A stretch of DNA of 64,000 bases from Squalus acanthias (taxonomy: Eukaryota), in the NCBI GenBank assembly GCA_030390025.1, contig CM059433.1, forward strand, positions 97,030,001-97,094,000, read 5' to 3'. Below the pieces are notes generated by a model. It saw nothing but the letters and a program-made list of their open reading frames with translations. It had not been told where the DNA came from and did no database searches. Numbering within the stretch: position 1 is the stretch's first letter; every line of letters begins with the position of its first letter. Positions 1 to 64,000 of this stretch are shown in pieces. The translations under genes were made by a program, and so were the position numbers.

Positions 1-121
1 TGTCCCCTTTCATTTTCATTGTACACGTTACATGCTCTTTATTTTCGTGAACATAGAATACATCATAAATACAGCCACTTAAACAATATTGAAACTAAAT
101 TCTGCTATTTCTTCTTTGCAG

Positions 122-571
122 GACCGGCACGATGGAGTTAACAGCCACAGTTCGAGGCTGTCCCAACTCGGGTCGGTCTCCCAGGGACACTACTCAACGG
201 CTCCTCCGCTCTCTCACACCCCGACGTCGGACTTCCAGCCACCTTATTTCCCTCCTCCTTACCAACCTCTCCCTTACCACCAGAGCCAGGATCCTTACAC
301 GCACGTCAACGACCCCTACTCCCTGAACGCCCTGCACCAACCCCAGCAGCACCCCTGGCAGCAGAGGCAGCGGCAGGACGTGGGTGCCGAGCCAAGCCTT
401 CTACACCAGCCCCGGGTTCTGCCCCAGATCACAGGGCTCGACCCTCGCCGGGATTACCCCGGCGTGCGGCGGCCAGACGTGCTTGTCCACTCTGCTCATG
501 GACTCGATTCGGGGATGGGAGACAGCCTGTCTCTGCATAGTATCAGCCATCATGGAATGGAAGATATTCAG
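122..571 (+). CDS. tfap2b: AP-2 beta exon 2, Pro/Gln-rich activation domain with PY motif (PPPY 251-262)
   Basis: Acceptor ttctttgcag|GAC, donor CAG|gtgaga; [22 protein letters not shown]...[11 protein letters not shown]...GMEDIQ. Confidence 0.97.
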
Positions 572-3500
572 GTGAGACTACAATATTGAAATTGCATTCT
601 AGTTAGTCTACAGTTTTTAATGTCGATTGTATTGCAAAGTTGTCCAATGCATTATGAAAGTTGCACGTCAGTTGTGTCGATAGGAAGGTGCCATTTATCG
701 GCTAATATTACGACAGCACGTCAAACATTTTGTCGTTTTGACTTGCAACTTCTATCCCATTGCATATATTGACAAATTGTTAACTTACACCTTGAAGAGG
801 TACAAAACTCTGTTCACTACAATAGTGACTGAAACTACAAACTTTTCTTGATCGAACCCTTTACAAGATTGAGTGGTACTACTTTAGGTCAAGTTATTAT
901 AAAGGCCTATATCATTGATATATTCCAGAGTAAGTCGCACTCCATTAGGAGAGCAGTCCCCTGGAACCCAGTGTGAGGTGCAAATTATCAACGCTCCCTT
1001 TACAGTCTACACTACATACATATAGTTCCCTCTACCATTAGTACAGAACCTGTTTCTGTTAAATAAATACTCCGTCGGCCACAAAATTGTCTTCGCTTAT
1101 CAGAACTAGCCCCCAGAGAGGAAATCATATTGGAATATGAATGATGGTGTTCCATAACACCATTTTCTGATGTGCATTTAACTGCAATAAAACGATTTCG
1201 TGCATCTAATCCATTTGTATTGTTATTTCAATTTATTTTGGTGAGTCGATTTCATAGTAAATAAATGCAATAAAATAGTAGCCGTACAATTAGATTTGAT
1301 GAGATTTGATGCAGAATTAGAGCCTGTGTGGAATTAGAAGACTGCTAAGTTGCTACACACGTATAATGGGAGGTGGGGTGTGGAAAGGAGGGGGCGTTCT
1401 CTGAGCACACAAAGTATAAACTACTGGACTTCCTCTAGTTTACGAGTAATTCAGGATAGCATTCAGGAAACAGTACTGTCTAGTTGATCGCTGTAACAAA
1501 TTATCTTATAGCATTTTTGATTAAATAGATGTTAGTTAATTTGTAATACTCTGAATGTGTGTACATGTGTGGAATTTGGCAATTATGGAGAGTATATAAG
1601 ATAACATTCTGAAAATTGGTACTTTAGTGACCCTGAAATCAGTACCTATCCCATGAAAAGCTATGTATTGAGTACTGAGCCCTGTTATTGTGTCGCACTT
1701 GCTCAATGGATTGTCTTTTTGTGGATGAAAGGTTACCAAGTTTTTGGAGATTGGTATAAGCATTACCGACCTGAGTTGGAAAATAATATTATTAGCAATT
1801 GAAGCTTGAATTATACTCCATTTATACTTAAAAAGGAAACATAGTTTGTTTGAAAAACATGTACTTGCCCATAAACAAAGATGGCCGCTGTGGTCTGCAA
1901 TTCCGCTCTCTCTATAACGAATGTGTGTAGCGCCTTGTAACATTTGGACAAGGGTAGAACTAAAAGGATACCGTGCACATTTAATCCTTAATTCACAATT
2001 GGTTGATGCAAAGCATGTATATTTTTAAAAAAACAATCATTGCGTATTCATATTTGTTGACTGCAGAATATTGCAATAATCGCGGCAACACTTTACAGAT
2101 TTTTGAATTGGCTTGAATGTTTGGCTTTGGATCAGTCTGGTATTCAGACACAACCTGACTGCGTTTCGTTTGTAGCTTTAGTTTGCCCCGACCTTTTTAT
2201 TAAATCCTCCAGACAATAATGTTGGGGGCATTCAGTTGCGTGACAAGGTACCGGACAGACACGTTCTTTCCTTTCACGGAAGATAAATTTGTTTCACTTA
2301 ACTAAAACGTAAATAACGACACTACCGAATCATGACTTTACAAAGTGCTTAACGCTGCAATCTGTGACTGTCTTGGCCGCTATCCTGTTCCCGGTGATCA
2401 GTACAAGTTAGAAATGTAGTGCGTTTGTTCCTATTGTTACCGAGTCATTTTTAGTAAGATGAAGTGGCAAGAAGAATGGAGTATGCTAAATGCCGCGCTG
2501 ATTTATGCAAAAAGAATATTATCACTTCCAAATGTTCACAGGGGACAAATTTCAGGTCGTTGTGGACATCTGTCCTTCTATAGCTCATTCACTTGGTAGC
2601 TGCTACTGTCTGAACGAATGAGGCGATGATGTAGATTTATTGATAGCTTCAAACCAGGGTCTATGAAGATCACTTATTGTATTGCTGTCTTCTCCGTGAC
2701 ATTTTGTGCGCGCGTGTTCGAGTACGTGTTTCAGCAGGGGACTACATCAGTACGAGTAGGCTTGTAGCTGTATGTTTTAACTACAGAACGACTACCATTT
2801 AACCATGCATTTATTCATTGACTGCATTATTATGATAGGCACACGTAATTTGTCATAACTATATTTTTGCAAATTTAAAATTATGCATGCAGGATGGGAC
2901 TATATTAATGTCTCAGTGCGCTTGCTATAGTTATAATATTGTTTTGCGATTTCACTTCAGGACTAATAGCGTCAGCCGTAAATGTAATCAGGGGCAATGC
3001 CACAATGATACATGTACACATATCTGTCATCAACATTTTAATGTGATTCTTTTTGAATCTAAGGTGATATTATGTTGTATAAGCACTGAACTTCACAGCA
3101 TCAGTAATATAATTTACCGCGGTGCCAAAGTCGATTCATCTCCTAAGCATTCATTTGCAGTAAAATTGCATTCATTATTACAGAAATGGCCCGTGTGAGT
3201 GCAGCCAGTGTGAATGGAATGGCAGTTCACATTTGATATGTTCAGTTGAATTAAATACTTGTTCTATAGGACAGAATTGATCCGAAATGAATATATAACA
3301 GGCAATTACCATAACAGTTCAACCGCTATAAGGAACTGTAACTCTAATAACTTCCGTGCCACCTTGAAACGTTAACTCCAAATAGGGGAGCATTATTTGG
3401 GCATCCAGTTCTCAAAATCTAACAGATTAAGATTCAGCAAAATGTTTAATAAAAATGAGAACAGCTAAGCACCTCTTTATTTGCAAGGCTTTAGACGTTC

Positions 3501-6500
3501 TGTCTAATCCAGTGCCATTGCCTTTTAAAACTAGCAATGAGAGGGTCGGCCGCTTTCATTGAATTAGAAAAGTCTCAATTATACAGACGGTCAGATTTGT
3601 GAACAAGGGTTCATTTATTGGATACAATATTGCAAAACTAAATAGAATCAGGAGGCTCTATAGAAAGCATGGCGCGTTTGGTGTTGTGTTCGATCTTTAC
3701 CATTACCTAGATCGCTTCAAATAAAAGGGAAAGTATTTTTGATAATTATGGAAGCCGATTGTTCAACTGTGTTAGGATTGCGAAGCGGAACAATATCAAA
3801 ATACAATCCCCGTCAATATCAAGAATGCTGTAGTGCAGCTGATACGACCAGGAATGCCTGGGCATAGAAAGCGTTGCATTGTTTAAGCGCTGGCGTGGTC
3901 TTTGTGTATGCATCTTTAGATTGTTAATGAATGTTTACTCAATTCATGCCACCGTCCTCGCATTTTCCTTTGAACTCTCTGCTACTTTTCTTACTCTTTT
4001 GAGTAATCATATGGCGCAAAATGAGATTTCTTAAATTATGTTTATTTTGGCACAAATGCTCAACCTTTAATTGCACCTCTAATCTATCTATTCACTTTAG
4101 ATTCAGATTCCGCTTTAATATTACTTGACGACACATCGTAAAACAGAGCTGATGTTATTTAAAATATTATCAATAGGCAAGCCATATTGAACGTTTAGGA
4201 GCATGGCGGGAGAGTAATTATTTACACATTTCAACCAACATAATCGATGGCATTTAAATGATAATGGTATGGATTTTTCGCCTGACATATTGGAAATAAG
4301 GAGGCGTAATATCTAAACGGAATAATAAGTTTTAAGTAAAGAGTTTGCGTTTCGTTAATCTAAACTCAGCATTGCATTTAAAAAGTACAGTCGGAAAATG
4401 CAACTGGGAAATCCCATTAAATGACTGATTTTTGAAACCAATCTTATCCTTTTAAAAAGGAAAACACGTTTTAATGATGGCTTCGGGCCTTTCCCATAAA
4501 CAGTTAAATCCTTTATACTTTTGTTTTCTTTAATGCATTCTGACCCAGATGAGAAACTGTTCACCACTGAACAATTCACCTATGCAGGGTACTACATTTT
4601 TTTTCATGAAAATACAAAGTACTCGATCCCCACCGGTAAATAACGCGCGAACAACTGGGGTTTAACTAGAATGTCAAGTTTCTGGTCATTTTGCTGTGTT
4701 CATTGTGGCCTCCTTTAACAGGCAGAGTGCTCAGAAACACCGGGAATTTAAGGCAGAAAATTAAAAAAAACGGTACCCCAAACATCTCCAAAGGCCCACG
4801 GTGATCAGAGTCGGAATGGGCCGAAATGTTTGAGTGGCAGGGTTTCTGTGGGTTACAGGAACACTGCCAAAGTTGTAGTTTCTATTATCGTGGCAGCTTG
4901 AAAAAAGTACAACGAAACCAAGAAGCAAACGCTAAACGACCCCCTGATGTTTGCTTTCTTTAGCAAAGTTTTACAGGTTCCCTATATGTTTGGCTTCTTA
5001 CCCGAACCAGTGACTTTGTTTTGTCCCTCTGTGAGGGGTGTGTGTGTGTGTGTTTGGGGGGGGGGGGGGGGGGGCGACGCCATGGAAGACAATATTCTAA
5101 AGAAATACAACGCTCACATCTTCCACACAACTCAAATATGTGGATTGCTGCAAACACCGATTTTAAAAAAAATATATCATTTTAAAGAATAAAGGACAAG
5201 GGCGGCCGCATTTTTTGGTAAAGTTAAGCTGTGTAGATTACTTCTCAGTTCTCACTACCTTAAACTTCGGAGTATTTGGTTAATTGAAAATGAAAACAAC
5301 ACTAAAGTGTGTCAGAATTAATCATAATTCGGTGAATGGATTTTTACCCAGGAGGGGCAAAAGAGGAGTAAGGTGATTGATGTTTACTTGGTTGAGTTAC
5401 GATGATCTCTAACGATGGATTTCGCCCTTAAGATCAAGTCCGTTCTGATTTAGCAAACTGCCTTTTGTGAAAATCATCCCTTTCCTCTTAATATCAAATT
5501 TCTATTGAACAGGTTAGATGGTTTTTATCAACGATCAATTGAATAAAACATTTAAATAAAACACAGGGAAAATATAAGTATTATTTCGATTTTAAAATGA
5601 CAAGAAGTATAACATCCACTTAAGATATATAGCAAGATAATTCTTAAGAGGGTAATCGTTAGTTTTTACTAAGAGCGGAGGGAAATTAACTTTAACAAAA
5701 TAAGAAGCTCTTGCTGCAAGCTGAGAAATGCTGTTGGTATTTTGAACTGTCTTTCGTCAAACTCTGTGAACCAACGGCCCCATTGTCCCCATATGTTCTC
5801 AGACAGTTCATTGAATAACTTCCTTAGCACACTTTTTATTAATTTTATCAGCGATATTGACTCAACAACAAGTGACGACGTGATCGTGTTCCGCAGAGAC
5901 TTTCCGGTATTGCGATGAATGTATATTTCAAATCCTTGCCGGTCTAAAGTAATCAGTAAATATAACATCAATACATGTTTTATTCGCGTAGACACTTATG
6001 CGGTGTGCGATTCTATCTGCCTGCGTGTAATCTAGGCTGTAAACAATGCCAAACCTTTCATCTGGACAGCTGCTGGTTTCAGTTAAGACGAGTGGATTCA
6101 ATGTGCCGCATAGTTTTGTTCTTAATAACATTTACATCTTCTCTATCCAGTCAACTGCGGATTTGATAAAATAGATAAAACTATTTTGCAACATAGCAGA
6201 CAGACTATAACAGGCGCCCCAAAATTCCCGAAGTTTCTTTGGGGAGTTTCCAAATCGCTGTTGAAATGTGTCAAAATGACGGTGTATGTCGCCCGAGCAG
6301 CTCTGTGGTAAATTCATGAAGATATTTTACTCCCCGCCCCCCACGCCCACCATGTGGTTACTGACGACCTTACTTCTAAATCGGACATAAGTGTACAGAC
6401 ATCAGAAGCTGGCTAATTGTAGACAGAAGCCATTAACACGCCGACTGTTGGGAAATCGGACGCCTTGGCATCGCCAATTCAAGTCCCGCTCTTTTAATTT

Positions 6501-8436
6501 GAGAGCGAGTAAGTTGAAGTGTAGAGGGCGCGCCACTGCAGGCACTGCAAAGCAAACAATAAAAATTAGGCGAAATGCAAGGGGGATATGTTCAGTAAAC
6601 TGTTTGTAAACGTGCACGCGTTTCCATTCGCAATTTGTTAAAATCCCGCTGTTCGCATCCCTTTAAAGCAGAGAGTCTGGTAATTAAAAGTGTGAGTTGT
6701 TTTTCCCTCATTTCCGCATGCATTTCTAATTAAATCTTTATGATACTCTCTGTGACTATTAACTGCCAACATGCTGCGTGAATATCCTCTACAAAAACCC
6801 AGCAGGCGGTGATAATTAGATAGAGAATCAAAGTAGACCTTTCTCATTAGCTACACAAACTTCTTCTTAACATTCTGTTGAAGTGGATTGTTCTGAAGCT
6901 CACCTTAAAATATGTTTCCTAAATTATTGGCCAAATAGAAAGAAACACCCGCATCTTAAATTATAAAAGGTTATTTATTGAACACATGTACGATAGCGCA
7001 CGTTTCAACATGTTAAATGTTAGCTTCAGAAAACGGAACTGTCCAGAATATAAAACAAGCTTTACACCGCACACGGGGCCAACACGCACCAGGCAATGCT
7101 AAATGCTGTGGCAAGGACTGAATTTTAGTGACTCAAACTACTTTGCATTCACTACCATGACATCTTTTTCACTTTGTATGCTGTCGCCCCATTGCCTAAT
7201 GTCGCGGCAAGACAACAGCACGTGTCTAGAAGGCACGTGGCTATTGCCATGCTCTCCTAAATATTGTTTCCGCCGAGCATTTTTGTAACAATAAAGCGGG
7301 AGCGCGGGTTTGTGTGTATATACTGGAGAATAATCCATTTCTATATGCACCAATGTAAAAATATTGCTACTGGTCATTGCAGATTGGATTTTATAAATCC
7401 TCGACCAACCATAACCATTACACCGACATTAATTGCATAGGGTAAAAAATGATGTCAATACAGGGCTTGGTAATAAAGATGAACTTGAGTTTAAAAAAAC
7501 GGCATTCAGGAAGTTTGAAGGACTAGTGAAAGGGCAATGTGGCACTTCCATAAAATATCTCAAATCTATAGGGAGGATCCAACTCTCTTTGTGAAGTTCT
7601 TACACGCTAACGTTCTGTGTCATTTTCCTTTTGCATTATCCTTTCAGCTTTCAAAGGATAATTTCAGACGTTTGAGTTGAAATTATGAATACGGTTTTAC
7701 GTTTGTATAGACAATAGTTGTACAGGAAGAAGCGTGCTTTCCCAACAACAAACCTGCTCTACTTTCCAATATTGCAACAAGCGTACAGTCATGGATAAAT
7801 CAATTACATGAGACAGCTATAATTATTTGAAGAACATACAAGAGTTAAATGCTCGGAGGGTTACATATCACTGCGTTAGTATTGCTTGTTTTGTTTAACC
7901 AATGTAGATGTAAATAACCAAAACAGAAACAAAGCTAATCATTTAAGAAATAATCGTGCGTGTCGCATGGTATTAACCGTCTGACGCTAAGGGTCAGATT
8001 ATCACACGCATCTGAACACAAGAACACATAATAAGCTTTAGCAGTTGCACGATCACGGTTTAATTAAAGATGTGGCAAGATTCTGCTCTGCCTTGTTCCA
8101 AATGGGTCAATATAGCTTAAAGTAATTTCTAAACTCTAGTTTCTAGACGAGTGGATTTCTCCAGAAACGAATTCAAGACAAGGGTGCGTGCGCCTTTTTC
8201 AATGTGATCTACTTAGGGCTCATTGTCTGACAAGTGCTGCAGTAATCCATGTTCTTGTTGTCAACAGTCTAAAATATCACATATTTACTTGAAGCTCTTT
8301 TCAATACTAAAATAACAGTTTAATTGTATGGTCCTTTTTGTATACATTAATTTGTGTCCTTCCCATTGGAAAGGTTTATTTGTGATGTTATCATAACAAT
8401 GTGTACTATACTACGCATAATTCTATCTGAGTGTTA

Positions 8437-8558
8437 ATGACATACATATGTATCATGCTCTATTACAGTAGGTATGCATCATGTACACATGTGCATATGC
8501 ACGTATGTCTGCATAATGCATACCTACTGTAATAGTGCATGATATATATGCATGTCAT
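8437..8558. repeat. ~120-bp near-perfect palindrome (hairpin)
   Basis: atgacatacatatgtatcatgctctattacagtaggtatgcat is mirrored by atgcatacctactgtaatagtgcatgatatatatgcatgtcat; centre gtgcatatgcac. Confidence 0.9.
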
Positions 8559-8932
8559 ACCTATTTACACAGTAACATATGCATGGATATAGTGTACTAC
8601 TCGGGTAAAATATGTTTAATTCGCTTACACGGTTGCACATTATAATCAAATACATATTTCTGTTTATAAGTTTGTTCTGTGTGTTCTACGTTGATAATAA
8701 AAAAATCGCTTGGGTCTCAGATGTTGGGCAGCTTATTTTCTGATATGTAATTCTGGCGAATTTGATTTCCTCTGGTGATTTTTCTTAGAATAATAAACCC
8801 TCAACCAAGTAATATAAATGGAAATAACAGATAGTCGAGTTCGGTTGAACTTGATTTATATACATGACTGTTTAATATCAAGTCAATTTGAATAGTGATA
8901 TGACCCTAACTGTTTTTTTTATATATTAACAG

Positions 8933-8993
8933 GGTTTGGATGACACGGGTACCACTGGCATGAGTTTATTGGACCAATCTGTCATTAAAAAGG
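8933..8993 (+). CDS. tfap2b: AP-2 beta exon 3 (61 nt)
   Basis: ttaacag|GGT...AAG G|gtatgg; GLDDTGTTGMSLLDQSVIKK; phase 0 in, phase 1 out. Confidence 0.95.
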
Positions 8994-9677
8994 GTATGGA
9001 ATGTGAAAATGAATTGAAATGGATGGTTAAATTGCTCAGCCACATTATGTATTCCACTAACCATATAGTACGAATCTATTTAAATATTATGTGTAACTTT
9101 ATACCAGAAATGTCTACTAAATCGACTAGTTTCACAATCCACACAGCAGTATCAGTTTTTGAAGTTGTTTAAGCTTTGTATTATGTTGATATATATATAA
9201 TCTCACGCCATGGTCTGTAATCAAAATACTGAAGTTATCTCTTCAATATATATGATTTCAGTTCAAAGGCACTTCTCTGGATTTGTGGAACGGATGGTAG
9301 GGTGTCATATACAGGAATTGTAGACGATTACTTTAGGATAATGGAGCACAATTCATTGACCTATGTGTGTATGTGCAGCCTGTGTACACTGCAGACTAAG
9401 AGGTTTCTGAATTCATCAGATCTATACATGCAAATCTCCTGTAAATTATTCATATTATCGAATATTAAAAGTTCTGCCATCCACTCTTCTATTTTATACA
9501 TAGAGAAACATTTCTTGACCAGCCATCCATTTAGGAGCTTATAGATGTAATAATACAACACGGTGGTAAGGGTATTAGCTCATTTAAAAGGCCAATGACT
9601 TCAATCTTTTGTCTTGTACGCATTTCCAAGAAACGTTTGAAATCACGAAGAAACCTCAGTTTACAAAGACATATTTA

Positions 9678-9750
9678 TGGATGGATGGATAGATTGATGG
9701 ATGGATGGAAGGATAAGATAGTAGGTTAGATGGACAGACAGATAGGTGGA
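9678..9750 (+). repeat. Degenerate (GATG)n/(GATA)n microsatellite
   Basis: tggatggatggatagattgatggatggatgg...gataggtggata. Confidence 0.8.
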
Positions 9751-12685
9751 TATTTATCAGATAAATAAAAATATAACATTAGTTTCCGTCAACATTTACC
9801 AATTGCAGATTTTTGTCTCAAGTAAATAAAATCATGCCGATAATGCAGATGACCATAGAGTGAGCTTTTTCAGGCTAATTCAAAAATGCGTGCAGCCTTC
9901 GAATTCAAATCTAACGCAACATGAGCCTTACCTAAGATTGGGCGGTGTAACCAAGTATGTCAATTTTATTTATAAGAGAAATGCATATATTTAAACTCGA
10001 TGTTGCTATTGTAGAGCATGTGATAACCTTCGTTGAGGGGAAAACTTCAGTTGGTCGTGTTGTTTTCCCTCAACATGACATTCCTTGAGATGACTTTGCT
10101 GATACACCTTCACGCGGTGTTGTAACCAATTGGATGGCCTTCGCTTTCGGCTCGGAAGCATCGGCCTGCGTTGGCCCCTTGATGTAGCGTTTGGTTGCGT
10201 TTGTTGATTGTTCTCTATTATGCTGTCTTTATTTTGGGGGTATACGGAGGATGGTTATCTGCTTTGTTATATTCCGCTGTCAAAATTCTGTCCAAGGGTT
10301 GTTTGTTGTGCCTTCTTTGATGGTGTTATGATCTCAGTATTGTGTTTAATTGCGCTGAAGGTGTGTCTGTGTGCGAGGTTACCGAGGCATGGTTTGCTTG
10401 GTTGTACCCATGCCGGAGCTTGCGTTCAGTTCCAATGTGTACCCAGTGCTTGTGTTTCAGTCCCTTGTGTTATGCCTCGCCGGTTTTCTGCACAGAGTTA
10501 CCGGCAGAGTGTTGTTTCCGTCTGGTCGCGAGCCCCGTTTTTGTGTTGGTGCCTGTGTGTGGTAACCTGTGCTGATGTGTTGTGATTGTTTTGACATTCC
10601 CTGCACCTTGCTATTTCAGTGCAAGCTCCGTGAACCGTGCACAGCCCAGCTTTCTATTTTCTCCACGTCTGACCGATCAGCCTGCTCTAATCTCCGTCAG
10701 CAGGTTAAAAAAAAAACCCAGACACGAGGGACAGAAACTGCATGTTCTCAGCTGTCACGTCACCAGGTGAATATAAAGAGACAGCGTATCCGTTCCGGCT
10801 CCATGGGCTCTTTTCAAAGCGATGTGATGGCTGCAGTGCCTGCGTGGCTTCGATTTGAAGCGGCTGTGTGCATTTTCGCGGCGATATTCACAGACCCATC
10901 ACTGCAAATGTTCAAAGAAGATGCCAAATGTTAAAATAATGGAATGAGCTAAGGATTGCGACTGACCACTTATTCTGCAACCTTTAGCTCCTCTTACTTT
11001 GGGGGTCGGGGGGGGGGGGGACATAGCTTGTGAATGTAAACGATTTACAGCCAACTAAACGACAGTGAATAGTTCTCTTAAAAAAGGCTGATAATTCAAG
11101 GAAAATACTTGGGCTACTGACTTTAAAACTGTCATTTAAACAGAAAAAGAATGAAAATAAAGCCGGGACACCTAAATATCTGCCCCAATATAGCAGCGAT
11201 CTTTTCCCGAACACTCTCCATGCTCCAAAGTAGGTTATGAAAACATGAATAGATTTATCTAATGTGTCTCTCCCAGCCTAAAGTATAACTCTAATTTCCC
11301 AACAAAGACGCGGTGATTTGTAACTCAATCTAACTGACGCATAAAAGTAACAACAAAGCAACAGCTGCGAATTATTACTGCTATTAAGTTCTTGCAGAGT
11401 TATCTTTCCTTTTACCATTAACTTTCTTTAGAAGTGCAGGTCATTACCAGTAAAATAGTTTCCTCCTTGACACGTACTGTAACCGTTTTTTAAAACATTG
11501 TCCTTGGCAAAATTGAGCTTTTAAAAAAAACAAGATTACAAGAACGACAGCCAACCTGGTTTGCCGAAAAAGTTGCTTGTAAACACGAAAGGAAGATAAG
11601 CTAGCTGTCAATTAAAACCCGCGAGAGGACTGTGACCCATGTTATCATTTGGAAAGAACACAGTCATTGCAAAACCCAGAAAAGTTCACTGCAGTTGAAA
11701 TAAAATCCGTGCAAGCATCACACTTTAAAGGCCATTTTCTGTTTGAATAGTGTTTCATGCCAAAGATGAGTTAAATTATCGAACGACGGAATCTCGTTTT
11801 TTTTAATGATTTCCAAAAACAATTGCAAATCAGTTCCCTAGCTGGATGCTGCAATAGGTTTCTGCAATACACCGTTTTCGTGCTGTTTCACATGCAACAA
11901 TGATAGGTCATTCAACTCGCGGTGGGGGAGGGGGCAACAGGTTAGTTGGCATTTTCTACACCAGTAAATATATGGATGGGCCATATTTCTTTCTGCCGGG
12001 AGGTCTTCAAATCATTCCCCACTCTGATTCAATAGCATTGATCAGCTTAGCATTGGCGACGCAAGAGCCTTCAAAACAAAGGATGACTTCACCGATACCC
12101 GGAAATAGGGAGCAATTCTGCACGATTTGTCACAAATACAATGATATTGATTGTATTTGTTACTTTAAGTTTCTGCATAGGATCAAACCATTAAAGGTTT
12201 ATATTTTAAGCTGGGATACTATTGAGACGTCCGTACAGAAGAACTCCATTTGGTCCTGCTTTATCACCCTTGCCAAGTTTTCAAACTGTCCTAAGAACTA
12301 CTCTTACATGTACGCCTTGTTCTCAGTCTCCGTTTATTTTCTGATTTGAAAGAACGCGGCAAATCCTGTACTTGGGTAGGGCTCGGTTTGACTCGTTATT
12401 CGTGTATTTATCACGTGCGATTTTAGGTTAGCAGATAAACGAAATGTTCAATCGCTGGAAACATGCTTTCAGAGGAAACTTTCTGCTGACAGGGGACGCT
12501 GGGTGACTGGAATCCTAGTATTAAAAATATATTCCTGTAAAGGCGAAAAGGGAGTGCATCAACCTTTAGAGTTCCGCTGATAAACAGGGAGATTAAAATT
12601 ACACTGAAACCTTTTAAAACAAAAAATGACTTCCACGGTACCCAGAAGTAGAGAGCAAGTTTGCACGATTTGTCACAAAGACAAT

Positions 12686-13232
12686 AAGAACATAAGAACA
12701 TAAGAAATAGGAGCAGGAGTAGGCCATTTGATCCTTCGAGCCTGCTCCGCCATTCAATAAAATCATGGCTGATCTTCTACCTCATCTCCACTTTTCTGCA
12801 CCATCCCCATATCCCTTGATTACCTGAATATTCAAAAATCTATCGATCTCTGTCTTGAATATACTCAACGACTGAGCCTCCACAGCCCTCTGGGGTAGAG
12901 AATTCCAAAGATTCACCACCCTCTGAGTGAAGAAATTTCTCCTCATCTCAGTCCTAAATGGCCGACCCCTTATTCTGAGACTGTGACCCCTGGTTCTAGA
13001 TTCCCCAGCCAGGGGAAACATCCTCCCTGCATCTACCCTATCAAGCCCTGTAAGAATTTTGTATGTTTCAATGAGATCACCTCTCATTTTTCTAAATTCT
13101 AGAGAATATAGGCCTAGTCTACTCAATCTCTCCTCATAGGACAATCCTCCCATCCCAGGAATCAGTCTGGTGAACCTTCGTTGCACTCCCTCTATGGCAA
13201 GTATATCCTTCCTTAGGTAAGGAGACCAAAAC
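12686..13232 (-). mobile_element. 5'-truncated young CR1-type LINE (ORF2 C-terminus plus 3' UTR)
   Basis: ORF 12782-13255(-) reads FWSPYLRKDILAIEGVQRRFTRLIPGM...RTRGH...FFTQRVVNLWNSLP; (TTCTTATG)n tail; ACAAT TSD at 12681-12685 and 13231-13235. Confidence 0.93.
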
Positions 13233-13949
13233 AATGATAATGCTATTGATTGCATTTGTTACTTAAAGTTTTTACATATGATCAAATCACTAAAGAGGGT
13301 TTACCTACACAGGCAGGACTGGATGCTTCCCCACAATCTGCACCTTAAACTGATAAAGTTAGGGCACACAATACTAAAGATAACCATGAAGAATATAGAA
13401 AATAAAGTAGGGGAAGGTGAAATGGGAGCTGAGGAAGACTAAAAGGAATATGAGAAAACACTAGCAGATGCTATAAAAGGAAATAGTAAAGAGTTTTGTA
13501 TGCATTTAAAAAGTAAAATAATAGTTAAAGAGAGCATTGGACCGCCCTGGGAGAGTCTAATTGTGGAGGATAAAGGCACAGCAGAGATATTAAAGAATTA
13601 TTTTGCTTGTTTTTTTACAAATGGTGGTGGAAGTGAAAATATAGATATACTAGAGGAGGATATGGAGAAAAATGATAGATATAACAGTAGAAAAGGAATT
13701 AGTTCTGAAAAAAATTAGCAGAACGTAAGGTTAATAAGTTCCTGGACCCTGATGATATGTATCCTAGGTTGTTAAAAGCGAAGCGATAGCAGATGCTTTG
13801 ACCATAAATTTTCAATCCTTCTTAGCAATGCAAATTGTACCATTGGACTGGACAGTAGACAATCTAACATCCTTATTCAAAAAGGGAGTGAAGGATAAAC
13901 TGAGTGACTGTATGACAGTCAAGTTTAACATCAGTAGTGGACAAACTCA

Positions 13950-14103
13950 GAGCAGAACTTTCAACTTTGGGGCTTAAAATGGGCGGCAGCAAATCAGCTG
14001 CCTGTTATACACCCCACCCAATGGGACACGGTGTATAATGGGCAGCAGAAACACCACTGCCCATTTTATGCCCCTTCCCCGATTGAAGTTAGAAGTTCTG
14101 CCC
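13950..14103. mobile_element. MITE (palindromic non-autonomous DNA transposon, PIF/Harbinger-like)
   Basis: TIRs gagcagaactt / aagttctgccc, internal inverted symmetry, flanks tca/tta; related to 40652-40790. Confidence 0.7.
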
Positions 14104-14477
14104 TTAGAATCGATCATTCAAGATAAAATGAATAAGCTTGGGCTAATGATGGGCAACTAGTACCAATTTGTGAAAGACAAGTTGTGATTGATAATATTTT
14201 TTTACAGAGACCTTTTAGATAGATAAAGCAAATGTAGTCAATGTACTGTATATAGATTTTTGGAAGGCATTCCATGAGGTATCACAGAAGAGGCTTGTTG
14301 AAAACATTCAGACCTATGGTATAATAGGATGTAGCAAGATGGATAGAAAGTGGGCAATAGACAGGAAACAAAGAGTTAGGATAGAAGGGTTGAAAGTTGT
14401 GTACCACAGAGATCATGGCTGGTGCACTTTTGTTCTCAGTATATGAAGATGATTTAGACTTGGATATAAGGTAAATA

Positions 14478-15098
14478 GGGGGTAAATTGGTTCACAAACA
14501 GGGTGGCATGCATGCTGCACATGCCAGAAGAGGTCGGCCCAGAGGACCACCCAAAATTGGTCCTCAGGCTTTATCTTAACATTTCAGCTGAGCTGCCATT
14601 GTCTGTTGCACCTCCAGAGGCAGCTCGCCCATGTTGAGGGATTCAATTTCAGACCACATGCCTCTCCACCAGTGACCCTCAGGTATGTGCTGGGGGAAGG
14701 GAATGGAGGAAGCTGATCGCAGCATCCCTCAGGAGCACTCCTGCTCCTCCTTGCTCCATATCAAATTTTAAAGAAAATGTATTTACCTTATTAGTGTCTA
14801 CCACCTGCTAGGCCCCATCCACGCCAGCAAAACCTGAGCAGAAGAGGCCCAGCAGCTGCCTGCTCAAGGCAGCCCAATTTCCCAGCGGGGTCCTGAAATA
14901 GATGGTAGCCTCCTCATTAGTATATGCACGGTACCTACTGTCTGTTTTAGGCGGCCACCCTGAACACCTCAAAAATGGCCTTACCCAATATCTGGTTGTG
15001 CGTCTTTCAGGTGACATTGGGGTTGACCCCATAAATGGCCCTCAATGCACCCATTTTCCACCCATAAAATGGGTCCAATGGAGTCCAATTTCTACCAC
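14478..15098. mobile_element. Non-autonomous TIR element nested in CR1
   Basis: Ends gggggtaaattgg / ccaatttctaccac; GC-rich block interrupting the CR1 RT, which resumes at acaatctcaaaac. Confidence 0.65.
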
Positions 15099-15569
15099 AC
15101 AATCTCAAAACTTGCTGGTGGCACAAACGTAGAAGGTTTAGCAAAGGAGATGTAGATAGTTCAGAAGAATGGCAGACAGATGTCAGATGTAATTTAAAGT
15201 GAATAAGTATGAGGTAATGCAAAATGGGAGGGTAAACAAGGAAATGGGAGTATGCACTTAGTGGAAAGATACAGATGAAGAGAGAGACCTAGGAGTTCTA
15301 ATACATAATTCCCTGAAAGTGCCAGTGCAGGTAGATAAGCCATAAAAACACCAATGTAATGTTGGGCTTTATCAATAGATGCTTATAATACAGAGTGAAG
15401 AAGTAATGATGAAGTCATGAAAACATTGGTTAGGCCATAGTACAGTGTGTAGATATGCATGCTCCATTATAGAAAGGGCATTAATGCTATAGAAAGTGTA
15501 CAGCCTGGTTCCACTAGGATGATGCCTGGGATGGGAAAGTACAGTTATCAGGGGAGACTTGAGATATTG

Positions 15570-15745
15570 TGGGGGCGGGGTGGATTTCTGCAGGGGTTCT
15601 CATGCCATTACTTTGGCAGAAGATCAGCAGAAACCTTGTAGAAACAGTGTAAATGGCTGTTTATACCATTTCTCAATGGTTTAGGCAATATTCCACCAAA
15701 GTTGCAGTAGGCAATCAGGAGAAACCTCATGGAAATTATTCACAC
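15570..15745. mobile_element. Palindromic MITE nested in CR1
   Basis: ggggtggatttctgcaggggttctc ... gagaaacctcatggaaattattcac with internal actttgg/ccaaagt symmetry; CR1 resumes at tggactatg. Confidence 0.6.
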
Positions 15746-18361
15746 TGGACTATGTTTTTTCACTGGATCAGAGAAAGCTAAGAGAAAATTCACTGCAGTT
15801 TTTTAAAATAATTATGAAGAATTTTGATTGAGTGAATAGGGAAAGATTATTTTCTCTGGGTTGGGAGTCAGTGATGAGGGGTCATCAATTTTAAATTGTC
15901 AGTAAGAGTGTGAGGGGAGAGGCCAGGGTAATGTCTTTCTACAGAGAATTCTTAGAGCATGGAAGCCTTTGCTACAGGAAGTGGTTGAGGCGGAGGCCAC
16001 TGCATCTTTTAAGGGGAAATTGGATAAATGTTCAATGCAGAGGGAGATGCAGGGCTATGGGAGAAAGGGGGCAGTGAGATTCGTTTTTGGATTACTCTCG
16101 CAAAAGTCAGCTGAAATATGGTGGGCTAAATGGCCTCCTTCTGTGCCATAAACGTCTATGGTTCTATATAACAGTTGAAAAACAGCTAAGTGTTTCAGTA
16201 TGACTGTGTCAAACTATAATAATTTGCAGGATTGTTATAGTGAGCTAGTAAAGTAAGATCTGTTCCATGTTCAGCTGGCAACATGTAAAACTTTGTTTGG
16301 GATGTTGATGTGTACCTATGAAGAAAATAGACAGGAGCAAACGTTACATGTGTAAACATTTTCCCATCCACTACTAATAAGACCGTGAACTGTTGCATGT
16401 TTAATAAACGTGCTGATTAAAGTGCTTGCAAAAGCCAAGATGTCAAGCAAAATCAGTAAGTGCACACGTGTAAAATACAACTCTCCGCAATGTCAATAGC
16501 TTAAAGGAAACGATGAAAAATCCTAGCTGCGAAATGGAACTGTTGTAGAAAACACTCAAAATTGCAACAATTTTGTAAAATTCAAGTTTGCTTAGCAACG
16601 TGAGGACATCAGGGCCTTTTGTGTTGGCACCACCCTCACCTCCCGCGGACTCCCGTTTCCTGTACACTGCGCGTGCGCAGGGCAGACTTTGGCCGGATCT
16701 CTTCAGCATAATTGTTCAGATTTTTTTGGCCAGTTGCTATTTGTACATTTTAAATGCTTGTTAAACTTACGCATGTCGTTCAAAACTGCATTCTCACTTT
16801 TAAGTTGACAAAGGTCAAAATTTCATTCTAATTACTGAGACTGCAGACGCGTTATGTTTAAGTTGTGTGCAACATAAATTACTCGGAAGCACGCCTTGCA
16901 GCTTTGCTAATGTTTATGTACATTATTTTGTGGCGGGGTGGGGGAACTACCCTTATATATTGGGTGTGGTCACCTGATTCCCTTTCTGTAGGTGGCACTA
17001 CCTTAACAGTGATCTTCTGTAATGATACATAGGATATGTAGGAGCTTCGTGAGAACTTCTACTCAGATAAAACACGTGTCTGACACTGCTTAAGGCGTAT
17101 AGTAATTCCTAAAACTATGGCTACAATGTAGAAAATGGTCCCACTGTGTTTAGGAGTTAATAAGACAGATGTTCAGTTGAGTGCAAACTCCAAACTCGAA
17201 ACTTGATGCAAATAGATACTTAAATACATTTCACATTAATAACTTTGAGTTAAGTTGATTTCCGTAATCTGCTTTGCGCTTTCAAATATATTGATATGAA
17301 TAATAGTTCACAATAGCAAATGAACGCGTTTGAGATAAAATAAAACAGACAAAAACTGCACCTGTAACTAATTGAAAAGAGAGTTGTTGTAGATATTGGG
17401 CAACATTAGATTACATAGCTGTAAAATATAGTCCTTAGAGGAATTTAACATCAGGGATAGAATGTGTAAAGATCGCCACAATGATTCTCAAACATGCCGC
17501 ACCGAGATACTGCAACCATGCATTTTAAGTAAGTCGACATTAGAAATTACCCGCGCATATTATTTAGTTTGCTTAATACTTACTTATTTGTTATCCAAAT
17601 ATTGTTGTTATCATTGTATATCCCTGTAACAATGTATTTCTATCCTTCAAACAAATGCGAGACATTTCGTTGCAGGGATCTGGGTGATTCCATTTTTTTA
17701 AGGATTAAATACAGTGCAGGCCAACCGAGAAAAGGGGGCAGCTAATACTTAATTGTAAAATATAGAATGGCTGCGTTTCCAAAGTGGGGTTAACGAGATG
17801 GTCAAGAGTCATTGTGCCGTATTTTGTGTGGGAATAGCTGCCTGGCACTTTTTAAGGTAATTTACTTAACAGGAAATGAGTTGGTCCCAGAAGAGAGAGC
17901 AAACGAGGAGAGTTAAAGTAGCCAGCGTGATAAATGACGCTTTCATTTAGGGATCTCTAGAGCTCGTTTAAGTCTAATTTTCCGTATTAGCCCCTGTTGA
18001 GCTATTAATACAGTACTCAGGGACCGTGGCTCCTGTCTGGGCAGAGACATTACAGCTAACATTAAAGCACACTCTTGATTTCAATGTGGAGATAATGGAA
18101 GGTGTTTTAAATGTTTCTGCTAATATAGATTGACAGAGGGAGGCAAATATGATTTGGAGGGCCTGGTCAATGAACAATCAATAATGTGATAATGGCAATG
18201 CTGGTTAAAATCAAGCAAAGCAGTGTGAGATAGCCCTCACAAAAAGAATCGTGAAACATTTTTATATTTGTTTATCTTAGTGGACACTTCATACCAAACG
18301 ATAACTTTTGCAATGATTGAAATACTTGCATATTTTTACATTTGGTCTAATGGGCATATAG

Positions 18362-18640
18362 ATAGAATCATAGAAAATTAAAGCATAGAAGGAGGCCACT
18401 CGGCCCGTCGTGCCTGTGCTGGCACTTTGAAACACCCCGCTTTTTGTCCGTAACCCTGAAAGTTGCTCATCCTCAAGTACCTGTCCAACTCCCTTTAAAA
18501 TTATTTATGGAATCCGCATCCACCATCTTTTCAGGTAGAGCGTTCCAGACCCTGACAACTCTCTGAGTGAAAAAATTCTCCTCATCTCCCCTCTAGATCT
18601 TTTTCTAATGATTTAGAATTTAGTTTTGAATCTATGACCT
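18362..18640 (-). mobile_element. CR1 LINE 3' fragment
   Basis: atagaatcatagaa tail, ggccactcggccc stem, gagcgttccagaccctgacaactctctgagtgaaaaaattctcc (reverse of FFTQRVVRVWNAL). Confidence 0.8.
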
Positions 18641-21600
18641 AAACGCAGTACCTATAGCCATTCACCTGCCGACTTATCTATGTCGAAAAGTTGGCAGATG
18701 AATGATTATAGGAACTGCATTTTATATTCATAATAATATTACAATCCACATTGCACCTCTACACAAAATGGAAAAGCTTAAAACTTTTATCTCTATATTT
18801 TGTAACGTTTAATGTTAACATATTCAATAGCTGCACATACTTCCCCATTGCCAGACATCCATATGCTCTATTGCTATTGCATTGAACAAATTAGACTGAT
18901 ATGCAGTTATGTGTAAATATATACACACGGTTTATCTCAAGATATGTATCCATATACATAAGATTTTATATTAACACTAACTTATGCAGTAGAGAACGCG
19001 CATTTCTGATTAATAGCTATGGAAATATTAGGTTCTGTTTATCTAGAATGTATAAGGGCAGCTCCTGATAATTACTGACGAGATATATTTGAATCAGGAT
19101 TGCTAATAAATAGAAGCGAATGTCGTGGCATTTTGTGTTGTTTGTAGTTAGAATTATGCACGGGTTAGGTTAGCGCCTTTGCTACATTAAATGTGCAACC
19201 ATTCGTGGTTATTATTATTACATTAACTTGCATAATGATTGCATATACACTAGCAACATATTTACACATTGCATTACCAAACCACACTGAAGAAGTACGG
19301 GCTGAACATTCTGAACACGTAAAGAATTGAAGGCTTCAAGCTGCGTTTTTGTCACGGTCCATTGGTTTGCGATTTCCTCTAGTCGTTTGAACGCTATCAA
19401 GTTCGTTGCAGAATTACGTTTCAAAGCACAATCTGTTCATAATTATTAACAAATGAAGCAAGTATTATTTTCCATATTGATGATCTGTAAGAGAAATTAA
19501 CGTGAGAATATGCCTTAGAGATATTCCAGAACTAAATTAGCAAAGTGATATTACAAGACTTTAATAAATATGATTGAAAACACTTAACTGAGCCAATGCT
19601 ACAGTGGTTTATGATTCATTTCAGCACGTTAACGATGGTGTTTATAACATGACAATATCTATACTTGGGTGTTTATTGATCAAGTAGCAATCATTTCTTT
19701 CGTGGAAAAATAAAAATGACAAGATATAGACAGTCAGATGGGCGGACAGATTACTTGGATTGTAGATCCATATTAATATCTGATGTGGGCATGTTTACTG
19801 TCCAATTAATGAATATTTATTTTCTCAAGTATTTGCATGGCTCATGTTTGCGGGATATTGCAATTTAGAGGAGAATCGCTCAGTAAGCCGTCAGCCTTGT
19901 ATTTGTCAGAATCCGCACCAAATTGAAAGTTCAGATTGTGGGCAATACTTTTCACTTCTAATACTGGAATAACTCGCTAGGAGCACTATTACTAGCATGC
20001 GTATATATAAATGCCAATGTTAAAGTGTTAGCTGAAGTAAGATGTCTTTTTTAAGAGGTTAAGAGCTGTTTAAATGACTGCAGCGAGTTTAAATTACAGT
20101 AGCTATGCTCTGCAATTAATTTTTAGCAAGCTTGGAAAACATCTGATAGATTCAGGACCGTCTGCAGACCTATCGAGATAGTTGCCACTAGGATATTCAG
20201 AGTCACTAGTATTTATGTTTTAAGTCGAATTTTAACATGATGTCGTCTTCTATGTAGCGAAAGGTGTAAGCATTGTGGAGGAATCATACAGGGAATTATG
20301 ATAATCATATGAATTATATTTTGGGACACACAGTAAACCGAATAATATAGGAAATGCAGTGGGTTTCCACTATAATGCACGTCTTCCACCAGTGGCCAAT
20401 GCTATTATGTAGTTTGCATTTAATTTGTCAACTTTCATGTACCTTTCTCTCGTTAACAGTTTTTATACATTTTTGTATCACACGAGAAAATAAAAGACAG
20501 GCAAATGATATTTAACTAGGCCGATTTTCTGTGCCGGGGTTCACTGACACGATGTATATGCCGCCCTTCAGGTGACGAGGGGAGGAGGACGGGTGAAAGT
20601 AAATTCATAATGGGCGACCTAACACGTTGACAAATGGGTGGATGTGTGACCGTACATCATTGCAACACTGCAATCGAATTGAAATGAGTGAGATTTAACA
20701 ATAAATATCTGCAACACGGACAACTTGTTGATCTTATTTTTAATGTGGATCAACACAAACGTGAACTCGCGCCGAAATGGCAGCCGCAGATACTTCATCA
20801 TCTTGTCTAAGAGTTCAAACTTGTCGAGTTACATTGTCCCTCAAATAAAATAGCAGTTGGCGCAGAAGCCAAATAGGAATTAGTGTCCCCCCACCTCCAC
20901 CCCCCCCCCCCCCCACCACCAATTCTAGTAATAAACCGAGTGGGATTTGATAATGCACATTCAAACACAGTTAGCAGGGCTGAATTCAAACTGATGAAAC
21001 AAAAGTCGATGGTTTTATTCTGAACTGGCGGATAATTAACTGCTTACAAATGTGTCAGTGACACCATTTCTAGTTCACAAGCCAGATTTCAACATTATTT
21101 GGAAACAGACACGGCTTTCGAGCCCATCTGGGTTTCATCAAAAACGCTTACAGATCTGTCTGGAAGAGACCGGGTAGCACTCGCCAGCTTGTTACAAAAA
21201 AACTTTACCTGAAGTAGAAATTGATACTTGGCCCGAGCGTGGGAACTGCGGATTCGGAGGAGAATTATAAGCACAGTTTGCCTTATGTTAATTAAGACAT
21301 AAAGCATAGTTGTGTGACCAAATATAGAAAGAATGCAAATTTGCTGTTATATTTTCAATTCTCAACCTAAAGCATTTGGCTGATCTGCAGGAGGCAAAAT
21401 ATAGGGTAAATATAAAGAGGGGACTTAAAAAAATCAGTTATTGAAATCACCATTTTTAAACCTTTTATTCTTTAGGATCTAATTCTGTGGCATTTTCTCG
21501 ACAAATCGTTTCTGTTAAACCGTGAACGCTGATGGCATCATTGGGGAAAGGCTCCCCAAGGAATGATCGAACCTCACAATGTGAGAGAGCTGAATTACCA

Positions 21601-23004
21601 ACACCACTGCTGACACCGTGAGGTTTCGCTTTCAGTTGGGTATTTAAATTCAGCTCCCTTGTACTCTGGGGCTGCAGTAACTCTTCCAACCCAGTTTCAC
21701 CAGCATTTCAATAAAACTATATAAACCAGGGAGGGTGGGCAAATAAATAACTAACATCGAAACTAATTATAATTATTTGTATCTTTTGGAAGGGATCTGA
21801 TGGCGAAGATTTCTCTAATCCAATCAACAAGTGAGCGATTTAACGCAGGTTGAAAGACCATGACCATAGTTGGCACTGGCTGCTATGTTTTCCCCGTTTG
21901 CTGCTTGAATAATATAAGCCGCAAATTCCTAAAGTAAATATCTTTTGGACAAAATGGCACACTTCCCTAAATTGGAAACTCGAGGTTTTATGCATCACTT
22001 AGGACTGCTGGGCGGTAGATGCAAAAGGAACTTTATAAACCTGCAAAATGAAATAAGGCGCAATTAAAGTAACTCTGAAGCAACAATTCTTTATATTGCG
22101 AATAAAGTCATAGCGAAATATACCACACTTCCATTAATGTGGAATTGTGAATTCTTGACCCATAGATATTGTTGATCGATAACAAAGTATCCTGAGAAAG
22201 GATTCATGAGATAAGGCAGGGGACATTGAAGTATTTTGTTTAGTTTTACCCATTAGCTTGTGCTAGTGGGCTGGTGTAGCAATTTATTGTACATTGAAAA
22301 CGATCACATGCCTACAATTATCTTGTTGATACCAATAATACTAATAAAATCACTATTATTTTCTCATTTTGCTTCGGTTAATTCTTAAGTTCTAGAAATA
22401 ATACACATGGGAGGTCACATCTGTCGTAGTCAGCTATAATTAATAATGCATTTCAGATGAACCTTGGGTAAATATTTTTTTTGTGCAGCCAATTCCATTC
22501 CAGTCATTGCAGTAGCTGAAGACTCTGACCAGCTAACTCTTTTGAAAGCATGTGAACTTGACAAATATTCGGGGAGACTTTCAGTAGGCATCTCTCATTT
22601 ACATTACTCTCTAGAACGCACTTATTGTTTTACAAGATTTTGTTTTCCAATTTGGAAACGTGTAGTTCCCTACGAGAGATTTTCTTTTACAATATACACG
22701 ATTTTTCAAAAAGTATTATCCCCGTCTAAGCGTCAAAGAGTTTGTGTAGAATTTAACGTCGATAAACCACGATCGAGGCACCAGATCTAGAAACCAGTGG
22801 GCACTTTCCCAAAACACGTGTTTTTGGTTTTTGTAAGAGAGATGTAAGAGATCATTCCATAAAACACTGATATACTTTTCAAATTTCCAGTTTATTAATG
22901 AAGCACAGCTGCCCTCCCCATAAAACCGACTAGCTCCACTTTTCTGTACAGTGCATCCTATGTGCGAATGGTACAAAATATTTGTCCGCTGAAAAATGTT
23001 CCAA

Positions 23005-23068
23005 CGGAGCCGATACAGACACGATGGACCGAATGTCCTTCTGTGTAAAACTTCAAAGGTTCTATATT
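23005..23068 (+). mobile_element. Short CR1/SINE 3'-tail remnant ~70 bp upstream of exon 4
   Basis: gatacagacacgatggaccgaatgtccttctgtg...ggttctat. Confidence 0.5.
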
Positions 23069-23138
23069 TAGTTTCAGATTGTATCTGTACTTATAATGAC
23101 GCAGTGCTGACTTCTGGTGTTGTGTCCTTTCCTTTCAG

Positions 23139-23355
23139 TCCCACTTCCTCAGAAGAATATCACGTCTCTGACGATGAATAAAGACAATCTACTAGGTGGA
23201 ATCGCGAACCATAACGAGGTATTCTGTTCGGTGCCAGGACGCCTGTCTCTGCTTAGCTCCACGTCCAAGTACAAGGTGACTGTGGGAGAAGTCCAGAGGC
23301 GCCTGTCCCCACCAGAGTGTCTGAACGCGTCATTGTTGGGGGGAGTGCTGAGAAG
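23139..23355 (+). CDS. tfap2b: AP-2 beta exon 4, start of the basic DNA-binding region
   Basis: cctttcag|TC...AGA AG|gtaggt; [46 protein letters not shown]. Confidence 0.97.
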
Positions 23356-24796
23356 GTAGGTCACGAACACAGGAAACCAACCTTTCAAAATAAATCAATA
23401 TGGAAACGTACAGAACAATAACGTGTGACTATAGCTAGAGTGCAAAGTGCATTGTACGTGTGTGTCTTTATCGGTATCTCCCAACCCCCGTCCATCGATC
23501 CATCTATCTAAATTATACAGACATATGTGAATCGCACATATTTTTCTTCATAGCACAATATTTCAATTAATATTTCTATATCCATTCTTCTGTTTGTTTG
23601 TTACTCAGGAATTCAGAGCATAATATTAATAACCATTAAAACGCAAATTCGGAAGCCAGTGGGTATGTAAGAGTGCAGTTATACCACACCTACCGGTCTG
23701 AAACTGGTATATGTATCTTGCACTGGGCTTGGTCATAAAGTATCTATGTGTATGGGTGTTTGAACACAGGCCGTGCTCCCCATGCTTCGCTTTTTAATGT
23801 GAGGGCACTGGCCGGAATATTCGTTTCGTCGCCATATTAAGAAGATTGAAAATAAAGCCCCCCAATATGCAGACAGGAGCATCAGCTATTTCGTAACATT
23901 AAAAAGATTCCATTTAAATGTTTTAAAGTTCCCTGGAAAGCCGATGAACAGTCTGGGTATTTTTAAAACGATAGTTTCACATTGCTGGAGTGATAGTGAC
24001 CCAGTAGAAACTCAAAGGTGCTGTGAGACTATCTTTTAGAAGTGGTCCCGCACCGCCTGGCTTTAGTGCACTCGAGAACCTCACTCCAGGACACTGCCAC
24101 TTTCACATCAATGGGCACTCGAAAGCAAAAGTAGCAGTATAGCTGTATCCATAACTGTACCCTTGGGCTGCCGTTATATTGCAGCTACCAGTGCTAGACC
24201 GGTATCTGTGGAGTAGGCAGTTGATGCACTGGGGCTATACTGCCAACTGTGCCTCTCGACCAATGCACTAAGGTCAACCACAAAAGAGCTTTGCGTACTG
24301 GCTGGCTCAATTTTAATTTGAGGAGAACAAGAGGAAAATCCTCTTCTAAAATTAAAATCATAGGAGCGTAAGTTTATTAAGTGCCCAGATTGTTCAATGC
24401 ACCACTTCAGTATTTTAAAATGCGGCCTTGCATTGACCTGGCGTCATGCTGCACCTCCTGTGAACTCAATGCTGGTGTGAGACAGTCGCCTGTAGGATGA
24501 TATCACACTTCCTGGTGTTAGTGTACTGGGTTTACCTTGGGACTTGACTCCCCAATTATACTGCCACTTTCGGGTTCATACTCATCCAAAACAGCTCCCC
24601 ATTAATATGAAAGTAGCAGTACAACTGCATCTTTAAGAAATAATGACTTGGCCCATGGGCATTATTATAAACTTCCGCTGGAACCTCGTATGCAAAGTCG
24701 CCTTTTAAAAGAGTTTTTTTTTTCCAGAATAAGGAACGTATGAAATATTATGGTCGCATAATATTAAAGAGCAGAATTCTTGATTGAACAGTTCTA

Positions 24797-24828
24797 CCAC
24801 ACACACATACACACACACACACACATAT
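24797..24828 (+). repeat. (CA)n microsatellite upstream of exon 5
   Basis: cacacacacatacacacacacacacacatatat. Confidence 0.85.
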
Positions 24829-24887
24829 ATAAACAGGACTACTTCATGTATTGCGGAGTTTCAAAATGTATCGTGCATTGTTTTCAG

Positions 24888-25006
24888 AGCCAAGTCGAAA
24901 AACGGTGGAAGGTCGTTGAGAGAAAAGCTAGAGAAGATCGGATTAAATTTACCCGCAGGCAGACGTAAAGCTGCGAACGTCACTTTACTAACCTCACTAG
25001 TAGAAG
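24888..25006 (+). CDS. tfap2b: AP-2 beta exon 5 (119 nt), basic region
   Basis: ttttcag|A GCC...GAA G|gtaaag; [39 protein letters not shown]. Confidence 0.97.
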
Positions 25007-27953
25007 GTAAAGACTTGGGAACACTTTTCATAAGGAACCCTTCTGATTGTATTGATAACCTGATGGCATGATTATCCCAAAATTAACGCCACTCACACCG
25101 AATTTATTTAACCATCATCGTATGAACAAGGAAATGACGATAAGAAGATTATTTGTCAATTATTTGTATAATATCATTCAGTATATATCATGTTGACAGG
25201 GATATCATTTCATTGCATTCTTTTCTATATATTGCTTTTATATGTAACAATGCTCATTGTACTAAAGACAGCTGAGAGAATTGGTGACTAAGATATCAAA
25301 ATTATACTACTTTCACGATTTTTTGGCATTTTCAAGCAGACCATTTATTTGAACTTGCAAGAGAAATTATAACATTAATTATGTAATTAAAGTAATATCG
25401 TACTTTGTGCATAAATAATAATACTAAATATTACAAATACATTTATCCCATGGCCGTAAGGGGTTTTAGCTAACCTTCATGAATAATTTATAATTGTATT
25501 CAAATTTTCATATGTAACAGCGTTTTCAATAAGTTAGTTACCACATAAGCGCGCGCGCACACACACACTTCCATATATCTATTTCTGTTTCTGCGCACAG
25601 CTATGATTTTTTGTTGTTAAGTACCTGTTACTTCTCACTCGTGATCTCCCTCTGTCTCTCTGTCTCTCTCTGCATCTACATCAGGGACAGACATATTTCC
25701 GATGTACATATTACATCAGGTGACCTGCATAGCACGTACATTCATGTCAGGAAAAGCATATTTAGTAGAATAATTATTATTCGTATGTGGACGATTATGT
25801 AGAGAGATCATATCCTTTCTCAACAAGTAATGCACGCCGTCGGATTTTACTTAAAGCTAAGCAGGCTATATTGATTGGAATGGATTTTATATTGTTTCTT
25901 AAACAATCACAGAGCCGATGATCTCGTGCAATCTTCAGAGTAGTATTGATTTTTTCTATTATATTGTTGAATGGTACGTAATAGGAAAATTGACATGATA
26001 GATAGATATGTAGGACGTCTATTTATTCGCCCTTTTCTGTTTACCACCGCTTCTGGCACACTCACCTATTTACCATTTGCCTATATATCTATAAAAATTA
26101 TTGTTCCTACACGGGTCAATGTAATGACTATTTAACTTTAGGGAGCTAAATAAACTCAGTTCTCCTAATTTTTTATTTCAAGAAGATGTAACAGAAATTG
26201 AAAAGTTGCACTTTATGAATATATATTTTATGGCAATACCCTCATTAAGGGTGTATCGTTAAAAAATCAGACAATAATTAGTTTGATCATTAGCAGTACA
26301 GTATCTGGTTGAATTCGTAAGTGCTAATGTTAATTTCATGTGCACAGTCTAAGCTATCGCCTGCAAAGTACTTTGTTTGAAAAGATTCAGTGCTGGAGGG
26401 GTGAGGCATTATCTACTTGAATCCCCCCAGAGCTTGGCTTTGTAGTGTTACCCAGCCTTCGCCTTTCTCTGAAACATCAGCATCAGGCGGGGAAGGTTGA
26501 TGACATGGAACTCCCTGCAGGGTGTTCTCAATAAACACACATACACACTCACAATAGCTATGTAGGGAATAGGTATTTTCTAGCTGGTTTATGCTGTTTA
26601 AACTGTGTTTTAAAAACATCTCTCTCTCTACGTATATATATACATATACAGAGAAAGAGAGAACTTACCAGTTTTCAGCAATCTAAATTGTTCTTATGAG
26701 GATTTAGCCTTTTAGCTGTTCCTGGTTGATCCACAATGTTTGCACAAGGCAGTATTCTTTAAAGTGCCGTGTGCTGTAGTAAAATAAATTGCCTATTGTA
26801 TTGCAGTTTATTGTCTCCAGTGGAAAGGACTTACACTGTATAATATTTAGTTAAATCTGGCAATGCTATCATATACACTAAAATGCTACTTTATGTTATT
26901 AAATGTTTATGAGAGACAGCACGTAATTTCCCAGTATTTTATATGGAGAATTTAGTACGGACTGTTAGATAACCGCTCCTTGTATAACACAATCACACCG
27001 ACAGATGGATAGGCGATCATCCCATATACAGTATATATATTCCATGACAGACAGATAAACAGATAGATGGATTATAATTATTCTTCTTGCTTCTGCATGA
27101 GTTCCATCAGACATTACTGATCTCATTCTAAAAGCTCACACTTCACTGTTGCAGTTCGTTATTTTGGCAAGTAACACTCAGTTGCTGCCTGTTAGAAACT
27201 CCTGGGGGGTCCCTCGTTTAATTACAATATTTATCTTTTCAACGATAAATGTTCCATAGTCAACCCCTTCATAACAGTCAACTGCTTTGCAATAAATGTG
27301 TTCCAACGGGCATTTTATTTAGATTGCCCACAGCAAAGACTTAAATCTCTCTCTACCCGAGGTAAATAACGAACTCCGTAACCGCTGATATAAATAAGCC
27401 AATCCATCATATAACTCTGTAACGTAAGCAACATTTATATTAGATTTAATATCTGAATATGCAAGTCAAAAGGTAACAACACAACCACCATTTTGCAAAA
27501 CAGCTAATTAATCCAAACGTTTAGTTTAGATTCTTACAAAGTTTATTTTGACAACATACACTCACAGTGGTTATAAGCCACTTTGTATCGATAACCAGCT
27601 GTGTGTGCAAGTTATGGGCTCTGTGTTTATATACTAAGTGGAAGCTAAATATTTAAATCTGGGAGTGGGCGGCTTCAAAATTGCCCCATTGCGTCTGTGC
27701 GGATGTTAGTACTCTCATCCCATTTTCTTACTCTTCCCCCGCACCCTATAGAAGCTTCAGGTTCTAAATATGCGTCCTCCTTTCAAAGTAAATCATGTAA
27801 CACTGCAACATTATAAATTGGAAACGTATCTATAGTGTAAAATGTTATGCCCAAATAACTATTTTTTTTCCTCACTACCCCTTCCACCGACAGGGGACAG
27901 GGCTACTTAGCATATTCACATGTGTTATTTATAATATCATCTCAATGTTACAT

Positions 27954-28383
27954 AGAAACATAGAATCTAGGAGCAGGAGTAGGCCATTCGGCCCGCCGAG
28001 CCTGCTCCGCCATTCAATACGATCATGGCTGATCATCCAAATCTAGTACCCTGTCCCTGCTTTTTTTAATCCCCACAGTACACATATCTCACCCTACCCC
28101 CGTAACCCCACGTATTTAATTCCCCCTAACATATCCCATCCTATCCCCATAACCCCACATATTTAATCCCCCCTAACACTAAGGGTCAATTTATCATAGC
28201 CAAATCAACCTAACCCACACATTTTTGGACTGTGGGAGGAAACCGGAGCACCCGGAGGAAACCCACGCAGACACGGGGAGAATGTGCAAACTCCACACAG
28301 ACAGTCACCCGAGGTCAGATTCGAACCCGGGTCTCTGGCGCTGTGAGGCACCAGTGCTAACCACTATGCCACCGTGTTGCCCT
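27954..28383 (-). mobile_element. Full-length tRNA-derived V-SINE (HE1-like) with internal duplication and a second CR1-derived tail
   Basis: A/B boxes, V-domain (gtgtggagtttgcacattctccccgtgtctgcgtgggtttcctcc), (tttctatg)n-type end; 8-bp TSD TGTTACAT at 27946-27953 and 28384-28391. Confidence 0.92.
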
Positions 28384-28798
28384 TGTTACATTTACTAGAT
28401 GTTAGAATAGACCTTATTGGGAGTCCAGTTTAGTTCTCAGCTTGGAGTATCTCCTGGATTCTCAAAGGAGGTCCTGCAGAGAGTGTTGGGAGCTGGTGCA
28501 GGGATAGTACACGAAGAGACACAGCCTACCCGAGAGGGACACTTAATGCTAATAGCCGGCAACGCGGAGTACAATGTGTACAAAATCTTTCGAAATGCAA
28601 ATGCTAAAAGAGCTGGTAGCTGCAGCATAAATATTGTTTTGGCCCCACTCTATTTCTTCTTTTGCTTCATTTATTTCCCCTCCCTTAGATAAATATGTTT
28701 GCAGATAATGGTATACATAGCTGAAAAGTTGCACACGCGAGCACACATGCCTCTATGTGAAAGCAATGAATTGAGGTGATTTTGGCTTTGTCTTGCAG

Positions 28799-28940
28799 GT
28801 GAAGCCGTGCATTTAGCCCGGGATTTTGGGTATATCTGTGAGACAGAATTCCCTGCCAAAGCTGCAGCCGACTACCTGAACAGACAGCACACAGACCCCA
28901 GCGAGCTGCACTCCAGAAAGAACATGATACTGGCCACAAA
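28799..28940 (+). CDS. tfap2b: AP-2 beta exon 6 (142 nt), helix-span-helix
   Basis: tcttgcag|GT GAA...ACA AA|gtgagt; [47 protein letters not shown] (not in the ORF track). Confidence 0.97.
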
Positions 28941-31696
28941 GTGAGTCATTCACATACTCCTACCTGTTTTTGAGGCCTGCAGGAACAATCACTAGCAGTT
29001 AATCTTGTAGCTGCTCAGCAATGATACGATGAATAGAATGCAATATTTTGAAATTAGGTGACACGTCTTGTATCGCATCTGCACAAAGCAGACTTTGCCT
29101 GATTTAAGGCTTCACACGCTGTGATTTAGGTCCTTTCAAACAATGCATCAACATGTAGTTACAGTAGACACAGACAAATGAGTGCATTACATAAACTGGC
29201 TGCTGATTTTCTGTCGTTTAAATAATTTCACTCAATATGAGTCCACAAAACCTTCATAAAAATGGTTTCCTTTATTCAAAAGAAAGCGAGTGAAAACCGA
29301 TAGTTACAATTAAATAATCAAAATACGTTTTAATTTAAGCGGAATTCTGGAGTTAAGAATTTAGTTTTCAGAAAACATTTAAATAAGAATGCCTCCACAC
29401 TTATAATGAGCTCAAGCAGTTTCAAACAGATCTGTCAAAGACAAAATAGCGTCTTAAAATGTACGACTGTAGTCTGCCTTTAATATTATGGAGAAGAAAA
29501 TCCCCCCAATTCCCACCAAAGATTTTTTAAGAAAAGGCTGAAAAATCATTTGCTCAAATTTGTCCAGATGTTCGCTAGACGTGATTTGAATTTAATTGTT
29601 TCTTTCCGCCGGGTCAGAAGATATCACAATCTCAGAAGTTTAATTGCTTGCAGGCGATTCTTTTTCTTTGAAGACTAGAAGCGCTTGGCTTCCCTGCCAT
29701 TAATCCTTCACGGTGGACGTTTCCTACTTTACATAGTAAAAAAATTACAAGGGCGATGAATGCAGGCGTTTAGAATGTTCCCATAGCAATTTCCTATGCG
29801 TCTCTATTATATGTGTGTTACCACACACGCGGAAAAAGAGATAGGCAGAAAAAAACAAGGTCAGTAGAGATTGAGGACGTAAAAGAAAAGCAAAAGTTGC
29901 ATTTTTTAAATATACTTCATTGAATATTTGTTGACATCAGATTTCCTGAATGCAAAAGTGGCCACGATTGTTCGGAATCTGATTGTCTCTGTAATTCTGG
30001 TCACGTGTACTTCGGTCAGCCGAAACTGACTTTTTCAAGAGCTACTCTTTGTATAGGAGTGCACCTTTGTTCCTCTAGTTGGGGATGGCAGTAAGTTCAA
30101 AGTAAGATGTACCAGGCTACACTTTGGAACCTTCATTAATTGAGGATCAAATATAAAGCCATGATTTGTTTGGCTCCATTTACAAAAGATTAGAGCCAAC
30201 TACACAACAATTCCAATTATTAATGATATTGATAATAATGATGACAGATATTTTTGGCTCCAAGTTCTTTAATCTCTTCTCTTCCTGCCTATTAATACAA
30301 TCTGATTTTCTATCAAACGCATCCTTTAGATATAGATATTCCATGGTTATTGAACAATATTCACATACATATTCCTGATTTTTTAAATCGAATAAGTCAT
30401 TACAATAAATATAATACACTGATTGTATTATTTCTCAGAAATCAAATGTTGATGATCATTCATTAAATCAGTGCATGCATCACAATCCTTCAGCATGGAT
30501 ATATCGAGCATCCAGGACGTAGAGTGCTTTGAACATCCATGTTCACAATAGCATCTGGTGTAGGGAAATTAAGTGGATCCGAAATGTCCTTATGAACTTC
30601 ATATATATATATATATATATAGTAATATTAAAAATAGATACCGTGGAAATGATTACACGGCTGTATTCTAATTTCAGGCTTGGCATGATGCTACTAAACC
30701 ATTTGGACTTCCTTCTCATAGTTTATATTATTTGAACCCCTTGATGAAATTACCGTCCTGTAATCACTCCCAGCTCTATATTCTCTGTGATCGTTGATAA
30801 GATTAGCTTAATATTTAACAAAGAAAACTTGATCTTTAGAGGAATACAGTGTTGCACTCTACACTGTATGTCAATGACATTGGCATGGATCCTCATTCAG
30901 AAGCAGAAGAAAATGGCCTAAATATAGATATAGGCACCATGCCCGTCATTCCGAAAACGACAATACTCGGTAAATTGTTAATCCAGCAACAGGATGCTAG
31001 GCGATGAACACTTTACATAGTATTACCTACTTCTCGATGTGCTGAGATTTAAATTTTGTTAATTGTTAAACCTTACAATTCAAATATTTTCTTTAAAATG
31101 CGTTTTGGTGAGATCGTGTGTTCATCAAGGTGATGGAGGCCAATGCTGGGAAATGGGACACATTTCCATTTCAACACTCAGTATGAATATTAATTATTTC
31201 CAGGTCAGGTGCAGCACCATTATGTTGCAATTATACAGTAGCTACCAGTCTGATACGGACGGCTGTGGTCTAGATTCCAGCCAGTTTGCACACTCTGTCT
31301 GGAACTGCAATGGTCCTACCCAGGAGAGTGAGATAGCACTGCGCATACATGGAATTTAAATATTTGAAGAGTACGAGCAGGAGCTAGCTCCTGCACTCTC
31401 TGGACATTTACATCCACTCCAGGTAGATTGGGAAAATATCCAAGAGGTCCATGGGACCCTTGAGCAGTTTTAAAATCAGGTTTAACACGCGCTAGAGTCA
31501 CACTGCGTGCAGTGTTAACTACAAGTGTTGTAAATGACCTCTTCCAGGGAGCTTTTACCAATTTTCTCCCTGTTAGCTCAGACTTATACTCTAATCTTTA
31601 GTACCACCGTCAAGCAGAAACTACTTCAGAGACAGACTGAAGTTCAATGGCAAATTCCCCCTTACAGGCAGAGTAACTCTCCTTTTGCCCCAATTC

Positions 31697-31872
31697 GGGG
31701 TGAATTTCCGCCGGGTGGGAAGGGGGTGGGGGTGGGGAAGTATCTCCACTCGTCCGCTGTCATTTCGCAGAAGAGACCCGCAAACCCCAGACACCGTTTT
31801 CCGGGGTTTCCTGGCTCTTTCGTGGACGTTTACCCCGGATGAGCGGTAGAACCACTGCTGAAATTCACCTCC
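31697..31872. mobile_element. MITE with GGGGTGAATTTC / GAAATTCACCTCC ends
   Basis: Terminal inverted repeats plus internal aaacccc/ggggttt symmetry. Confidence 0.6.
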
Positions 31873-31879
31873 TACGTCT

Positions 31880-32022
31880 CAGCCCAACCCCATCTCTCAC
31901 TTTGGAAAATTACGTTCTGACAGTCAACAGAGCAAACTTCCATCCTTCGGACTGGCTGGATTCAAACCGAGACACTGGAAGTAAAACACCCGCTTGCTGA
32001 TCCACTGTGCCACCCAATCCCT
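31880..32022 (-). mobile_element. Ancient tRNA-derived SINE head (LF-SINE-like)
   Basis: Reverse strand gggattgggtggcacagtggatc...ttttacttccagtgtctcggtttgaatccagcc with degenerate A/B boxes. Confidence 0.45.
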
Positions 32023-32842
32023 CATTATATATAATCTTCTTTCAAAAAAATAAATCCTTATTAAAAAACTACCAGAAACTAAACACGAACAAAGTTTAGA
32101 ACATACAGGATCTGTCTCTCCTTGCAACGAGTGGCCTGGAAATGAAAAACTCTTAAGACTGTTCAGTTTTTAGATGTGATCCACAAATGCAATGGCAGGT
32201 CTCTCCGATTTAACCCTTTAACTATTAACTCCCCTGGGGATTTCATTCCCTCTGCGGTTCTATTGCAAAATATTCTGTTTGAATTTATTTTCCATGTCTT
32301 CCTAGTGATATTCATTTTTAATGATTTCTGATTTAGCACATCTCTGAGGTGGACAAGATTTTTTTCAAGGACCAAAATATGCTGGTAACACTCACATGTG
32401 TTATTGGTTGAAAAATGACCCCAGTAAACGTGTAACCTAACCTTAACTCTTTCACCAGTATGAACTTGTGCTGCTTTTAACAGAATTCTTTCACAATGAG
32501 ATTAATCTATATTTAGGTTTGCACTGCTACATTCATTCTTTAGTAAATTAAAGAAAGACTCACATCCGTGGGTCATTGTGGGAATTGAGAACATATGAGA
32601 TTCCATTAAAAACATCCTGAATTATTTGACTATCGTAGTTCGATTATAAGCAAAAGGAAATGTTAAATAGAAATTCGTATAAATTGGAACTCAATGCCGT
32701 ACAGGCAGCTTTTCGGTAATCACGATGTGAGGGTTGAGGGGGTTAAACCAATTTCCATAGCAACCGGATAATGTGCCATTGCATACATCTGATTTGTGTT
32801 ATCTGACGGCAGCATTCTTTGTCTTATTTTCTTAACCCCCAG

Positions 32843-33140
32843 GCAACTTTGCAAAGAATTCACAGATCTGCTGGCACAGGATAGGACTCCTTTGGGGAAC
32901 ACCAGGCCCAACCCCATCCTAGACCCAGGCATCCAGAGCTGTTTGACTCACTTTAGCCTCATTACGCATGGTTTTGGCTCTCCTGCCATTTGTGCTGCTC
33001 TCACAGCTGTCCAGAACTACCTGACGGAAGCATTAAAGGGACTGGACAAGATGTTCTTAAACAACAACCCAAATAGACACACATCTGGAGGGGAGGCAGG
33101 CACCAAAACTGGAGACAAGGAGGAAAAGAACAGGAAATGA
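32843..33140 (+). CDS. tfap2b: AP-2 beta exon 7 coding part, to the TGA stop
   Basis: aacccccag|G CAA; [16 protein letters not shown]...[17 protein letters not shown]...GDKEEKNRK*. Confidence 0.97.
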
Positions 33141-36100
33141 GAAACATTCCTCCAAACTTTTTATTTTCTGTAGCTTTATATAAAAAAAATCTTCTATTGA
33201 CTTGGAAAGGACAACAACGCACACATAACGGAGCAACACTGGGTCAACTGTTTGCAACCAATATGGACCTGGATGCAAGGCATCAAGAGCTTTTTTCTTG
33301 GTATTTTTCCAATTTTGCAAACATTTTGACTTCCATTTTATGTCAGAATGGGAGGTGATTCCAAGATCCACTTGTGTGACTGCAAATTGATTTTTTTTAT
33401 ATTATTATCAAAACCCTTTGGTCCCACGTTCATTTCAGATCTGATTTCTGTGCACAGTTCTCCATGTTATGAGGATGGAAACATTCCAGCAAAAAAGAAA
33501 ATGACTATCAGGTAACATAAAAACTTAATAGTGTTTTCCCCATTTGGATGCATTAGCTTTAATATAGAGCCTATAAAGAGAGACTACCCAAGGTCTAATG
33601 GTTTGCACACAGATTTTGACATATGGTGACAATAATGAGATTTACCTGCTCATTTTAACTCCAACATAACCCTACAGTCTGCGGTATGACTGACCATAAC
33701 CTTCCACTCGACATGAATCTAAACGGAGCTCTAACTAGATAATTATTCACCCTCGATTGCAGTTGTCAGATCAAGTTCAAGGTGAACATCAGCACTGCAA
33801 AAATAACTGCGAAAAGCAGAATGAGTACAGACAAGAGAGCGAGTTCACTTCAAAGAGACAGACTGAAATCCAACAGAGATTAATGAGAAGGGAGCATCGC
33901 ATAATAGAAATGGGCAGTGTTCCCCCCTATGGCGTACTCTCTTTCATTTTTGGTACATTCCGACACATCACTAAATTTGACTGGTCTTCCTCTCAATAAT
34001 TGTTCTGCATTTGGAAGCATCTACTTAAATACTCAGTAAGACAGGTTGCTCCTCTTAAGAAGCCATTACCATTTTGTTCGATCTTGCTTTTGGTGATTTT
34101 TTTTAAAGACCTTTCCCCTATCCCTTCAAGGACTCTTACCATCGTGCAACCTCCCTCAGCTCAGAGGACGAGTGAGCAACATCTCCACCCAAAGGATTTT
34201 TGACCTCAGCTGATGGGCAGTTTGCTTATTATGAGTTTAGACAGAATTCGCCGGTAAACACAGTGAGACACTATACTAACGCAAGGCGTCCACCTAGTGA
34301 CCCGGTTGAGAACTGATGGCGTTTAATTGTAGATGCGAGATTTCAGCAGCAAGCAAGGCTACAGACTGAAAACCAGGCCCTAGGTCACGAAGAAAGCGTT
34401 TGGACTATTACACTACTAGGGCAGCCTGATATGATTAGTAAGGAAGAAAAATCACAGTTACTAAAATATTTGCTAGTCCGAAAAGAATCTGGTTTTAGAA
34501 TTGTGCCTTCCCTTAGAATATATTGCATAGACATATGACACGGTTATCTTTTTGCTTTTTTATACAAATCTTTAAGACTACATTCATCACCATTAGTCAG
34601 TCATTTGCAGTCATACATGTGTAACACTCTGTCATACTATTTCACTAAAATTGACAGCATGCACACTGAAAAAAGATGAGGGCCATGTTTAAAAGAGAGG
34701 ATTGATTCTTGCAGGCCAGTAGACACGGGCCTGTAAGCTATGCATTTAGAATAACATGCAAATTCTTGGAGCTGGTTTTACTGGAAGTCCTGGGGCTCTT
34801 TCACACTAAAGGAGTGGCGTTCTCCTAAAAATAACAACATTCCTGTTTCGTATACTGTGTTTCTGTTCTGTATTTCCCGGAAGGGACAGCAAACTCTGTC
34901 CTCGTAGCTGGAAGATATCTACCAGTTATGAATGTATAAACATTTCGAATTGCTCCCCATCTATTTTGTTTCAGTCAATGAAACCGCGCTGTACTCAAAT
35001 ATCCCGTCTGCATAAGATTTTGAAAGAAATGAAAAATAACGTTCCAAGGGGAGGGAGGGTGCGGCACACACTCCAAATTCCACACATGAAGAGTTAGTAA
35101 AGTAGCCGAGTGATAAACATTATAGGGAGCCCGATTGTTCCTCTTTAATCCCAGTTTGTAGTTCTGAGAATGGTAATATTCCAGCTGTCTGCACCTGGAC
35201 ACGTTTTTTTTCTTCGTAGCCAATTGCAGCAATTATCCATTTAGAAACTGAATGCATTATTGTAACATTCAACAATTTAGACCATATTAGTCTGTCGGAC
35301 AGCCATGTGGTCGATATAACTATTACAAACACCTCTAATCTTCATATTGTCAGCATATAATCAATACGCACACCATGAGTTTCTACTTACTACAATGTAC
35401 AGCCATTTTCTTCAGTCTTGTATCCAAGTGGTTGCCCATATGGCAATATTTCCTTATTACTTCTGCATATAGTTATATTACCTTACTAAATGAATCTTTT
35501 TTTAAGATAAACCACCGAGAAATTATACAGAATTCAAAGCTCCTTTGAATAAGAGCTTCCTTTTCACATGTTTTCCTTGATTTCTACTTCTTTGCCCCAG
35601 GCCATGCATTTCAATGGAAGAGTTACCACAAGCCGAACCTGTGCTGCTCCGTGAGTCCACAGGTGGTATGTGGCGGATGGAGTGTTTCTCCCTGTGGGGA
35701 CACAAAACAAACCCAACACCAGAACTGACTAAACCCATTAGACACATTAGCAGGAAAGTTGGAATGCTGGGAGAACACAGGTGTGAAAGGAATATTTGAC
35801 TGCCTGCTTTGTTACTCAAGACACTTAGAAAGAAGCTACTATCGGCAATACTGTCTTGACAAATACACACGGGTCTTGTTTATTTTGAACTTCTTTTCAC
35901 AAAAGAAATTGATATTCCCAGTTAAAGCTATTGCTGAATATAAATAAGATCAAGGGCCCTGGGATTCTGCAAGGGAAAGCAGTCTGTGGGCAAGAGTTGT
36001 TGCATTCTATGGATTTTTTTTTAGAATTCTCGGGTGATTAAAATGAAATCATTGGACAGGATTAATTTATGAAAGATATGTCTGCCGCCTGTTTTATTTT

Positions 36101-39100
36101 CACTGACTAAAGGCAACAATGCAGCCTCTGTCACCGACAAAAATGGATGGCCATGGTAAATGTCGATCCGTTTCATGAAGATAAAAGGTTTCATTAAAGT
36201 TTACCCCAGGTTAAAACAATAAAACCCATGCTTGTGCACTGAGGATTTTCATGTAACCTGATCGGAGGCTCATTCCCTTTTGATGGTAATCGCTTACTGT
36301 TTTGCTCTGAACTAGATGCAAAGTTGGTACTTTAGATATTCAAATTCAATACTTAACCAGGCACAATTATTACAAGTCAGGCACAATTATTACAAAATAC
36401 GGAAATTCTAGCACAACTTTACATTTGAACCGCATCTATTCTGTCAAAACTCCACTGGGAGTGATCTAACTAAATGTAACCTGCAACACTGCTGAATAAG
36501 CAGAGGAAATCCAGGTTTTCATTGCGCCCCCGCCCCCCAGGATCTGAACAGGTGAGGAACTTCTGCACAAGGAACAGTTTCTGCATCGGATTTGGTGACT
36601 GCGGATTCCTCGAATTCCGGGGTCATTGCAGTTCTGTAAGACACACGCAGACTTGATTAACCTCGTCGTTCCAGCCAACAGAGATACACGCAAGATTAGT
36701 AACGAGATTTTTTGAATGTCCAACAAATGAAATATTCAACACACCCATAGCTATCTGATTGCAATTTTGTCCTCGCATCTAAATGTAGAACCTATAGTTT
36801 ACAGCACGGAATTGTGCCATTCGACCCATCGTGTCTGTGCGGGCTTTCTGGTAAAGCAATTAAAACCTGATCCCTCTGTACCTTAAAGAAAGACTTGCAT
36901 TTATATAGCGCTTTTCACGACCACCGGACTTCCCAAAGGGCTTTACAGCCAATGAAGTACTTTTGAAGTGTAGTCACTGTTGTAACGCGGCAGCCAATTT
37001 GCGCACAGCAAGCTCCCACAAACAGCAATGTGATAATGACCAGATAATCTGTTTTTTGTGATGTTGATTGAGGGATAAATATTGCCCAGGACACTGGAGA
37101 TAACTGCCCTACTCTTCTTCGAAATAGTGCCATGGGATCTCTTACCTCCACCTGAGAAAGCAAACCTTGCATAGAACCATAAAAGTTTACAAAATACATA
37201 GTTCAATGTGCAATCGAAAGTAGTTGGGAACTGATGATGAAGAAAGAGTACAATTGGTCAAGAACTGGATTAATACTAGTGTCACAATGATGGTGTAACT
37301 CGGTCTGAAAACCCTTTATTTGGCGGGAAACCCCACAAGAAATTTAACATGACAGAACTCGTGCATTTACAGTGGCGTTTGGCGGACCCCTCTCTGACTT
37401 CGCTAAACCTAACCATTAACAAAAACCTTCACAATTATCACTGGTTAGCGTGAACATCTAAAAACTTAGGTATGGATTGAAGAGCACGGTTTTCATCTAA
37501 TATATGAGTTAGTGCTGCAGGAAGGAGTGTGTCACCGCAGCTGATTTTGTAACGGTCTCATCATCAGTCATAAAATCCTACAAACCAACCAATAACCCAC
37601 TGACAAGATGAAACAGTTCGTATTCTAATTTCAATAATCCTCCGGGTCAGCTGAGATGAAGTGAGCAAACATTTGATAAGCAATATTATCGTAAATCAAG
37701 CAGAAACGATACAAAACGGAAGCATTCAATATCTAAAACCAGTCTAATCATCCCTGTTTGCCATACCTGTGAGTCCCTGTTAATTGAGTACCTTTCCGTA
37801 GGTGGCATTATTGAACATGCCGAGACGCAGCGTTGCGCCAAGTGTTTTTCTGTGCCCAGTGATTATGGCAAATTCGAAACTCGCACCGACAGTCTGAAAC
37901 AGTTCGTATTCTCCCTTCAACCAGAATTAAAAACCCATCAACAATCCTGCCAGGGAACCCCTACTCCCACGCCGCGTAATAATGTGACACTGAATTCCGA
38001 CAAATAACGCACATTTCTTCACAAACTGCTCATTCGTCTCAAAAGGGACCCCACGTTGTCAAAAATGTGGTCTGAACTCATATTATCACCATGTGCCCAA
38101 AATACATACCAGCAGGTTACATAGAGCTTGGACCGTTCCCATCCTTGTCACATGCTACAAACATGTGTTTGACTCCGGTATCTGGGTAACCTGAATTTTT
38201 TATAAACATTTTCCAAACAATTATATAACTTGGAACATCAGTTCTGCTGGATCTCCATTGGGAATCAGCTTGGAGGGGGAGGGCGGGGTTGTCATTGTCC
38301 ATGTTTGTATATATTTATTTAATGTTAATTTAATGGGATTGTAAATATGGTGAGCCAGTAGCGGGGTATTTATCTCTGATTCCATACCTCTGTGAGTGGG
38401 TTGAAAATGCTTGACGCTAGATAGTCCACTATCTGATTTCTGTTCACTAGACACATTGTAAAGGTGATGGGTAGAACTTGTTTATTGTCCAGTTGTGGTC
38501 TCATTTTAAGAAAAAAAAAGTTGAGTACCTTGTGATTTTGTTGTATTTTATTCAGTTTAAATGTGATGCTGCTTCACTTTTCAGACAGATTATGTTGCTA
38601 GGTCTGTCCACCTACTGGTTATTTGAATGAAAACCAATTTGTCTTCAAGAAACAAACGAACACATAATAAACCTTGCTTCCGAAATGAACTGTTTCTCTC
38701 TCTTTCTCTTGTAGTAAAGCAATAACGTGCAACTACAATATGAGCGTCCATTTGTCCCTGGGAGATTGTCTATGACATTAGGTAAAGGTTTGAAAAGTGT
38801 GACGACAATAAACCTGCTGTATTTCAGGATGTTTTAACGTTGGGACATTTATTTAAGTTATAAAGTGTACCGTTTATACGCCACTTTTCTGCACTGTGAT
38901 CAAAGCTTTAGGATCTATAGCTGGACATTGAAGGGTGGATTTGCCCACAGCCAACGCGAATGGGGTAAGTGTCGGCTGCGTGGGTGAGGACTGGGAAATC
39001 TAGCCTTGCATGTACTTCAATGGTCTCGAAATTACGCCGTGCAAATAACGTTTGAATGCCAAATGCTTTGTATGATATTCCTTTGACGGCTATTTCAAAA

Positions 39101-40010
39101 CAACAACGGGAATTTATAGAGTATTAATTAATCTATGTTAAATATGTTGATGCCGTTGTTCGTAGCAAACAAAGGCATTTCATACAAATAGGGGAAACAA
39201 TTCTGTTAATATCCACATTAGGTAATTCCAAGGCCCACATTTTTACTCTCTGTGTATGAGGCTATATGATGTGTATTCTCAGTAGGGAGCCTTGCCCGCT
39301 GGTAGCGCATATCCAGAAAGCATGGGTGCGCAGTTTCAATATGCGGCCTTGGCGGGCAAGGTTCCAGCTGGGGGAAAGCGTTCATACAAATAGAAGTCCT
39401 ATAGGCCCCAAAGTCTTGTCTGGCCCGAGCCCGACTTATTTTTCTTTACCCATATTTAGTTTCTTTAGAAACAAGAAATGCACACATGGTTTCTCTGTTT
39501 AACTCAATTGCTGGGGTTAGGTTAGCTCTGACCTTTCGTTTTATGATCTGTACCTGTCTGACAAGCCAATCATTCCTGAGAGCGGTGTCTTTCTGTACTC
39601 TACCTCTGTTTCATATTTGTTGACTATTGAAATAGAGACTATAATTGAAATTACAATAGTGACGGATATCATACACGATTACTGAACTCTTACGCAATTT
39701 TAAGTATAATTTATGTACCATCTCCAGAATATTTCTGCGAGTGCCTTAGACTTCACTCAACTGTGGAAATGAAAGCAAGCTAAAATGAAAATTATACTCC
39801 TAAAGGGAAATATTGTGGTACACAATATATGGTGCTCATGTATATTGTATAAATTCTCAAAATTACCTATGTTAATCGGTTATAAATTTCTTAAAACCAA
39901 CTTGGATTCCTACTATTTATTACCCATATATTAATAATATATTCTATTATTATATTCTTAAGAATATATAACTATATATTAATAATAAAGAATAACCATA
40001 TTGATGTTAA
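33141..40010 (+). other. Putative long 3' UTR of tfap2b (3' end uncertain)
   Basis: Follows the stop codon. AATAAA at 36218 and 39984 (others near 38.7-38.8 kb); AU-rich block with TGTANATA motifs at 38306 and 38340. Confidence 0.4.
36885..37160 (-). mobile_element. 5'-truncated Deu-SINE (SacSINE1-like)
   Basis: Reverse strand cccatggcactatttcgaagaagag...cagattatctggtcattatcacattgctgtttgtgggagcttgctgtgcgcaaattggctgcc...gcgctatataaatgcaagtctttcttt. Confidence 0.85.
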
Positions 40011-40139
40011 ACCTTTGTTGTAAAAAAAGATGCAAATTGATTTTATTCAACCATGGAGTCTTTTTTCAAGTTTATATTTTTCTTTTGGTGAATTTTTAAG
40101 TTATGAAGATGATAGATATCCAGTCTGGAAGTTTAAATT

Positions 40140-40530
40140 TTGTCAGCCACTATCAGCATAAGACACAGCAAAGGCCAAATATCTTATAAAGCTCCCTTTA
40201 CTCTACCCCATTGCTGTTTCACCCAACTTTGAAAGAGCCACACTGTACCTCCTCCCCCAAACTGCATTATTGCTAATTTTTCATTCCCCTACCACCCATT
40301 TTATGGCCTCTCTGAATGAGACTAGCAATCAGTTACCAATTTCTGTATAATGCTTAGCAGTTTCATGTTGTTGATCTTTATTCACTAGGAACTGTGTTGA
40401 GACTGGCCAAATGCATTCTTAAAGAACCCTTAGTGATGATAAGGAAAGAAGATTTTTATCCTTTTAGTCTAGGGTGGGTGTGAACCCAGGCTGCAGAAAT
40501 GAAAACTTAGCATGTTAACATATTACCAAT
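40140..40530 (-). mobile_element. LF-SINE-like ancient SINE
   Basis: Reverse strand ctgggttcacaccc (B box) ... gtctcaacacagttcctagtga ... aattggtaactgattgctagtctcattcagagaggcca resembles the recalled LF-SINE body. Confidence 0.55.
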
Positions 40531-40651
40531 GCTGAACATTTTAATGGTTCTGCAGCAGAATTGACATAAGAATCAAAACACATTTAATTCTGTTTTACAA
40601 ATTAAAAAATACAAAAAAAAAATTAATGTTATCTATGAACCCAAAATCTAT

Positions 40652-40790
40652 GGGAGTGAAATTCAACTTTGGCAGTGGTGCAAAATGGGCAGCAGCAGAC
40701 TGATGGTCAGTTACACACCCTGTCCAATTTATGGTGGTCGATCTACTACCGTCTGTTTTGCACCACTGCCAAAGTTAATTTTCAACTCCT
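40652..40790. mobile_element. Palindromic MITE
   Basis: ggagtgaaattcaactttggcagtggtgcaaaa / ttttgcaccactgccaaagttaattttcaactcc. Confidence 0.8.
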
Positions 40791-41839
40791 GTGTGTCTAT
40801 TCAGATCCTGAGAAAACAATAGGTGCTTTATCAGTTAGCTTTCCCTAGTCCTAAGCCTCTCCATGAAATTCATGTATTTTATTTATTTGAGAACCCAAGG
40901 TGAAAGCCATGGTATATGGCGCAGACACCACCAAAGTTGAAAAGAGTAAAAGCAATGAGGTGAATCAGGAAGTAGTGATTAGGCAACACCAAGCTTTGCT
41001 TGAAAAGCCAGAAGATTGTAGGAGGAAGTAAAGACTGATGGAAGTAAAGAGTTACAGTTTTGAGGTCCAAGAAATAAATTAAAGTCAGAGACTGCAAATT
41101 TTCTTGATTTCAACCAATCGTTCCAGCCAGTATCAGCTGACCAGGATCCGAAAGGTAAGTTAGACTTCATTTTTGTGGAGCCGGGAGCAGCAAAAGTACC
41201 CCTTCAGGCTCCACAAGACCTGCCTGGGCCACTGCCATTCCAGCTACCCCCTTAAGGAACCTACCTTCTTTGGGCCAGGAAGCCAAGTAGGCCGCCTGAT
41301 ATTGCGGTGGCTCGGAGCTGGTGGGCTGCCCCCAGGGTGATCAATTTCCAGTGGCAGTCTGCTGGCTCAATACTAATATGCCTGGTGCTCAAAAAGGCCT
41401 CCCACAGGGATTATTAGATGGCCGGCTGGTGCGTTTCACTGGTCAGCTGCCCAAAGTCCCCTCTGGGTGGAAAATACACCCCTATGATGCTGATTAGTTG
41501 ATTAGCCTGCTGACACTCATTGCCAAAGCTAACAGATGAATATAGGAGAACAGGAACCTATCCCTTAATGCCTTTACTAACAAAGTCAGTATCTATCTCC
41601 CTTTTGAACACTTCAATTGATTCTGCTTCAATGGCTTAATGGGGCAGTATACTTTGTGTCCTGACAGCACTTTATGTAAAAGACGTTTCTTGGATTCACT
41701 TTTGACTGGCTCAGGTCTAATTCAAAGATTATGAGGGTAATTTTCATTTTGAACAATGAAAACTGGTGGTTGCGGATCAACCAGCCATTAAATGCCCCAC
41801 TAATTTTCCTTTCCATTGGTTTCCGCCGGTGCCCAAAGA

Positions 41840-42130
41840 AATATTACTCCCCATGCCTAATTGCTATAGATTCACCAATTAGAGAAACTCTCCCCTGTCA
41901 ATTACCTTTATTATTTTATGCACCTAATCAGATCACCTTTAACTTCCTCATCTCCAAGGCATATAACTCTTATCATAGCTAAGTCCTTTCATCCCAGGGA
42001 TTCCAGTGAGTTGCAATTGGATTCCCTTTAAAACTAGTATACCTTTCCTAAGGTGGGGCACCCTAAACGGAACACCATTTTCCAAATTTAGTTCTGTCTA
42101 AGTGCAGTAGCACTTGCTTGCATTTATATT
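41840..42130 (-). mobile_element. Degraded CR1 ORF2 fragment
   Basis: atcagatcacctttaacttcc...cctttcctaaggtggggcaccctaaacggaacacc (reverse of decayed FW.PHLRK and LRGDLI motifs). Confidence 0.6.
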
Positions 42131-42776
42131 CTATTCCTTTGGTGATGAAGCACAACAACTGAGGTACTGGGAGATGACTGAGGCGAACGGAACAATACCC
42201 CAGGAAGGAGTCAATGCTGTCAGGGAAGGAGGATGGGAGCTGAGAAAATTGGCAAGAGAAAAAAATTATAAAGAAACCAGTAATGTGTGCTATTCATAAT
42301 CATTACATTCCCAGTTAATTTGTATAACAAAACTTGGTCAGAACAATATAAAATTGTGATGCAATTAGATGCTGGCAGTTATAGGCAATTCTTTTTTAAA
42401 TTGCCTGCCACACTTTTAAAACTTATCTATCTGGACACCCGGCCCCTCTATCAAAGGAAACATGTTCCTGCAACACTATCAATGCTGCTAAAATGGTGCC
42501 TGAAAGGTGTTCTGAACTCTATGGCTGGCACATGAATCAGGTGATGTCATATTAACTACAATGCAAATGGTCAAAGTTATTTTGTACTCATCAAAATGAA
42601 ACCTGTCGGTGCTGGTAAATGGAATACTTTTTTTTAAACTTTTGACCTAGTCTCAGCATTTGACACTGCCAGGTCTGGTTTATCAGATTAGAGGCAGGGC
42701 AAAGCTCACTCTATCCAAACAATAGGCTTTAACCACAGTTTAGAAAATTAGCAAGATGAGCTTGTACCAACTCAAC

Positions 42777-43691
42777 GGGCTGGATTTTAAGGAGTAAGGC
42801 GGGTTTGGGGAGCGGGCTGGCTCCGAGGCGGTCGGGAAACCCCGGAGGCCAGGTTTCCCGCAGGCCCTGCCAACTTTAACAGCAGGGCCTGATTTGCATG
42901 CAAGGCCTCAGTTTCACGCCCACAGCCAACAGATTGGCTGGCTGGCTGCGGGCAGGTAGGCCTGCGGCACTAGGCCACACAGAGGAGGGAGGGAAGGTAC
43001 GAGTGGGGGCCAGGCCGTTAAAAGAATCGGGTGGGGGGGCTGGGGGGGTTGGGCAGAGGATCGGGGCGGGGGGGGGGGAGGGTGTAGGAGAGAAGATCAA
43101 GGCCAGATGATCGGGGGCGGGGGGGAGGTGGTGAAGGGAAGATCGTGGCCAGCCACCGGAGGATCAGGGCCAGCCACCAGATGATCGGTGGGTGGGGAAA
43201 GAAGATTGTGACTGGCCTCGGCATCATCGGTGGGGTGGAGGAAGGCCTTGGGGGGGGGTGATCGAAGGGCTGGCGGGTGATCGGAGGCCTCGTGGTGGGG
43301 GGGGGGGGTCTCTGACCATGGGTCGGTGGGCTAGGCAGGGACCCTGGATCCAGGAGGTAGGTGTAAAGGCACTTACCCTCTTGGATGCAGCCGTCCCTGC
43401 CTTGCTGTAACTGTCGGGTTTTACGAAGGGTGTAAAACCTGTCCACATGCAGTTAAAAACCAAATGGAGGTTAAAAAAGAGGCTTCCAGTCTCATTATAA
43501 TATTTAAATTGATGCCCCGCCTCAGGGGAGCGGGTTGGCTGCCCACTCCCATCCTGCTTCCCGTCCCGCCTCCGTTAAAACCGGAAGTGGACGGGATGGA
43601 GGTGGGTTCTGGTTGGTAATCCGATTTTTAACAATTTAACTACCCCCACGCTCCAAACCCACCCACTTTTTTTTAGGTTAAAATTCCCCCC
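42777..43691. mobile_element. Non-autonomous DNA transposon, PIF/Harbinger-like
   Basis: 14-bp imperfect TIRs gggctggattttaa / ttaaaattcccccc, 3-bp TSD AAC (42774-42776, 43692-43694), G-rich interior with recurring gatcg. Confidence 0.8.
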
Positions 43692-44099
43692 AACATTTCT
43701 ATTTATCACCAACTGTTCCTGTGATCATTTTGAGTATAATTGTCTAATTAGTGCTAAATAACATTGTTTACTTAAGCAACCTAGCGATTAGGGTTAAGAC
43801 AGCTCAGGCACATGGCACATAAAATCCAGAATTTATTTTAGAATGTGCACAAATTTTTTTAATAGCTTGCAGTGAAATCAAAATCCATACCATTGCAAGG
43901 CAGTACAAATCACATGGTTCGATATCACTGCAATCTGAGCAGAAGATTACAGTAGAGGCATATGCATTGAAAAATTACTGCACTTCTAAATATATGTTAT
44001 ATAAAACAACAAGGAATGTTTTCCAGCAATAACATGTCTCAGGGTTTAGGTGACATTGATTAAACTTCCAAAAGTTTGTTCTTGCAGTTTTGTTTTGCT

Positions 44100-44460
44100 A
44101 TTTTGCTCCCCCTCATCTCCTGCAAACTATGATTTAAACTGGGGACAGCTCCATAAGTGTCAGCACGCCCTTGGCAGCACACTGAAGTGATCATTTTTTA
44201 TGTGTGAACCTAGGCAGTGAGGGCTAGAAGGCAGGCTTTTCAACAATGGGTCACAGCTGAGCCCAATTCGGTCCTCACTAGACACACACATTCCTAGCAG
44301 AGGTCATTGGATAGTTATCAGGAGCAGGAGCCATGGCTTATTTTTCCCCTCCGTATCCCAGGGTTACTGAGGCCAATTATACTGTCCCTACCACCTTCTT
44401 GGCTAAGATCAACAAACTCAGCATAGATCAGGTCCCCATGAATCAGTACCAACCTATTTG
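44100..44460 (-). mobile_element. Old SINE-like interspersed repeat, family not assigned
   Basis: Reverse strand tgctgagtttgttgatcttagcc...aattggcctcag...gaggggaaaaataagcc...ctcctgctcctgat; partial relative near 54130-54230. Confidence 0.45.
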
Positions 44461-44989
44461 GTACATTTGCTTGCTGAAGCATGTGATTTATGATAACCTC
44501 TAACCATTTCTTTACCTGGAAACACACTCCCAGCTAAGTTTAATTCTGTATCTAATTCAAGGGAAATGATCAGGACTCCATTCTGTACCTCATCAATTTA
44601 GTTCTGCACGTCTACATTCACTCACTACTATCTATATGTACGACTATTATTCAAATTATCTCAGAATTTATTGCTAAAGATCAATTTATTAAAGATCAGC
44701 AGTCCCTGACACAGTCGTTCTCCAGTCAATGGATGTTGGTCCCACATGCACATTGACTAAATGCCTCTGCTTGAAAGTTGTCTTGTGCATGCTGTAACAT
44801 CCTAATACTGTGATAAAAGGAGTAATTCTAGGTGATAGATGGGAAGGCTGAAATCACAAAGCATTATCAAATTTAATTTGTGAATATCCTGACCTTGAAT
44901 TAAAAACATAAAAAGTGGAATTTAAAGTTCGACTGCACCGGTATTGAAAATTAATTGTGACAAATGTACAAAACAATTAGAAATAACTA

Positions 44990-45178
44990 AAACAAAAGCA
45001 GAAAATGCTGGAAATACACAGGCAACATCTGTCAAGAGAACACAGTTCTGAAAAAGGGTTCCATCCCCAAAACATTGATTTTTGTTCTCTCCACAGATGC
45101 GACCTGAGTTGCTGAGAGTTTCCAACATTTTCTGTTTCTGTTTCCGATTTCCAGCAACTGCAGTAGTTTGCTTTTTGT
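44990..45178. mobile_element. Penelope-like pseudo-LTR remnant (inverted arrangement)
   Basis: cagaaaatgctggaaatac ... gtttccaacattttctg inverted pair, tctctccacagatgc, degenerate ctga...aaac core. Confidence 0.6.
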
Positions 45179-46584
45179 TCAATTAGAAATGATTTTTTTT
45201 GTGACGTTCTCCTCATTTGAAAGGCCAGGGTAAGGGCCTTCAATGGCTTGCTCACAAGCATTTGTCTAAAATAATAGTTGCCCAGTAATTAATTAAAAAA
45301 AATGCAGGCACACTATCTTTGTGCCATGTCTGAACTTTGTTGCCAAATCATAAAATGTAGGCATTTGGCTTAACCCCCAGCATTGAACACTGCTCAAAAA
45401 AAGGAGTGAATGTGAGGAGAGGATGGGGAGAGGGGCAGAAGTGGGAGCAATGTCCAAGCACCAAAATATATTTTTTCAATACCCAGCTTTGGAAATATTG
45501 TACAAATTTTGGACTCAATCAGGAGGCCAGCATTGGCAGGTGATTTAAAACATTTTTTAGGTGGTGGTGGTGACAGAGGGGATCATAACCTCTGCATCCT
45601 TTAACTTTAATTGAAGATAATATTTAAAAACTTTAAGCCATCATTTTAGTGAACCTGCTGCCGAATTTCAAGTTATCTTCAATAGGCAAACAAGCTCTGA
45701 TTACAATAAATTTAGAGTGGAGGTTAAACAATTCGATATTATCATAATAATGCATTTAAAATAGGGCAACTAATGTTACCTGCAAGCTTTGCACTCTTGG
45801 TTATGAGGCCAAGCTTCCCATTGAGAGATTGATTTATTTACTTGAACCACTGGAGGAGCTACTTTGATGCATAGCTTTGCCAGGGTGGTGTATTGAAACA
45901 ACATATTACATATAGCTCGGGACCTTTGGGAAGCAAGGTGCTGAGAAACTATCTTGGAGCAAAATTGACCTGTGCAATTCAGTCACATGTTATCGGAAGC
46001 ACAATAACTCTGTCAGAGCAGAGTCTCCAGCCAGCTACTACAGAGTGTTAGTATTAGATGATCCCGGTCCTTTGGCAAGGTTTCAAGCCACATCCTTTTG
46101 TCTTTAGGGCAACAGCTTTGGCAACTGAATTAACGGACATCACCTCATTTCACGCCATTGTTCAACTGGATTGCAACTGAGTCAGAAACCAAAGTATAAC
46201 ATCGCCCTACAGCATATCACATCATAATACATCTAATGGTCAATTCTTTTCCTGTCCACCTGGTCTCCTATTCTGCGTATCATATCAAGAACGTTGTCCA
46301 TAGCTTCACTACAATCACTGCATATCAAATATATCAAAAAAGATTCAAATAATGCAGCTGAGCAGCTCAGTGGTAGTAGTGTCAGCTTTATGTCCAGTCA
46401 CAGGGATGTGCCCTGACATTCAAACTAGCGCCTCTTGCAATATATTTCTTTAGTCCTTGACTATGTTTGGTGACAGTGGAGGAGAAACCTGGCATTATCT
46501 CAAGGTGAAATTGTTTATTATAGCGCTGAAATTGTATTGAAAAAGTCAGAGCAGCTGTCAGATTTAGAATCTTTCACATTCTTG

Positions 46585-46740
46585 ATCTTGACCTCTCTGT
46601 CCTTGCAAACTAACGTCCCATTCCAACCACCCTTTCCTCTCTAAAGTCCTTGAGAATGCGTTTTCACCTTCCAAATCCTTGCCCATCTTTCCCACAACTC
46701 CATATTTGCACTCTCCTTCAACCCTCTAGCTTCTGCATCC
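46585..46740 (+). mobile_element. L2-clade LINE RT fragment
   Basis: cttgacctctctgtccttgcaaacta..cccattccaacc..cctttcctctctaaagtccttgag (decayed LD.SVLANYRPISNLPFLSKVLE). Confidence 0.6.
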
Positions 46741-47516
46741 ATGCACTAAATACAAACATTGGCAAAGATGCTCATTGTAAATTGTGCAGCATTAGCTTTT
46801 TTACTGTAGTGCAAAGTAAGAGCAAACAACAGTTGGAGTATTTAAGTAGGAACAGCACCAGCAGAATCAGTAACGCAATAAAAAGGCATTAATTGGCCTC
46901 CAACAAGCTTGAAGCCAGTGAAAGGAAGCTCATAATCCCAAAGGTTGTGGTAGGCCACTACAGTAGGAAGTACAGTGAGATGGCACCTATGCCTGCCAGC
47001 AATCCCTAATACTGACTCCATCTGAGCTCCCAGTTTCAGCAAATGTACATATTCTGGGCAGGCATTTGCATTCTTTTGGCACAACTGGGACACCCATCCC
47101 AGTGAGAGGGAGGAAGGAATGTCTCTGCCAGGCCACAGTACACCAGAGCCGGCTGGGCAGATGGATCACAAAGAAGAACTGTAAGGCCCAAATTTAAACT
47201 TGTCACTTAGAAGTGGTAATCAATTGCTGCATGGAAACCACATATAATAACCTGCTGGAACCCCCTCCGTACCCCCTCCCCCCACCCAAGACTGGTATAC
47301 GCCAGCCTAACTTGACAATGACCGTGTGCTGAGTTCAAATGAATAGGATTGTCGCAGCAGCACTGAGTATGAACAGTCGCTGTGTGTCAAATTATCTCCG
47401 GGATGATGTTTGAGCTCTAACATCTGAAATTTAATACGCATCTGTTAATCCTTCTGTCCTGTGAATTCAATTCCTTTAAGGCAAGCTTTAACTTAAAAGA
47501 GCATTTTAAAACAACT

Positions 47517-48250
47517 GGGCCTAGAAATAGGTCGATGGCGCGCTCATTTTACAGGTGTAAAACGGAAACCAAAGCATCCAATATGGCGGGCATTCTGCAC
47601 CGGAAGAGCAGCGCCTGGCATATTGGTAAAGCAGAAAAAGAGGCGTCCAGGGCCCGCGCCTGAAACAGGCGCTCAGGATAATAGAAACTAGGAGCAGGAG
47701 TAGGCCATTCGGCCCGTCAAGCCTGCTCCACCATTCAATACGATCATGGCTGATCATCCAAATCCAGTACCCTGTCCCTGCTTTCTCACACAGAATCCCC
47801 ATCGAGCCTGCACCGACACATATCCCACCCTATCCCCGTAACCCCACGTATTTAATTCCCCCTAACATAGCCCATCCTATCCCTGTAACCCCACATATTT
47901 AATCCCCCCCCTAACACTAAGGGTCAATTTATCATAGCCAAATCAACCTAACCCGCACATAATGTATCTAACCACCGATCTTTAAAGGGACCATTGGAGG
48001 CCTCCACTAAAAAGGTTAAGTTTGTTAAGAAAATACTTACCTCCCTCCTGATCGCCTACCCTCCACCCCCCCACCCCCAGGACCTATCTAATGCCACTGC
48101 CGGTGATGCAGCAGCTGGAAATCCAATGTCGATTTGTCGGCGAGCAACCTGGGGATGCCCGGAATGCGTCCACAGCGCGCCAGTTCATTTAAATGCCTCA
48201 GGCCTACGCGTTCTGGTGGAGGGAATGATCCCAGCGCCCAGTTCGATTTA
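47517..48250. mobile_element. CpG-rich non-autonomous TIR element hosting a SINE insertion
   Basis: Starts gggcctagaaat; GC-rich body continues on both sides of the SINE; right end uncertain. Confidence 0.5.
47683..47958 (-). mobile_element. 5'-truncated copy of the double-tailed V-SINE subfamily
   Basis: Near-identical to 27954-28220 including the internal duplication; ATAAT TSD at 47678-47682 and 47959-47963. Confidence 0.88.
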
Positions 48251-48289
48251 TTTTCAAATACGTATCTAGTTTCATTTTAATTGATGTTA

Positions 48290-48465
48290 TGGTCTCTGCT
48301 TCAATAATTACTTGTGATAAAGCATTCCATGCTCTAATAACTTCAGTGTGAAAAAAAATCTTCGAATTTCTTCCTTTGTTTTTCCAGTGATAATCCCTAA
48401 AACTATGCCCATTTTACCAATGCAGCAACCACTGGAAATAATCTTTCACTATTTACTGTCTTAAG
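48290..48465 (-). mobile_element. Degraded CR1 3' fragment
   Basis: agcattccatgctctaataac..gtgtgaaaaaaaatcttc (reverse of decayed FFT.RVIRAWNAL). Confidence 0.55.
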
Positions 48466-48482
48466 ACTGATATTACAGAGTA

Positions 48483-51400
48483 GGTAGCATAGTGGTTATG
48501 TTACTGGACTAGTAATCCAGAGGCCTGGACTAATGATCCGGAGACATGAGTTCAAATCCCATCACGGCAGCTAGGGAATTTAAATTCAGTTAATTAAATA
48601 AATCTGGAATAAAAAGCTAGTATCAGTAATGGTGACCATGAAACTATCTGATTGTCATAAAAACCCATCTGGTTCACAAATGTCCTTTAGGAAAGGAATT
48701 CTGCAGTCCTTACCTGGTCTGGCCTATATGTGACTCCAGACCCACAGCAATGTGGTTGACTCTTAACTGCCCTCCTGAAATGGCCTAGCAAGTCACTCAG
48801 TTGTAAAAGAAACGCTACAAAAAACAATAAGAATAAAACCAGACGGACCACCCGGCATCGACCTCAGCAACGGCTACGGCACACCCAGCCCAGTCGACCC
48901 TGCCAAGTCCTCCTCACCAACATCTGGGGACTTGTGCCAAAATTGGGAGAGCTGTCAAGCAACAGCCTGATATAGTCATACTCACAGAATCATACCTTTC
49001 AGCCAATGTCCCAGACCCCTCCATCACCATCCCATGGTATGTCCTGTCCCACCAGCAGGACAGACCGACCAGGGGTGGTGGCACAGCGGTGTACAGTTGG
49101 GAAGGAGTGTCCCTGGGAGTCCTCAACATTGACTTTGGACCCCATGAAGTTTCATGACTTCAGGTCAAGCATGGGCAAGGAAACCTCCTGCTGATTACCA
49201 CCTACCGCCCTCCCTCAGCTGGTGAATCAGTACTGCTCCATGTTGAACATCACTTGGAAGAAGCACTGAGAGTAGCAAGGGCACAGAATGTACTCTGGGT
49301 GGGGGATTTCAATGTCCATCACCAAGAGTGGCTCGGTGGCACCACTACTGACTGAGCTGGCCGAGCCCTGAAGGACATAGCTGCCAGTCTGGGCCTTCGA
49401 CAGGTGGTGAGAGACCCAACAAGAGGGAAAAACCAACTTGAACTCGTTCTCACCAATCTACCTGTTGCAGATGCATCTGTGCATTGGTAGCAGTGACCAC
49501 CGCACAGTCCTTGTGGAGACGAAGTCCTGTCTTCACACTGAGGACACCCTCCATTGTGTTGTGTGGCACTACCACAGTGCTAAATGGGATAGATTCAGAA
49601 CAGATCTAGAAGCTCAAAACTGGGCATCCATGAGTCTCAGTGGGGCAGCAGCAGAATTGTATTCCACCACAATCTGTAACCTCATGGCCTGGCATATCAC
49701 TCACTCTACCATTACCATCAAGCCAGGGGACCAACCCTGGTTCAATAAGGAGCAGCACTAGGCGAACCTAAAAATGCAGTGCCAACCTGGGGAAGCTGCA
49801 ACACAGGACTACATGCATGCTAAATAGTGGAAGCAGCATGCTATAGACAGAGCTAAGCGATCCCACAATCAACAGATCAGATCAAAGCTCTGCAGTCCTG
49901 CCACATCCAGTCGTGAATGGTGGTGGACCATTAAACAACTAAAGTGAGGAGGAGGCTCCATGAATATCCCCATCCTCAATGATGGTGGAGCCCAGCACGT
50001 GAGAGCAAAAGACAAAGCTGAAGCTTTTGCAACCATCTTCAGCCAGAAGTTCTGAGTGGATGATCCATATCGGCCTCCTCCTGAGGTTCCCAGCACCACA
50101 GAAGCCAGTCTTCAGCCAATTCGATTCACTCCATGTGATATCAAGAAATGACTAAGCACACTGGATACAGCAAAGGCTGTACGCCCCGACAACATCTCAG
50201 CTGTCGTGCTGAAGACTTGTGCTCCAGAACTAGCCATGCCTCTAGCCAAGCTGTTCCAGTACAGCTATACACTGACATCTATCCGTCAATGTGGAAAACT
50301 GCCCAGGTATGTCCTGTCCACAAAAAGCAGGACAAATCCAATCCAACTAATTACCGTCCCATCAGTCTACTCTCAATCATCAGCCAAGTGATGGAAGGTG
50401 TCTTCAACAGTGCTATCAAGCAGCACTTACTCACCAATAACCTGCTCACTGATGTCCAGTTTGGGTTCCGCCAGGATCACTCGGCTCTAGGCCTCATTGG
50501 AGCCTTGGTCGAAACATGGACAAAAGAGCTAAATTCCAGAGGTGAGGTGAGAGTGACTGCCCTTGACATCAAGGCAGCATTTGACTGAGTGTGGCATCAA
50601 GGAGCCCTAGTAAAAGTGAAGTCAATGGGAATTGGGGGGAAAACTATCCACTGGCTGGAGTCATACCTAGCACAAAGGAAGATGGTTGTGGTATTGGAGC
50701 CCCAGGACATCGCTGCAGGAGTCCCTCAGGGCAGTGTCCTAGGCCCAACCATCTTCAGCTGCTTCATCAATGACCTTCCCTCCATCATAAGGTCAGAAGT
50801 GGGGATGTTCGCTGATGCCTACACAGTGTTCAGTGCCATTTGCAACTCTTCAGATAATGAAGCAGCCCATGCCCGCATGCAGGAAGACCCGGACGACATT
50901 CAGACTTGGGTTGATAAGTGGCAGGTAACATTCGCGCCACACAAGTGCCAGGCAATGACTATCTCCAACAAGCGAGCGTCTAACCACCGCCCCTTGACAT
51001 TCAACGGCATTACCATCACCAAATCCCCCACCATCAATATCCTGGGGGTCATCATTGACCAGAAACATAACTAGACCAGCCACATAAATACTGTGGCACC
51101 AAGAGCAGGTTGGAGGCTGGGTATTCTGTGGTGAGTGTCTCACCTCCTGACTCCCCAAAACCTTTCCACCATCTACAAGGCACAAGTCAGGGTTTTTTAA
51201 AAATTTGTTTATGGGATCAGGACGTCGCTGGCAATGCCAGCATTTATTGCCCGTCCCTAGTTGCCCTTGAGAAGGTGGTGGTGAGCTGCCTTCTTGAACC
51301 GCTGCAGTCTGTGTGGTGATGGTACTCCCACAGTGCTGTTAGGTAGGGAGTTACAGGATTTTGACCCAGCGACGATGAAGGATCGGCGATATACTTCTAA

Positions 51401-52827
51401 GTCAGGATGGTGTATGACTTGGAGGGGAACTTGGAGGTGGTGGTGTTCCCATGCGCCTGCTGCCCTTGTCCTTCTAGGTGTAAGAGGTCGCGGGTTTGGG
51501 AGGTGCTGCCGAAGAAGCCTTGGCGAGTTGCTGCAGTGCATCGTGTAGATGGTACACACTGCAGCCACGGTACGCCGGTGGTGGAGGGAGTGAATGTTTA
51601 AAGTGGTGGATGGGGTGCCAATCAAGTGGGCTGCTTTGTCCTGGATGGTGTCGAGCTTCTTGAGTGTTGTTGGAGCAGCACTCATCCAGGCAAGTGGAGA
51701 GTATTCCATCACACTCCTTACTTGTGCCTTGTAGATGGTGGAAAGGCTTTGGGGAGTCAGGAGGTGAGACACTCGCCGCAGAATACCTAGCCTCTGACCT
51801 GCTCTGTTGCCTCAGTATTTATGTGGCTGGTCCAGTTAAGTTTCTGGTTAATGGTGACCCCCAGGATGTTGATAGTGGGGGATTCGGCGATGGTAATGCC
51901 ATTGAATGTCAAGGGGCGGTGGTTAGACTCTCGCTTGTTGGAGATAGTCATTGCCTGGCACTTCTGTGGCGCGAATGTTACCTGCCACTTATCAGCCCAA
52001 GCCTGAACATTGTCCAGGTCTTGGTGCATGCGGGCATGGACTGCTTCATTATCTGTGGAGTTGTGAATGGAGCTGAACACAGTGCAGTCATCAGCGAACA
52101 TCCCCATTTCTGACCTTATGTTGGAGGGAAGGTCATTGATGAAACAGCTGAAGATGGTTGGGCCTAGGACACTGTCCTGAGGAACTCCTGCAGCGATGTC
52201 CTGGGGCTGTGATGATTGAACTTCAACCACCACAGCCATCTTCCTTTGTGCTAGGTATGACTCCAGCCAGTCGAGCGTTTTCCCCCTGATTCCCATTGAC
52301 TTCAGGAGTGTGTTGGATTACTCTCCACTTGCCTGGATGAGTGCAGCTTCAACAACACTCAAGAAGCTCGACACCATCCAAGCAAAGCAGCCCGCTTGAT
52401 TGGCACCTCATCCACCACCTTAAACATTCACTCCCTCCACCACCGGCGTACCATGGCTGCAGTGTGTACCATCTACAAGATGCACTGCAACAACTCACCA
52501 AGGCTTCTTCGGCAGCACCTCCCAAACCCGCGACCTCTACCACCTAGAAGGACAAGGGCAGCAGGCGCATGGGAACACCACCACCTCCAAGTTCCCCTCC
52601 AAGTTGCTCATCATCCTGACTTGGAAATATATTGCTGTTCCTTCATCGTCGCTGGGTCAAAATCCTGGAACTCCCTCCCTAACAGCACTGCTGGAGTACC
52701 TTCACCACACGGACTGCAGCGGTTCAAGAAGGCAGCTCACCACCACCTTCTCAAGGGCAACTAGGGATGGGCAATAAATGCTGGCGTTGCCAGTGATGCC
52801 CACATCCCATGAACGGATAAAAAAAAA
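48483..52827 (+). mobile_element. Near full-length decayed non-LTR retrotransposon (CR1/L2 group; APE endonuclease plus RT) with tRNA-like 5' head, split at 51191/52302
   Basis: NIWGL, QPDIVILTESYL, TYRPP, GDFN, SDH; NYRPISLLS, QFGFR, LDIKAAFD, GVPQGSVLGP, MFAD; ends HHHLLKGN*, gggcaataaatgctggc and A-tail; stops and frameshifts present. Confidence 0.93.
51192..52301 (-). mobile_element. 5'-truncated copy of the same LINE family inserted antisense into the host LINE
   Basis: ORFs 51787-52296(-) and 51257-51772(-) parallel host ORFs 50589-51074 and 52396-52764; TSD TCAGG at 51187-51191 and 52302-52306. Confidence 0.93.
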
Positions 52828-53230
52828 GGTTCCACGGTTTCCAAGCAATAGATAAACAACTGTGTGTATGTGGTAGTTTGAAAGTCACGTTTCACCACTT
52901 TGTTCTGGGCACTGGATCTTCCCCTGGGGCTGGGGAAGTGAGAGGTCCATACACATCAGCAATGGGGAAACTCCATGTCAGATAGACTGAGCCTTCAGTC
53001 TGTGCACAGCTTTAGGAAATGGTAACTACCCTGTACCCAGAGGCAATGTTTATATTTGCTATTGAGGTGTTGGTGCCTCTGAGGTGATGTTGAAACCAAC
53101 CTTTCAAATGGATCTCGATGCCTCTACAAGCACCTGCAGCACTTCAATTACTTCATAGCTCTACTGCAAAAGTTGGCACTGCTGGTATGACAGCACTATA
53201 GGGTAAACGGGATCTAAACATTTCTCAGGA

Positions 53231-53541
53231 GGGCAACACGGTGGCATAGTGGTTAGCACTGTTGCCTCACAGCGCCAGGGACCCGGGTTCGAATCCGGCC
53301 TTGGGTGACTGTCTGTGTGGAGTTTGCACATTCTCCCCGTGTCTGCGTGTGTTTCCTCTGGGTGCTCCGGTTTCCTCCCACAGTCCAAAGATATGTGGGT
53401 TAGGTTGATTTGGCTATGATAAATTGACCCTTAGTGTTAGGGGGATTAAATACGTGGGGTTACAGGGATAGGGTGGGCTATGTGTCGGTGCAGGCTCGAT
53501 GGGCCGAAATGGCCTCTATCTGCACTGTGGGGATTCTGTGA
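53231..53541 (+). mobile_element. Full-length single-tailed HE1-like V-SINE
   Basis: A box TGGCATAGTGG 53242, B box GGTTCGAATCC 53286, V-domain, tail gtcggtgcaggctcgatgggccgaaatggcctctatctgcactgtggggattctgtga. Confidence 0.92.
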
Positions 53542-56500
53542 AGCGCTTCTATCACTCTGGTTGAGGGTAGTACTACTATGAGATCAGACAATGAGGTAAA
53601 TGTGTAGCTTTCTTCCACAGTTTGGATCTTAGAAGCTGAGGTTGTGCAGCAGAGCAGAATGCAGGGAAGAAACTGGCTTTTGACTGCTTGCAGAGATTAC
53701 ATCTGGTACCACCATTAGTGTGACTGTGTCACAGGCACGTTTTGGATTATATTTGATTGCTAATGAATTTGGTAGCTTTTAGTGTCTAATTACGATGTAT
53801 CACCTGGAAGTGGTTCATTTAAAACATGAACCACTGACTGGGAACCACTAGGCACAGGCCACATGACATTGAATAAATAGGCATCTCTCTACTGGCTGAT
53901 CTTGAAGTGCCACTTGGGGTAGCAGATTGTGGATAAGCTGACAGTTTGGATAGCTCTGCCCTCTCGTTTGGAGGAAATATGAAATCTCTTGGGCCCCAAA
54001 AATAAGAGGGAGTGGAAAGGAAAATACTTACAAGAAAAAGATATACAGGTCCATTGGTTCAGCACATGTTGGTGTACACATTGTACCATGAAATGACAGG
54101 ATGTTGGTTTGTGCCCACGATTCCCCACATGGTATGTTTCTGATCTCAGCTGGGCTGTTAGGGCAAGGTGCCAAGTGCAGGATAACCGGTTCCCCACAGG
54201 GAGGGAAAAAAAATCGGCGGCCAATTTACCCCACACCACTCTCGCACAGCAGTCAATTAAAGAGCAGCCTTATAGCAGGTAGCCTGTCTATTCTTTCAGG
54301 CAGGGAATCATGCGTGGTGTTGGGGAAAGAAAACAACAGAAAGAGAAGATAAAAGCAAAATATTTGAGAAAAGCAGAAATCACAAGGCCGAAACGAAAAG
54401 GGATATGTATAAAAAGACACTAAACACACGCAAAAAAATAGTTACAAGGACAGCAGCACCAAATGCCTGTCACAGCTGGTTAACAAACTGGACTTTGTGG
54501 ATTAAGACAAATGAATGTTTTCTATGTGGAGCTATTATAGGGAATTAGGAAGCTACTGTGTGGATTGCAAATAACTTCAGTGCAGTCTGGCTCTGCTCCA
54601 GTGAAAAATAATAGCCAGTTCCAGCTGCATTTATATCACAGCTTTAAATTCTGATTCATTCCAAATCTGCAACTGTTCCAAATCAAAACACAAATGTCTA
54701 AACTTTGCAAATTACTTTACTTTGATGTCAGCTTGGATTTAAACCCTACTACTTGACAGATTAAAATCAGCTCTGATGTAAATGGGTTTAACTCTGGCGG
54801 CTGTTAACAGTCTGATCTGAGTTGTTGCTCACCTATTCCCAGCAGCAAGTCCTGGCACACGTTTCGGATTTGACATCTGATATCCTCCATCGTGTGTCCT
54901 TATTTAAGGCAAAGGTAATTTCAACAGTTTGGCATTATTAGATTCAATTGAGACGACTATATTCAAAACTGGATCCAATTGAAATCGTAAATAGTGTATA
55001 AGGACACTAACTACAGCAGAGAAAGAGGCAGAATCCAGATCTGAATCAAGGATGCAGTACAAATTGAGAATTCTGAGTGGCTTAGGGGTGCCACCGCACA
55101 ACGATCATCAGCTCTGGAGTCCACAGTCTGCTGTTTGATGGTGGTCTGCTGGAGAAAATCAGAACCAGACTACAGAATGCTCATTTCTGTATAAAAGGAG
55201 AAAAGGAAAGATCAGAAGAGATGAAATCAAAACTGTGATCTCGAGCATTCCCCCGCCCTTAGGTGGTTAATGATTTTGACTATGGTTAGTGAAAAAAGTT
55301 GGGCAGACACAGAGGACCACTAACAAGGAAATAAATCCAGATTCTGTTTTACACAGAATAAGGTTCAAACGCTTAGTACTTTAATAGAGAAAAGAATCCA
55401 AAACTATACTTAACAGAGTTAACACACTCTCAAGGTTGAAGAGTTTTGTTGGAGTATGATCAACAAAGCTTAACTCTGCATTGCCCTCCTTTTCTATCTG
55501 AATTAGTAGTGTTCAATGCTTACACTGGATGCAAAAAATGAAAACGTGTTCTATCATCCAACGTGCTCATCCCTCAACTCAACAAACACAAAGTAAACAC
55601 TTGCTTTGTTTAACTTGCTGGGATACCATTCTGAGACAAATGGCAGCAGCATTATTCAATCTTTACTTATTGCAAAGGAAAACGAAAACCAACAACCCAA
55701 AAGAACCTGGATGAATGTATTTTAAATCCTTTACTGCAAATGTGTGAGAGGTGAGAGCCATCGCTGCTAATGATACTGGCACACCTAGAAGCCACTGTAT
55801 ATTCTCCACTGTTTTCCATACCAGTTTAAAGGAGCCTTGCCTTTGTTACAGGGAGATGAAGCCCCAAAACACTCATGCCATTTTCATCTCAGTATTGTGA
55901 TGAGTGACTGGCATGATGATAGTTTTATGACACATCGTTTGATGCAAAATAAATATGACAAACAAATGAAGAAAATCGCTCACTATTAGAACTGCCACAG
56001 TTACTTTGTGGAATATTTTTGCCACCCTAGAAAGAAGCAACTGAACTGAAATATGTTTAAATCTATTTATGAGAATCTGTTGGTAGATATGGTTGGTGAA
56101 GAAACAAACAGCTGCAATCCCTAGAATGGTAGGGATTACCCCATAACATGTATTGCGTTTGTGTACTCAGGTACAGAGAGGTACAAAGGCCAGAAAGGTT
56201 GTAAAAATTCATAGAATTGAGCTGGTACACTAGGCAAGGTGATGTGTTCACCTGAGCTTGTCCTTCTCTCACGGTGCTGGATGTAGGCACCCTGCTGTGT
56301 TAATGCCTGCTTTGAAACAATAAGTGTTCATTGTAGTCTTATCACAGCAGCACTCCAGTGAAAAATAACAGAAAAGGACCCAATTGTTTTTAAGAATCAG
56401 GACCATGTGGATTTAGATTAGCATACTCAGTAAATTTGTGGTAGAAAAAATTCCAGATCCTGCTTTACACAGAATAAGGTTCAAACACTTATTGTGCTTT

Positions 56501-57633
56501 AATATAGAAAAAAATCCAAAGCCTATATTTGACAGAGTTAACATACTTTCAACAAGATTTGCAAGCAAAATATCCAAAGCCTGTACATTAAATAGTGTCA
56601 AAATCTGACACACTCGTACTATATCACCTCCCAGCAATTCCATTACTGTAACATCATTGGCTAAAAAACACAAAACTTGAAATATTTTCATGTTACCATT
56701 TCTGGTAAAAGCAGAAGGTACCAAACATTATTTGTTTTCTTTTATCTTGAATTAAAGTTAAATGCTTGAGTGGTTAACATGATTCATTACTAATCAATAA
56801 CTTTTGGCAAGTCCTCCATTCACTGGAGGCCAGTCAGAGGACCGGCGCATGCGAGAGTATTATTGTACATTTGGGCTAAAGTGAACAGCAGTCAGTTAAA
56901 AATTATTTTTGAGGAGAAATGTTGTGATTTGGTATATGAAGGCTTAAACAACAATAACATTGTGCTTGAGGTATCTTTTAGCATCCAAAAATTCTTTTGA
57001 AATCCTCCTATAAAAGTTCTCTGTAGAAAGTCTTGACAATACATGGCGTGTAAGAGACTATGCATATATTACATGCATATTTGCATATGTCTGAATATAT
57101 TATACCTCTGGCCTGACATATAAAACACAAGTACCTGAAGAGCTGTCATTCTTTAGTAGCTTTCATTGTCTGCTGACACCACAAAGCATGGGACTGTTAA
57201 AAAAATGTTTCTTATTTTTAAAGCAAAGCTGAACAAGGAAACTAGTAAAACTATTTTGTATGTGAGAGAGATCATTCTGCATGTCTAAATTTAATTTACA
57301 GTAACTCTTGTGCTAACTCCCTCACTCTGTGTGTGTTTGTACATGTGTGAGTCTTGTGTATCTATGTTGTTGCATACCTCACACTCTTCCCTCTCTTTTT
57401 TCCCCCAAACTCAAATAAATGTTCGATGATCATTGACATCATACAAATGAGCCTTCTTTACAGGAACCTCTTTGGGAAAAAAAGCAAGTCCCAATTGGAG
57501 TTTCCATCTATAGTAAATAAGCATAATGTTTAGGGTGCAGAAAAGAACTGAAGTTTACAGTAATGTTACTTTTGTAACTCCTGGTTCAATAGAGTGCCAT
57601 AATAGATTGAGTACTAGATGCAATATTTGTACA

Positions 57634-57945
57634 TAACAACAACTTGCATTTATATAACTCCTTTAACATAGAGAAACTTCCCAAGGTACTTCACAGAAGA
57701 GAAAAGGAAAAGGTGCCAAACATTTGTGGGATGTTTAGAAGAGGTGGCTGAACGTATGATTGAAATGATAGGTTTTGAGAAGGGGGAAAGGGAGGTAGCG
57801 AGGGAAAGAGACAGAGAGATTTGGGGAGGCAGTTGAAAGAGTAGAGCTGAGGCCACTGAACAGTCTGCCACTAAAGATGGAGCAGAAGGAAGGTGAGGTG
57901 CACAGGAGGCTAGAGTCAGAGCACTGGAGGATGTGGGACATTTGA
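57634..57945 (-). mobile_element. L2-type LINE 3' fragment
   Basis: aacaacaacttgcatttatata...cccaaggtacttcacag; end shared with the Deu-SINE tail at 36885. Confidence 0.6.
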
Positions 57946-60399
57946 GCTAGTATGAAAAGCTGTCATTTTTTACAATACCATTCTCACCACTGCTTGTTAA
58001 CTGGCATCTATGGGATTAGTCTTCTGTAAATGCACTCGACAATCAAAGAGAAATTATTGGCCTCTGATATAGCAAAGCACAATCTGCGAGTGAACACAAA
58101 ATCATCTGAATTTTCAAGTTATAATTATGAAAAAATTATATATTTGATTACAGACCTTGTATGTATTCGAATACTCTTAACTTTTTGGCTTTGCACATTA
58201 TAATGTACCTGCAGACACTACTGTAACCCTTTTGGACAATAGTTTGTTGCTACAACTCTGTAGTTACAGTTAAATAACATAACACATCCAACTAGTCAGG
58301 GTTGAATAATACAGGTTGTAAGGTTAGACCAGTTATATAGTCACCTTCATGACAATCAAAAACAGTGTTGGGTGGATATTGATACAAAAATGACAATAAA
58401 ACGCAGGAGTTAGGCTCCAATCTGACTTGCAAACTCACTAAAGCTAAATGGAGTCACTTCTCCTTCAGGAGGCCAAGTCATGCTATTTGAGCTTTGTATT
58501 AGGCGGAGAATGATTGAAGTCTGATGTGAAGCTAGGCTTAAAATGTGCCCTGGCAATCTGTTGGGTATCTTAAAAATTTAATATTTTTTTTACTGTTATA
58601 TGAATGCTGACAGCATCACCTCCACTCTCCTGACATTAGAAAATAACCGCCAGGGAGCAGAGCTCTGTGTGTAACAGTAAGCGTTCTCCTGGCAGGCAGA
58701 ATGTGAAGTGCAACTCATAGTATAGCTTAGGTCTTGCCAGCCACATGTAACGCTCCACAGGTACCTCACTCAGGCTGAGAGTGTTGTATAAATGCAGCCT
58801 TTCATTCATATCCTGGAGTTTTGGCTTGATTAACTTTAAGGGTCAGGGAAAATGTTGTAGAGCTTTCTCTTGACGTTTTACTTATGGTTATTCATTTCTT
58901 TCAAGAGATTAAATAAACTAGGGAGATTCCATGACACTGTAAACTGTACACTGTCTACTGCAAAGAATTGGACCAAGTGCCAATGGAACCCTAGAACTTA
59001 TTGTTGCCAATATTTGCAGATCGAAACACAATGCATTTGTATGACATTCCTCTCTTTATTACTTAAGATTGGTGTTAATCCATATATTTTGGATTAACAT
59101 CTCTGCTAAAATAGGAGACAAATTAATGTCATATAAACAGATTGTGTGTTTGTCTGTTAATATTGGCAACAGTAATTTCTACACTACGCTTATTTCTTAT
59201 TCCACACATTCTTATTGCCATTGGAGGTCAGAAAGAAATTATGGAGAAATGTCTGAAGATATTAATAAGTGGAGTAGAATGATAGGACAGATTGCATATG
59301 GTGTATCGAAGGACTGAACTTGATGGGCTAAAATGACTTTTCATATTCCTTGTTTTTTGTGCTATTATTAATTATATTAAGATGCAAGATAGATAGATAG
59401 ATAATTAAGTACATGCATAAAAAGATGCAGTATGAAAATACTGCAGTTATGAATTTAGCATTGGATTGTCACCCACTTAAAAGACCTTTAACTCAAAAAA
59501 TGTAAACATTGTCAGGACCAGATTACATCTGCATAACTTATTAAACAGTGATGTACATATTAGAGTAGGTTTTAACTAAAGACAGACAGCTTAACTGAAA
59601 GATGAGATCATAAATCAAGTCTTTCAATTGATGCACTGTCACTTGAACACCTTAACAAAATTACCTTCTTGTGATTACATATTGAAATGTGTAGCATTTA
59701 AAAATTAAAGTTTTCCTTGACATTTCCCTAATTGGAGTCTATTTTTCACCTCTCAATCTGAAAGGATTGTCATATAAACAGAGCAGAAAGGTAAGCATCG
59801 AGTACATAGTAACGGTGCATTGAAAATGATGAATGGATGTACTGTTGACCTAGCAGCTACATTGCTGGGGCATTGTACTCCTAATATCCTGACATTGCAG
59901 TTTTGACTGATGTCTGTCCTTGATGTTCCCCTGGGTGGGTGAATATTTTGTCAGGATTCTGCCAAATCATCTCAGGAACAGAGGGAAAACTGACCAGAAA
60001 TTATCCCCTTTCTTCCTGTTCAAGTGCACCTCCCGATGGATGACCAATGGGTGATATTAATATTTTCCACCTAGATGAGAGCATGTTGATTTGTCCTATG
60101 GTCACTACCCACAATAACATAACCTCAAAACTAAATGGATACCTTGAACTGTCATTTGATATTCTGTATGTTATATAGTCCATCAATTTTACCATTACAT
60201 TGCAGGTGCTTTAGGTATGATATGATGTACATGAAAGTATAATAAAGATATATAGATGACCGTGTGGCAGGTTCTGAATATATGACACCATGTGATCCCA
60301 TATACCCAAGCTCATAGGTCACCTCACATTATTATTATTAGTTTATTTTTAACAACAATTACCAGAAAAGAAAGGTAGATAGGTAGACAGCTAGCTAAA

Positions 60400-60780
60400 T
60401 AGACAAGTAAAAGTCCTACAGAAGGGATATTGTCTTCTAATTTATGAAGTAATTTGCCCTTCATGGACCATAGTTTAAGCCACTGCTCTGCATTCTGGCA
60501 TGAAATGGGCTGCAAAATGGTCCTCCAGTGCAGCAGACAGCCAACTGCTCTTTCAGTGTAATTCCTGCCTTGGGCGCTTTGCCGGAGGGGAGGCAAGCGT
60601 GTGCTAGAACTGATCAACCTGGATCTTTCATTCTTCATTAATTTACCGTTTAACAAATCCCAGTCATTATCAGGGTAAACGGTTGACAGAGCTCAGCAAA
60701 CGGGAGCAGTTGGTGTCAGGCGTGGAGAATTGAGCTATTTGATACTGGGGCTTGTTTTATTCAACATCACTCACAGACAT
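60400..60780. promoter_or_regulatory. Candidate conserved enhancer with tandem AP-2 sites
   Basis: GCCTTGGGC 60567-60575 (GCCN3GGC) and GCCGGAGGG 60581-60589 in non-repetitive sequence with TAAT/TGACAG motifs. Confidence 0.4.
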
Positions 60781-63309
60781 ACACAGATCTATGAATAAAT
60801 AAAAAAAAATGCACACGTGTTTGAACTCAGGAACACAACAAAGCTGCTTTAACCATTTAAGTTATTAAAGGGAAATGGCACAATTATTGCTTTGCAACAT
60901 GCCATCTCTCTATGACCACGTTTCCTTTTGGAGTATCAGAAAAGGCAATATCAAAGTGATTTTGTTTGTGGTTTTAATTAATCAAGAATGTATTGTTGAG
61001 AAAAATCACATTACTTGGTTGCATTCATCTGTTAACTATATCTATCATTTTTCTTAATCGAATTTGAAATGTTCCACTGCTCAACGCAGTTACACGGTTG
61101 CAATGGTTTGAAGGGGTAGTGCATTTATTGAAATGGTGATTTTAGCCAGACAACAGTGGTAGAAAAGACCACTGATCATTTCTGTCCTAGAACAAGTGTG
61201 TGGTGACGTTTGGATTTTAAACACTATTGTTCTTCTTCTCGGCAGGTTTTACGGTAAATTGCATGATGTAAAATGAACATGGTGAAATCGACTGAAGCAT
61301 TAAAACAAATTGAATGAAAGTTCTGTGTGCGTTTTGTTTAACCTCACCCCGACTGAATTGAATTCTCTTCAACAAAACTGCACCTTACTTCGTGCTGGGC
61401 TTCAATTTCAAGTATAACAAATGCTAATTTTATCCTGAATATGGACTTGTCTTTTTGGTTGTCTTTACATTAAAGCTGATTCATTGTACCTCCAGCCAGT
61501 AGGAGCGATGAAATGTAATAGATCTTTCATACTCATTATGTTTTATTTAAACAGTCTGTGCGTTAATTGCTGAGAAACCACTTATAAACACATCAGAATT
61601 AAAATATTGCAATCTTTCGCTACTAATAATATTTGAAAATATTACATCGATTTTAAAAACAGGTATGATTAACTGAAGTCGTTTTCACATTAATAACTTT
61701 TAATATGAATTCATCAAAATGGAAAATGCAGCTTTAATCGAAGCAATGTATTCATCGCTGGTGTAATACTGAATTGTACGTTTTTGTAAAAGAGAAAAAG
61801 GTTGATTTTCACTCTTGCGATTTGAGATTAATGCTGGACTATCTAACCTCACGAAGATCTGAGTAAAAGGTTAATGAAAAGACTGAACTTCAGCAGTCCC
61901 AGCTGAACACAGTAGCAGGAGACCTGGGAGAACGGTTCACTAAAAGCAGCTCTCTAGATCTCAGGCAGGCAGGAATTTGAAGGGATAATTTGACTCGGGA
62001 ATCCCGGGACAGATTCTAACCCAGTGCAAATCCAAATCCTAAGGGGTGTCTGTGCTTTAAAATAAACCTTACAGTGCGCTCTGAATATTAATTTTAAAGT
62101 TTTAAACTGCACCAATCGCCCAGGGTCAGCATTTAATGTGATAAAAGGAGGTCAATTATTATTCACTTTCCGAGCTGAGATACTCGAATGGCGGATTGCA
62201 GCAAATGTGGTTTCTACCTGTCAAGTTGAGCAGGCACGTGATTGTATATTTTATCCTTGAAATGCTTTTTGACGATTATCACCTGAGAAAAAAACGTGTA
62301 ACGTCATTTTGGAAGACGTGATAGAGAGCCTTAGATTTTTAAAAACAATTTTGCATTTCTATTCTAAGTTCTTTCCAACTGTTTATATTGCCAGTGTATA
62401 ATATTATTGTTCTCGCTTTCCTCTTCCTGCCACGCTACATCTTCCATTAAGTGGGCAGGACTGCAGCCTACAGCAAGGCATTGGCTAATGCTGCCCCATT
62501 ACCAGCTACTGAGGTACCTGCGAATGGCGTTGCATGACTCTCCCTCTGGTTCTCTTTCCTCCATCTGCCTCTTTCTCTGCTCAGTGTATCCTGACAAAGG
62601 CACAGTGGAAGATTCTCTCACCAGCAGGGGCAAATTTGCATTTCTACCACTCCAGGTCCCCACGCAATCCCTTGAACCTTGTGATATTATATTTCCTTAA
62701 TTTTTCTCTGATCCCGTACACTTGAAAATAAATACAAAAAAAATAAAAGGAATGGGAAAAGAGAAGGAATTCGGGTAGATAGCTCCACCAGCAGAGCACA
62801 GTGGGCCGAATTGTCCCCTGTACTGACAGTTCTGATTCTAATCTGGCTATTTTCAGATCAGAATGTACAGATTTAGTCATTTGTCAACCACTGCTCTCAT
62901 ATGCCAATGACACTGTTATACCTGTTACCTTGCACTGGTATTCATTACTGATTGAGAAAACAGCCAACTTGATGTGAAGCACTGTCAGCCAATTTCATAA
63001 GTGAAAGCAAAACAACTGCACGTTTACTGCATAAAATAATGTATGATTACGGAATGAATCATGGAAATGTATGGGAATTAATTTTTTGCTAGTTTTTAGT
63101 TTGTATGTGCATGAGTAACAATAACTTTGGAATTAATTCCTGGCTATCTCTTATTCTATATTATTAACAGAGGTAACATTGGAATGCACAGAACTGAAAA
63201 AGGCCACTGTGGGTCCAATCAATTCAATTAGCTATCTTTGCATATTGGATCAATAGGTTAAATTGATAAAAAGGAGCATGAAGGAGAAATGTGTTAAAGA
63301 GCAAATATA

Positions 63310-63939
63310 TATTTCATCTCAAAGTGGCTGGAATATAAAGGGGTGGAAGTTATGCTACAGTTTTATAAAGCTGTAGTTAGACCACATCTGGAGTATTGCG
63401 TTCAGTTCTGGGCACTGCACCCCAGGGAGAATATATTGACCTTGGAAGGGGTGCAGCGCAGATTAACAGAATGACACTGGGGCTAAATGGGTTGAATTAT
63501 GAGGTCAAGTTTCATAGACTAGGTTTATTTTCCCTTGAGTATAGAAGATTAAGGAGTGATCTAATTGAGGTGTTTAAGATGATTAAAGGATTTGCTAGAG
63601 CAGTTAAAGAGAAACTATTTCCTCTGGTGGGGAGGCCTGAACAAGGGGGCATAACCTTAAAATTAGAGCTAGGCCATTCAGGGGTGATATCAGGAAGCAC
63701 TTTTCACACAAAGAGTAGTGGACATTTGGAACTCTCTTCCCCTAAAAAGCTGTAGAGGCTAGGTCAATTGAAAATGTAAAAACTGAGATTGATAGATTTT
63801 GTATGGTAAGGGTATTAAGGGGTATGGAACTAAGGTGAATAAAAAGAGTTAAGATACAGATCAGCCATGATGTAATTGAATAGTGGTGCAACAGGCTTGA
63901 GGGGCTAAATGGCCCACTCCTGTTTCTATGTTCCTCTAT
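63310..63939 (+). mobile_element. CR1 LINE 3' fragment
   Basis: YKAVVRPHLEYCVQFW...LGLFSLEYRRLRSDLIEVFKMIKG; tail gatcagccatgat...aatggcccactcctgtttctatgttcc. Confidence 0.9.
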
Positions 63940-64000
63940 AGTACGTGAACACAGCTCTCAGAAAAATCTCAAAATGATTCATACAATAAATTGTCATAAT

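Follow-up and report, generated by a model that had tools for sequence, protein, structure and literature searches.

A head derived from a tRNA and scarce T clusters in an elasmobranch Zenon LINE suggest possible transcription by RNA polymerase III

The locus described here lies in a 64-kb stretch of spiny dogfish (Squalus acanthias) DNA (the window) and is, judged by its sequence, a copy, old and no longer active, of the Zenon LINE of elasmobranchs, a CR1-group element whose one ORF encodes an endonuclease and a reverse transcriptase (RT). The evidence presented below supports the view that a tRNA-derived head is a fixed part of the elasmobranch Zenon family, and that the sense strand of the copy studied here is depleted in Pol III terminator-like T clusters to a degree not matched by codon controls or by 71 related ORFs. 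We think that RNA polymerase III (Pol III) probably makes the full-length RNA of this known LINE family, a reading to which we assign a probability of roughly 0.6. This would cut across the textbook division, in which LINEs are protein-coding and transcribed by Pol II and SINEs are non-coding and transcribed by Pol III (PMC10886601, PMC5786205).

The original prediction placed a LINE at positions 48483 to 52827. The interval holds this element, the host copy, and also an inverted, 5'-truncated sister copy of the same family, which is 88.5% and 92.4% identical to the host and is flanked by a 5-bp repeat (51187-51191 and 52302-52306). Twin priming was rejected as the origin of the inverted piece, because the piece carries a tail of its own and covers sequence that the host also contains, at 88-92% identity. 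The host is decayed: a small deletion near 48955 and two stops disrupt the endonuclease domain, and the RT domain contains stops and, in the alignment, a 15-nt deletion relative to the sister. The features are listed in Table 1.

Table 1. Features of the Zenon locus, in coordinates of the window.
Feature	Position	Strand	Basis or remark
Host copy	48483-51191 and 52307-52827 (3230 nt)	+	Alignments, junctions
tRNA-derived head	48483-48563	+	A and B boxes, anticodon-like arm, long extra arm
Leader	48564-48906	+	Conserved in sharks and ray
Apurinic-type endonuclease domain	48907-49484	+	Pfam PF14529 (E=1.1e-09), PF03372 (E=1.9e-06)
Endonuclease-RT linker	49483-50268	+	Stops inside; carries the sole host sense-strand TTTT
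Reverse transcriptase domain	50271-51191	+	Pfam PF00078 (E=2.7e-33)
Inverted sister copy, 5'-truncated, same family	51192-52304	-	Inserted within host
C-terminal part of the single ORF	52307-52764	+	Terminus ...HHHLLKGN stop; one frameshift near 52381
Short 3' UTR	52765-52827	+	AATAAA (52773), stem-loop, poly(A) tail (52819-52827)

Assignment to Zenon rests on approximately 95% identity to SquAca_Zenon-1 over 48483-48804 (16 substitutions and one insertion in 322 nt, counted by eye within the first 400 nt of the consensus), which exceeds the 80% nucleotide identity that delimits the family. The matches to PF14529, PF03372 and PF00078 fit a single ORF with an APE-type endonuclease and RT, and both copies end in an A run (A9 in the host). 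The VLLTNIWG sequence that opens the endonuclease starts 424 nt after the start of the head, leaving no room for ORF1, as had been predicted from a leader of about 400 nt; the leader gave no Pfam match in the ORF frame. With 3.2 kb and two enzymatic domains, the element is not a SINE in the usual sense of a short, non-coding retroposon. The proposal that it represents an undescribed system stands only in part. The ORF1-less, poly(A)-tailed Zenon family was described in elasmobranchs in 2026 (PMC13343379), and lack of ORF1 was therefore already known; the host, at 3230 nt, does not differ structurally from the published consensuses (SquAca_Zenon-1/2/3, CarCar, ScyCan, RhiTyp and HypSab; 2886-3314 nt). 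The tRNA head, the promoter and the terminator purge go unmentioned in the main text and preprint of that paper, and its main text does not speak of Pol III. A scan of genome contigs for which the RT piece served as query recovered no relative in 119 stretches, and a second scan returned distant LINEs only, with no shark copy. Elsewhere in the window, an exon-like ORF at 83-586 had no match in an Atlas search.

The predicted A and B boxes, placed at 48485 and 48549, were located at 48485-48495 and 48549-48559 (core 48550-48558), 65 nt apart. They thus lie at the 5' end with tRNA-like spacing, as expected of a type-2 Pol III promoter. The region 48484-48563 matches the Rfam tRNA model at 25.6 bits (E=0.0056), which falls short of the gathering score of 29; it contains a 21-nt tandem duplication (48504-48543) that forms the anticodon arm and extra arm, and roughly 6 nt found at the consensus 5' end have been lost or have diverged. 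Neither the 64-kb window nor 38 of the 80 control loci yielded a tRNA gene with ARAGORN, but the program also misses the Zenon head, so these blanks are uninformative. When the first 400 nt were compared, the same head was present in all seven shark and ray Zenon consensuses, from five species, and in none of three hagfish or coelacanth Zenon rows. By eye, all seven start 5-10 nt 5' of the A box, which is the geometry of a Pol III start, although in the stingray consensus the B box is imperfect and the extra arm shortened. Among 1,003 consensus rows, compared over their first 400 nt, four exact B-box 11-mers gave six matches, all of them in elasmobranch Zenon. No A and B box pair was found upstream of 32 control LINE ORFs, and the only other pairs in the window belong to two short SINE-like copies near 28318-28371 and 53242-53295.

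Could the head be an independent SINE that happens to lie beside a 5'-truncated LINE? The host lacks a convincing target-site duplication (the best candidates, of 3-4 bp, are within chance) and no second copy of the head occurs in the window. However, the head forms a unit with the leader and the ORF start in consensuses from five species, and an independent horn shark locus has the leader followed by endonuclease sequence, which makes this explanation highly improbable. No short SINE with both this head and this tail turned up within the 64-kb window. ORF1-less LINEs of the R2, RTE and Ingi type carry an HDV-like ribozyme at the 5' end. An Rfam scan of 48300-49000 to E=5 gave only the tRNA match and two chance matches, a result that a divergent ribozyme could escape. 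Neither a ribozyme family nor an IRES family was matched. Processing of the head by RNase P was judged unlikely, as no acceptor stem was seen by eye in the consensuses, and neither the head nor two leader stretches folded significantly (z from -0.6 to -1.0).

The second line of evidence is the scarcity of T runs. As predicted, the host sense strand has a single TTTT (50025-50028), the sister has no TTTT outside its T5 tail, and the two CR1 fragments of the window have several T4 runs, three in 611 nt and four in 631 nt. The host also has no TVTTT in 3221 nt. According to PMC8466645, the shortest terminators tested are TTTT and TVTTT, and by this measure the body is nearly free of terminators as a type-2 Pol III unit would be. 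The strict T4 count is, by itself, not significant: one TTTT was observed against 5.2 expected from mononucleotide shuffling (P=0.037), 2.6 from dinucleotide shuffling (P=0.24) and about 2.7-2.8 from synonymous-codon permutation (P=0.19), and three of the 71 control ORFs are as low. Relative to codon controls, depletion holds for broader measures over 907 host codons, namely TTTT/TVTTT (1 vs 5.3 expected, P=0.010), T3 runs (9 vs 15.3, P=0.012) and clusters of at least four T in five nt (2 vs 8.9, P=0.002), the last being a statistic picked after the data were seen; a "five T in seven" measure was borderline (P=0.06).

The observed/expected ratios for TTTT/TVTTT, T clusters and T3 runs are 0.19, 0.22 and 0.59 in the host, whereas the lowest control values are 0.63, 0.70 and 0.78, and none of the 71 control ORFs is as low. 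These controls are LINE ORFs (80 loci, of which nine were dropped for having fewer than 1400 aligned nt) that are 32-40% identical at the RT among the matches listed, are mutually non-independent, and are mostly richer in T (eight of 71 have at most 25% T). Clusters of A, C or G are not depleted in the host, nor are T clusters in the CR1 fragments of the window, and the T deficit spans all five segments of the element. The whole-length test concerns one decayed copy, and in the sister alone T depletion is not significant (2 vs 3.2, P=0.36). Among published 5' ends, scored by eye, T4 occurs in none of the seven elasmobranch Zenon rows vs nine of 13 CR1/L2 rows of spiny dogfish taken from one supplement page. 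TTVTT, TTTVT and TVTTT are all rare in the host, so that the purge may extend beyond terminators.

At the 3' end, AATAAA lies 46 nt ahead of the host A tail, and a stem-loop is present in both copies (z=-3.3 in the host, with one of 200 shuffles as stable; z=-4.0 in the sister). The sister tail consists of AATAAA, the hairpin, T5 and an A run; the host has a single T at the corresponding place. Across these two copies, a Pol III terminator at the 3' end is no more than a candidate.

The start of the ORF bears on how it would be translated. As had been noted, a TGA (48757-48759) precedes the ORF frame and no in-frame ATG lies between it and the endonuclease; the first in-frame Met of the coding pieces is at 49630. 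The leader, which includes an A-rich linker of variable length, has an ATG at 48750 that is out of frame by one base, and an ATA (48833-48835) where most consensuses have ATG in the +1 frame. One explanation is canonical translation, with the 48750 AUG in frame in true master copies and the linker length wrong in the published consensuses. The host AUG is indeed out of frame by only one private extra C near 48775, absent from the consensuses, and no stop interrupts the frame from 48760 as far as the endonuclease; one dogfish consensus has its AUG in the ORF frame, yet with a stop; and the predicted start of relatives lies 8-40 residues before the catalytic Asn in 50 of the 59 with the motif (89 full-length). 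On the other hand, an open in-frame AUG was seen by eye in none of six readable consensuses, the +1 frame is shared by white shark, catshark and stingray, and in P0001, a gene model from horn shark, both leader AUG regions fall in one frame, which is +1 in the window. We regard canonical translation as possible, at rather less than even odds. By eye, neither a canonical -1 slippery site nor a conserved near-cognate start was seen from the conserved +1 AUG to the catalytic Asn. When the 48750 frame was compared directly with P0001, nothing reached significance. In homologue searches with the leader peptide in the ORF frame, not one of 61 candidates gave a score, and a 1.84-billion library returned two low-complexity false matches. 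The leader is unlike the Deu domain as printed in the PMC7245038 supplement, the alignment by which SacSINE1 was also judged: two motifs from it match the window at chance level only, and never in the leader. A Meta domain (MetaSINE) was likewise rejected, with no match at three or fewer mismatches to one printed motif.

We propose the following model. At its very 5' end, an ancestor in the shark/ray lineage would have picked up a head of SINE type, derived from a tRNA, with template switching as the probable mechanism. The head would act as an internal type-2 promoter, with TFIIIC on the A and B boxes and Pol III starting a few bases 5' of the A box. Reading through about 3.3 kb may have been made possible by selection that removed T clusters from the sense strand, coding region included. 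The RNA might end at the T stretch after AATAAA and the hairpin, followed by an A tail as in T+ SINEs, a step suggested weakly by the two copies. The ORF protein would bind the 3' stem-loop, and target-primed reverse transcription, established for CR1-group LINEs, would carry the promoter along. The likeliest routes of translation would be AUG-independent or recoded initiation on uncapped RNA, or capped Pol II read-through RNAs. In the strongest form, offered tentatively, shark and ray Zenon would be an autonomous coding element in which one 3.3-kb Pol III transcript serves as both mRNA and template, the SINE-LINE fusion having been fixed before or across the shark-ray split, the coding sequence purged of terminators, and translation proceeding cap-free without an in-frame AUG, with the conserved leader recruiting the ribosome.

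Pol III RNAs are uncapped and poorly translated, which counts against the Pol III model, as does the statement in PMC10886601 that Pol II serves non-LTR retrotransposons and that element length is limited by the processivity of Pol III. One could envision that Zenon is transcribed by Pol II from a promoter in or near the captured head, which would then be a relic or have been co-opted as a Pol II element, and that T-poverty stems from something else, for instance a need to avoid polypyrimidine splice acceptors, U-rich decay signals or 3'-processing signals. Pol II is the default for LINEs (PMC5786205, PMC10886601), a capped RNA would account for translation, the AATAAA before the A tail fits, and it is all T-rich 5-mers, not the tested terminators alone, that are rare. 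Polypyrimidine avoidance is argued against by C clusters, which are not depleted (47 vs 35.8 expected); moreover, the 71 related and presumably Pol II-transcribed ORFs lack such a purge, and neither the position of the 5' ends ahead of the A box nor retention of both boxes across sharks and ray favours Pol II. We therefore consider Pol II transcription somewhat unlikely. A special case of the Pol III model is a division of labour, in which Pol III makes the RNA that is copied, and the protein, acting in trans via the 3' stem-loop, is translated from capped Pol II transcripts, read-through or spliced, that originate at other copies; Zenon would then be a giant SINE encoding its own helper. Poor translation of uncapped RNA, the stable hairpin in both copies and near-full-length copies numbering from hundreds to thousands (612 in stingray and 2313 in white shark; PMC13343379, Table S3) are consistent with this arrangement. 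The ORF is intact in 3 of the 612 stingray copies and in 1 of 1419 in whale shark. Without cis preference, however, selection on the ORF would be difficult to sustain, five species retain the ORF at >84% identity (PMC13343379), the host-sister pN/pS is 0.62 (a weak indication), and a start codon still has to be supplied, so that we think this arrangement unlikely.

Several known systems resemble the proposed Pol III-transcribed Zenon in part. Lepidopteran Zenon and its deleted derivative Persaeus share the size of about 3.3 kb, the CR1 group and the poly(A) tail, but Persaeus has a Zenon-derived 5' end without tRNA homology or a Pol III promoter (PMC6740152). tRNA-derived SINEs, above all the T+ members B2, Dip and Ves, have, like the shark element, a tRNA head with A and B boxes and avoid internal terminators, and their AATAAA, T stretch and A tail recur in the sister copy (PMC8466645); SINEs are, in contrast, 100-700 bp long and non-coding (PMC10886601). 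RTE-1_DAn and relatives are LINEs with tRNA-like sequence and thus a partial precedent, although from the RTE clade (PMC5786205). The TRIMp3 elements Cassandra, Helenus and Ajax have a small-RNA-derived Pol III promoter but are of LTR type, non-autonomous and at most 1263 bp long, and their autonomous partners are argued to need Pol II (PMC10886601). SacSINE1, one of the Deu-SINEs, is likewise a tRNA-headed retroposon of sharks, and its tail is attributed to an L2 or CR1-4_DR-like LINE (PMC5499810).

If the model is correct, Pol III can make a multi-kilobase coding retroelement RNA once terminators have been purged, and Zenon would provide a natural test of the translation of uncapped Pol III RNA. 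The known flow of parts, from LINEs into SINEs, would here be reversed, and repeat annotations may split such elements into separate SINE and LINE calls. Public shark genomes and simple reporter assays offer a direct test of the Pol III claim.

A single broken ORF in the host LINE codes for both the APE endonuclease and the RT, and the host ends in a short UTR containing AATAAA, a stable hairpin (z=-3.3; -4.0 in the sister copy inserted within the host) and A9. Self-comparison of the window revealed only these two related pieces and no third copy. Zenon LINEs are known from five elasmobranchs, coelacanth and hagfish and, according to PMC13343379, all lack ORF1 and have poly(A) tails. Our comparisons are based on the first 400 nt of every consensus in Table S2 of that paper. 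Over 48483-48804 the host is approximately 95% identical to SquAca_Zenon-1 (16 substitutions and 1 insertion, by eye), and from this 5' end match we assign it as a copy of the published Zenon family. Given this match, the family and its absence of ORF1 are already known. The available text of PMC13343379 and of its preprint gave no match to tRNA, promoter or Pol III, and in a whale shark preprint the name Zenon occurs a single time and tRNA never. Neither a tRNA-headed shark Zenon nor a Pol III-driven autonomous LINE was found in the open literature, searched mostly through listings and the openings of abstracts, and an earlier mention of the head may exist elsewhere. BovB variants with a SINE head reportedly exist.

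Features of the window, with the Zenon copies first
Feature	Position	Strand	Remarks
Host LINE	48483-51191 + 52307-52827	+	3230 nt
Sister copy, 5'-truncated	51192-52304	reverse	between 5-bp repeats; 88.5-92.4% identical to host
Second short tRNA-headed SINE family	27960-28383, 47681-47960, 53230-53503		three copies; 47-nt tandem unit
A and B boxes of second SINE family	28318-28371; 53242-53295	-; +	motif scan
3' fragments of canonical CR1 LINEs	12690-13300; 63300-63930	-; +	68% mutual identity; used as controls
A-box match, then degenerate B-box-like stretch, GC-richer body	31700-32012	-	motif scan; possibly an old SINE
Repeat pair, 106-109 nt	55328-55433, 56444-56552		85% identity; self-comparison

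The A box and B box that had been predicted in the head were both located by motif scan at the positions given, and the head matches Rfam tRNA weakly (E=0.0056, below gathering). It had been conceded that the head might be a separate SINE absent from other copies. The same tRNA-like head and leader, however, open 7 of 7 elasmobranch Zenon consensuses in the 400 nt given (white shark, whale shark, catshark, stingray and three from spiny dogfish), which essentially excludes a chance adjoining SINE; the head is part of the element. The corresponding hagfish and coelacanth consensuses carry it in 0 of 3 cases. By eye, 5-10 nt precede the A box in the elasmobranch consensuses, and both boxes are intact in most, the B box being imperfect in stingray. 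When the visible 400 nt of 1,003 consensus rows were searched, one leader motif matched nothing but 7 elasmobranch Zenon rows, another matched the same 7 and one CR1 row, and four exact B-box 11-mers matched 6 rows, all elasmobranch Zenon. The best named protein match to the host, horn shark gene model P0001 (70% identity), is an independent case of leader followed by endonuclease, and no A and B box pair was found upstream of control LINE ORFs at 32 loci. In P0001, an immunoglobulin-domain model, the C-terminus consists of incorporated Zenon leader and endonuclease sequence, which is probably an artefact of annotation. Identification of the leader as a Deu or Meta domain was rejected on motif comparison.

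Within the head, 48504-48543 holds the anticodon arm and an extra arm that resembles a tandem duplicate of it in the host's dogfish-type subfamily. By eye, in the visible consensuses, the extra arm keeps a stem around the same loop, but the bases that pair in dogfish are not those that pair in white shark and catshark, which hints at possible constraint at the RNA level. The second SINE family, probably HE1/V-SINE, does not resemble the Zenon head in sequence; the candidate old SINE may be LF-SINE-like. An open reading frame at 83-586 (+), without a match in an Atlas search, resembles the second exon of a gene for a TFAP2-family transcription factor.

Scarcity is significant for T3 runs, T clusters (at least 4 T in 5 nt) and TTTT/TVTTT; for strict T4, the runs of the prediction, it is so only against mononucleotide shuffling. 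The single T4 of the host compares with 5.2 expected from mononucleotide shuffling (P=0.037), 2.6 from dinucleotide shuffling (P=0.24) and 2.8 from synonymous-codon permutation (P=0.19), a test that is underpowered. T3 runs are depleted (9 versus 15.4 expected, P=0.011), while runs of A, C and G in the host and T runs in the CR1 fragments are not; Phe codons TTT:TTC stand at 4:18 in the host versus 10:4 in those fragments. In a post hoc test, devised after T-rich 5-mers were seen to be nearly absent, the host had 2 T clusters in 3221 nt versus 11.0 expected (dinucleotide shuffle, P=0.004), with 8.9 expected in the coding sequence under codon permutation (P=0.003). A "5 in 7" measure was borderline (P=0.06), and T clusters in the sister alone were not significant.

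Relatives of the host ORF are encoded in 563 of 604 matched stretches of bacterial and archaeal reference assemblies. The best 80 loci, in metagenome-assembled genomes and apparently contaminating animal DNA, served as outside controls, 71 having the at least 1400 aligned nt tested. Under codon permutation, observed/expected ratios in the host versus the control minimum were 0.19 versus 0.63 for TTTT/TVTTT (1 versus 5.3, P=0.010), 0.22 versus 0.70 for T clusters and 0.59 versus 0.78 for T3; 0 of 71 controls, whose ORFs are distant from the host, richer in T and mutually non-independent, were as low for any of these, and 3 of 71 were for strict T4. Two loci with missing 5' ends, L001 (70-2850) and L051 (22-1839), had one TTTT each (expected 3.9 and 7.0) and near-normal T-cluster counts. 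Among the terminators that PMC8466645 tested in B2 SINEs, none is shorter than TTTT and TVTTT. The sense strand of this one decayed copy is purged of T clusters, and the purge may or may not be specific to terminators.

The first in-frame ATG of the host ORF is at 49630, in agreement with the prediction that the leader has none. Of 89 related ORFs, 59 have the motif and 30 do not; in 50 of the 59 the predicted start precedes the catalytic Asn by 8-40 residues, and an in-frame Met is present at 25 of 32 control loci. In 6 of 7 elasmobranch consensuses an ATG lies at this distance but is shifted by one base against the ORF; its frame can be read directly, in the portions given, only in stingray and in the host, which has ATA instead. 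The leader in the ORF frame is basic like the N-termini of relatives (K+R 0.28 versus a median of 0.20; +1 frame, 0.07). An upstream ATG (48750 in the window) differs in frame between the visible consensuses because the A-rich linker varies in length, and in the host it is out of frame by a single private extra base. On this evidence non-AUG or recoded initiation is plausible, not established.

One interpretation of the head and the T-cluster purge is that Pol III transcribes the full 3.3 kb Zenon RNA, to which we assign a probability of about 0.62. The main rival, that Pol II uses the head, we regard as less likely. Under Pol III transcription, the RNA might conceivably end and be polyadenylated as in T+ SINEs; the T stretch in the tail is T5 in the sister and a single T in the host. 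Insertion by target priming via the 3' hairpin, as established for this LINE group, would serve the host as well. The ORF protein may be made from the same RNA or from capped read-through RNAs.
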